Shown: in pieces, positions 1 through 64,000 of the stretch
How the letters are laid out: each line of letters opens with the position of its first letter
Numbering within the stretch: position 1 is the first letter of the stretch
DNA from: Octopus vulgaris
Lineage: Eukaryota
Direction: 5' to 3'
Length of the DNA: 64,000 bases
NCBI GenBank assembly: GCA_951406725.2
Contig: OX597821.1
Coordinates: forward strand, 47,740,001 to 47,804,000
Translations under genes and position numbers: made by a program
The notes under the pieces: model-generated
Told to the model about the DNA's origin: nothing
Seen by the model: the letters and a program-made list of their open reading frames with translations, nothing else
Databases searched by the model: none

Positions 1-56
1 TTATCCCACGATCATTCATGACTAACGGGTGTCTTTACCCCGTCTTTACCCTTTAC
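1..56 (+). mobile_element. 3' tail of SINE family D (truncated by window edge)
   Basis: cattcatgac...gtctttaccc...ctttacccttta matches the 3' ends of the copies at 20081-20402 and 44904-45242. Confidence 0.55.
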
Positions 57-122
57 ATACACACACATACATGCACATATATAACCATTCCTTCTGTGTT
101 CTGCTTGTTATAACCAGAAATA

Positions 123-664
123 GCTCTGATGAAAGTAGCATTGATTTTTTTTAGGTCGTTCAATTTTTTGCAACTAATCAATAGACCAAGTGAGTATATA
201 GGCGCAGGAGTGGCTGTGTGGTAAGTAGCTTGCTAACCAACCACATGGTTCCGGGTTCAGTCCCACTGTGTAGCATCTTGGGCAAGTGTCTTCTACTATA
301 GCCCTGGGCCGACCAATGCCTTGTGAGTGGAATTGGTAGACGGAAACTGAAAGAAGCCTGTCGTATATATGTATATATATATGTATGCGTGTGTGTTTGT
401 GTGTCTGTGTTTGTCCCCCTAGCATTGCTTGACAACCGATGCTGGTGTGTTTACTTCCCCGTCACTTAGCGGTTCGGCAAAAAGAGACCGATAGAATAAG
501 TACTGGGCTTACAAAGAATAAGTCCCGGGGTCGATTTGCTCGACTAAAGGCGGTGCTCCAGCATGGCCGCAGTCAAATGACTGAAACAAGTAAAAGATAA
601 AAAAAAAAGATAAAGATATCAACCAGTAATGTACCTATAAATACTACTGGAAACAGCTGTAAGC
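123..664 (+). ncRNA. Type I hammerhead ribozyme core interrupted by a SINE
   Basis: GCT-CTGATGA (126-132)-aAGTAG...[SINE]...CTACTg-GAAA (650-653)-CAGCTG-TA^AGC. Stem I GCT/AGC, stem II AGTAG/CTACT, palindromic stem III. Confidence 0.65.
201..616 (+). mobile_element. tRNA-derived SINE family A, full length
   Basis: Head ggcgcaggagtggctgtgtggtaag (A box) ... ggttcagtcc (B-box-like), internal TA/TG microsatellite, aagtaaaaga tail; about 10 copies in the window. Confidence 0.9.
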
Positions 665-1259
665 CAAATTTGCTCTATTAAAGGATAAATATGTAACGAC
701 CATCATTTTTAACTTGCTGTTTATACATATATATGTATGTGAGTGTGTGTATGCATCTGTGTGCCTAACCGTTAGTTTGTGTATTCTCCAAAATATTGCA
801 AGTTACAACCAGTAATTCTGCTGTCTTTTCTTCTATCAGCCAGTTTTCTGCAGAATTTCTACATAAAAAAAGCAGGTAAAATCGGAGATCTCTTGCTTGA
901 AAAACTGGTAAAGGTTAGCAAACAAGAAGGGTATCCAACTGCAAATCAATGCCTCAACAATGCATTCCTCTAACCCATGCGTGTATGGAAAACTAATGTG
1001 AAAACAAATAAGTTTAAACATCTACTCATCTATACATGTGAAAACATTTATACAATATCACAGAAACAATGTACGTATGAAGCAAATACATTTATAAATA
1101 CATACACATATGCACACACAAAAACACACATCCTTATTTATACATATCTAAACTCGGCCAACCATCTATTCTTACATTCTGCATCGATGAATTGCTGTTA
1201 GCGTATCTGTGTACACTTATATACAAATGTGTTAGCAAGTCAACGTCTCTCTGTCTATC

Positions 1260-1329
1260 TGTACATACATATATATATATATATGCATGTGTGCATTAAT
1301 GTATGTATGAATGTGTGTGCATGTATGTT

Positions 1330-1394
<65 letters not shown>

Positions 1395-1628
1395 GTATAT
1401 ATATATGTAAATATATATGTATATATATATATATGTGTATATATATATATATCATTATCACCATTTAGTGTTTGTATTCTAGTTGGACAACACACATACA
1501 CATACATATGTGTCTGCTTATACATATATATGTTTACACACAGATTTATATATGTATGTACATACTTAAGTATCTATATATGCGCATGTATGTATGTATG
1601 TATGTATGTATGTATGTATGTATGTATG

Positions 1629-1667
<39 letters not shown>

Positions 1668-1706
1668 ATGTATGTATGTATGTGTGTGTGTGTGTATGTA
1701 TGTATG
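1260..1706. repeat. Compound (TA)n/(TATG)n/(TG)n microsatellite region
   Basis: Direct reading of the sequence. Confidence 0.9.
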
Positions 1707-2084
1707 TAATGTTTTTTCAATATTATAAACAATATTTCCCAATACTTATTTTGTCTGAAATAAAATACTTGAAGAATATCAACTTGATAGTTATTTTGAC
1801 ATTTTGTTTGTGTTTTTCATCTTCAGGTTGTCTCAGATATGTGCAAGAGAAACTATGTTGTTTGATCTCTTTCCTATAAATCACATACAGGATTCCATTT
1901 TCTTTACTGTCTACTGTTTGTTAACCATTTTCTTCACAATGGAACAGAAGATTTCTCTATTCACTTAACTGACTTTTTTGGGGTTTCATTCTCAATGTTT
2001 TGCAAACACATTTGCTATTTCTGTTTTTTGTTTGTTAGTTCTCTTTTGTTTGGTGACTTTTGCTTTTTTTATTTATTTATCTAT

Positions 2085-2115
<31 letters not shown>

Positions 2116-2478
2116 TTTTTTGCTGTTGATGATGATGGTGGTAGTGTGGACTGTGTCCTCCATTTTGTTGCTGTGTGTTAACAATTTATCAGCTGTCTAT
2201 TTGGACCTTCTTCAATCTTCTTCAGTCATTAACATAACGGTAATGAAAAATAATGACTATGTGTGTGTTTGTGCATATAATAGTAATATCAAAACACATT
2301 TATGCACAAGGAAATACAGATTTGTTTCTATGGAAATACATTTACAAATAAACATATATACTTGCATAAATATAAACATACATACATACATATATAAATA
2401 CATACATACATACATAAATACATACATACATACATACATACATACATACATACATACATACAGATAGACATACATGCT

Positions 2479-2510
<32 letters not shown>

Positions 2511-2562
2511 AACAGTTAGGTCTCTATGTGTGTATGTATATGCAATTCATTGAAATAGAACC

Positions 2563-2601
<39 letters not shown>

Positions 2602-3333
2602 TTATATATGCATGTATATATACATGTAGATGTAGGTACGTACATATATGTTTGTATGTATGCATATATTTTATTTATTACACTATATATATATATATAA
2701 ATATATATATAAATATATATATACATATATATAAACATATGTATGTATAAGTGTGTGTGTGTGTGTGTGTGTGCATGTGTATGCACATGCATGTGTGTGT
2801 CTGTCTGTGTATGTGCATATATACGCATGTGACTCAGAATAAATTAAACATGATTTTACTTGTCTGTGTATTTATTACCCTTTTCTACTTTTATTCTTCC
2901 CAATTGGTTCTTCTGGTCTTCCACAGACCCTGTCCCTCTTTATCATTTTAGCCAAATCTAATATATTCTCATTCAAGACAATTCAATCTAAATGTTACAT
3001 TGTGCCGCCATTTCTCATTTTATACAACTGCCAGCCAGCCATCTCTCCTCACTTCTCCCCTCCATCTCTCATCCCTCCTGTTAAGGAATGTAGCATTTAT
3101 TGCCAGTCTTTCCCCTTCCTGCCAGGCATTCTCTGTTATATTAAAAATATGGAAGATATACCATTTCTTGGGTATCATCACTGTCAATTGTAGGCAACAT
3201 TCCTGGAAGTGAGTGACATTTATTGTTGGTAGAGACGTGTAAAGGGAATGGTAAAAGCACAATGATATGATAAATAGCAATTTCTCACCTTGGTGCTTGG
3301 CAGTAGACATTCGTAGAGAAAGAATATATTTAA

Positions 3334-3558
3334 CTTTTTAGCATTCAGAATACTCTGTCAAAATGTAATGCTTATTGCTTCAGATTGTTTTAATTTAATA
3401 ATGCATTATCTCGTAGCTTCAAGATTATGATGATATGATGATTGTTTGTTTTTAGAATGACATTGTAGGGTAGGTGTGAGAGACCAGATCTGGTTGGTTT
3501 GAACAGAAAACAGGAAGATATATTTAAGCTGGTTATGGCTGGTTTCAATGCTAAAGGG
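3334..3558. mobile_element. piggyBac-type MITE (TTAA target)
   Basis: TTAA at 3330-3333 and 3559-3562; TIR c-tttagcattc / ttcaatgctaaaggg. Confidence 0.65.
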
Positions 3559-3593
3559 TTAATGGTTGGGATACACAGCACCCAACCATTGAA

Positions 3594-3824
3594 GGTGGCG
3601 AGCTGGCGGAAACATTAGCATGCCGGGTGAAATGCGTAGCCGTATTTCGTCTGCCATTATGTTCTGAGTTTGAATTCTGCCAAGGTTGACTTTGCCTTTC
3701 ATCCTTTCAGGGTCAATAAGTTAAGTACCAGTTATGCACTAGGGTCGATGTAATCGACTTAATCTCTTTGTCTGTCCTTATTTGTCCCCTCTGTGTTTAG
3801 CCCCTTGTGGGTAGTAAAGAAATA
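3594..3824 (+). mobile_element. SINE family B
   Basis: ggcgagctggcggaaac...gagtttgaattc...ctttgcctttcatcctttc...aagtaccagtt...ggggtcgatgtaatcgac...; copies at 28601, 42704, 44065, 55931. Confidence 0.85.
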
Positions 3825-4159
3825 GGTTAGGATACCCAGCACCATTAGTTATAGGGTACAAGCTACCCTAATCTATCTTAGTCTACCCACTACCTACCTT
3901 AGTAAACTGGATGAGTGAGAAAGAACAACTCAAATCAAGTTATACAACACCATTTGTGACAGGATACAAACTATCCTAACCTGCCTTAATCTACCCACTC
4001 ACTTACTTTTATAAACTGTGATTGAGAATGAACTATGCTAGTCAGGGTACATAGAACCACGAGTGACAAAATACAAGCTACCTTCATGTATCTTAAATTT
4101 TTTTTTTCATTTTTCCATTTATCCATTCACCTACCATACCATTAGAAGTTTCCACTGAG

Positions 4160-4545
4160 GTTGCTGGGTCTACAAGAAATAACAATCAAGTCACCCAACC
4201 TAAAAAACAGAAGCAAAAATACACTGGATAATATAGTCCTAGGTGTATTCAGCCAATAAATGGGATGGTCATGACTTGAACATCTTTCGATCATAGCCCT
4301 ACTTCACCAGAACTAACTTGGGGCTAAAGAACAACAATAACAATAACAAATGTAGTCCAATTTTTGCTGTTGTTAAAGAATTCTGTGAGTTAAAGATTTT
4401 CCAACCATGACCCTCCCATTTTTTCTCTAGGACTGCATTATCCCATAGTACAATGTGTCCATCCTTGTTTATGCAGTGAAGTGGGCATAATTTGAAGGAG
4501 GTTAGCTGTTATTTCTAGCTGTTCAAGTAACCAAACAAGGGTGAT
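4160..4545. mobile_element. Two degenerate copies (tail-to-tail) of an old interspersed repeat with (CAA)n tail
   Basis: gggatggtcatgacttgaacatctttcgatcatag...ggggctaaagaacaac on +, and its reverse complement at 4365-4545; relatives near 29400-29575, 37380-37520, 42440-42690, 44410-44580. Confidence 0.5.
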
Positions 4546-4559
4546 AGTAGTAAAAGTGA

Positions 4560-4600
<41 letters not shown>

Positions 4601-4784
4601 AACAAGAGTTAAGTGTGTAAGTATAGCAACAATTTCCCACTTTGCTGCTTTTCAGTGAACATGTATAAAGAATATATTTAATGGTCAGGGTACACAGCAC
4701 TAATTAGTAACAGGGGACAAGCTACCAGTTAAACACAAGTTTCATGCAGTTGTGGTGGCAGAGGTGTTGGTGTGGCAGCAGTGG

Positions 4785-5210
<426 letters not shown>

Positions 5211-5789
5211 TAGAACACTATAGATTTGTTCTAATATGTTCATGCTACTAGTGTGTATATAACTCTACCTGTTATACGACACAATTGGTTGTAGAATATT
5301 CCAAGATTTGTCCCTAAATATTTAGTGATTTATTTTCAATTTTGGTCTGAATGAGATCAGTAAGAACATTAACTTGTTCCCTGCTTCTCTTGAATTTGCA
5401 GTTGCCTGTATCATTTTTCATTTTATTTCTTATAAGACATATGTAACACCCATCATTCCTCTATCTAGGGTACTACTCTGCTGCTGTAACCACTTGAGAT
5501 CAATATGATATAGTAGGCATCCATTGTCTTGAGAGACCTTGGATTTGGGTGCATCCTCCACCTTTCTTTGTGCTTACCATCATCTTCCACCTTGGAACCA
5601 CTTCCAGTTCTCTTTCTTATTATCATCCCTTCCCATACTATTTGTACCAGTCACATCCTTTTTGCGCCTTCAGCCAGTGCTCTCTCTCTCTCTTTTTGAG
5701 TAACTCTTACCTTATCTCTACTCTATATGGATATTTTCCATCAATCACAATCAGTTTCATCACTCACTACATTCACCTCTACCTGTAGC

Positions 5790-6076
5790 CAAGGCCAGTG
5801 CTAGGACGTCCAGAGCCCAATTAGAGAAATGTCAGTGGGGCCCTCTACTCTACAAAAGCTCAAGATTGATGGTTTATGCATTTGTAGTATGTCTATCCCA
5901 GCCACAAAGTGTTGAGAGCTTGTGGCTTCTCCGTGATCCACAATGATATATTAAAAACTGAAAGCTCATATGAAAATTTAAATGTTTTATTACAAGCTGA
6001 GCATGTGCACAAGGCCCTCTCTTGGTGTGGGGACCTTATTGAACAAAGCTGTCTAATTTGGCTTAAAACCAGCCAT
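5790..6076. mobile_element. Degenerate hAT-like MITE
   Basis: caaggccagtgcta... / ...aaaaccagccatg ends with internal ggggccct / ggccct motifs typical of CAGGGCCGG-type elements. Confidence 0.4.
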
Positions 6077-6440
6077 GCCTGTACCTACCTCTGACCATCT
6101 TTTACTCTTCACCCAACACTTTATGAAAGTGACCCATCTTTTTACTGATCCACTGTCTGTATCCTCTCTTATATTCACCTTCTTGTATCTTGAGATACTC
6201 TGGTATCTTGTTGCCATCATCTTTGTCTTCTTTCCAGCTACTCTCACCCACTTTCCTTTCTATAACCCCACCCTCTTTCTCTCTCTTAAATATCTGCTCT
6301 GAACAGTTTACGAACAAAGATTTTCAAGGAAATTGAATTAAATTTATTCTATATGCCTACCCATCACACATGACTACCTGCAAGATCATAACTTCAGAGA
6401 AAGGAAAAATCGAAGTCGTCAATCAAGAAAATTACATATA

Positions 6441-7674
6441 CAGGGGTTGGACAAAATAATTGAAACATCTTAAAATTTCAAGCAAATTTATTTTAATATG
6501 GGGTAGGTCTGCCTTTGGCAGTAATTACAGCTTGAATTCTGCAAGGTATGGACTCATACAAAGTTTGAATTGTTTCCAAAGGAATTTTTGTCCATTCTTC
6601 AGCTAAAACAATATCTGAGGGTGGAGGATTTGACTCCTTACTTGTTTTTCTAAAATGTACCTTAAATGTTCAATAATATTGAGATCTGGGGACTGTGGTG
6701 GCCAGATAAGATGTTCAACTTCATTAAAATGTTCCTCATGCCATTCAGTAATGACTTTAGCTGTGTGAACTGGTGCATTATCATCCTGAAAGACTGCATT
6801 TCCCTCTGGAAACAGTTCTGCAACCATAGGATGGATTTGATCAGATAAAATACTTAAATTGTCTTGACAATTAATTCTACCATGAAGGGAAACCATTGGG
6901 CCAGCAGATTTCCAAGATACAGCCCCACCCCCACCCCTGATCATCACAGATCCTCCTCCATGTTTAACAGTTGGAAGAAGGCAGTTAGGGTCAAATGTTT
7001 CTTTTGGCTGTCTCCAAATTGGCTGGTTGTCAGAAAGGATGACTTGTCCAAGAAAATAACATTCTTCCACTGCTCTTGGGACCTTGGGACCAATTCTGTA
7101 GGTTTTTACTCTACTCTGAATGCTTTGCAATGTTTGTTTTTGAAAGAAGTGGTTTTCTGATTGCAGTCCTCCCATGAGATCTGGCTTTACGTGAAAACTT
7201 GATTCTCAAGGTAGTCATTAAGCTCTGCAGTAATTTTGGGAGCTCTATTTTTGTGATCCTTTCTAACAATTTGTGTAAGAGTCCGACAGTCTCTATTTGA
7301 AAGCTTTGGTTTTCTTCCAGGGTTTTCTTTTGATGATGAGGTTTTTCCCTCTTTCTCAAAGGCTGTCATTACTTTTGAGACAGTACTTCTTGATACACCA
7401 AACATTTTAGCTGTTTTCATTATGCTAGCATCTGCCATATAAGCACCAACAATTTGACCTCTTTGAAAGTCCAATAGATCTGCCATTTTAGTGAATTTTA
7501 ATTATCTTTTTCTGATGATGTCTGAGAAGAAACAAAAATTTTAGCAAAACATATTAAGCAACACTAATAATTAATCAAAGAACATAAAATACACAAGCTT
7601 TTGATGGTTTTACAGATATTTCAAAATTATGATGCTATGATGCTAGGTGCTTCCATTATTTCGTCCAACCCCTG
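6441..7674 (-). mobile_element. Tc1-like DNA transposon, DD36E spacing (Incomer-like), 1234 bp
   Basis: TIRs caggggttggacaaaataa / ttatttcgtccaacccctg; TA TSDs at 6439-6440 and 7675-7676; transposase motifs present. Confidence 0.92.
6603..7486 (-). pseudogene. Frameshifted Tc1-family transposase
   Basis: DLLDFQRGQIVGA...GVSRSTVSKV (HTH), PGRKPKLS, TVKHGGGSVM, FQDDNAPVH, WPPQSPDLNIIEH split over several frames. Confidence 0.9.
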
Positions 7675-7810
7675 TACACAAAAATAAGGTTAGTACTATA
7701 TATTTGGCAATATCCCAAATGCTAAGCATATTTTTCTGAAACTCAGTTTGATGAAATGCATATGGGTACTAAATAATGTATGTATTTGTGTGTGTATATA
7801 TATATATATA

Positions 7811-8225
7811 GGCGCAGGAGTGGCTGTGTGGTAAGTAGCTTGCTAACCAACCACATGGTTTCGGGTTCAGTTCCACTGCGTGGCATCTTGGGCAAGTGTC
7901 TTCTGCTATAGTCCCGGGCCGACCAATGCTTTGTGAGTGGATTTGGTAGACGGAAACTGAGAGAAGCCTGTCATATATATGTATATATATATATATGTGT
8001 GTGTGTATGTGTTTGTGTGTCTGTGTTTGTCCCCCTAGCATCGCTTGACAACTGATGCTGGTGTGTTTACGTCCCCGTCACTTAGCGGTTCGGCAAAAGA
8101 GACCAATAGAATAAGTACTGGGCTTACAAAGAATAAGTCCCGGGGTCGATTTGCTCGACTAAAGGCGTTGCTCCAGCATGGCCACAGTCAAATGACTGAA
8201 ACAAGTAAAAGAGTAAAAGAGTAAA

Positions 8226-8228
<3 letters not shown>
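7811..8228 (+). mobile_element. SINE family A, full length
   Basis: Near-identical to 201-616; flanked by (TA)n on both sides. Confidence 0.9.
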
Positions 8229-8263
<35 letters not shown>

Positions 8264-8509
8264 TTAACTAGTTAGATAGATAGATAGATAGATAGATACA
8301 CACATATGATTGTATCTTGAATTCACTATATTCATATTATTATTAATATTTGTATGTATGTTCATAAAATGTATTTCCCATGTTGCACTGAAACTATAGT
8401 AACTGCAGAATTAAGAGTGATACCATAAAATTCAGTCTTTGTTTTAACACAGGCACACATGAATTTGTGTTGCAAGATTCTTCATGTGAAACCAAGTGTT
8501 GAAACAAAT

Positions 8510-8700
8510 ATTGTTGTATTTTGGGTTACTCATTTAAAAAAATTTTTTGGAGTCAAATAAACACACACTATATATTTGTTCTTCACTTGTTTATAACTGA
8601 TCTTTTTTTTTAACTCATGTCTATTGTCCAGAAATCTTTCATCACAAATCTGTGACCTCTTCGCTGATACTTTCCGCCCTCATGTGTGCTTCTGCTCTGC
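8510..8700 (-). mobile_element. Hammerhead-bearing repeat (same family as 19740-19920), core mutated
   Basis: Minus strand: tca-GCGAAGA-ggtcacagatttgtgat-GAAA-GATT-TC^tggacaatagacatgagtt..., aligning with 19765-19920. Confidence 0.6.
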
Positions 8701-10147
8701 TTTGTCCATTCTGTTCTTCTATGATGTATATCCTTATATGCACATGTGTTTGCACATTTATATTTGTGTGTGTGTGTGTGTGTGTGTATCGTTGTTCTTA
8801 GTCGCACTATGACCCTCCCCTCATTCTGTCCCCTCGCCCGTGTTCATCTCTCTTTCTCTCTCTCTCTCACTATATATATATAGAGAGAGAGAAAGAGAGA
8901 GAGAGAAAGAGAGAGAGAGAGAAGAGAGAGATAAACAGGTATGAATAATCAAATTTGTTTGTTGTACACCTGATAATTGAATGTCTTTAATTTGTAGTCG
9001 GTTCAATCAAGACAAACAGCAGTAAGACGAATAACAATAAAAGTTGGATTTACATAAAGAACACCCCAGACACTTTATTCTGTAACAAATATAAATAGAC
9101 AATAATTTTCAGAAATAACTTTTTACTCCAAATTCCTTGATAATATCACAAAAGGCCAGATTTCAAAGAAATTGTTAATTCTATTGACTTTATGGAGAAT
9201 TAACTAGAGAATTTAGAAATTGTTATTGACCTTCAGTCATTCTTCATCTATTTTTCTATGCAAAGAATGGCCTGCATTGACTAATTTGCTTTCCCTTTTA
9301 ATTTAATAAGAATACGTAATAATGCCTAAGAAGTTCTAACCAGTTTAACCAAGCAGAGAAGTGAAGCCAAAAAAAAAAATAATAAAGAAATAAAGAAAAT
9401 AAAGAAAAGAAAAAGAATTTAGAACAGATTGTTTAACAGACTTCAAAGTTTAAAACCAAACCGAAGTGTAATTGAGTGGAATGATAACTTCTTTGACTCA
9501 GTTAGATATAAAATATAGCATCTTAAGTAGACACTTCAAACTATTTTTCCTAAAATAACTCTAGAAGAATTACCACAGTGCCTGAATTTACTGCTAATAC
9601 TTATTACTGATATAAGGTATATATTATTTTAGAACTAAATTATCATATTACTGTGTTTATCTGGGAGATATCTTTCTAAAAGCTTTTGCAGCTACTTAAA
9701 ACATCTATAATATTCTGATGGCACGAGCTAGAATTTCATGAAAAGATTATATATATTACCTCTCTCTCTTTCTCCTTCTCTCGATATACATCTGTGTGTG
9801 CACGTGCACACGTGCGTGTGTGTGTGATTTTTCAACATCCACCTTGCATAGGTTGGTCAGTGTCTATTGAGGCAGATTTTTTTACTGCTGGACGCCCTTC
9901 CTGTTATCAATCCTTACCTGTTTCAAAGCAAAGTATCATCACTCTTAAAGGAAAGAACTATGTCCAGATATGTTCTCACAAACCTAAACATACTCATAGT
10001 CTTACACACATACATAAATACATACATATTATTTCATTTTACCAATCTCTGAAGTATACTGTATTTTTTAACATTATATGTCTTCAAAGGGACCTCCCTT
10101 AGATGAAACACAGTGGCTGCTAGCATTTCACAACACACATGCATTAA

Positions 10148-10630
10148 CCCTTTCATTACTGTATTTATTTTGAGATGCTCTGCCGGTGGCACGTAAAAAG
10201 CACTATCTGATCGTGGCCGTTTGCCAGCCTCGTCTGGCACCTGTGCAGGTGGCACATAAAAAGCACCCACTACACTTTCGGAGTGGTTGGCATTAGAAAG
10301 GGCATCTGCTGTAGAAACACTGCCAGATCAGACTGGGCCTGGCGCAGCCTCCTGGCGCAGCCTCCTGGCGCAGCCTCCTGGCTTCCCAGACCCCAGTTGA
10401 ACCGTCCAACCCATGCTAGCATGGAAAACGGACGTTAAACGATGATGATGATGATGATGATGATGATGATAACAAAGAATTTAGTAAAATAACTTGGTTA
10501 CTATTCAGCTAGTGTTAGGAACATAAATTGTAACTAAGGTTTGGTGGAAGATTTTAATTCAAAACTTATGAAAAGAAGACATTTGTACTCAGAGCCAGAG
10601 CCGGTTTTAGCCGGGTTGGTAATGAAAGGG
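10148..10630. mobile_element. piggyBac-type MITE containing an RTE 3' end insertion
   Basis: TTAA (10144-10147) + ccctttcattac ... gtaatgaaaggg + TTAA (10631-10634). Confidence 0.8.
10183..10470 (+). mobile_element. RTE LINE 3' UTR fragment with (GAT)n tail
   Basis: ggcacgtaaaaagcac...ccaacccatgctagcatggaaaacggacgttaaacgatgatgat = reverse complement of the 3' end of the element at 31413. Confidence 0.88.
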
Positions 10631-10834
10631 TTAAGTATGTGATATGTATATATATTTTCCTACACCCACACATACTGTTTGCACGGAGAGGCTCTTAGCA
10701 CAAACGATCTGTGACAGAGTAAACCTAAATGAGATATAGTGTAGCTTCTTGCTTGGAAAAGGTGCCACAGATGCTAGTTTCCAAATTAGGCAATTGCAGT
10801 AGCAACACTTGGTTATGAATAAGCTATTATGAAT

Positions 10835-12890
10835 GTTTTTTATTGATTTGGAAAAGAGTTTTCTCAGGTACCACATTCAGTCAATTGGTGGTCAATAAGG
10901 AAACTAGGTGTAAATGAATTGCTTGTGAGGACGCAATGAATTGCTTGTGAGGATTTAGTAAGTAAAGTAAGAGTCAACAATGATTTCAGTGATGAATTTT
11001 GTATGAGTGAAGGAGTCCACCAATGCTCAGTCCTTTCCTATTCATCATAGATCCATTCCTCAACAGAGGAATTTCTAATAGCTGAATGTATAAAAGAATT
11101 AGAGAGAAAATTCCAACCTTGGAAGCCAAGCCTAGAATCGAGAGATCTTAAGGTAAACTTAGCAGAAATTAAGGTTGTAGTAAGTAGGAAAGAAGACAAT
11201 CCTGGTATCTTCAAGGAAATGGCCTTACTCATATGCAGGAAAGGAGTAGGTATAAACTCCATACATTGTGCCCAATGTAAGCAGAAGAGATGCAGTGGAA
11301 TTACAGGCAGACTAGCATATGTGACAGATGCCCTGGAACAGTATGTACTACAAGCACACCAGATTCTCTTACATTCCCAGATGGTTCTGCAAAGGGATTG
11401 GTAGCTTCTGTTACCTAGGAAATATAATTAGCTTTGAAAGCATAGTAACTAGACAGAGAACATGCTGAAAAAAGTTTTGGGAGCTACTATCACTGTTAAC
11501 AACAAAGTTCTTTCCTCTAAGAGTGATGATACTTGTGTTAGAACTGTCATACTGTGTGGTAGTGAGACATGGGCCTTGAATGCAAAGGCCGTGTGAAAAG
11601 TAGAAAGAAATGATGCCAGCATGTCCTGCTCAGTGTGCAATTTAAGTTTGCAAAAATAACAAAGTACGAATATGTTCAGAGAAAAACTGGACATAAGAGG
11701 AATAAAATGTCATGTACAAGAAAGAAGACTGCACTGGATTAGACATGTGAAGCACACAGATGATGTTAGCTGCATAAAAAAGTACCAATCACCTGGAGTA
11801 GTTGGAGCCAATGGAAAATGGAGACTCAGTATGACATCAGGCAAAGTGGTGAAGGCTGATCTCAGGATTTGAACCTTATGGAGAAAATGACAAGGGACTG
11901 GGACGACAGTCAATATGCAGGTCTTGAGAAGAACCACCCACCTCAGTGAAATTGTGTTCTGGAAGGGCTGTATGTGTAAATATGTGCACAACTGAACCAT
12001 TCCTCCATTTCCTTCTTAAGACACCTTCATTACCCATCATCTCTCTAACTCCTGTTCTTCCTTTGATACCACTTATTTTTCTTTCTGTCCACTTACATAT
12101 TAATGGTTATCCATCCTTCATCCATTAATACTGTTCTCTCCTCACCCACTTTAGGGTGACTACTCCACTCTGCCAAAATTTCTGCAACCTACTTAACCAT
12201 ATGTCATATCTCTTTCATCCTTCTATCTATTATATCATCATTACTATTCTCCTGTCCCCACTGTTTTCCTGCTCTGTCAGTCATATTCTTCTCACCATAC
12301 TTCCTCCACCTCTTGCATCTTGGGTCATCACACATCCCTTATCTACCATTCACTACATCCACCTTTCAACCCTGACTAATCTTTACAGTTGCCACTCACC
12401 TCCCCTCCTGTCACACATTCCCCATCTCTTACATCCACACTTGCAAACTCCAGGTTCTTCAGTCCCCACTTACTTTTTCTCACCTTGTATCTTAAAGGTT
12501 CACCCAGATACCTCATTATCACCATATTTATCTCTTCCAGCTCCAAATAATTTCTCCCATCCTTTCTTCTAAAATGCAATAAGTCATGTAGCTTCCCTAC
12601 AGCAAGAAACCTGTTCTGCTTTGGACCCTTCTGTCATGCTTTCAGCCTTTACCTCACAGCATAAAGTCACCCGCTCAGGATTCATAGTCTTGCAAGCTGC
12701 ATGATGACCGCACTAATACTGGTGGCACAAATAAGCACTCAATACACTCTATAACATAGCTAGTGTTTGGAAGGGTATCCAGTTATAGAAACCAGACTAA
12801 ATCAAATATTGAAACATGTTGCAGTCATAGGACTAATTGAGACCTGTAAAAATGCCCAACCCATGCCAGCATAGGAGATAGATGCTAATA
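10835..12890 (+). mobile_element. Old, degraded RTE LINE (RT to 3' UTR)
   Basis: Remnants FIDLEK, ICRKGVGINSIHCAQCK, FREKLDIRGIKCHVQERRLHW with many stops and frameshifts; 3' UTR-like end near 12860. Confidence 0.75.
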
Positions 12891-13547
12891 CATTCAGAAT
12901 TGATGTGGTATCTGTTGGATTCCCATCCCAATTTAAGTTCTGCTAAATCTCTGAATTATGTTATTAAATCACTTCTTAATGAAAGTTCAACTATTGCAGC
13001 TAAAACATTTCCTAGAGGACCTATTCATTTCTAGACGTTTTGAATGCCAAATCAATTTAAAACTACCACCTGTCAGATCCTGTACAAACCTTCCATCCCT
13101 TGCAAGCATGGACTGCAGATGCTAACTAGTGATGATGATGTTGCTATGATGACAACTATCAAATATTCCTTAAACTGGATTTTATCTGAACTTCCAACCA
13201 ATATTTTTGGTTGGAAATGAATTCTGAATACAGAATTCCTTTCAATCCACTAAGTCAAAATAATAATGCTTGTCATCTCCAGATGTTTTTCTTTTATTAT
13301 AAATTCTTAGAAAAACCATAAAATTCAACTTTTTACTTTCATTTTGCACCTTTCTGAAATACCTGAGATACTACAAAACAAGACAACTGGCTTAAACAAC
13401 TAGAAATAGCAAATATCTCCCAAATCATACTCAGAAATTACAATAATATGGTTCTGAGTAATTTGCAGCAAGGATAGTGAATGGGATGGTCATAGCAAGA
13501 GTGTCACATTAGAAACAGCGATTGTATACAGATATACTCTCGCTTGC

Positions 13548-13655
<108 letters not shown>

Positions 13656-13664
13656 ACACACACA

Positions 13665-14922
13665 AGAGTGGCTGAAAAGTTCATAAGCTGACTCTGAAGG
13701 AGTGATACCAGAGCTGTAAAATCTTGTATGTATTAATTTCTGTTAATAACTTTTTTTTAATAATTAATAACTGCATTATTTCTTTCCAGGTAAACTGACA
13801 TCTGACTGTCTTAAGAAAACTTCAAAACTAACTAGTAGCAACCTTTCTTGAAAATGGAAAAAATTTGGCATTGTGGTGTTATTAAGTTCTTGTAGAAAAA
13901 GAGTTAAGCCTCCAAGATCATTCATACTAGTATGGTTGCTACATTAAGGGATGACACTCCAGCTTTATCAACAGTGCAAAAATGGATAATTGAATTTAGG
14001 AGAGGAAGGGAGCGTGTTGAAGATCACCCAAGGTCTGAACATCTTGCATCTGCCACTACTGAGGAAAACATTGGTTGTGTTTACCACATGGCGATGGATG
14101 ACAGGCAATTGACTATAAATCAAATAGCCAATGCTATTAGTATATTTTGTGAGAGAGTTGAGAATATTCTGCACAATGAACCTGGCATGGGGAAGGCCTC
14201 TGTGTGGTGGGTGCCACATCTTCTGACACCTGATCAAAAGCACACCAGGCTGATCATATCATGGAAAAATCTGCTATTGCCTGAGGTAAATCCAGCTGGT
14301 TTCCTTGAATGTTTCCTTGCCAAAGATAAAGTGTTGGGTGCTTCACTTTGAACCAAAAACAAAGAGATAATATATGCAGTGGAAACACACCCACATACCT
14401 ACTCCAAAGAAGGTATCTACAGAGATACCTTAGTTTTGGGGGTTGTGAAAGGCATCATACTTATTGACTATGTTCCAAAGGGTCACACCATCAATGGAGA
14501 GTACTATCCCTACTTGCTGAAGTAGTTATGAAAGGCTATCAAGAAGAAATGCCAAGGAAAACTGACAAAAGGAGTCATGAGTCATTGGGACAATGCTCCA
14601 GCATACAAGTCCTTGCTTTCAATAGCTGTTGTGCATGACTGTGTCTTTGAACTGATTGATCTCTGTCCCTTTTCTCCTGATTTGGCCCAATCTTACAATC
14701 AATCTGTTCCCAGCCAGGAACCAATATCACAGTGATGATGATGTCATAACTGCTTTTTGACCAACAGGATGAAATCTTCCTCACCAATGAGATCCAAGCA
14801 CTGCAACATCAATGGAAGAAGTGTATGGAAAGCAAGAGGGACTATGTTGAAAAATAAACCTCATTTGGTCAGATTCTATGAGAGTATCTTGGTCAAGCTA
14901 TGAACTTTTCAGATGACCCACG
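13665..14922 (+). mobile_element. Degraded mariner (DD34D-type) transposon
   Basis: TIRs ggctgaaaagttcataagctgac / ggtcaagctatgaacttttcagatgacccacg-TA; motifs STVQKWIIEFRRGRE, WVPHLL, DNAP, SPDLA. Confidence 0.85.
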
Positions 14923-16539
14923 TACATATGAAAGTGGTAAACATCAGTAAATCCTGTTGACAGCAAGGTGAATTGAGATATATGTATAATTAGAACATCA
15001 TCCAGCATGGCCACAGTCCAATGGCTGAAACTAATAAAAAATTACTGTTTGAGGGTGAAATTTGGAGACATTAGGCATTCATACAAATCATCAATAACGA
15101 CGCACTCCATTGCACTAATTTCAGACACTCCCTTGATTACTATTCCCATTTGGAAGCGACTGGTTTGTTGAGATCCTGTAACCAAAAATACTATTGTTTA
15201 CGAATTGTGATATATAAAGAAAATAATAAATAGTCAAGTTTATGTTACATTTTTACCTGTCTTCAAGTTAAATTATTAATTCATAATTTAGAAACCTCCA
15301 GAAAAGTACATGGCTTTATATTGTAGCCATAACCCATGTACTGAAGGAAGTAGGCTGCTCTGTGCTATAGCTATAATCCATGTAATGAACATAGTAGGCA
15401 GCACCATACTAATCAATGTCTTTTCAAATAAAACCTCCATTCCAGATTGTTGTGTGTGATTAAAAACAATGAACATTGCTGGAAATATATGGAGATGCCA
15501 GTGGATTTTTATTACAAATCAACTCTTGAAATGGTGCATATTTTTTTAAATGTTAATCACTAATATAGCAGTTAATATATTCATAAATTTATTCTACTGA
15601 TATATTTAATGACATTTAATATATTCAGAAAATAATGTTATCATAAATTTGCTCATTAAAGTCTTGCATATTCTTGTCTCTTCCACAAAAAAGAGAGGAA
15701 CAAGAGACATGAGTAGAATTTAAGACAAATCTCTTCCATTTTGATACTCCATGACAAAATACTTTTGAGAATTATAGATATGTCTAACATGTAACAAGAT
15801 TGGAAGAAATATATTGATAAATAATACAGCAGATGAGGGATAAATCAATGACAATTGCAAACTACTTGTCCCTTTTTGCTTCTTCAAAAATTATGCTGCG
15901 TTGTTCTTGGAGAAATCAGTTATTGAATGCTGAAGAAGAGAGATATGTTACAGAATATTTACCCTTTCATCCATATATTCTCATGCATTTGTAAGAAAAG
16001 GATTGAATGATGCAAGTTATTCTTGTTCTGAGATAATTTTCATTCAAAGAACTTACCAAGCATTTTATCACATTCACAAAAGGCCCAAATATATTCTGAT
16101 AAAAAATGACATATCTGCTCCTACACATTGTAACCCTGATGATGCAATTACAGCCTTGTCTATATTCCTTTGTTATCTGGCAATCTGCTCTGTATTTCAC
16201 ATTATTGCTTAAATTGATTTCCTACTTTGGCACATGACAAATTTGCTCTGTGATTGTCAGATGAATTACCACCAGTGTATTACTGCCTGTGTTCAGTTTC
16301 GAATCTGTTACAGGAAATAAATTTTTTTTAAATGTATAGAGGGCCATAAGGTCAATGGAAGATAGAAAAACAAGTGGAGCAGATGAAATATCAGTAGAGA
16401 TATTTCAAGCATTATATAACTACAACTTAGATCTAATAATATATAATAATAGCTGTGGCAAGAACCAAACAATGGAAAATATCAGAATTTAAAAAGGAGA
16501 AATGATTCAGGCAAGCTTGTGTATTATTATCTAGCCTAT

Positions 16540-16930
16540 TTAATCTACCATTGAGCAGCTTCTGAATTTCTTTATTGTTGTTGAACCAGTCTTGGTATCT
16601 CCTTGTGTTCTGGACCAGATGATTGAGTGCAGTGTTGTACACCACATCTCTGAACTTCCCTCACTCTTCTGTTTCCTTTGTACCAACTTGGTTTCCAGGC
16701 CCTCACTGACATTCTGTTTCACATTGGATTGTTCCAATTTGCTGATGTATAGTTGCTTGTTTGCCAGCTTCCCTTGTAGTTGCTGCCTGGGTTTGATGTG
16801 CATGTTGAGTTTTGTGAGGATGAGTCTGAGATCTGTCCAGTATTCTATGACACACATAGCTTTTGTGAATCTGTGTTGGGTGGTTGCAATGAGGCAGTAC
16901 TTGGACACTCATAGAGACAGTTATATTTTG
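16540..16930 (-). mobile_element. RTE (BovB-type) LINE fragment, endonuclease C-terminus/linker
   Basis: TKAMCVIEYWTDLRLILTKLN and RRYQDWFNNNKEIQKLL resemble the RTE consensus CWTDHRLI...HQDWFDEND-EI. Confidence 0.6.
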
Positions 16931-18535
16931 AGAGAATTTAGTTCTTGAGGTGAGAAAAATAATCAAGGATGTCAAGGGTATATGTGACAATCTGGACAGT
17001 ATGTAGGATTTGAAACAAGTTGATGAAGTGAATTGAAGATTGCAAAAGTTTGTCTATGTCCTGTAGGGATAAATGAGAAAGCCATGAGATGCTGTGAGTT
17101 TTGAAGTACCTAAGGATAATGTCTTTGGAAAGGAGTGGAGAAAGATATATTCCCTTGATGTAGAAGGAGATTTTGTCAAAGGAAAATTGGTTGTTTTGAG
17201 GTATTAAGAAAACAAAGAAGGGAGACAGAGTAAGTGGGAGGTATTAATGCTAATATCCAAATGAGAGAACTAAATGATTAAGGATGACATTCATGTAAGT
17301 ATAGCTTTTGGGATAAAGTTGAAAGGAAGAACTAAGCCTGGATATTATAGATGGATTGGAGACAAGAGTTGAGATCATTGTGTTTCCAAGTGGAAGAGAA
17401 TGTGAGGTCAGCATATGAGTAAAAGATAATAATTAGGGTAAGAGTTGAAGCAAAGAGTTGGAAGAAGAGGAGGAAGAATCGTCCAGATGATTTTACTTAC
17501 ATTTTTGGTACTTTGGGGAAATGTATTAGGTGGTGGGGCATTAAAAGATCCTTGCAAAAACCCTACTGGAGACATAGTCTGAAAGTTCACAACCCCAAGG
17601 GCTTGGCTATAGTGTCAAACTAGGTAATGTGATGGGCCTACCTTTCAGGAATGCACACACACACGTGCATGTCTGTACATGTATATGTATATATGCACAC
17701 ACAGATAAACACATATATATTTAAAATATGCTCACAATCGGTTTCCTTTTCCATGTGACCAGATATATTCCATAATTTAATTCAGATGACACATTCCAAA
17801 CTGTTCTGAGGTTTCTGTTTCATTTGTCGTGTTTTCTTATGTTTTTAGTCTGAGTAAGAAATGCAGTGTCCATGGCCTTTTAAAGGGCGACAGAAACCGG
17901 TGCTAGATGTTATCCTCCTATTCAATATCTGGACACAGGGACTAGTACCTATTACCTTCTTACTGGTCAACTGACCTGAATTTTTGCCAGACAGTGAACT
18001 CTGTTAAGGACTTGCTGTTAAACCGTGAGGGGATTAAGTCTACAAGTGATTGAGAAGTGATTTCAAGGGTCTCAGCATTTTGTTCATTCATTGTTGTTGC
18101 ATTGATTCAGGTTGATCACTCATGCTATATTTATAACAGCTGTTGCTAAGGTATAACAATCCCACAGAATTCTATCTGATGTGGTGTTGGCAAGAGTTGA
18201 AGGAGCTTCTACACATAATCTCCTCATCCTCATCCTCTCCTCATCTCTTTTTATTGATCTTCTGTCATTGCATCACACAGAATCTTGAACTGCCTGATTG
18301 CAAAGCAAGCTTTCTTAAACATTTGACCATTCTAATATAAACATACATGCTCAAATACAGCCATACACTCCCACACATACATGTACGTGTGTATGTGTGT
18401 ATATGTGTGTATATATTTATATATTTACACACATATATGCACACACATGAATATATAGATAGATATGGATACATACATAAATACATACATACATACATGC
18501 ATACATACATACATACATACATATATATATATATA

Positions 18536-18693
<158 letters not shown>

Positions 18694-18754
18694 ATTTCGG
18701 AATGGTCATATTGCCAGTTTAGCCAATAAAATCTTGCACAACAAATATTTAAAC

Positions 18755-18792
<38 letters not shown>

Positions 18793-18794
<2 letters not shown>

Positions 18795-19200
18795 AGAAAA
18801 AGAAAATGGAGATAGGGAAGCTAATAATTGCTTATTATTAACAGCAAATTAATCATCTACACTTACAGCTGTTTCAATTAATACTTTGTAAATATTAAGT
18901 AAATATTAAATTTATTTTTATGTGATCTGAGCATAGTATCTTCAGAGGGAAAAAAAAATACCCTTCGATGTTTTATATGTGTTTATGGATTCATCATAAC
19001 AGACTGAATCTGCTATAATGAATGCATAAACACATATAAAACATCCGAGGGTATATTTTTCTCCTCTGAAAATATTGTGCTCGAGTCACATAAGAATAAG
19101 TTTAATATTTACTGAGTATTAACTAACAGCTGTTAGTGATTAATTTGCTGTTAATAATAAACGATTATTAATCTCCCAATGTCCATTTTCTTTTTTCTTC
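18793..19200. mobile_element. ~410-bp imperfect palindrome with degenerate hammerhead cores (PLE pLTR-like)
   Basis: Arms gaagaaaaagaaaatgga...gatgttttatatgtgtttatg / cataaacacatataaaacatc...tccattttcttttttcttc; minus strand CTGAAGA (18945-18939)...GAAA-CAGCTG-TA. Confidence 0.7.
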
Positions 19201-19209
19201 TTTTATATT

Positions 19210-19428
19210 CTTTTACTCTTTTACTCTTTTACTTGTTTCAGTCATTTGACTGCGGCCATGCTGGAGCACCGCCTTTAGTTGAGCAAATCGACCCCGGGAC
19301 TTATTCTTTGTAAGCCCAGTACTTATTCTATCGGTCTCTTTTGCCGAACCACTAAGTGACAGGGATGTAAACACACCAGCATCGGTTGTCAAGCAATGCT
19401 AAGGGGACAAACACAGACACACAAACAC

Positions 19429-19461
<33 letters not shown>

Positions 19462-19632
19462 CATATATACGACAGGCTTCTTTCAGTTTCCGTCTACCAA
19501 ATCCACTCACAAGGCATTGGTCGGCCTGGGGCTATAGCAGAAGACACTTGCCCAAGATGCCACGCAGTGAGACTGAACCCGCAACCATGTGGTTGGTTAG
19601 CAAGCTACTTACCACACAGCCACTCCTGTGCC
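19210..19632 (-). mobile_element. SINE family A, full length
   Basis: Reverse complement of 201-616. Confidence 0.9.
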
Positions 19633-19761
19633 TATATGAATATAAACTATATGTTTTATATATATACCTGTTATTTTGAGGAAATTAATTCCCTCAAAAT
19701 ACCAGGTATTGAACCAGTATTTCCTTGGATGAAACCATAAGAACACACACAAAAGCAAAAA

Positions 19762-19807
19762 GTGTCACTGAAGAGGTCACAGATGTGTGATGAAAGATTT
19801 CTGGATA
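19762..19807 (+). ncRNA. Minimal type I hammerhead ribozyme (variant)
   Basis: gtgtca-CTGAAGA (19768-19774)-g-GTCACA gatg TGTGAT-GAAA-GATT-TC^TGG; one extra nucleotide before stem II. Confidence 0.55.
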
Positions 19808-19916
19808 ATGGACATGAGTTCAAATAATAAAATAAGAACAGTAATAAACAAGTAAAGAAAAATATATAGTGCATGTGTTTATTTAGCAAAAAAAAAATGC
19901 CTGTCCTGAAATACAA

Positions 19917-19998
<82 letters not shown>

Positions 19999-20080
19999 AC
20001 ATGCATACATATATTTTATTTATGTGTATATTTGTTTGTGTATGTATATGTGTGTGTGTGTGTGAGTGTGTGTGTGTAAA

Positions 20081-20402
20081 GGTGCATGGCTCAGTGGTTA
20101 GAGCATTGGGCTCAAAATCATGAGGTAGTGAGTTTGATTCCCTGACCAGGCTGCGTGCTGTTTTCTTGAGCAAGACGCTAGTTCACATTGATCCTGTTCA
20201 CTCAGTCATATAAATGAGTTGTTACATCACTGGTGCCAAGCTGTACTGGCTTTTGCCTTTCCCTTGGACAACATCGGTGGTATAGAGAGGGGAGGCTGGT
20301 ATACATAGACTTCCATAAACAACCTTGCTCAGACTTGTACCTTGGAGGGTACTTTCTAGGTACAGTCCCATATTCATGAACAAGGGGAGTCTTTACCCTT
20401 TA
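20081..20402 (+). mobile_element. tRNA-derived SINE family D
   Basis: ggtgcatggctcagtggttagagc (A box), gagtttgattcc (B box), ttcttgagcaagac central domain, ctttacccttta tail; second copy at 44904. Confidence 0.8.
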
Positions 20403-20479
20403 TCATATATATATAAGTGAGACCATAACCTCATGGCCTATGCCAGGGATGTAACCAGCCCAATTATGCGTACCTTTTC

Positions 20480-20922
20480 TTCATTGGTCACTAAACTCTG
20501 CTTGTGAAGACTTGTTGTGGCAAGTGAAATCGAAATCAAAATCAAATTCGATGACAGGCATCCGTGCTACTGGAGTGCTAAGAGCAACATCCAAGCGTGA
20601 TCGTTACCAGCGTCACCTTACTGGCATGTGAAAAAACATTCAAGCGAGGTCATTGCCAGTTCCACTGGACTGGCTCCTGTGCAGGTGGCATGTAAAAATC
20701 AACCATTTGAGCGTGGCCATTGCCAGTACCTCCTGATTGACCCTCATGCCGGTGACACATAAAAGCACCTACTACACTTTCGGAGTGGTTGGCATCCAGC
20801 TGTAGAAGCTCTGCCAGATCAGATTGGAGCCTGGTGCAGCCATCTGGTTCGCCAGTCCTCAGTAAAATCGTCCAACCCATGCTAGCATGGAAAGCGGACG
20901 TTAAACGATGATGATGATGATA
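20480..20922 (+). mobile_element. RTE LINE 3' fragment
   Basis: Repeated ggcatgtaaaaagcac motifs, ccaacccatgctagcatggaaagcggacgttaaac and a (GAT)n tail. Confidence 0.85.
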
Positions 20923-21360
20923 ATATATATATATAGAGAGAGGGGGGGAGAGATGGGGAGAGAGAGAGAAAGAGAGAAAGAGAGAGAGAGAGAGATTCAT
21001 ATATACATACATACACACACACTCATACTCTCACTCATGTATATATGACACCTAACATATTATAATTACAATACACACTTATAGTTTTTGATTATCTAAG
21101 TTCTATGTCTCTCAAGGAGCAATGTGACTTTGGTTAATATCTCATTATATTTCATTTTAAATTCACTCTCATTAAACTGATCTGAGTATTTCTTAAAAGC
21201 TGATTAAAATTAGCAATTTAAATAGAGCTATATTATTTTCAAAATATTATTCTTATTGTTAGGTAATTATTACTAATTCATATGGTATCACAGCCTCTGT
21301 GGAATTAGAAGGCTACCAAATTTCTTAGCAGTATAATAATATTGATATTAATATGGTATA

Positions 21361-22230
21361 AGGTGGTGAGTTGTCAGAATTGTTCACATACAGGGCAAAA
21401 TCTTTATGTTCTGAATTCAAATTCTGCCAAGATCAACTTTGCATTTCATCCTTTCAGAGTTGATAAAATAAGTACCAGTCAAGTACTGGCATCTATGTGA
21501 TTGACTAGCCCCCTCCTCTAACTTTTCAGGCTTTGTGTCTATAATAGAAAGGATCATTATTATTATTAAGGTGGCGAGCTGGCAGAATTATTAGCACATG
21601 TGGCAAGATGCATAACAGCTTCAAATTACACTGAGGTCATCTTTGCCTTTCATCTTTTTGGAGTTGATAAAATAAGCAGCAGTTGAGTACTAGGGTCAAT
21701 ATAATTGACTTACTCCTGTCCTGAACTTGCAAGCCTTGTACCAAAATTTGAAATCAATATTAATATGGTATAAAGGGTGGTCAGCTGGCCAAATCCTTAA
21801 ACCTCCAAACAAACTGCTTAGCAGCATTTCATCCAGCCTTACATTCTGAGTTCAAATGCTTCTGGCATTGACTTTTCCTTTCATCCTTTTGGAGTTGATA
21901 AAAACGGTACCAGATGAGTGCTGGGGTCAATGTAATTGACTTACTATTTCCTATGAAATTGCTGGCATTGTGCCAAGATTTTAAACCAATATTGATATAA
22001 TATATACATACATTGAGGTGATGAGCTAACAGAATTGTTTGCACACCAAGCAAAATGTTTAGCAATATTTCGTCCACCTTTATGCTCTGCGATAAAATTC
22101 CACTGAGGTCGACTTTGCCTTTCATCCTTGCAGGGTTAATGAAATAGGTACCAGTCAAACACTGGGTTCAAATGTAATCAAATTACCTCTTCCCCTGAAA
22201 TTGCTGACTGTGTGTCAAAATTTGAAACTG
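21361..22230 (+). mobile_element. Head-to-tail array of about 4 degenerate SINE B copies
   Basis: ggtggtgagttgtcagaat / ggtggcgagctggcagaat / gggtggtcagctggcc / ggtgatgagctaacagaat, each followed by ctttgcctttcatcc...gttgataaaataagtaccag. Confidence 0.7.
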
Positions 22231-22559
22231 GTATATACATACATCGTGGGCTTTGAGGTGTGTAGAGATACCTCTTAGCCACTCTTGTTCCCAAGTCTAC
22301 TCTGACCTGGAGTAGCAGCATAGTAAAGTGAGGGATCACTAGTTATTATCACAGTGTCTTTCTAGGAGAGGGATACCAATGTTAAACCTGCATTTGACAT
22401 GATTATTGATGATCTCACTATGGTTGTCACCTGGTACTAATCACAGAGACTCAAAGATTGGTACCTGTGTTGTACAAGCATTTATCACTATAATCCAATG
22501 ATGTACAAACGTCTCTTTATGCTGACTTCATTTGTCATTCCATCTACTGGGGAAGTCCT

Positions 22560-22780
22560 AGAGTGATTGAAGAATGGTGACATGTGCAGACCTAACCAGT
22601 TGCAAGCACACAGTGTGTTTGTAACTCTCATCTCTCACCTATGCTTCAAACTATGCAGATCTGCAACAGGAGTGAATGTTCATCTGAGAAGTCACGAAAG
22701 GAAAGTCAGAAATGCATTAACAATGTGGAAGCACAAAGAGATGACAATTGTCTGTGAAAATGGAGCAATCACCATATAAT
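22560..22780 (+). mobile_element. RTE-like LINE 3' end with C2H2-like finger remnant
   Basis: LCFKLCRSATGVNVHLRSH followed by a short 3' UTR; similar relic at 28440-28597 (HQCLTYGRTF). Confidence 0.45.
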
Positions 22781-22837
22781 ATACATACACACACACACAC
22801 ACACATATATATTTATATATAGATATTCTTCTATCTT

Positions 22838-23120
22838 TCTCTTTTGCTTGCTTCAGTCATTAGACTGTGGCCATGTTGGAGCACCACCTTAAAGACCAAC
22901 ATCGGTTGCCAAATGGTGGTGGGGACAAGCACAGATGCAAAGACATACACACATAAATACATATACGACAGCCTTCTTTCAGTTTCCTTCTACTGAATCC
23001 ATTCACAAGGCTTCGGTTGGGCCAAGGCTATAGAAGAAGACACTTGCCCAAGGTGCCACACAGTAGGACTGAACTTGGAACCATGTAGTTAGAAAGCAAA
23101 CTTCTTACAACTTAGCCACA
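22838..23120 (-). mobile_element. SINE family A, older and internally deleted
   Basis: Divergent alignment to family A. Confidence 0.75.
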
Positions 23121-23970
23121 CATTGCAAAAACCAATTTATATATTGATTTTTGCAATGCAAAGTTGACAGTGACTTCAAAGTTTTGACTTGCTCAACATC
23201 AGATGGCAAGCAAGCCAAAATTTTGAAGTTACTGTTATTCTTTTCCTTGTAAAAGTCGATAATTATGTACTCTACTCAAAAGTATTGAGTAAACAACAAA
23301 AAGGTTATTGTTAAAATGTTTTTCTATATACTTTGATATAAAAACAGACATCTTATAAAAGGGCACAGGCATGGCTGTGTGGTAAGAAGCTTGCTTACCA
23401 ACTACATGGTTCTGGGTTCCCTCACTACTGGTTGCTCTTTTTCTTACAAGGTAACCTCAGTTGTGTATACTTCATCATCATCATCATCATTATTTAATAT
23501 CCATTTTCCATGCTAGCATGGGCTGGAAGGTTTGACAGGAGCTGGTAAGGCTAGGGGTTGCACCAAACTCCATTGTCCATTCTGGCATGGTTTCTATGTT
23601 TGGATGCCCTTCCTAATGCCACTGCACAGAATGTACTGGGTGCTTTGTGTGTGTGTGTGTCTTCACTTATTCAGTCATGTAAAACCTAAGCCCATACAAT
23701 GTATCTATCTGTCTTCTTACCAGGAATTCTCCTGTATCTCATTTCTTAATATTTTCATTAAACATCTCCCATTCTTCTTTAGAACTGCAAGCCCTGGATG
23801 TCCTTCTTCATCTTAGGAGTTTTCTGAAGAAATTAATCTACAGTATACAAAATAAACTCCATTAACAGCACTCTGCCTTTTTTTCTTTCATAATTGTATA
23901 ATTTCCCTTACATTGATAACATTCTTAACAAAGATATGAATATCACAACTAACTTTGATTTGATCTGTCT

Positions 23971-24411
23971 CTGGCTGTGTGGTAAGTAGCTTGCTTACCA
24001 ACCACACAGTTCCAGGTTCAGTCCCACTGCGTGGCACCTTGGGCAAGTGTCTTCTACTATAGCCTCGGGCCGACCAAAGCCTTGTGAGTGGATTTGGTAG
24101 ACGGAAACTGAAAGAAGCCCGTCGTATATATATATATGTATATATATATATGTATGTGTGTGTATATGTATGTGTGTGTATATGTTTGTGTGTCTGTGTT
24201 TGTCCCCCCAACATCGCTTGACAACCGATGCTGGTGTGTTTACGTCCCCATTACTTAGCGGTTCAGCAAAAGAGACTGATAGGATAAGTACTAGGCTTAC
24301 AAAGAATAAGTCCTGGGGTCGATTTGCTCGACTAAAAAGGCGGTGCTCCAGCATGGCCACAGTCAAATGACTGAAACAAGTAAAAGAGAAGTAAAAGAGA
24401 AAAAGAGAAAG
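23971..24411 (+). mobile_element. SINE family A, slightly 5' truncated
   Basis: High identity to 201-616. Confidence 0.9.
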
Positions 24412-26345
24412 AGAAATAATGTAGAGCTGTCCATTGCTCACTTCTTGAAACAGCAAAGAAATAAGGTAAATTATGTCCCTAAATCTGTAATATGTTACAG
24501 TATTTCATATATAAGTGGTATGTGCTTCTACCATAGATTTTATGGAAAACTCTTGAATCTGTCTTATTGGTTTCCTTCATGGTTTGTCATTTGCTTTGGT
24601 CTTTCATATCATTTGTTTTTTACCTTGGTTTAATGGATCTGCCTTGAGCAGTGCTTCTTAGCCTGAACAGTGTTTTGCCCTTTGGGTCACTGTAACCTCA
24701 CAAATGTGTACTGTAAGGGTGCTCTGCATTTAGAAGGTGGTTGTTGCAACTTTTTTGTCTTAGACTAGGTACAATTCCTATATTTTACACATATTTGCTA
24801 AGATTAGAATACGAAATGAACATTGCACTATCAGTGAGAAGACATGACTACCAATGTACCCAGATCCTATATAGTTTTCTTATATAAGTCCTCCCTTTTT
24901 AAAGTATTTCTCCTAGAATTCTAACAGAGGACCACTAATTGATACAGATAGCTGTTAAAATAATCTGCTTCCTCCTCCCAACCAGAAGATCATATTTGTA
25001 AGATGGCATTCAATGAAACGAGGTGCTGGGTTAATAAAGGGTTCGAGAGGAAAGTGCTATCTATAACTTTTGTTTTTCAGCACTGAGGATATTGATGCAG
25101 TTGATGTTTGGTTGAACAACTGTTACGGGCTGGTAGCTACATTAAATACAAGCACAATGTGCTTCACCCTATTTTTAATATCGATACCAGTGGAATGGTA
25201 CAAAACCATTACTAAGACTTGAACAGCTTACCCAAAAAGAAAGATAAGTATATTCTAAAACATAGGGACACCAAGGTCTGTAAATTTTGTATATTTTCTT
25301 CAGACACATTAAATGATATTGAATATTTTACTAGTATGTTTTCTAAGCAGTACTATTTAGCTTCAACTTCATTGGGAAAGTTCAACTGTAATCAAAAGAA
25401 ACTAAATCAGTCTTAGAAATAATGAAAATTTCCTTCAACACATCATGAAATAAATATAACACCATGTTGTTGGTTACTAATAATATGCCTGACATTATTT
25501 ACTGTGTCAAAAATTGTGGTGTTTGTGGTGTTGTGGGCTGTGATGAGCTATGTGGTGTTGGTGGAGAAGATGACAGATGAGGTGGGTGGAAGTAAGGCTT
25601 GCAGGGGCCGGCGGAAGAGTGAAAGGGGCATGCGTGGGCAGAAAGCACATGTGGTCAGCGAGCACGTGTGGTCAGTTCCAGCAAAGAGGGCAGAGCAACA
25701 AGACATGTTGACTTGGTGAGAGTGACCACTGATTTCGCTGAGGTAAGGCCTTTTGTATTTCTTTCTCCCGTTGCTTCTTTTTCTGTTGTCCTTTTCCTCC
25801 ATCACACTACAAAAATGGAAAATGTTTTGGTTATTCACAGGAATTCTAAGACTGGTAAGGTCTAAGTGGTTAGCGTTGTTCGTGAATATTCAGAAAGAAT
25901 GTGATCAGACAGGGAGAGGCTACAAGCAGGAAGATGTTTTGCGAAGAAAGAAAATCATGGTTAGAGTGGGTCATGTCAGTCAGGAGGGAAGCCAGTGCCT
26001 ATGACCCACTATAGAACCTCCAAGATTGGTGGGAGGGAAAGACAGGAAGTCTTTTCAAACAGGAAGCCTGGCCTGAATATATGCAGCTGAGTGGACCCTG
26101 CTATGGTCAGCCAAGTTGCCAGACAGTGGTATTAAACAAGCAATGGGTCAAGTCTACTACTTTAGTAGATCATGATGGAATTTGAACTCAAAATGTAAAG
26201 AACTGGAACAAATACCACAAGGTACCTGGTCCAATGTGATCACAGTACTGTCAATCTGCTGCCCTGATTTGGTACCTGAAAAGGTGGAAGACAGGGTTTG
26301 TTGGTAGGTTTAGGTATTGGAGGCCCAGCCAGCTCAATGACCACT

Positions 26346-26401
<56 letters not shown>

Positions 26402-26487
26402 GGTGGTGGTGGTGGTGGTGGTGGTGGTGGTGGTGGTGGTGGTGGTTGTGTGTGGTGGTGGTGTTGTTGTTGGTGGTGGTGGTGGTA
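26346..26487. repeat. (GTA)n/(GTG)n array
   Basis: Direct reading. Confidence 0.95.
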
Positions 26488-28600
26488 GAAGAGTAGGGAG
26501 TGTCGGAGAACAACTTCATGATAATGAGTCAGCTGACTTTTTACTTGATGATGTCTATGAGTGTGTACATGTATGCATGTTGCATGTGCATGTGTGTGTG
26601 TGTGTGTTGAGTAGTGTGTTGTGTTGAGTTGTATGTGTGTGTGTGTGTATGTGTATGTGTGCGCATGCGTGCATGTGTGCATGCCGTAGAGCTGTACTAT
26701 CTTCAATGTGTGGGTAGTATGTGTCGCTTATCTATGATTTATTGTCAAAGTCAATAACCTGGTGAGAGATGGACTTCATGAGTAAACTTCTCTTAGACAT
26801 GCTACAAGTAGGGAATTTTATAATTTTCAGAGAGCATGCATCCAATTAAGAATTATGAGTGATCTTCATTTCATTTCATACATAAGCAGTAGAGATTAAT
26901 GAGACAGGGGTGACATAAATTTTACAATTTACCATATCTTTTTCTGCAACTCACTACTCCAAGATTAAATATATCTGATTCCAGATACTTTGTCATTTGG
27001 ATGCAATATATTAGAATTCTAACTGAAAAGGAATTTTCATTTCAACTTTATATCTCCAATTTCAGATATGCACACCACAGCAGGCTATCAAACAGGTAGA
27101 ATATAGAAAAGATGATAGCAGGAAGCTGGTTAGGTTTACTTTGCTTGTCTTTCATATCTCTGAACAGTGATAAATGATGTCAAAGCAGTCAACCTAGATT
27201 ATTGCTTCTCTATATTCTAGCTGTAAGTCTCCAGAAGAATCCCAGGATTGCTGTCTTTTCAAGCAGCCAACAGAATTTTCTCCATAGTTTGAAGTGAACA
27301 TTTCCTCTGCACTGACAAAGTTTTTTTTCTCAAACCCAGCCTCTTTATCTTCCCACTTATGTATTGTATATATATGTAACTTATGCATGTTTAGGGAAAC
27401 ATTAAATATATCTACACATATATTATAAAGATATACAATTTATGTAGATGCATGCATAGAATAAAATGCATTGTATATGCATACATATAGAAATCATATC
27501 ATTTATGCACAGACATTTATGGGGAAAAAAAACATGCATTTTATATGGACAAATATAGAAAGCTATGTATAATTTATGTTTGTTGATATAAAGACAAATA
27601 TCCATTGTGATCACATACACATGTATAAACATAGGGAGATATATAGTTCATATTATTGAAAGGGTAACAAAATATCAGGGTGTGATATATGTGTTCATAG
27701 CAATATACACGAACACACACACACGCACACATGCACACACACACCACACACCACACACGCATGCACACACGCACACACACACACAGACACACGCACACAC
27801 ACACACACATGTCTGTGTGTATGTGTATGTATATATATAATAAATAAATGGATCTTGTTCAAAATTTCTGGTCTCAAGTTTTCAGTTGCTCAATCAACTG
27901 AGCAATGAAGCTCATTGAATTCTTAAGCAGAGTCAGCTGAAAAATAGCATAAGAAGGCTGGACCTTTAAATTACTGGCACAGTTCCTTCAGTAGGATTCC
28001 ACACAATTTCCTCTTATGTGGTATGGGTTAACCCAAGGCTACAGAAAATGATTCTTGCTCAAGTTGCTATGCAGCAGAATCAAACATAGGACCTCAAGGT
28101 TGTGAGACAAACTTCTTGACTATTCAGCCATACTGTGTCTACACACACACACACACACACATACATGCACACATACACATATGCATGTGCATGTGTTTTA
28201 TGTGGGTGTGTATGTTTGTGTATGCATATGCAAGAAAAGCCAGAGAATTGCAGGGAGCTATTACCTCTTATGGCAATGAAAAAATTCTATCTCTGATTGG
28301 AAGAGAGATATTAAGGTTTTGGGTTTCAGAGTTTGATGTTGTATGATAGTGAAATATGGGCTTTGAAAGTAGTAATATGTGGGAGTATTCTGCTGAATGT
28401 ATACTATTAGTGTGCATGGTGCCACCTCCTATGAACAGAATAGAGCCACAGAAGCCTTCATTCCCAACAGACCACCAGTGCTTGACCTATGGCAGAACAT
28501 TCCAATATCAGCCTCATTCGTCACAGGTGGATGCACCATGACCCATCTTCTTTACACATGTGATGTCCTGGTTATCATCGACACCACCAGATGAACATTA

Positions 28601-28830
28601 GGCGGCAAGCTGGCAGAAACGTTAGCACACCGGGCGAAATGCGTAGCCGTATTTCGTCTGCAGTTACGTTCTGAGTTCAAATTCTGCCGAGATTGACTTT
28701 GCCTTTCATCCTTTCGGGGTCGATAAATTAAGTACCAGTTACACACTGGGGTTGATGTAATCGACTTAATCACTTTGTCTGTCCTTGTTTGTCCCCTCTA
28801 TGTTTAGCCCCTTGTGGGCAATAAAGAAAT
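28601..28830 (+). mobile_element. SINE family B
   Basis: High identity to 3594-3824. Confidence 0.88.
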
Positions 28831-30955
28831 ATATTATTACTGTGCAAAGTGCCAAGGTAGCAGAATCATTGACCTAGAGGAGCATTTTCTGTAAAGATGG
28901 TACAAATGTTGATCACAGGGGTGCATATATGATTAGATGTGTTGCTAAAAATATTGTTGGAGCTGGTTTAACATGTCAAAAGGAAGATAGGACAAGGGGT
29001 GTGAGTTGAATGCATGATGTTGAATGTCACAAAGGAAGCAACCCAGGATTGCAATGATTGGTAAGATGCTTTTCTTATGTAAATCCATTCAACTTAGTTA
29101 TGCAAAGTGTAGCAAGCACTTCCTGTTATATTCTTAGCACCCCAGTGACTTAAACCAAAACAATACAAATTATATATTTTTGTTCTGGTTGACTTAAAGT
29201 TATGATCGAAGGAACTCACCTATGATACCTGTCACACAATGAGATTGAACTGCAAACTATGTAGATGTGAAACAAGCTCATTGACCCACATGGCCATTCC
29301 CTCAGATTCTATAGAACAATTGAGTAATATATTGAAAATTAATTAAAATCAACTTTAGAGGACAAACAATAGTAATTAAGCTAATGATGTTACCTCTTTG
29401 TGGTCACTTAACCTGCTAGAAAGATTAAGCTCTACTGTCTTATAAAGAAAAGGGTAAATGTGAAAACAAAAAAAATTATAAAAATATAAGAAGGATGGCG
29501 ATGGCTGGTATGACTTTAACCACAGGTCTACTTAGTCAGGGTCAACCTTGGACTAGACAGCAACAACAACAACAACCACATATGTAAAGTTGGTAATGGT
29601 GTATAATGTAAAGAGGTGTTGATCAAAGTTTCTGTAACCCTTACAGTTTGATGTTTCATTGAAGATATTAATCCAATCAATGGAAGACTGCTTAAATGTT
29701 GACATCACTATGTATCGAAGAACTTAACCAATTTCTGTGTGTTTGATTAAATTTGGTTCACAGATTTGCTCAATGAATCTTGATCTCTGTGTATAATTGA
29801 TTAAATGTTCCAGTTTATCTGGTGTAAAAGACAGAATGTATATGAAGCAGTTGCGTATCAAAGGCAGAGAACAGATAGCTGGGTTGATAGAGACACATCG
29901 CTAGTTTCCCTTTTAACATAGCACTATGGAGAGATAGTAAAAATAGATATATTAGTCACACTGATGTCTTTCTCAAAGGTGATATCTTCAAACGACCATT
30001 GAAATATTGCACACCTGTAATACCTAAATTGCTCTACAATTATTAGCTAGGTTCCTAAAACTATATAAAACCTCCTCCTCCTCCTCCTCACTCTTCCTAC
30101 CTCCCTTCCCCACCCTCCTCATTCCCTTCCTCCTCCCCTTCCTCCTTGTTTTAAAGTCCACTATTCCATGCTTGCCTGGGTCAGGCATAATTTGTTGAGG
30201 CAGATTTTCTTTGGCCAGATACCCGTCATATCACCAACCCTCACATGTTTTGAAACAAATTGATGTTACCCCATGGCTAGATGTGTTATACTATATAAGG
30301 GGATAAGGGGTAAAAGTGAAAGGCAAAGGGAACAGGTTTCTGGCTCTTCCTCCAACTTCATTAAGAATTTCTCATGTCTTATTTCGTTTAATTAGATAAA
30401 TGATAGAGGAGTGAATAAGGTTGAGTAAGAGGTACAGTACAATCCTATCTTTAACATACAGGTGAATAAAGGAAAGATTAGATGAAACTAGGTTATAGAA
30501 GGGTCAAAAGTAATGCTATGGAATTAGTGAGTGTCAGAGTAATACGGACAGGGAAGCAAGAAAAGGAGGAGAGTTGAGCAGAAGATGCAGGCCTACACAG
30601 AGTTATATATGGGTGGATAGAGTAGTGTGTGGAAGAGAAATGATGACAAGGAACCAGAGCATATCCTCAAGGTAACATATCCAGGAGAGCATGGTGAAAA
30701 GGAGAACAGGTGAAGGAGAACAGGTGAACATTGCCAGAATATACTCTCTCCTCACTTAGATATGATTTTGGGGGAAAAGAACAAGGAAGGATATAATGGT
30801 GGAGGAATGGGATGGGAAATATTTAACATGCACAAAATAAGTACTTATCTCTTGCAGGGCACAGTGAGTAGAAGAGATTATACAAAGATGAGAAGGTACA
30901 GAACAGACACAGCGATTAGGAGAATAGATGATGCAAAGACAATCTGAACACAGAC

Positions 30956-31024
<69 letters not shown>

Positions 31025-31049
31025 CATATATATACATATATATATATAT

Positions 31050-31388
31050 AAACAACTTATAAACAAAGGCAAAAGAAAAAAATTCTAATGCCAAATATGC
31101 CGAAAATAGACAAATTGTCAATAACCATATAATTTATCACTATAAACACGCATCTCGAAGTAAGCCGACAGAAATTTCTAAAAAATTCCGTTATTATCGT
31201 ATCAGTCCCAATTTCAGAGTTAATTCATAAGAATTTTCTCCTCGTCAGTGATAAACACGTAAGACATAAATGAAATACTTACTCATACCCATGGAAGAAT
31301 TCAGAATTTTTTCTTTTGCCCTTGTTTATAAATTTAACCTTTAAAGGTATTTTTTAATATGCTGGCCATTGATAAAATTTTTTTCGAT
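31050..31388 (-). mobile_element. (TA)n-embedded inverted-repeat element with hammerhead core
   Basis: IR tataaacaaaggcaaaagaaaaaattct / agaattttttcttttgcccttgtttata; same family as 60101-60430; minus-strand CTGACGA at 31248-31242. Confidence 0.7.
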
Positions 31389-31861
31389 GTATGTATATAT
31401 ATATATATATATATCATCATCATCATCATCATCATTGTTTAACGTCCGTTTTCCGCGCTAGCACGGGTTGGACGGTTTCGACCGGGGTCTGGGGAGCCAG
31501 GGGCTGCCCCAGGCTCCAGTCTGGTCTGGCAGTGTTTCTACAGCTGGATGCCCTTCCTAACGCCAACCACTCCGCGAGTGTAGTGGGTGCTTTTTACGTG
31601 CCACCTGCACAGGTGCCAGAGGGGTCTGGCATCGGCCACGGTCGGTTGGTGCTTTTTATGTGCCACCTGCACAGAAGCCAGTCGGGGCGGTGCTGGCATC
31701 GGCCACGTTCGGATGGTGCTTTTTATGTGGGGGCGGGGTGCAGAAATATAGGGGAGCACCAGTGGGGAAGGGTGTTCGGAGTGTTCATGTACTTGACTCA
31801 ACAGGTCTCCTCAAGCACAGCGGGACGATCTGGGATCCGGGGTACTTTGAATGGGCAGGGG

Positions 31862-32971
31862 CTATGCGGAACTGATGCCGGAAGCAGCCCGGGTCTTTGC
31901 AGTCACAGCATATCTCCAGAGATCTCGGTCCTTCGCCATTGCCTTGGTGAGGCCCAACGCTCTGATGTCAAGCTTGACTGCCTCATCCCATGTCTTCTTG
32001 GGTCTACCTCTCCCCCTGATACCTTCAACTGTTTGGGAGTGGCACTTCTTCACACATCTCTCCTCATCCATCCACAGCACATGACCATACCATCGCAAGC
32101 GTCGCTCTTGCACACCACATCTGATGCTTCTTATATCCAGCATTTCTCTCAGGATGCTTACACTCTGTCGTGCGTGCACACTGACATTACACATCCAGCG
32201 GATCATACTAGCTTCATTTCTTTCAAGTCTACGCATGTCCTCTGCAGTCATAGCCCATGTTTCATTACCGTGAAGCATGGCAGTTCGCACACATGCATCA
32301 TACAGTCTACCTTTCGCTCTGAGGGAGAGACCCTTTTTCGCCAGAAGGGGTAGGAGCTTTCTGAATTTTGCCCAGGCTATTCGTATTCTAGTGGTGATAC
32401 TCTCTGTGCATCCACCTCCGCTACTAACTTGGTCACCCAGGTAGCGGAAACTATCAACTACTTCTAGTTTCTCTCCCTGGAGTGTGAAGGAATCTGCTTT
32501 CTGAGTGTCTGTGGTGTCTATTGTCCCTGTGCATCTGCCGCACATGAAAGCTATCTTATCTGTTAATTTCCCTTTAATGTTGCTGCACCTCTTGTGCGTC
32601 CATAGCTTACATTGGGTGCATCTTATGGAGTTTCTACCTGCACCTTTCCTACAGATTGAGCAGGGCCACCTACCCGAGGGGGTGTGTGCTGAGTACGCCT
32701 TGCTGCTTACTATTACTTTGGTCTTTGCTACATTTACTCTAAGGCCCTTTGATTCTAACCCTTGCTTCCACACCCGAAATTTCTTTTCTAGTTCCGGTAG
32801 TGATTCTGCTATGAGAGCCAGGTCATCAGCATAGAGGAGCTCCCAGGGGCATCCTGTTTTGAATTCCTCTGTTATTGCCTGGAGGACTATGATGAATAGA
32901 AGGGGACTGAGGGCTGAGCCCTGGTGCACACCTACTTCTACCCGGAATTCTTCACTATATTTCGTTGCCAA
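31862..32971 (-). CDS. RTE LINE protein, C-terminal part after the frameshift: RT core, PHD-like finger, thumb/C-terminus
   Basis: GVHQGSALSPLLF, LLYADDL, FRYLG, RRLRWYGHV, GRGRPKKTW; joins the upstream ORF if one A is removed at GGC AAC GAA ATA TAG. Confidence 0.92.
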   Translation of the reverse strand: MATKYSEEFRVEVGVHQGSALSPLLFIIVLQAITEEFKTGCPWELLYADDLALIAESLPELEKKFRVWKQGLESKGLRVNVAKTKVIVSSKAYSAHTPSGRWPCSICRKGAGRNSIRCTQCKLWTHKRCSNIKGKLTDKIAFMCGRCTGTIDTTDTQKADSFTLQGEKLEVVDSFRYLGDQVSSGGGCTESITTRIRIAWAKFRKLLPLLAKKGLSLRAKGRLYDACVRTAMLHGNETWAMTAEDMRRLERNEASMIRWMCNVSVHARQSVSILREMLDIRSIRCGVQERRLRWYGHVLWMDEERCVKKCHSQTVEGIRGRGRPKKTWDEAVKLDIRALGLTKAMAKDRDLWRYAVTAKTRAASGISSA

Positions 32972-35048
32972 TCCTAACCTTGCTGGCAGCCTCTCTGTAT
33001 AGAGCCTGTACAGCCCTTATTAGCCATTCGTCAATCTCCAGTTTCCGCATCGACCACCAGATAAGGGAACGGGGAACCCTGTCAAAGGCTTTCTCCAAGT
33101 CCACAAAGGCTATGTAGAGGGGTTTATCTTTAGCTAGGTACTTCTCCTGCAGTTGTCGGACCAGGAATATAGCATCAGTGGTGCTTCTACCTGGCACAAA
33201 ACCGAACTGCATTTCATCTAAGCAAATTCTCTCCCTAATGAGATGGGTTATGACCCTCTCTGTGACCTTCATCACCTGGTCCAACAGTTTGATACCCCTG
33301 TAATTATTTCTATCTAGAGCATCACCCTTACCCTTGTAGCAGTTGACTATGGTGCTGCTACGCCAGTCATTGGGTATGACTCCATTGTCAACTACCTGGT
33401 TTACAATGCGGGTGACTATGCCATAGCCCACATAGCCAGCTGTTTTAAGCATCTCAGCAGTGATTCCTGATGGGCCGGGGGCTTTGCCTGGTTTCATATC
33501 CTTAATTGCCTTATCTACAAGGGAGCTGTCTATTCGGGTAGCTGGTCCCTCTACTGGGTCAACATTTGGCAGGCTCTCCTCCTCCCATTCATTCTCCTCG
33601 TTCAGCAGTCTTTCGTAATAGCTTCTCCAAGCCTCTTTCTTTTCACTAACAGTAAAAGCAAGTGCCCCATCATCCATGCGGACACATTTCTCTCCTGTAA
33701 CATCACTATTTTCTCTGACACACTGTCTGGCAATCCGAAATACCTCAGCTCTTTGGTCCTCACGTCGCTGGACATTGGCAAACTTCTTCTTTTCTGCTAC
33801 ATCTTTGGCTATGTATACCTGCCGCCCAGCCTCCCTTTTGGCTGCCTGGTACAGTTCCCTGCTGCCCCCATCCCTCCAGGCATTCCAGGCCCGTCTCTTT
33901 GTACTAATGGCTTTATCTACTGCACTGTTCCACCACCACGTAACTCTAGGTCTGGAAGGGACTCTGCACCATCCACAGACTCGGTCTGTGGCACTCAGCA
34001 AGCTGTCCCGTAGGAATTCCCAGCTACCTTCTATGTCTGACGTCTGGAGCTCCTCTTCCCTCTCATCAAATTTCTTGATGAGTATGTCCCTAAATTTCTG
34101 ACCATGTGAAGGGTTCTTTAGCCTCCAAATCCTTCTTTTCTGGATTGGTTTGTTTTTTGGAGTCCTTCTGGCCTCAAGCTTAAAGTCACTGATAATTAGT
34201 CTATGCTGAGGGATACATTCTTCACCCGGGAGGGTCTTTGTATTCAAGAGTGACCTTGCATATCGCTGTCTGGTGAGGATGAAGTCTATTTGGCTAGCGG
34301 AGTCTCCTGACTGATAGGTTATAAGGTGGCAGTCAGGCTTCTTGAAGTTAGTGTTGCAGATTGAAAGGTTACATGCATCACAGAATTCCAGCAGTCTAGT
34401 TCCCTCATCATTTCTGGTGCCAATACCATGGCCACCGTGTACCCCAGTGAAGATACCCGATTCCCGCCCAACATGCCCATTAAAATCTCCACCCACAAAG
34501 ATGAGGTCCTTGCCACTAGTCTTTGAAGTAGCCTGTAGAAGGGTATCATAAAAGTTGTCCTTCTGATCATTTGGTAGTCCCGCTTGTGGGGCATAGGCGG
34601 AGATAATCGTAGCTGTGCCACTCTGTAGGACCAACCTGAGCTTGAGCACTCTATCGCAAACCCTGACAACCTCTATGACCTTATTCACCCATTTCTCCGC
34701 AAGGAGAATGCCTACACCCCCTACACCTTCCATGTTACCTTGCCAGAAGAGTTTGTACCTAAGTGCCTTGCCTGTGAGGACCCTAGCTGAAGCACCTCTC
34801 CATCTTACCTCTTGTATGCAGCATACATCAACCTGTCTTCTCTGAAGCATCTCTACAATCTCACTAGACCTGCCTTTCAATGTACCAACATTGATAGTGC
34901 CAACTCTGAAAACTGGGAAGATGTGGGGGGGAGGGGGGCAATTCAGTGCCTGAGAAGAAGAGGGTTGTTGTGGTGGTGATGGTTTTCGTGGCATTTTTCT
35001 TCTGATCTCTCTTCCGGGGGGGGGGGGTCCAGCTGAGAAAGGTTCCAC
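32955..35048 (-). CDS. RTE LINE protein, N-terminal part: APE endonuclease plus start of reverse transcriptase
   Basis: VGTINVGTL, CCIQEVRW, ISAYAPQ, GDFNGHVG, QIDFIL, HRLII; KAPGPSGI, YRGIKLL, QFGF, FVDLEKAFDRV. Confidence 0.92.
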   Translation of the reverse strand: MEPFSAGPPPPGREIRRKMPRKPSPPQQPSSSQALNCPPPPHIFPVFRVGTINVGTLKGRSSEIVEMLQRRQVDVCCIQEVRWRGASARVLTGKALRYKLFWQGNMEGVGGVGILLAEKWVNKVIEVVRVCDRVLKLRLVLQSGTATIISAYAPQAGLPNDQKDNFYDTLLQATSKTSGKDLIFVGGDFNGHVGRESGIFTGVHGGHGIGTRNDEGTRLLEFCDACNLSICNTNFKKPDCHLITYQSGDSASQIDFILTRQRYARSLLNTKTLPGEECIPQHRLIISDFKLEARRTPKNKPIQKRRIWRLKNPSHGQKFRDILIKKFDEREEELQTSDIEGSWEFLRDSLLSATDRVCGWCRVPSRPRVTWWWNSAVDKAISTKRRAWNAWRDGGSRELYQAAKREAGRQVYIAKDVAEKKKFANVQRREDQRAEVFRIARQCVRENSDVTGEKCVRMDDGALAFTVSEKKEAWRSYYERLLNEENEWEEESLPNVDPVEGPATRIDSSLVDKAIKDMKPGKAPGPSGITAEMLKTAGYVGYGIVTRIVNQVVDNGVIPNDWRSSTIVNCYKGKGDALDRNNYRGIKLLDQVMKVTERVITHLIRERICLDEMQFGFVPGRSTTDAIFLVRQLQEKYLAKDKPLYIAFVDLEKAFDRVPRSLIWWSMRKLEIDEWLIRAVQALYREAASKVRIGNEI

Positions 35049-35489
35049 CAGTGAGAAGAGAGGGAGAGAAAGCGGGGGGTGCAGGTAATATAGGGAAGCA
35101 CCAGCGGGGAAGGTTGGGGTAAGAAGGAACGATGATAGGGAGGGGTGGGAACAGGTTCGTAAGAGATAAAAACGTAGGATATCACAAGGGGTGGGGGGGA
35201 CTGGAAGGAGATAGCCGGTTGAGGCGGTGACAGATTCAAAACAGGAGGAACGTAAGATCAGTGGGGCGGTTGATGAGCTGCGGCTCTAGCTGCTTGTCTT
35301 GGTGGGGGGAGGTGTAGTACACAGTGAAAGCATGTGAGGAGGAGGGGTAGGAGGGAGAGACACGTAATGGTGGTGGGGGAGGAGGAGGGAGGAGGGCATA
35401 TCCGGTGTAGATGGTGTGAACAGTGTGAACAGTGTTCACTGGTATTGGTGGTGGGGGTGGGGGTGGGAAAGGGCGGGAGCACCGCGAAT

Positions 35490-35748
35490 GGCGAAGATCG
35501 GATTAAACTTCGTAGAGAAAGATAGAGGGTACCTTAAGGGATTAAATTTCGTAGAGAAAGAATAAGATAGGGAAAGCGTGGCGAAGATCGAATTAAACTT
35601 CGTAGAGAAAGATAGAGGGTACCTTAAGGGATTAAATTTCGTAGAGAAAGAATAAGATAGGGAAACCGTGGCGAAGATCGAATTAAACTTCGTAGAGAAA
35701 GATAGAGGGTACCTTAAGGGATTAAATTTCGTAGAGAAAGAATAAGAT
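35490..35748. repeat. 90-bp tandem repeat (about 2.9 units) at the LINE 5' end
   Basis: Units start at 35490, 35580 and 35670 (ggcgaagatcg..attaaacttcgtagagaaagatagagggtacc...). Confidence 0.92.
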
Positions 35749-35754
35749 AATGTA

Positions 35755-36392
35755 AATGAAGGTCAGCTGAAAAGCTCATATACTGATCAAGACACTCTCA
35801 TGAAATATGACCAAATGAAGTTTATTTTGCTGTTGACACACTTCTTTCATTGATGATGCAGTGCTTGGATCTTAAGTTTTCATCATGTTGATCAAAAAGG
35901 TCATGATTACCAGATATGACATCATCAAAACTGTGATACTGGTTCCCAGCCAAGTGTTCTTTTTTTAAAATTTTGGAGAACAAATTGATAGTCAGATGGA
36001 GCCAAATCAGAAGAAAAAGGATGGGGGGGGGTCAATCAGTTCAAAGCCACAGTCATGCACACTAGCCATTAAAACCAAGGATTTGCATGCTGGAGCATTG
36101 TACTGATGAAACAAGACTTCTTTCATCAATTTTCTTGGGCGTTTGATCTTGATACCCTTTTGTAACTGCCTCAGCAAGGTGGCATAGTACTCTCTGTTGA
36201 TGGTGTAGCCATTTTGAAGATAGTCAATAAACACAGTGCCTTTTGCATCCCAAAAAGCTGGCCATAACCATCCGTACATATGAAATTACCTTGGCCTTCT
36301 TTGGAGCAAATGAGGAGTGTTTTCACTGCATGGATTGTCTCTTTTTCTCTGGTTCAAACCAATGAACCTAACACTAGTGTCTCTTTCACTGT
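35755..36392 (-). mobile_element. Mariner relic, 3' half (same family as 13665-14922)
   Basis: TIR gaaggtcagctgaaaagctcata; FWDAKGTVFIDYL...GYTINREYY...VLFHQYNAP. Confidence 0.8.
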
Positions 36393-36498
36393 GTGTATAT
36401 GCACACGCATGTATGTGTGCATGTGTGTGTATACTTGCATGTATATACAAACATATATATATATATACACACACACATATCTATATGCATATATACAT

Positions 36499-36687
36499 CT
36501 CATCATCATCATCATCACCATCATCATCGTTTAACGTCTGCTTTCCATGCTGGCATGGGTTGGACGGTTTGACTGAGGACTGGCGAGCCAGGAGGCTGCA
36601 CCAGGCTCCAATCTGATCTGGCAAGGTTTCTACAACAGGATGCCCTTCCTAACACCAACCACTCCAAGAGTGTAGTGGGTACTTTCA
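36499..36687 (-). mobile_element. RTE LINE 3' end
   Basis: (CAT)n + gtttaacgtctgctttccatgctggcatgggttggacgg. Confidence 0.85.
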
Positions 36688-36689
36688 GA

Positions 36690-37245
36690 ACGAGAGATCA
36701 GGAAACTATGATGATCCTTTGGAGGACATATGTCCTCAACCACTTAGCCTACTGCTCCCAAGTATGGTCACCACACTATAAAATTAATGGTAGAATTTGA
36801 AGCAGCCCAGCAAAGTTATACAAAGAAAACAGTCTCAATGCAACGTATCAACTACTGGGAAAGGCTGAAAAAGTTAAGACTCTTCTCCCTAAAATGAAGG
36901 CAGGAAAGATGTACAGAGATATACGTCAGGAAGATCCTGGAAGGGCTTGCACCAAACTTTGACATTGTAAGTTACACAAACAGCAGAATGGGGTGCTGCT
37001 GCATAGCGTCAAGGATCCGAACATTGTCGTCAAAATACAGGACCAGATACTGAAACAACTTGGGTTTCAAGGGCCCACAGCTCTTCAATATTCTTCCAAA
37101 ATGCCTGAGAGACCTGCATGGTGGACGTAGGCATCTTTAAAACAAAACTGGATCTCTTCCTTTCAAGGGTTCTGTGTGAGTCTACCACATGGTAGGAAAC
37201 ACACATGGAGCCAGCAGCATCAAACTCTCGTATTCACTAAATACC
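36690..37245 (+). mobile_element. CR1/L2-type LINE 3' fragment
   Basis: Remnants MILWRTYVLNHLAYCSQVWSP, NYWERLKKLRLFSL, KILEGLAPN, GPQLFNILP, FKTKLDLFL. Confidence 0.75.
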
Positions 37246-38235
37246 ACACATCAGAGGAAGTTTCAAATAATGAAGATGTAGCAACACCAAAATTACCTTT
37301 TCATCATCATTAACATCGTTGTCAACATCAATTTATGAGTGATTTCTGAAATAATGGTGGACCCTTCATGTGCTTGTCTAACTTGGTAGAACAAGCAGCC
37401 AAAATACCCACAAAGTTACATTCTGCCAGCTTAAAAAGAAAATCCCACATTACATATTGTATGTTCAAAAAGACAGTTGGCCACGGTTGGAAGTCCTTTG
37501 ATCACGGCTTTCTCATTTCAGTTTTGTAAGTCCAGAAACCACACAAGGATTCCACCACTGGTTCAGAAACAGTTGTGGTTTTCAAGTTAGAGAAGAGAAG
37601 TGTAGCTAGGGCTATCGAAATGTGTAGCAATGTATACCCACATGACATAAATGTAATTGGATATCAAATATCATTTGATATACTACATTAAGTGTAGTTA
37701 TCGGTCTAGGAGTTTGAGAGAAGATATTAGAATATAAGATGACTAGAGAGACAACAATACGGCTTTTGGTAAAATTATTGCAATAAATCAGTGAGCTGGA
37801 TTATTAGAATTTAACACTGACTACATTTATCAGAATACAACTTTGGTTTACACTTTTATATGGCACTGGCTTAACTTATTACAGACACTACATTGATTCC
37901 TGTTATTGGAAAAGTAACATAGGATTATAGCAGCAGAATATTTCTAAGGAGTTAATATGGTGAAATTAAGTTACTGGAATATAAAGCTTTATGAAGATAT
38001 CAAGACATGGCGTTAGGTCAAATTATTAGATGAATGGAGGCAATGTAGAAGAGAGAGCAGTCTTCAGACTTATGGAAGATTACTTCTCTAAAGGTGGGAG
38101 TAAAGTGGGAGGAATAAAGATGTCTACTTGGGCCTGTTGTTGTATCAGAAGGTGATAGACAGTGGTAAACGAAGTGGGGACATACAGTAAGAAATGTCCC
38201 AGAATATGTTATGTGAAAGTGATAGTAAAACAATA

Positions 38236-38330
38236 ATGATGCTGGTGATGGTGGTGGTGGTGGTTGTGGTGGTGGTGAGGATGATGGTGATGGGTGATGG
38301 AAGTGGTTCTAACTGCAGTGATGATGACGA

Positions 38331-38364
<34 letters not shown>

Positions 38365-38375
38365 GGTCGTAGTTA

Positions 38376-38409
<34 letters not shown>

Positions 38410-38452
38410 GGTGGTAGTGGTGGTGGTGATGATGATGATGATGATGACGACA
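38236..38452. repeat. (GAT)n/(GGT)n array
   Basis: Direct reading. Confidence 0.9.
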
Positions 38453-38817
38453 CTAACAGTAAATCAAGACATTAAACTAACTGCAATACTGGATCATCAT
38501 ATTATGGGAATATAACTTTTTGATGAAACTATTAAATGGGTTTCATGTGTGGATTTTGTCTCATTCCTTTACATAATTGGAAGAAATACCAGCAATTGAA
38601 ATATTTTCCAGTACATACATATGGGGCCAATATAATTGCCACTCTACCCTATTCTAGCCACTAATGTGTCGGGGAGCAATATTTCAATGTATTTGTCACT
38701 TGACTTTGTTGCAGCCACCTATGTTGCTGTGATATTTTGTTGCTAGATAACTGTGTGTGTGTGCACGTGTGTGTTTGTGTGCACACACATCTGTGCACAC
38801 ATGTGTGTATACTCTCT

Positions 38818-39229
38818 CTTTTACTCTTTTACTCTTTTACTTGTTTCAGTCATTTGACTGCGGCCATGCTGGAGCACCGCCTTTAATCGAGCAACTCGAC
38901 CCCAGGACTTATTCTTCTGTAAGCCCAGTACTTATTCTATCGGTCTCTTTTGCCGAACCGCTAAGTAACAGGGACATAAACACACCAGCATCGGTTGTCA
39001 AGCGATGTTGGGGAGACAAACACAGACACACAAACACACACACGCATATATATATATACATATATACGACGGGCTTCTTTCAGTTTCCGTCTACCAAATC
39101 CACTCACAAGGCTTTGGTCGGCCCGAGGCTATAGTAGAAGACACTTGCCCAAGGTGCCACGCAGTGGGACTGAACCCGGAACTATGTGGTTGGTAAACAA
39201 GCTACTTACCACACAGCCACTCCTGTGCC
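38818..39229 (-). mobile_element. SINE family A, full length
   Basis: Reverse complement of 201-616. Confidence 0.9.
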
Positions 39230-39871
39230 TATAAATATATTTCTGTTAGATTTTACATTCAGTTACATTTATATTATTTTAACTTGTTCCAGTCAATAGA
39301 CTGTGATACCAAGCTGGAAGACAACCTACAAGGGATTTACGTAGTTATTCATAATCAACCAAACCTAGTTATCGTTTCTGTCTAGTATTTATTTTATAGG
39401 ACTTTGATTGATGAACCACTAAGTTACAGGGCATAAAGGGACACTACAAAAACTACACGGCTTCATTAGTATGTAAACATAAAGAGGTACATAGACACAC
39501 AGACAAACGCCCATGCACAAATATAACAAATAAACATCTCTCCCTCTCTCACACCAAAATACACATTTCTCTCTTTCTCTCTCTCTCTCACACACACACA
39601 CTTGCACACACACACACGCATGCACACACGCACACACACACATAAGACATGGGAGAAAAAACTCCCTCATTTTGCATGGCTATTAGTGTGCTGCTAATGA
39701 AGTAAAACTGATGGAGACAATAACTTCATGTGGATAATGTTTTATTATATTTCTTTCAGTTACCATCAATATTTGGGTGGGGACACAACATTTATTTTCT
39801 ATAGAAATATTTATCAAGACTGGTTAATCAAGATTCTTGTTCAGTATATATATTGGTATCTATATAGGTTC

Positions 39872-42000
39872 AGGTGTAGCTGTGTGGTAAGAAGCTTGCT
39901 TCCCAACCACATGGTTTTTGGTTCAGTCCCTCTCTATGGCTCCATAGGCAAGTGTCTTCTATTATAACCTTGGGCTGACCAAAGCCTTGTAAGTGGATCT
40001 GGTTAATGGAAATTGAAAGAAGCCCATCATTTATATATGTATTGAAGAAAGCCTTTGACAGGGTCCTCCAGTCCCTTATCTAGTGGTCAATGCAGAAACT
40101 AGGGATAGAAAAGTGGTTAGTGAGAGCTGCACAAACCATGCATAGAGATGCTGTCAGTAAAATAAGGGTTAGCAATGAGTATAGCATAGAATTCCAGATA
40201 GAAGTAGGGGTTCACCAAAGATCGGTGCTCAGCCCCACTTGTTCATCATAGTTCTTCAGGCAATAACAGAGGAATTTAAGACAAGCTTCCCCTGAGAGCT
40301 CTTCTATGTGGATGACCTTGTTCTTATAGCTGAATTCTTACCAGAACTAGGGAAGAAGTTTCAAGTATGGAAGTAAGAGTTAGAATCAAAGAGCCTTAGA
40401 GTTAACCTAGCAAAAGCCAAAGTCTTAGTAAGTAGGAAGGCACAAAAATCACAAATCACTTCATGTTGATGGCCCTGCTCAGTCTGCAGAAAAGGCATAG
40501 GTAGAAACTCCATAAGATTCACCTGGTGTAAGCTTTGGACACATAAAAGGTGCAACAATACCAGAGGAATGTTAACAGGGAAACTAGCTTTTGTATGTGG
40601 AAGGTGTACAGATACAATAAATGCTGAAAATGCGCAGAAAATAGACTCCATCAACTGCCAGGAGGCAATCTATAGGTAGTGGATAGCTTCTGTTATCTAG
40701 GTGATCAAGTTAGTAGTGGATGTGGATGCTCCGAGAGTGTAGCTGTGAGAATAAAATTAGGCTGGGCAGAGTTCAGAGAGTTCCTACTTCTACTGGCAGC
40801 AAAGGGCCTCTCTCTCAGAGTAAAAGGCAGATTGTATGATACCTATGTGTGAATCGCCATGCTACATGGCAGTAAAACATGGGCTATGACAGCCAAGAAC
40901 ATGCATAGGTTTGAAAGATTGGAGCCAGTATGCTTCGCTGGATGTGCAATGTCAGTGTGCATGTTTGACAGAGTGTAAGCATCTTGAGAGAAAAGTTGGG
41001 TATAAGAGGCATCCTATGTGGTGTGCAAGAGAGACGACTGTGCTGGTATGGTCATGTGATGCATATGAACAAGGCTAGCTGTGTAAAGAAGTGCCAATGT
41101 CTTAACTGTGGAGGAAACCTGTGGTAGAGTTAGACCCAGGAAGACATGGGACAAAGTGGTGAAGCATGATCTTTGAACTTTGAGCCTCACAGAGGCAATG
41201 ACTAGTGACTGAGAGCTTTGGAGATATACAGTACTTGAGAAAATCCATCAAGTTAAGTGAAATCGTAGTATTAGCTGATGTTGGTGTCACATAATTGGCA
41301 CCCATGCTGGTGGCACGTAAAGAATACCATTCGAGCATTAGGCCTTATGGAGACAAAGTGGCTGGGTTCCTTTTGGGTATTGGGCCTCATTGAGGCAAAG
41401 TGGCTCAGTTCCTTTCATGTGTTGGGCCTCACGGAGGCAATGATTAAGAACTCTGGCATTAGGTCATACTTGAGAAGAAGACCCATGGAGCTGAGCAAAA
41501 TTGCACTTGTGTCATGCAAATGGTACCCATGCTGATGACATGTAAAAGCGCCCATTAAACTCTCAGAGTAGTTGTCGTTAGGAAAGGCATCAAGCTGTAG
41601 AAAACCATGCCAAATCAGACTGGAGTCTGGTGCAGCCTTCAGCCTTGGTCAAACCGTCCAACCCGTGCCAACATGGACAACAGACATTAAATGATGATTG
41701 TGATGATGATAATGATGATGATAATGATGATGATGATGATGATTATGAGGATGGTGTATGCGTGTGTGTTTGGGTGTGTGTGTGTGTGTGCCTTCATGTC
41801 TGTGTTTGTCCACCACCACCAATTGACAACTGGTGTTGGTGTGTTTATGTCCCTGTAACTTAGTGGTTCAACAAAAGGGACTGATAGAATAAGTACCAAG
41901 TCTAACTAAAAAAAAGTACTGGGGTCAATTCATTTGACTGAAAATTCTACAAGGAGGTGCTCCGGCATGGCCACAGTCTGAAACAAGTAAAAGATAAAAG
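39872..42000 (+). mobile_element. Older SINE A split by an RTE insertion (5' half 39872-40040, 3' half 41755-42000)
   Basis: The two halves reconstitute the family A sequence around its internal microsatellite. Confidence 0.7.
40045..41750 (+). mobile_element. 5'-truncated degraded RTE LINE (RT to 3' tail)
   Basis: KAFDRV, GVHQRSVLSP, LLYVDDL and PHD-like finger remnants; (GAT)n tail at 41692-41750. Confidence 0.88.
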
Positions 42001-42703
42001 GTGTGTGTGTGTATTTGAAGGGGTTTTTAATGGTTACAGCCCCCCCCTACAAGATACTAGTCAGCCTGACACTACAGTAGAAGACACATGACCAAGGTGT
42101 TACTGAACAGTGAGTTTGAACCTGGAACCATGTGGTTCTGAAACAAAGTCTTAACCACACAGCTAAGCCTCTATTTATGTGGAAGAAATTAATTTTAAAT
42201 AAACCAAAAGATAAAACCACATCACTTAAATCCCATAATGATAGTAAGAAAGTCTTTCTTAGTGATGTTTTGAAGTAGGTGTTTTGTCCACAAATCTCAC
42301 CTCTCCTTTATTCTCATAATTACTGCCAGCCTAAATATCTGTCTGTTTGTTTTCTATAAATTTTCATTGTTCCACCAATATTCTAGCTCAATGGTTTATT
42401 TTTTACTTGATGGTTTGTTTTGGAAGGATAGCAGTTATTGTTGTTGTTATTTTTGTTTAATGCAAGCTCACTCACACTGAGAAGACACATGATCAAAAGT
42501 GATCAATTTTAAAAATTCTGTATACAGTATTATATATCTATCATTATGTTATACAACAGAGCCATACCTTTTGAGATGGTAAGACACAATATGAAAATTT
42601 CATTGGTCAGTACTGACTGTGCTGACCTACAATCAAAGGTATTCCAGCTACAAATTACAGGTAACCTGATCATTATTTTACACACAGTATATCTAGGACT
42701 AAA

Positions 42704-42934
42704 GGTGAGCTGGCAGAAACGTTAGCACACCGGGCGAAATGCTTAGCGGTATTTCGTCTGCCATTACATTGTGAATTCAAATTCCACCGAGGTCGACTTT
42801 GCCTTTCATCCTTTCGGGGTCGATAAATTAAGTACCAGTTACGCACTGGGGTCGATGTAATCGACTTAATACCTATGTCTGTCCTTGTTTGGTCCCTCTG
42901 TGTTTAGCCTCTTGTGGGAAATGAAGAAATAAGT
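42704..42934 (+). mobile_element. SINE family B
   Basis: High identity to 28601-28830. Confidence 0.88.
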
Positions 42935-43191
42935 ATATCTAGGACTACATGATCCAATGTTTGGTTCTATTTTTAGCAGGTGATTCAAGGAGTATTTGAC
43001 ATTATTTTGAGCAAGTTCAGTGATCATACAGGGGTTGCACAATTCAATTACAGATCCAGTTGTAACTCTGTCGGAGTGATCCATCATTGGTATATGATAT
43101 TGAAGTTCTAAGATAAATCACACCCTCTAGCCTTGACATCATGTGATAAGTTGTAAATGAGTGCCACTATCATACAAGCAATGTTATTTAA

Positions 43192-43595
43192 TTCCAGTAT
43201 TTTGTGTAAACATACCTGGCCACCGGAAATAATTACCTTGCTTGGAAAGAGATGAGTGATGACAGGTAGGACATCCGTCCATTGAAAATTGGCTTCAATA
43301 AACTCCATCTGATCCATGCAAGGATTAAAAAGTGGACATTAAAATGATGCTGATGATGATTACAAAATACTAATAAAGACAAGTAGATATAGGTTCCAGT
43401 ATTTTGTGTAAACATACCTGGCCACCGGAAATAATTACCTTGCTTGGAAAGAGATGAATGATGACAGGTAGGACATCCGTCCATTGAAAATTGGCTTCAA
43501 TAAACTCCATGTAATCCATGCAAGGATTAAAAAGTGGACATTAAAATGATGCTGATGAAGATTACAAAATACTAATAAAGACAAGTAGATATAGG
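43192..43595. repeat. Direct tandem duplication, 202-bp unit x2
   Basis: ttccagtattttgtgtaaacatacctggcc...aagtagatatagg at 43192 and 43394, with few mismatches. Confidence 0.9.
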
Positions 43596-44064
43596 TTTCT
43601 ATTTTCTGATATTTAGCAGACAAAATAGTCGTAGTGGTGCATATTTGAAATGATTTCAGTTTGCAATACATTAAGAATGGTTAAATGGAACTGTGAGAAC
43701 ACCCACACCCCCACCCAACTATTTACAGTTCACATCTGCATATAATTTAATTAAATATTTTCAAAACTTACAGATCATTCACATGAGAGACATATGTATC
43801 TTTTAATCAGGTAAAAAATAAACCATTCCTTCTGTACATGCTAGCTATCAACATATACTGAGATTAAAAAGAAAGAAATACAAATGAAATCTACAGAAAT
43901 ATCAAAATAAAATATAATAATTCTCTCTGCGAATTAATTAATAAAATTTATACTGAATTCATGTAAACAACTTTACAAGTGTTCTTGTTTGTTGCAAAGG
44001 CTGGTAACTCTGTTTAGTCTGTTTGGGGTAGTTGACGTGGTTTATGGCATGGCAGGATAATGTC

Positions 44065-44286
44065 GGCAGAAACGTTAGCACACCGGGCGAAATGCTTAGT
44101 GGTATTTCGTCTGCGTTACGTTGTGAGTTCAAATTCTGCCGAGGTCAACTTTGCCTCTCATCCTTTCGGGGTCGATAAATTAAGTACCAGTTACGCACTG
44201 GGGTCTATGTAATCGACTTAATACCTATGTCTGTCCTTGTTTGTCCCCTCTGTGTTTAGCTCCTTGTGGGTAATAAAGAAATAGGT
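44065..44286 (+). mobile_element. SINE family B
   Basis: High identity to other B copies. Confidence 0.88.
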
Positions 44287-44313
44287 ATGTACATTTGAAG
44301 CTTTATGACTCTG

Positions 44314-44394
<81 letters not shown>

Positions 44395-44903
44395 ATGTCT
44401 GTCTGTCTTTCTGTCTGTCTTGACTGAGCAAACCTATCATCAAAGATAATCCAATCATGACGATCTACTCATAAATCTTCATTGGATGAATATGTCCTTC
44501 CCTTTTTAAGATGGTAGGGTGTAGTTTGAGAGATATATGGGTGCTATTTCTAATAGGCTGACTGACCACATAAAAGCCAAAGTAAGTCTTTCCTAGACTC
44601 ATTCTCACAAAACTGAATGTGTTAAAAACTGATTTAAAACCACAAACAACATTCAAAGTTTTATTTTATGCACAGTCAGTGGTGGGTAGTCATAGACTGA
44701 CAGAGTTAGCATTCTAATACAAGCAGTAATCCATCAGATTGGAATTACACTAGACAGGACCACATGCAGGTGTACAACAGGCACACATACAACAGATGTT
44801 AACCACTGCAGCAGGAGTAATATGTGTTTGATGAGTGCTCTATTCACTTGCATCTGCTTAAATGCATGAAAAATAATTTCATTGTTTTTTTTTTTCTTTG
44901 AAA

Positions 44904-45242
44904 GGTGCATGACTCAGTGGTTAGAGAATTGGGGCTTACAACTGTGATGCTGTGAGTTCAATTTCTGGATCGGGCTGCATGTTGTGTTCTTGAGCAAGAC
45001 ACTTTATTTTCAATTCACTCAGTTGTAGAAATGAATTGCAACATCACTAATGCCAAGTTGTATCAGATTTTGCCTTACCCTTGGACAACATCAACAGCAT
45101 GGAGAGGGGAAACTGGTATGCATAGGTGACTGCCGGTCTTCTACATATAACCTTGCCTTGATTTGTACCACGGAGGGAAACTTTCTCAGTGCAATCACAC
45201 ATTCATTCATGACTGAAAAGAGCTCTTTATCTCTTTTACCCA
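44904..45242 (+). mobile_element. SINE family D
   Basis: Aligns to 20081-20402. Confidence 0.78.
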
Positions 45243-45440
45243 TTTATTCCCAGTATGATCAACAGGAGGGGATTGTCTCTCTACTACATCATACAGATGT
45301 AAAAAACAAGACACCACCACCACCACCACCACCACCACCACCATCACTACAATTATCACTACTGCCACTACTAAAATCACCACACTGAACTACATGACTG
45401 CCTTGGCAACCAACTCCACCACAACCACCACCATTGCTAC

Positions 45441-45473
<33 letters not shown>

Positions 45474-46600
45474 ACAACGTCATCGTCATTTAACATCTAT
45501 TGTTCATGCTGGCATGGGTTGGATGGTTTAACTAGAACTAGCAAGCTGAGGAGTTGCACCAGACTCCAGTCTGATTTGACATGATTTCTACAGCTGGATG
45601 CCTTTCCTATCACCAACCACTTTACAGAGTGTGCCAGATGCTTTTATGTGGCACCACATAGGTGCTTTTACATGGCACTGCCATGAGTGCTTTATACCAC
45701 CAGGAGGATCGATTTCAACATTTCTGCTGCAGAATATGGGTTTTCTTGAGTACAGCAAGGTGTTAGACATCTCTGTCTTTTGTCATCACACCTGAAAGTT
45801 TCAGCATCCTGAGGTCGTTCTTCAGTACTTCATCCCATGTCTTCCTGGGTCTCTCACTTCCATGTGTTCCAGCTATTTTGAGAGACTGGTACTTCTTTAT
45901 GGAGCTGTCGGCATCCATCTGCATTGCATGACCAAACCAGCACAGTCTTCTGCCTTGCACACAGCAACTGATTCCTCTGATGCCTAACTTCTCTCTCAGA
46001 ATGCTGGCACTCTGTTGAACATGTACACTTACACTACACATCCTGCAAAGCATATAGGCTTATCCCTTTCTAACCTTCACATGTCCTCTACATTTAGGGC
46101 TCACATATCACTACCATGTAGAATTGCTGTCCGTATACATGCATCATACAATCTTCCTTTCACTCAGAGCGAAAAGCCTTCCATGGCCAACAGAAGTAAC
46201 AGCTCTCTGAATTTCCTCCATCCTATGCTTATTCTAGTTATCTCACTCTGTGCATCCTCCCCCACTACTAATTTGGTCCCCTAGGTAGCAGAAATTATCT
46301 ACTACTTCTAATGAGCCACCAGGGCATTTGAGAGAATCAATTTCCCAAGTCTCTGAAGTTTTTATGGATCCAGTGCATCCTCCACATACAAACACTCTTC
46401 CCAGTGTTCCTAATCCACTGCACCTCTTGCATGTCCATAGCTTACACTGGGTACATTGTATGGAGTTCCTGCCTACACCTTTCCAACAAATCAGACAGGG
46501 AAACCTACCTGACCCTAACCCTACCTGACCCTAACCCTAACCCTAACCCTAACCCTAACCCTACCTGTCAGTTTTCTTGTTTACTTGGACCTTAGTCTTT
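45441..46600 (-). mobile_element. Degraded RTE LINE fragment
   Basis: (CAT)n tail; minus strand LREKLGIRGISCCVQGRRLCWFGH...RPRKTWDEV plus a PHD-like finger remnant. Confidence 0.85.
46513..46563. repeat. Interstitial telomeric-type (CCCTAA)n repeat
   Basis: ccctaaccctacctgaccctaaccctaaccctaaccctaaccctaaccct. Confidence 0.85.
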
Positions 46601-47177
46601 ACTACCACAACCACTACCACTATAAGTACCACTGTTATTACCACTACAAACACCAGCAGCAGCAGCAGCATCATCACCACCACCATCACCGCCACCACCA
46701 CCACCACTTCCACTACTACTACTACTACTAGTATGCTTCACATTGACATACCTGGAAGAGAAGCTAATAAATAGATTTACACCTAAAATGGTAAATGGCA
46801 ATAGGAGAAAGACAGGTAGGAAAGAGAGGGATAGAGAGAGGTAGAGGGGTAGAGAGAGAAGTAAAAGGATAGAGAGAGAAGTAGAGGCATAGAGAAGGAA
46901 AATGGATAGAGAGAGGGAGGGGGATAGGGGTGAAGTATGTATGCATGCTTCTGTGCGTATGCTAATATGAAGTAATATAGCGAAAGTAATAGGAAATTAA
47001 ATCTACTTAAAGGAGATCAGTTAAGTGTTCAATTCTATTTTATTGAACTGCTTTGGTAAAAGTATGGAAGACTGTTACTCATTTTGGTTGGACATGATGC
47101 TTTTAGTAATCCATACTTATTGATCCATTAATCACTGTTAAAACCAATAGTCTTAGACACAGATAATACATACACTG

Positions 47178-47234
<57 letters not shown>

Positions 47235-47331
47235 ATGTGTGTGTATGTGTGTGTGTGTGTATGTCTGCATGTGTGTACGTATATACGATTATTCCCAAGG
47301 AGTATGGAGTGAGCAACTCATTTTATTACAT

Positions 47332-47430
47332 AAATTTACAACTGTTTCATCAATATTCAATCGCAAAGGTATTGCTGTATCATTATTATATAATACATGC
47401 AACTATGGATATTTATGGATTTTCAGAAAT
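47332..47430 (-). ncRNA. Degenerate hammerhead ribozyme relic
   Basis: Minus strand attt-CTGAAAA...atccata/tattgat-GAAA-CAGTTG-TA^AATTT...AATAAA; resembles the GAAACAGCTGTA family. Confidence 0.4.
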
Positions 47431-47549
47431 ATGATCTGTTAAGCAATCTGTCTCAGATTTAAAGTCATATCTGATAGTCTGTACTTGTTTATGAGCTTAA
47501 AAGACTCCAAGGCTAACACTTGAATGAAATTTATATATATATATATATA

Positions 47550-47955
47550 GGCGCAGGAGTGGCTGTGTGGTAAGTAGCTTGTTTACCAACCACATGGTTT
47601 CGGGTTCAGTCCCACTGCGTGGCACCTTGGGCAAGTGTCTTCTACTATAGCCCCGGGCCGACCAATGCCTTGTGAGTGGATTTGGTAGACGGAAACTGAA
47701 AGAAGCCTGTCGTATATATGTATATATATGTATATGTGTGTGTGTTTGTGTGTTTGTGTTTGTCCCCCTAGCATCGCTTGACAACCGATGCTGGTGTGTT
47801 TATGTCCCTGTCACTTAGCGGTTCGGCAAAAGAGACCGATAGAATAAGTACTGGGCTTACAAAGAATAAGTCCTGGGGTCGAGTTGCTCGATTTAAGGCG
47901 GTGCTCCAGCATGGCCGCAGTCAAATGACTGAAACAAGTAAAAGAGTAAAAGAGT
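47550..47955 (+). mobile_element. SINE family A, full length
   Basis: High identity to 201-616. Confidence 0.9.
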
Positions 47956-48124
47956 ACATATATATATATTTGTATTTATCTGTCTGCCTGTCTATTTCTC
48001 TATCTATCTATCTGTTTGTCAGAATGTCTATCTTTCTACGTGTCAATCTATCTATATAGGTGCAGGTGTGGCTGTATGGTAAGAAGTTTTCTTCCCAACT
48101 GCATGGCTCTAGGTTCAATCTGGC

Positions 48125-49440
48125 ATCTTGAAGAAAGAAATCCAAGAAGATATGTGATGAAGAAGTGAGAGCTAATCTCAAGATGTTGGGCCTCACAGAG
48201 GAGTAAAACTGAGTTCTGTGGGTGCTATATCTTCCACCCATATGTCACATTAAATTTTTTCATGCACTCTACCCCAATAAACCAAACTACATCCCCTCTT
48301 CTTCATGTACTATGCTTGTCTATCTCTTCCCACTCCTACAGCCCATCCAGTCCTTCCATCCCTACCTGCATTCATGTGAACTTCCTATTTTTGCACCCTG
48401 GGCTATCCTCTACAATCCCATTTATATTCTCATCCTCATATCTTGAGAGTGTACCCTTGCACTTTACCACTATTTCTCCCATTCTCTCTCACTTTCACTT
48501 TCTCTCTTTCATTCTTGCTCTCACTTATTCTTGCTCTCCCATTCTTGCTCCCTCTCCCTTGCTTACTCTCTCTCTCTCTCGCTTTCTCCCTCCGACTGGG
48601 GTAACCATGCATCTTCTCTACAGCAAAATCCCTGTTTCTGTCCATCTGTCAAACTCTAACCTCTCATCAGCCGACACAAGGCCACCTCCTCCAATGCCCA
48701 CTCCACTCAAAAGAGCTTTGCCTTGCAAGTTACTTGGTGACCTTGCCACCACAAGTGCCACATAGAAAAGCATCCAATCCATTCTGTAAAGTGGTTTGTC
48801 ATTAGGAAGGGCATCTAGCCATAGAAACAATGCCAAAGGAGACCATTTCAGTGCTGGTGCCACATAAAAAGCACCCAGTTCACTTTGTAAAGAGGTTTGT
48901 ATTAGGAAGGGCGTCCAGTTATAAAACCCATGCCAAAGAAGACTCCCTCACAGTTTTCTGGAACATTCTCCTATCTCCTTCACTACCTATGCTCTCCCCA
49001 CTGTTCTCAGTGGATAGCCTCTCTCTCATTCCCCCTCAATCTGTCTCTCTATCTTTCTCTCTAATTCTCACCTTTCTGATCCTACTAGGACATTATTAAG
49101 GAGATACTAGCCAAGTATCTTCTCTATAATAAAACAGCTATCTCTGTCCCTCTATCATACTCTAACATCTCACCTAACACACAGTCAGTCCCCTTGGTTC
49201 CACTCCCTCTCTCAGCTGAGAGGTCTCTGTCTTGCAAGCTACTTGGCAAACCATTGGTACTGGTGCCATGTAAAAAGTACCCGGTACACTGAAAATTTTT
49301 TGGCATTCTATGGCTGGATTCCCTTCCAGAACAGACGATGGGAGTCTGGTGTAAGTCTCTGGCTTACCAGCTCCTGCCAAACCGTCCAACCCATGCTAGC
49401 ATGGAAAATAGACGTTAAATGATGATGATGATGATGATGG
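48125..49440 (+). mobile_element. Old RTE LINE 3' portion with long pyrimidine-rich 3' UTR
   Basis: ORF-end remnant (..CDEEVRANLKMLGLTEE), repeated aaaagcacc/ggaagggcatc motifs, ccaacccatgctagcatggaaaatagacgttaaat(GAT)n tail. Confidence 0.65.
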
Positions 49441-49754
49441 TAATAATGATGGGGATGATGTACAGATGCATGTGTATGTATATATGTGTAAATATATATA
49501 TGTATACATGTATGAGCATATAATATGTATTATGTATGCTAAAAATGTTTTATAGCTTTTTCTTTTCTCATAAAACTTACCAACTACTAAGTGGGGACAA
49601 TACTATATTATCTGGTGATGGAAACTTACTTGCAAGATCTATTGTGTTGACAGTTGAATAATTTATTGCTCGTGTCATTGATAATATTTTGGCTGGTAAA
49701 TAAAGATAAGAGAGAGACAGTATTAGCCACTTCATTGTCAACCTGTGAAATCTA

Positions 49755-49760
49755 CCATTA

Positions 49761-49799
<39 letters not shown>

Positions 49800-49800
49800 T

Positions 49801-49845
<45 letters not shown>

Positions 49846-49945
49846 AACTACTATTACTACTACTACTACTACTACCACCACCACCACCATCACCACCACC
49901 ACCACCACTACTACCACCACTACCACCACCACCACCACCACCACC

Positions 49946-50013
<68 letters not shown>

Positions 50014-50030
50014 TACTACTACTACTACCT
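49755..50030. repeat. (TAC)n/(CAC)n array
   Basis: Direct reading. Confidence 0.95.
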
Positions 50031-50387
50031 TCTTCAGAAAATAAAACTGATTGACTGGTTGTTTATCTGTTTATCAAATCATCTTCTCTCTTAATTGGGG
50101 TTCTTGTATCAACATTTCTTTTCCTTCTAAAACACCTGAATTCAAAGTATAAATTATTCTGTGAACGTATTTTTTTTACAGGTTGGTTTTACTAGAAAAT
50201 GTTCAATATTGCCTGAAGGAATGGTGTTACTATATAATAAATTAACAGAAGGTAATATTATGAATTAATGAATAAACAGCAATGCTACAGAAACATAGGT
50301 AGCATAGACAGAGCTGTCCATTCATACTTCATATATATATATATATATATATATGAGTGTGTGTGTGTGTGTGTGTGTGTGTATTGC

Positions 50388-50665
50388 AATAATTATATAC
50401 ATAATTATAACAAGGGGTTGGCTATAAGCCTCTCCATGCACTGGAAAAATAGATGCCAAAAGATGCTATTACCACCTTAAAAACTCTGAGAATAAAACAC
50501 TGGGTTGTAGTCAGGTGGAGAGGCTTATAGCCAATCCCTTGTTATAATTATGTATATAATTATTAAAATATTTGTAAAATTTACCTCTCTAGTTTTTATT
50601 TCTGTGCTAACCTCCTGGTAAAATCAGTAATGATTTTTACCCTTTAATATAATTTATTATAATTA
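50388..50665. mobile_element. Microsatellite-embedded asymmetric inverted-repeat element
   Basis: 49-bp arms at 50388-50436 and 50516-50564, plus a one-sided tail running into (TA)n. Confidence 0.6.
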
Positions 50666-50710
50666 ATATATATATATATGTATGTATGTGAGTGTGTGTA
50701 TATATATATT

Positions 50711-50763
<53 letters not shown>

Positions 50764-50989
50764 TTAGTGAGACAGGGAGACAAAGAGATTTATTGGTTTA
50801 TTGGTGGATGCAACAGAAACAGTTTTAAATGAAAATCACCTTCAGTATATCAAACTAATGAAAGGTTATGATGCTGTGTTTTATTTTTTGTTTTTGTCTA
50901 AGAGAAAAATATTTTCATAGACATGCATTCAAAACACAACATACCGCATTATATGTTGTCTTGCAAACAACTTGCACATGCAAGTGCTA

Positions 50990-51380
50990 CCAGTCAAAAA
51001 CTCTGTATACCAGAAGCCAGCAAGTGTATGGGGTCATCAGGAGAGAATGCGCGCCGTTTCGGGGCCTACTTCTCGATAGCATCAAACTGATATGAGGCCC
51101 TGTTTGCTAGATCAGCTGGTTATCAAATTAAGCTCAATATCCTTCTAGCCATCGCTCATCATCTCTTTTTAACCAAATCCAGTTGCTAGCCTTCTCCACT
51201 GTAGATTGGATATCAGTCATGGTGGTATTGACTTTACGATGAGTTAGGCGTAGCGATAACAACAGTCGTCTCACACTGTGTCCAATGAACCCTCTACATC
51301 CGACTTCAGTTGGAAAATGTTCCGCTTTCCAGCCTGCGTCTTCACATTCCTCAAGGAGGTTTGCATAACGGTTAAATTTT
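50990..51380 (-). mobile_element. 3' end of an RLE-encoding non-LTR retrotransposon (HERO/R2-superfamily-like)
   Basis: Open frame 51379-51134: KFNRYANLLEECEDAGWKAEHFPTEVGCRGFIGHSV...VEKASNWIWLKRDDERWLEGY*. Confidence 0.8.
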
Positions 51381-51835
51381 CATATAATACACAGAAAGTA
51401 ATTTAAATCTTAACGGATTAAACAGATAAAGAAAAGACATGTGGAATGGAGAATCACTGAAGAAATTTAAATCCAATGTTGTTTCAATTGTGTATACATT
51501 ATATAGTACAGCCTAGCAAAATTTCTGGAATATTCACTGTTTCTCATTTATCAAAGCATGAATTTTGACAAAGCAATAACAAATGGAAACATGGCATTGA
51601 CAAGTCCCTATCAGGATTAGAAATGTATTGATCATTCTTGTAGATCACTGTGCAGCAACAATGATTACCTTACTCCGATTAATATTATGCTTTTACCACA
51701 CAACATCTCTATGAAGAGATTTTCTCATTGACAATACAACTGAAAACAAAATAGCATCATGCTTATCATTGCTGTATATGCAGTTAAAATAACACAGAGA
51801 TGGCTGTATATACGTAGATATACATGCATACCTAC

Positions 51836-51954
<119 letters not shown>

Positions 51955-51970
51955 TGCATATATATATACA

Positions 51971-52177
51971 CTTTTACTCTTTTATTTGTTTCAGTCATTT
52001 GACTGCGGCCATGCTGGAGCACCACCTTTAGTCAAGCAAATCGACCCCGGGACTTATTCTTTGTAAGCCTAGTACTTATTCTATCGGTCACTTTTGCCAA
52101 ACTGCTAAGTGACAGGGACGTAAACACACCAGCATCGGTTGTCAAGCAATGCTAGGGGGACAAACACAGACACACAA

Positions 52178-52180
<3 letters not shown>
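51971..52180 (-). mobile_element. SINE family A, 3' half
   Basis: Matches the family A tail region. Confidence 0.85.
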
Positions 52181-52234
<54 letters not shown>

Positions 52235-53266
52235 TACATATATATATATATACACATATATATATATACGCACACATATACATAACACCATATTGGTAGA
52301 TAAAAATTCTTTATTTCCAAGTTAACAAGGCTACCAATGGCTTAATTTAAAAAGGGGATCTCTTTCAAGCCTGCTATATGGAAATGTTGGTACTCGTCTC
52401 TATTTTGAATGAGAATACACACACACACACACACACGTGCATGTATGTATATATACACACATGTATGTATATATGTGAGTATACATTTATACATAAATGC
52501 GTATGTATGTGTGTATATATATATATATGTATAAGTATACATACATATGACAGGTTTATATTATGCACACACACACACGCACACACACACACACACACAC
52601 ATGCACTGACACAGATAAAAAGGAGGTTGTAGTGATAGAACTATTCATATAGACTCAACAACATCCCTTTATGTTAACATATTCAGAAACAAAGATAAAA
52701 AAACTGAAGAACGACAAAAATAGTTGTTTTTATGCAAGTTCTATATTTTTGATGTACATATATAATCAAATGATTGTATGCATACATCTTATATATAGAT
52801 ATATATTTATACATATACATGCATATATATGCATTGTATGTGAGTTTGTGTGTATGTGTATTTATATATATTAACACACATGTATTTATGGATACATATT
52901 TATGTCTATGTGTGTGTGTTTGTGCTTGTTTATATGCTGGGGTGTGTTTGAAAAACTGGCTTCTTACATTAGAGAAGCTGGGTTTTTATATGCAAAGGAA
53001 GAGAATAAATCATTGTAAACAATAAGGAATTCTTCCCATGCCCACCTCCACTTCAGTCTATGTCCATCAAGGAGACATTTTAAAATAATAGAACAATATG
53101 AAGAATTAGTTATTATTTACTGCAATGATTCCAAAACTAAAACAAGCAATATAATTATACTTTTAAGCTTAATGTAATTTTTTAAAGTGTTTCTTTTCCA
53201 AAGAATATTTCTTATAACTACTTCTTTGTTATTGTTGTTGTTGTTGCTGTTGCTGCTGTTGCTGTT

Positions 53267-53580
53267 GAGTGAACGGTCTTCGTCCTAGTGGGGGAAGTCT
53301 GAAATGTGGTCCTTTGCTATTCGTAAGATCCGCAGAAGAGAAAGCAGGTCAACCACCGACACCGAGAGCATCGACAGATGGATGAATGCACATCCAGGCT
53401 CAACAGTTGTGTATGAAGTCAGGAACAAGAAACAGGAAGAAAGAGTGAGAGAATACAACAGGTGTTGCCACAACCCTCTGCCGGAGCCTCGTGGAGCTTT
53501 CAGGAGTTTTCGCTCAATAAACACACACAACGCCCAGTCTGGGAGTTCGCTGCCCTAACCATTGGGCCATTGCGCCTCCA
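53267..53580 (-). mobile_element. tRNA-derived SINE family C (head partly deleted)
   Basis: Reverse complement of 56226-56590; (TTG)n tail at 53232-53266. Confidence 0.85.
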
Positions 53581-53656
53581 CTGTTGTTTCTGTTGCTAAC
53601 TATCTCTATGGTGCTCTTCACAGGCATCTATTTGCAATAAAGGTTTCTGTCTAAAT

Positions 53657-53917
53657 CAGGATCTCAACCAGGGTCCACATGGCCCTAGGTAGTCCACAAA
53701 AGATTTTGCTGTTAAAATTTATGTGCAATAAAGTGGGTCTGTCATATTTCAACGATACACATAGTATATTAACATTTTCTAATACAATTCCTACTAATAT
53801 TTAATTATGAAAATATAATAGGACTTTTTTAAACATTGAATGAGTATGACGGAAGGACCAGTTGAATGAACTAGGAATCAAAGGGGCCCATAGGCAGAAA
53901 ATGGTTCAGAAACACTG
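53657..53917. mobile_element. hAT (Charlie-type) MITE
   Basis: cag..tctcaacc / ggttcagaaacactg ends; 8-bp TSD-like GTCTAAAT / GTCTAATA. Confidence 0.65.
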
Positions 53918-54249
53918 GTCTAATACTGAGGTTTATCACAGATTCAACAACCACATTATACATTTTAAACCAAACCTCAGTTATACGTATATGTTAACGT
54001 GGGCAAATACATGGGTAAATAGAGTGAGTCTACCAGTGAGTGAGAATATATACATGCATGTTTGTATGTATGTATGTATATATGTATGCTCATATGTATC
54101 CATGCATATATCACTGTGATCACCGTGACCGACCAGGCCATCAGATGTTGTTACACATCGCTGGTCACAATGCGCTTCGCATTGTTTTAGCCTTCAAGTG
54201 ACGCCACCCTGCTGGCTAAGCGAGCAGGCCATATATATATATATATATA

Positions 54250-54299
<50 letters not shown>

Positions 54300-54547
54300 T
54301 GAGTGGGTAAACTGAAGAAGGGCATTCAACACATTTATTGAGAGTTACATGTATGGATCATTACTGGCCAGCCACATTTAGCAACTAAAAGACGATGGAG
54401 TTCCACACTTGATCTCATAGAAAATCCTCGAACACTCAGGATCCCATATCAATGGAATGAAATGCTGCGAGCTATACATGGCCGAAGGGAGATAATCCAG
54501 ACTTTTCCCCTCCATATTTTAAAGAGGTCATAAGCCAACAGATCTTA

Positions 54548-54606
54548 GGGTCTGATAATATGCCATAAAGTTAAACCCTTTATGGACAGGAAACCCAGGG
54601 TAACTC
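54548..54606 (+). ncRNA. Type I hammerhead ribozyme with a G8A core change
   Basis: GGGT-CTGATAA (54552-54558)...CCATAAAG ttaaacc CTTTATGG..-GAAA-CCCAGGG-TA^ACTC; stem I GGGT/ACTC. Confidence 0.55.
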
Positions 54607-55930
54607 CACACACGTGTGTGTGTGTGTGTGTGTGTTAAGAATCAATTATACTACAGGTTGAAAATTTGGTGTAGGTGGCTAGTTGATTGCATCAACCCCA
54701 GTGCTTGATTGGTACTTATTTGACCAACCTGAAAAGACGGAAGGCAAAGCTGACTTTCATGGAATTGTAACAAAGAACATAAAGACACACAAAATTCCAC
54801 TGAGCATTTTGTTCAGTACAGTAATGATTCTGCTAGCTTCCCATGTTGTGCGTGTTAATAATAATAACAAAAGTTTAATCAGATGTAACAAAAGTACTGT
54901 TCCTTACTTTATTTATATTTTGGTGTAAAAGATCTTTGACTGTTCCTCAGGAAATGAAATGAAATGATGCTTAACATTTTCTATCCTTCTCTCTCTAATT
55001 CTTTCTCACTCCAACTGTGTGTGTGCACGTGTGTATATATATATATAGAGAGAGAGAGATAGAGAGAGAGAGATAGGTAGATAGATAGATAGATGTGTGC
55101 ATATGTAAATATATACATATACACATATACATACATAGATATATCCAGATTATGTAATAGAATAAAGAAATATTTATGCAAAATTTCATACCTTTCCAAT
55201 TGTTTCCTTACCAATAACAATGCTTGCCATTTAGAGGTTTTCTTTTCAGCTTTTTATCATTTATAAATTATTATCTTCTTCCGATATAGCTAACGTTGTT
55301 ATTGCAACCAAAACCATTGTAAGGATATGAAATTTTGAATAAATATTTCATTCTGCTTTTACATAATCCAAAACTGTAAGACTCAATGGCTATTTCAGCC
55401 TTGAGCATAAATCTTAAGACTATGTGTTTGCAGTATGACCGTGTTTCAGGCTGAATTTTTGAGAACATGATGGAGCATATGGAGTTCTAATGAAATAATT
55501 ACATTTTATTACACACTATCGTTGTAAACCAGACAATGATGATGGTAATGATGATGATGATAACGATGACGACAATGAGGAAAATGACTATGATGAGTGT
55601 GATGTCGAATATAATGATGAAAATGACAATGATGATGATGATGGCAGTATGCAAGGTTTGGTAAGAGATTGACTCATTGGTGAGTATTCAAAGACAATTG
55701 ATGTGTCACAGACTAATATCTTATTGTGGCAAATTCACCATAAGTAACACAGACACTCCTTTATCCCTTACCATTGCCAGATGTATATTGTAGCCAGTGC
55801 ATGGCTTGTTATAAAGCTGTAACCAGTGAAACTGTTGCTCACAAGTCTTTCAGTAAAATCAAACACAGAACTTTGCCTGAAATCTTTCATGTAGTGGTGA
55901 TGTTGTGTAGCATATACACCGCTGGCACAA

Positions 55931-56160
55931 GGCGGCGAGCTGGCAGAAACGTTAGCACGTCGGGCAAAATGCTAAGTGCTATTTCATCTGCCGTTACGTT
56001 GTGAGTTCAAATTCCTCCGAGGTCGACTTTGCCTTTCATCCTTTCGGGGTCGATAAATTAAGTACCAGTTACGCACTGGGGTCGATGTAATTGATTTAAT
56101 CCCTTTGTCTGTCCTTGTTTGTCCCCTCTATGTTTAGCCCCTTGTGGGTAATAAATAAAT
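55931..56160 (+). mobile_element. SINE family B
   Basis: High identity to other B copies. Confidence 0.88.
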
Positions 56161-56225
56161 ATATACACCACTGGCACCACCACATCCACCACTACCTCAA
56201 CAACAAAAACAGCAGTAGAAGCAGT

Positions 56226-56590
56226 GGAGGTGCAATGGCCCAATGGTTAGGGTAGCGGACTCGCAGTCGGAGGATCGCGGTTTCGATTCCCAGACCGGGC
56301 GTTGTGTGTGTTTATTGAGCGAAAACATCTAAAGTTCCACGAGGCTCTGGCAGTGGGTGGTGGCGACCCCAGTTGTACTCTTTCGCTCCAACTTTCTCTC
56401 ATTCTTTCTTCCTGTTTCTTGTCCCCGACTTCCTATGCAGCCACTGAGCCTGGATGTGCATTCATCCATCCGTCGATGCTCTCAGTGTCGGGGGTTGACC
56501 TGCTTTCTCTTCTGTGGGTCTTACGAATAGCAAACGACCACATTTTGGACTTCTCCCATCTTGCGAGCTCTGGGATGAAGAACGTTTGAT
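56226..56590 (+). mobile_element. tRNA-derived SINE family C, full length
   Basis: ggaggtgcaatggcccaatggttaggg (A box), ggtttcgattcc (B box), (CAA/CAG)n tail. Confidence 0.85.
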
Positions 56591-57118
56591 CAACAGCAAC
56601 AGCAACAGCAACAGAAGCAACAACAATGCAATAATAAGAAGAATAACAAAGACAACAGTGACACCAGTGATGATTATAGGTCAGTTCAAAAACAAAAGAT
56701 AGCTTATAGCTTGTTTATTCGTTGTATAAAATAGAAGACAAAACAGCCCAAAGTGGACGAGTAGGGCAACTGATTAAATCCTCTATTAATCTGTGTCAAT
56801 ATAAGTGATGTAATAAAACATTGACAAGCAGGGAACCAATAAAACAATACACTTGAAATCAAGTGAAGGTACTCGATGTGGGAGTAGACAACCCAGAGAT
56901 ATTGATGACAAACATGTCTTGGTGACCTGGCACTATCTATCTCTTGGTCTGTTTAGCTGTTTATCATTCTTTCTGTTTATCTATCAATTATGTATCTGTT
57001 GGTCAATCTATTGATCAATCTGTCTCAGTCTATCTGTTTGTCCAATCCATCAATTAATTTATCCTTTAAACTTTCTTTCTTTCTGTCTATCTATCTTTCT
57101 ATTATAAATATATGATAA

Positions 57119-58045
57119 CTAGTGGGACCTGTGAAATTCCACAGAATGATAAAGATTAAGAAAAGCTATTTAAGAAAGAAAGGATGATTTGCATTTTTAT
57201 TTAGCTAAGTTAGTTCACTTCCAGTCACAATAATATATAACATCATTTTAAAATTTCCCTCTCTACCACTTCAACAAACTTTTTAACCCTCCACATGTCT
57301 TTAACATTTCTCTCTTTCTCTTCACCCCTCTCTTCCACTAACCACATGCATGACAGCATAATGCACTGCTTGGCTGTCTGCTCTCTCACATTCCCTCTTC
57401 CTCTCTCTAATTCCACCTCCTCCTCCTCTCTAACATACTAAAGTGTAAAGTGTGAACGAACAGGTAGAAGAAGAATATTATAGATTTAGGTCAATAAAAA
57501 ATATGCTTTGCACTATCAACCACCGTCACCACTGCAATTATCATCATTATAGCTTTCAGTAACAAAGCTCATTTTTTTCATTCCATTTCAGTCCAGCTGT
57601 TTGTTTATATCTACATTTTCTTGCTGTCAATGTTCTCTACTCTGACAATACAAATGCCATCTGCCTCTCTCTCTCTCCCCCTCTCTCTCTTAATGTAACT
57701 GTCTCCTCTGTCCATCTCTCTCTATCTGCCTTTTTTAACTTCACCAGCAGAGCATCACCCTCTGGTGAATTTTGTATCCTAAACATATCTCTTTCTCTTT
57801 ACCTTTCCCTCCCTACCCTGCTGCACGTTGTCAAACTTCTCTCTCCCTCTTTTCTCTCACCATTTTTTGTCTTGCCCTTCAACCTCTCCCTTCAACTAAT
57901 CATGTGATGCATTTGGCCTTATTATACATATTTCTCTTCTTTCTTATCTATTCACGCTACCTCCTCTCTCCCACTTTTACTCCACCTCTACATCTCTAAC
58001 CAACTAAAGTATAACGGATGAACGAACAAGCAGATTATTATACAT
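57119..58045 (-). mobile_element. Non-autonomous Helitron-like element with two related 5' ends
   Basis: Minus strand: A|TCTATAATA at 57484; 3' hairpin CTGTG gaattt CACAG then gtccca-CTAG|T (57119-57122); second similar 5' end near 58045. Confidence 0.5.
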
Positions 58046-58347
58046 ATTAACGATGTCAAAATAATATTATCTTTTCCAAACATATTTATGAGAAAAACCT
58101 GAACATTTACTGTTGGTGTGACCCTATTGATAGTAAAATGAAATTTATTGTAAAGGTGACTGGGACTTCAATTTTCCCCTATCAGTTTGTTCAGCTTGTG
58201 AAAGAAACACCACCCACTTGTGTTTCTAAACAAGGAAGGCAGCATCCTTACAAAATGGGATTTGTAAGAGATAGGTTTTACTATTTGTGAAGAATTTTAA
58301 TGAAACAAATTTAGTAAATAATGTTTAAAGGCAAAAGAAGTATGTAA

Positions 58348-58590
58348 CCTTTTTGATACCATTCTGCCTGAGCCCATCCCTGGTTCTATAATGCAAATTT
58401 CTCTTTTAAAAGTTATTAAAATTAAAACCTTCCCTCAAAACCTTATGCTCATATGTATTGCAAATATGAGATAAATAAGCAAGTTAGCTAACTAACTATA
58501 CATTATTTTCAACAGAAATACGGTTGCAAAAGGGTTAACCCTTTGGTAACAAACCTTCCAAGACCACCCCAGGTGCTATGATACAAGAGT
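58348..58590. mobile_element. piggyBac-type MITE(s) related to 10148-10630
   Basis: ..aaccttttgatacc ... ggttgcaaaaggg-TTAA-ccctttggtaac, two ends sharing one TTAA. Confidence 0.55.
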
Positions 58591-60100
58591 ATGAAGAAGA
58601 ACACTGAACTCTGGTGAGATTTTTGAGGAAAAAATGTTATGCTTTTCATACACAAAAAACAAATGTTACTGAGAAATATTTGAATGTTATTGTTTTTGGT
58701 GTAGTTGTAGATGTAGATAAAGGGTGGTTAGTAACTTGTCAGCTACTGACATCTGATGTCGTTTGTCCTGTAACTGTTCATTGCCTTTGTGTTGTCAGCA
58801 ACTGTTTGCTGTTTCTGTTGACCATTTCCAACAGCATCTGTCAATGCTCTCTCTGTTGTATCCTAAAATTTTGTCTATATCAGTCATGGTGTATCAAATT
58901 TATACTGGTTGATAGACTCAGAAGGAAGCACACCAAAATATGAGATTGTCACTGGAGCCTATTCCATAAGAAGTTGTGATTGCTCAGATTTTTTGTTGAT
59001 CACATGGGCAATATTCTAGCAAATTGCAACATTGGGTGGTTACTGAATATCCCTGCTACACATGTATCATGTTTTAAAATTATCTACATTAAAATTTTTC
59101 ATCAAAATTTAATCTAGGTTCCAAATACTAGCATAATGATGGCAAATTTCTTCCTTATATCATTTACTGTACTATTACATGTACTATTGCAGGTACTATT
59201 ATTGATACTATGATTAACTATTACCAGTAGTATTATTGGCACTATTACTGGTACTGTTACTAGTATTATAGCAGTTACTAGAATGTAGTTGGTTGTATTG
59301 GTTATACTTCTAACACTTTAGGTAGTGTGCCAAGTGAGGAGAGACTGACTTTGTGCAAATTTCTATTGCTGGAAACAGCAGAAAATCTACAAAGGAAAAC
59401 AACATACTTTAAAAGGAAAATTAATGAAAGAAAATATTCGTCAGGTTGTAAATTTAAGAAACTCTGTTCTATAGAACTATCTCTCTTAGATTATTAGCAT
59501 TTCCCCTCATTTCAAATGTTTGATATTTTTGTAGGCAATGCAACAATGAAGTTGAATAACATGAAAGGGAATAAGTTTTAAACTACCTCACCATGTGGTT
59601 GGTTTGAATACCGCATAGAATTATATACGAAGTAGCGGAAAGAAATATATTCTTGTTTATGTAGAGAATTTAGAAAAGTCCATACTATTTATGTTTTAAC
59701 TGTGTTTCATTAATGTAAGTCAGGCACAGAAACATTCACATGGGATGCCAAATTATGTTCTTGTAGCTGTGTACATGTCTTTATTTATGCGTGTGCATAT
59801 GTGCCTGTGTATATACTAACACACAAACACACAGATACACATACATGCATATATATGTATAAATATATGTACATAGAGAGACCTGGTCTTTTGTTCTCAG
59901 TTCATAACACCCCCCCCTTTCCAATGTTCCATGCTGGAGAGAAGATAACAGCTCCAAAATAAATGAATCAGTCAATCTGGGTGGGTGGTTTTTGAATCCT
60001 GACTTGGTGTGTTTACACCTATCTGCCTACAGATGATTGCAGTCTTAGGACTGAAACAAGTAAAAGCTAAGTGATAATGTATATATACATATATATATAT

Positions 60101-60430
60101 ATAAACAATTCATAAATAAGGGCAAACAAAAAAATTTCTAATGCCAAATATGCCAAAAAATTGGACATATTGTCCATTAACCATATAATTTTTTCACAAT
60201 ATGCATGCTACTCGAAAAAAGGTTGACAGAAATTTCTAAAAAATTTCTAAAAAATCGAGTGGTGTGCGTATTGTGAAAAGATTATATGGTTAATGGACAA
60301 TATGGCCAATTTTTCGACATATTTGGCATTAGAAATTTTTTCGTTTGCCCTTATTTATGAATTGTCTATAAATTTAACCTTTGAAGGTATTTTTTAATAT
60401 GCTGGCCATTGTTAAATTTTTTTCAAAAAG
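60101..60430. mobile_element. (TA)n-embedded inverted-repeat element (family of 31050-31388)
   Basis: ~115-bp arms at 60101-60215 and 60255-60369 plus the shared tail aaatttaacctttgaaggtattttttaatatgctggccatt. Confidence 0.75.
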
Positions 60431-60461
60431 AATTTTTTCGAAGAAAATTTTATCCTACATT

Positions 60462-60496
<35 letters not shown>

Positions 60497-60498
<2 letters not shown>

Positions 60499-60898
60499 CG
60501 TAGGAGTGGCTGTGTGGTAAGTAGCTTGCTTACGAACAACATGGTTCCAGGTTCAGTCCCACTGCATGGCACCTTGGACAAGTGTCTTCTACTATAGCCT
60601 CGGGCCGACCAAAGCCTTGTGAGTGGATTTGGTAGACGGAAACTGAAAGAAGCCTGTCGTATATATGTATATATATATATGCATGTGTGTGTATATGTTT
60701 GTGTGTCTGTGTTTGTCCCCCCAACATCGCTTGACAACCGATGCTGGTGTGTTTACGTCCCCATTACTTAGCGCTTCGGCAAAAGAATAGGCTTACAAAG
60801 AATAAGTCCTGGGGTTGATTTGCTCGACAAAAGGCGGTGCTCCAGCAAGGCCACAGTCAAATGACTGAAACAAATAAAAGAGTAAAAGAGTAAAGAGT
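60497..60898 (+). mobile_element. SINE family A
   Basis: High identity to 201-616, small internal deletion. Confidence 0.9.
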
Positions 60899-61109
60899 AT
60901 ATATATATATATAAGTAGTTGAATGAATTATCTTAGTATGGATAATTCGGTTAAGCGATACCTGGGTAGCAAATTCACGTCAGAAAAACACGGTTGAAGC
61001 TACATGCCAAGGGCAGAGATCACGTGCTTTTGTGTGGAAATTTGTGTGTTTTTTTAATACAAATAAATGAAAGAATGGAGTTGAACGACGATTTAACAAA
61101 ATTCCTTTA

Positions 61110-61190
61110 TTCTCGACATGTTTCGAAGGCTGCATATTCCTAATTTCGAAGGAATAAGGGGTGCATTATGCCTCCTTCTCATCAGGAAAA
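61110..61190 (-). ncRNA. Intact minimal type I hammerhead ribozyme
   Basis: TTTTC-CTGATGA-GAAGG...CCTTC-GAAA-CATG-TC^GAGAA-TAAA; all core nucleotides canonical, GUC site. Confidence 0.85.
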
Positions 61191-61972
61191 ACAAGGAACT
61201 TATGTCAGCATCAAGATGAGCAAAAACTCTTAGATGACTGCCCACACGGAGTCCATCGCGATAATGAGTGTTTTTTTAAAATATTCCGTTATAAGCAGTG
61301 ATGTCAAAAATGGTTGAATGTAGAAGATTCTAGAAAGTTCAAGGGTTCAAACAAGGTTGGAGGGGAGAGATTGAAAGAATAGGAAGGTGATAGGGTGCAA
61401 GTCATATGAATGGTGATGTGTTGTTTGCTTTTGTGATTGAGTGCCTATGTGTATGTATGTATATAACTGCATTCGTGTCTATGTGTGTGTGTGCGTGATT
61501 GTGTGTGTGGTTGGGTAGATGCCAAAAACAAACAGTGGTGAAGTGACAGGTTTGTGTCTGTGTGTTTGATTGTGCTTACGATAGAGAGAGGGAGAGAGAG
61601 AGAGGAGGGCGAGGTAGAGAGACAAAGGTAAAACATACCTCAACGAATTCGGTAGTAATCCTTTATGAGTATAAAAATTTATCTATGGGGGTGATGTATA
61701 AATGGAACCAAATTATTAAAATTCAAGGAGGTTATCTATATTAATCATCATTCATATGAGTGAAAGGTATGTTTTTGCCAGTGCATGCACCTATAGGATT
61801 TTTCAACTATTGTATTTATTAAAGGGAATTTGGCGAACAATATATGGAAAAGTTTGGAATCACAGACGCCACAAAATAATGGAATATTTTAACACTCATT
61901 ATCGCGATGGACTCCATGTGGGCAGTCATCTAAGAGTTTTTGTTCATCTTGATGCTGACATAAGTTCCTTGT

Positions 61973-62055
61973 TTTTCCTGATGAGAAGGCGGCATAATGC
62001 ACCCCTTATTCCTTCGAAATTAGGAATATGCACCCTTCGAAACATATGTTGAGAA
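61973..62055 (+). ncRNA. Intact minimal type I hammerhead ribozyme (GUU site)
   Basis: TTTTC-CTGATGA (61978-61984)-GAAGG...CCTTC-GAAA (62039-62042)-CATATG-TT^GAGAA-TAAA. Confidence 0.8.
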
Positions 62056-62104
62056 TAAAGGAATTTTGTTAAATCATCGTTCAACTCCATTCTTTCATTT
62101 ATTT

Positions 62105-62158
<54 letters not shown>

Positions 62159-62983
62159 ACACACATATATAAATATATACATATATATATATACATACAT
62201 ATAATACATACATATAGATATATATTCTTTTATTCTTTTGTTTCAGTCATTTGACTGCGGCCATGCTGGAGCATCACCTTTAGTCAATGGGGACATAAAC
62301 AAGACAATGGGAGAAAAGCCAGTGATGTTGCTTGTATAATCCCAGCAGAGCAGTGACTATTACACATAGCCAAGGGTCAAATAGGCAGCAAAAGAGCAAA
62401 CTCTTGAGGTGCCTGAGGACCAAATCTAAAAGACAAAAAGGATCAATGGTCCTTTTCAAGCCCTAGGATTATAAGCCTTGTTTTTCAGATTCTGTGGCAT
62501 ATGTATTTCTTCTGACCCTAGATGAGATGCCACTTCATTACAAGATTACTCACTCTTGCCAGCTAAGTGGAATGAAGTGTTTTGCCTAAGATCACAGTGC
62601 ATCACCTTGTCCAAGAATCAAAACCACAATGTTATGATCATGTGTGCAACTCCCTAGCCATATTCCACATACCACCAATTAAGGGCCAAATGCTGACATT
62701 AAATTAAGGGAAATTAAGGTGAACTTCACTAAAGGTATCCAAAGACAAAATATATATAGGACAAAATTAGTGCTAAACTGGGTGCCATATTAATTGCACC
62801 ACTCCAAAACAAGAGACTACCCCTACGTGACTTTCATGTCATTTCCTGTTACTCACAGATCTTTAGGTCAACCCTAGCCTTTGTGCAGTCAAGTGGAACC
62901 CAATGGCATGGGATTATGAAAAAACCTGCTTAATCACATGACCACATTAAACATTAAAAGGGTCTCTTTTCACTTCTTCTTCC

Positions 62984-63062
62984 CCTTCTTCTTCTTCTTC
63001 TTCTTCTTCTTCTTCTTCTTCTTCTTCTTCTTCTTCTTCTTCTTCTCCTCCTCCTCCTCCTC
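62984..63062. repeat. (CTT)n/(CTC)n array
   Basis: Direct reading. Confidence 0.95.
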
Positions 63063-63124
63063 ATTTTCATTTTCTTTCGCTGCTGCTGCTTCTGCGCTTT
63101 ATTTTGTATAAATGTTTCTATGGA

Positions 63125-63175
<51 letters not shown>

Positions 63176-63605
63176 AAGAAAGAAAGAAAGAGAGAGAGCA
63201 TGTGTGTATGTATGTGTGAGTGTATGCATATTTATGAATATTTACACTCAAATAATTTATTTCTTCACCTAAATATATTATTGATGTATGTTATTACTGC
63301 CAGTGATCAGGATACAACTGCTGCTGCTGCTGCTGCTACTGATTGTTGTGATACTGATGATGGTGGCATTGATGGTGCAGCTACTATGACTACTGCTGTC
63401 AGTGCTAACATGTTATGTTGCTGTTTGTATGGCTGTTGTTATTGTTTCACATATAACTTACATATAACTGTAACACTAAATGTTGACAGCCATGAGAAAA
63501 GAAATTGTGGTGTTTTATATTATTTGTAGTAATTCCCATTTTATTGAAGTGGTGTGTAACAGAATGTAAGTTTGATATAGAGGAGTGAAGTGCAGTTTGT
63601 GTAGT

Positions 63606-64000
63606 GGATCTTTTCGGTTTGAATGGCAGTTTTTAACATAATTTGTAGGTAACTAAACTTCGTATGCTGGTAGAATGTGTTTAGAAAACATCTTTTTCTC
63701 TTGGCTTTATTGAGAAAATTCTATAGTTTGTAAGATATTTGTTGTTGTTTTTCTTCAATTTCTGCAATTTCAACCAATCAGTGACATCTATTGAGTTAAA
63801 AAGCATTCTGTGCCGTATGAATATGTCCCTCGCTTAAGAAACAGATTGGGTTTATTTACATTTGTGAAGAGAAAAAAAGATACCCTCCCCCCCCACCCTA
63901 ACCAACCCTAAAACAGATTGAAATGCAATAGATCGATACTAGGGTCATAATTATGGGTGACAATTTCATATGACACCGCTAGAAAAAACTGCCGCTCAAA
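63606..64000. mobile_element. Non-autonomous DNA transposon/MITE, right TIR cut by window edge
   Basis: ggatcttttcggtttgaatggcagttttt at 63606; aaaaactgccgctcaaa at the window end; internal ccctaa motifs. Confidence 0.65.

Follow-up and report, generated by a model that had tools for sequence, protein, structure and literature searches.

An inverted hammerhead pair in Octopus vulgaris: a probable decayed insertion of a Hydra-clade PLE

Results and discussion

Two hammerhead motifs on opposite strands

The window, a 64,000-nucleotide stretch of the Octopus vulgaris genome (contig OX597821.1, positions 47,740,001 to 47,804,000), contains two inverted arms of about 230 bp, each carrying a type I hammerhead motif (Table 1). 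A sequence-only reading of this DNA had proposed such a pair, which is confirmed by the 94.0% identity of the arms over 234 columns (seven substitutions and two indels) and by a generic hammerhead descriptor that finds two matches in the window, whereas 200 block-wise dinucleotide shuffles give 0.005 on average and at most 1. Each motif combines a CUGANGA plus GAAA core, a UH cut site and three helices with helix I open, as in type I hammerheads. C3 falls at 61185 in the left motif (minus strand) and at 61978 in the right (plus strand), and the positions of H17, 61115 and 62050, agree with the cuts that had been expected at 61115/61114 (minus) and 62050/62051 (plus). The stem II GAAGG/CCUUC is found in both arms, as had been described, together with stem III palindromes of different length (ACAUGU on the left, ACAUAUGU on the right) and a second CCUUC-GAAA within the stem II arm (62011-62019). 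The 'perfect core' attributed to both arms holds for CUGAUGA and GAAA, but the cores are not identical, the cut triplet being GUC in the left motif and GUU in the right; four of the seven arm substitutions, C17 to U among them, are CpG-type changes in the right arm.

Rfam returned no match to either hammerhead at the gathering score and none among the 36 matches down to E=10, a miss for which the length of the stem II arm is the likely cause. A third, looser motif (at 43552) did not pass a stricter descriptor, and the motif pattern matches found in metagenome and viral contigs, one in each, both lacked stems and are attributed to chance, one of them (L001) lying inside a bacterial chemotaxis gene.

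Table 1. Features of the locus, in window coordinates
Feature	Position	Strand	Basis and details
Left-flank (TA)n microsatellite next to a SINE-like repeat end; likely target of insertion	60898..60912	.	
Putative main 5′-truncated PLE copy: ORF end, 3′ UTR, hammerhead arm, tail	60913..61875	-	Continuity over 61474-61605 from the window alone
148-bp tail, present at one end only	60913..61060	-	
Left arm (part of the pseudo-LTR)	61061..61292	-	Arm comparison
Left hammerhead	61110..61190	-	Stem I 61190-61186/61114-61110; core 61185-61179; stem II 61178-61174/61129-61125; GAAA 61124-61121; stem III ACAUGU; C17 61115; A61173, predicted cause of the slipped stem II
3′ UTR with CA/CT-rich simple repeats	61293..61747	-	Three contig pieces bridge 61292/61293
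Last 41 endonuclease-domain codons plus stop, CxxC ... IN-x3-E-x4-CxH-x2-K	61748..61873	-	Motif
Right arm: short inverted, 5′-truncated copy without tail	61876..62104	+	Arm comparison, flanks
Right hammerhead	61973..62055	+	Stem I 61973-61977/62051-62055; core 61978-61984; stem II 61985-61989/62034-62038; GAAA 62039-62042; stem III ACAUAUGU; U17 62050
(TA)n microsatellite, right flank	62107..62150	.	

Endonuclease remnant, tail and flanks

The sequence-only reading overlooked both the endonuclease remnant (61751-61873, minus strand) and the one-sided tail (60913-61060). Read on the minus strand from 61873 to 61751, the DNA translates as CGVCDSKLFHILFAKFPLINTIVEKSYRCMHWQKHTFHSYE, followed by a stop. 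The endonuclease of Hydra-clade Penelope-like elements (PLEs) ends with CxxC and CxH motifs flanking a conserved E and N, the published alignment closing, for example, with C-D-L-C-L-T-E-K ... L-N-K-R-S-E-L-I-S-K-C-R-H, and the clade is also marked by (TA)n targets and hammerheads (Craig et al., PMC8557442). The remnant fits this C-terminal motif except that the first E is a K and the spacer from C to N is one residue short. The endonuclease-end pattern, written after the match had been seen, occurs once in the six frames of the window and in none of 200 shuffles. Of 15 differences within the family that are listed for 61749-61828, nine (one of them stop-to-stop) leave the translation of the remnant unchanged, as against one to three of the 15 in four other frames; one plus-strand frame, which shares third positions with the remnant, also reaches nine, but contains stops. 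Protein sequence searches with the 41-aa remnant yielded no real relative, only two repetitive artefacts and no usable Atlas match, and a Pfam search of the six read-through frames of 61293-61875 gave one weak, irrelevant match. An open plus-strand frame of 110 aa (61720-62049) had no Pfam match.

The element is flanked on both sides by (TA)n, the preferred target of the Hydra clade, its hammerhead lies downstream of the ORF end on the sense strand, as in Hydra-clade elements, and 5′ truncation, an adjacent inverted copy and a tail at one end complete the layout of a PLE. Assignment to the Hydra clade is likely, based on the motif compared by eye, the (TA)n target and this layout; the upstream hallmarks of such elements, a Penelope-type RT with RWK and DKT, a CxCX5C linker and GIY-YIG, would have been lost from this copy by the truncation. 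The last codons of the tail (60914-60932, minus strand) read D-N-S-F-N-Y and are directly preceded by an in-frame stop; their likeness, by eye, to the SFNYS, FDYS or IGYS with which Hydra-clade ORFs begin (PMC8557442) weakly suggests that the tail extends into the start of the next ORF.

Other repeats surround the element. Two inverted SINE-like ends of 49 nt (60826-60874 and 62237-62285; 90% identical) enclose it and would lengthen the duplex of a read-through RNA; the flanking SINE has an octopus-like look. A SINE-like head at 60496-60660 has 11 matches in the window (77-100% identical), and a MITE-like fold-back element at 60094-60376 consists of 122-nt arms (90%) and a 39-nt spacer, with a partial second copy at 31041-31187. 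Further away lie a long LINE ORF in two frames (31865-35285, minus strand), encoding an endonuclease and a reverse transcriptase with a PHD finger within the RT region, and remnants of Tc1/mariner-type transposases at 6606-7205 and 36010-36285 (Pfam DDE_3 and Transposase_1) and, by eye only, at 13908-14348. Pfam searches of 125 of the 254 candidate frames, mostly at 35-64 kb, detected transposon domains but no host gene in the neighbourhood of the element; the one other match, to a FYVE-type zinc finger (46246-46530, minus strand; E 0.00097), is below threshold and probably due to chance.

Related copies and the two stem III lengths

Sequence related to 60913-61875 is abundant in all four sequencing runs searched, in which 3928, 2704, 332 and 855 contigs match; these contigs show neither the ends nor the strand of an RNA, and their summed depth is not taken as copy number. 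Three of the 32 listed contig pieces (records 12, 21 and 28) cross 61292/61293, and one crosses the border between arm and tail, which ties the UTR and the tail to the left arm in further copies as well. None of the contigs of the four runs covers the simple repeats at 61474-61605; the ORF end and the arm are therefore unlinked outside the window. Among the 13 joints found in other copies, six change strand; three of these, in one contig each, lie at the arm-tail border (61055-61057).

The stem III loops (CAUG and CAUAUG) differ by a central AU, a duplication or loss that preserves the palindrome automatically. The longer form recurs in 19, 16, 4 and 5 contigs of the four runs, at 4-24% of depth, and is either a family allele or a recurrent slip. 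The persistence of a palindrome despite the change in length had been noted as the property needed for dimeric cleavage; since the AU change cannot break the palindrome and the longer form is common among the copies, it is no sign of selection here. Loose contig ends at 61108, which occur in three runs, continue, when read on the sense strand, into an 8-nt stem III (ACACGUGU or ACAUGUGU), A17 and a different stem I. Those at 61149, in two runs, retain both the inner hairpin and the sixth pair of stem II, lack the second CCUUC-GAAA and carry a different inner loop in the stem II arm. These continuations, read from 24 of 458 rows, appear to represent a sister subfamily with a different hammerhead and are a stronger indication of selection, because of them a self-complementary stem III and a long stem II arm looking conserved in the family.

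Predicted folds of the two arms

The 5-bp stem I UUUUC/GAGAA is present in both arms, but in fold predictions it continues, after a 2x2 internal loop, to 23 pairs. The AAUAAA that had been placed directly behind the cleavage site is indeed near it, but begins 3 nt past the cut and lies within this helix; as a free poly(A) signal it was discounted, being buried in the predicted stem. About half of the family depth has a change at 61190, the outermost base of the 5-bp stem I, with no compensating change among the listed rows. The 54 nt that separate the core halves are predicted to form a long structured arm whose inner hairpin occupies the second CCUUC; the alternative inactive fold that had been suggested for this CCUUC consequently has a pair probability of 0.00 and makes up about 1e-9 of the ensemble in either arm.

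The native stem II has a predicted probability of 0.01 in the left arm, because A61173 shifts its register by 3 nt, and of 0.99 in the right. In a span-limited fold the native stems I and II of the right arm reach 0.84-1.0; in one unrestricted 812-nt fold its stem II falls to 0.03. At 61173, 77-98% of the summed depth across the four runs holds the base of the right arm, and 61130 is absent among the best 40 of 125 family differences, which suggests that the sixth pair of what is likely a six-pair family stem II (GAAGGC/GCCUUC) was lost separately, on the 5′ side in the left arm and on the 3′ side in the right. The stem II losses, the left slip and the CpG-type changes form the pattern expected of neutral decay.

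Origin of the locus and competing explanations

We consider it very probable that the locus is an old, 5′-truncated insertion of a Hydra-clade PLE, in which one pseudo-LTR ribozyme was copied twice in opposite orientation and is predicted to be inactive. The endonuclease of the element would have cut the (TA)n tract, and reverse transcription would have begun at the tail end and halted within the endonuclease domain to give the main copy; a second, short copy, begun about 148 nt earlier, would then have been joined in inverted orientation at the 5′ end of the main copy, after which neutral mutations would have accumulated in both. An inverted 5′-truncated copy combined with a one-sided tail is the published arrangement of PLEs: Penelope-13_HM has an inverted copy layout with two opposite hammerheads (PMC8557442), opposite-strand hammerhead pairs 100-700 bp apart have been reported (PMC4209133), and the tail of PAc marks two reverse-transcription start sites (PMC11167929). 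At 61229, 61257 and 61274 both arms have a base from which 82-99.8% of the summed depth differs, pointing to one event for both; they could also stem from two templates, the longer allele of stem III being frequent among family copies. The hammerhead of the active parent likely processes a tandem precursor RNA, either as a strand-swapped dimer or with the protein of the element, and the sequence-only reading is judged right in assigning these hammerheads, with their palindromic stem III, to a mobile family that has an autonomous partner.

In a read-through RNA of either strand the antisense arm precedes the ribozyme and, in the predicted fold, pairs with 78 of its 81 bases (minus) or 79 of its 83 (plus); forcing the ribozyme to form costs 112.8 and 113.5 kcal/mol in the two cases. 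Read-through RNA of either direction is predicted to form a duplex of about 230 bp that buries the ribozyme, a sequestration that, in these models, only an RNA starting between the arms would escape. The expectation that transcription through either strand would meet a ribozyme thus runs against the predicted pairing and its penalty of about 113 kcal/mol. Nor is the description of an intact pair and best candidate for an active RNA supported, given this duplex, the predicted misfolding of the left motif and the lost sixth pair of stem II. Both motifs are probably inactive at this locus, which would be an ordinary one, and inverted hammerhead pairs like it would give rise to long double-stranded RNA instead of cleaved ends.

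According to the models, the right arm could still cut in an RNA that starts between the arms, and the very improbable variant of the same origin in which the locus is functional builds on this: a promoter between the arms would give divergent RNAs free of the antisense arm, and at least the right hammerhead would cut, alone or as a trans dimer. The right arm retains its native stems in the span-limited fold, its stem III can form two base pairs and a tetraloop, a type called more stable in PMC7229834, its U17 is no bar to cleavage, occurring in 10 of 26 Hydra-clade hammerhead rows (PMC8557442), and a right-right double hammerhead is predicted to be favoured over two monomers (-79.8 vs -73.0 kcal/mol). 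Against this variant, no promoter is known between the arms, the sixth pair of stem II is gone from both arms, the left arm has a predicted misfold, and monomers are favoured over the left-left (-77.4 vs -82.6 kcal/mol) and left-right (-72.5 vs -77.8 kcal/mol) dimers. Any dimer must, we infer, exchange the 23-pair stem I between strands, and a dimer of the two arms in cis is impossible, the motifs lying on opposite strands. Moreover, metazoan PLE hammerheads are published as weak cutters in vitro, and that of PAc needed protein, had no matching read ends and was dispensable for insertion in vitro (PMC11167929).

A composite origin, with the ORF-end piece (61616-61875) derived from a different PLE family and the arms from a non-autonomous, retrozyme-like partner, is decidedly improbable. 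It would account for the lack of contigs spanning 61474-61605, for a summed depth that is much higher over arm and tail than at the ORF end and for the other 3′ sequences that join near 61715-61730, and animal retrozymes have been proposed to derive from pLTRs (bioRxiv 10.64898/2026.07.22.740005). However, the ORF end, UTR, hammerhead and tail follow in canonical order on one strand, there is no head-to-tail repeat, and 5′ truncation alone explains the difference in depth. A non-LTR tandem retrozyme was likewise set aside, the window holding only two inverted copies, no head-to-tail units and an ORF remnant. Hardly credible is a non-autonomous, MITE-like DNA transposon whose 230-bp terminal inverted repeats happen to hold a hammerhead: long inverted arms do lie near both ends, but the repeats are not at both termini, the left arm standing 148 bp inside the element behind the tail, most of the related sequence includes that tail, depth declines gradually on the 5′ side of the arm, the interior has a retroelement ORF end, and the six strand-switch joints already suggest copies without paired arms or with varied inversion points.

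Novelty and comparison with known systems

What is new is the family, which is abundant, missed by Rfam and characterized by the 54-nt length of its stem II arm, by a predicted 23 pairs in stem I and by two alleles of stem III; the kind of element and the inverted arrangement are already known, the locus being a decaying copy. Three motif words of the octopus hammerhead are absent from the supplement of Craig et al. (PMC8557442), the family is absent from the short supplement of PMC13282606, the repeat library of that paper lying outside the comparison, and the literature covered does not describe the ribozyme reported here, which the supplements of PMC4209133 and the Repbase and Dfam libraries, outside its scope, could contain. 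The locus itself matters little, and the family is of modest specialist interest; hammerheads that escape Rfam and short-spacer descriptors imply that the motif may be severely undercounted in such genomes, and a comparison of the two stem III lengths could distinguish cleavage in the monomer from cleavage in the dimer, a matter not yet settled for PLE ribozymes. Tentatively, and as an unlikely reading, one may envisage a very abundant Hydra-clade element with an Rfam-invisible hammerhead whose stem II arm of 54 nt is conserved and whose stem I has 23 pairs, in which the 6-nt allele would cut only as a dimer or with protein, the 8-nt allele could cut alone, and the long arm would serve as a binding or folding switch for the protein of the element; if so, the coexisting alleles would be a natural allelic test of why PLEs keep hammerheads.

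The closest parallels are the Hydra-clade elements described by Craig et al. (PMC8557442), which share the C-terminal CxxC/CxH, the (TA)n target and a type I hammerhead behind the ORF, Penelope-13_HM among them also having an inverted 5′-truncated copy with a second hammerhead. The octopus element departs from the Hydra-clade rows of that study in its stem II arm (54 nt vs at most about 25 nt in 26 rows), in its fully palindromic stem III of 6 or 8 nt (vs 9-10 nt) and in its longer 3′ UTR; the hammerhead of Hydra-1_Obim differs from it, and long loops occur in the Selaginella PLE-X1 hammerheads too. The metazoan PLE hammerheads of Cervera and de la Pena (2014, PMC4209133) resemble those described here in their short palindromic helix III and dimer-type design, in opposite-strand pairs a few hundred bp apart and in many dispersed truncated copies, whereas the octopus motifs have no extra base between A9 and G10.1, a predicted 23-pair stem I and a long, branched-looking stem II arm. 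The PAc Poseidon element of Anolis (Frangieh et al., 2024, PMC11167929) likewise has a tail at one end, an AT-rich target and a hammerhead in its pLTR, but belongs to another clade, its tail measures 30-40 bp as against 148 bp, and its ribozyme is protein-assisted, whereas the one described here is known from its sequence. Finally, animal non-LTR retrozymes (PMC7229834; bioRxiv 10.64898/2026.07.22.740005) share the type I hammerhead and a weak palindromic helix III, and those of the axolotl have two helix III strengths in one genome, resembling the two stem III lengths of the octopus family; they differ in forming non-coding head-to-tail repeats, in contrast to the inverted pair with an ORF remnant found here.
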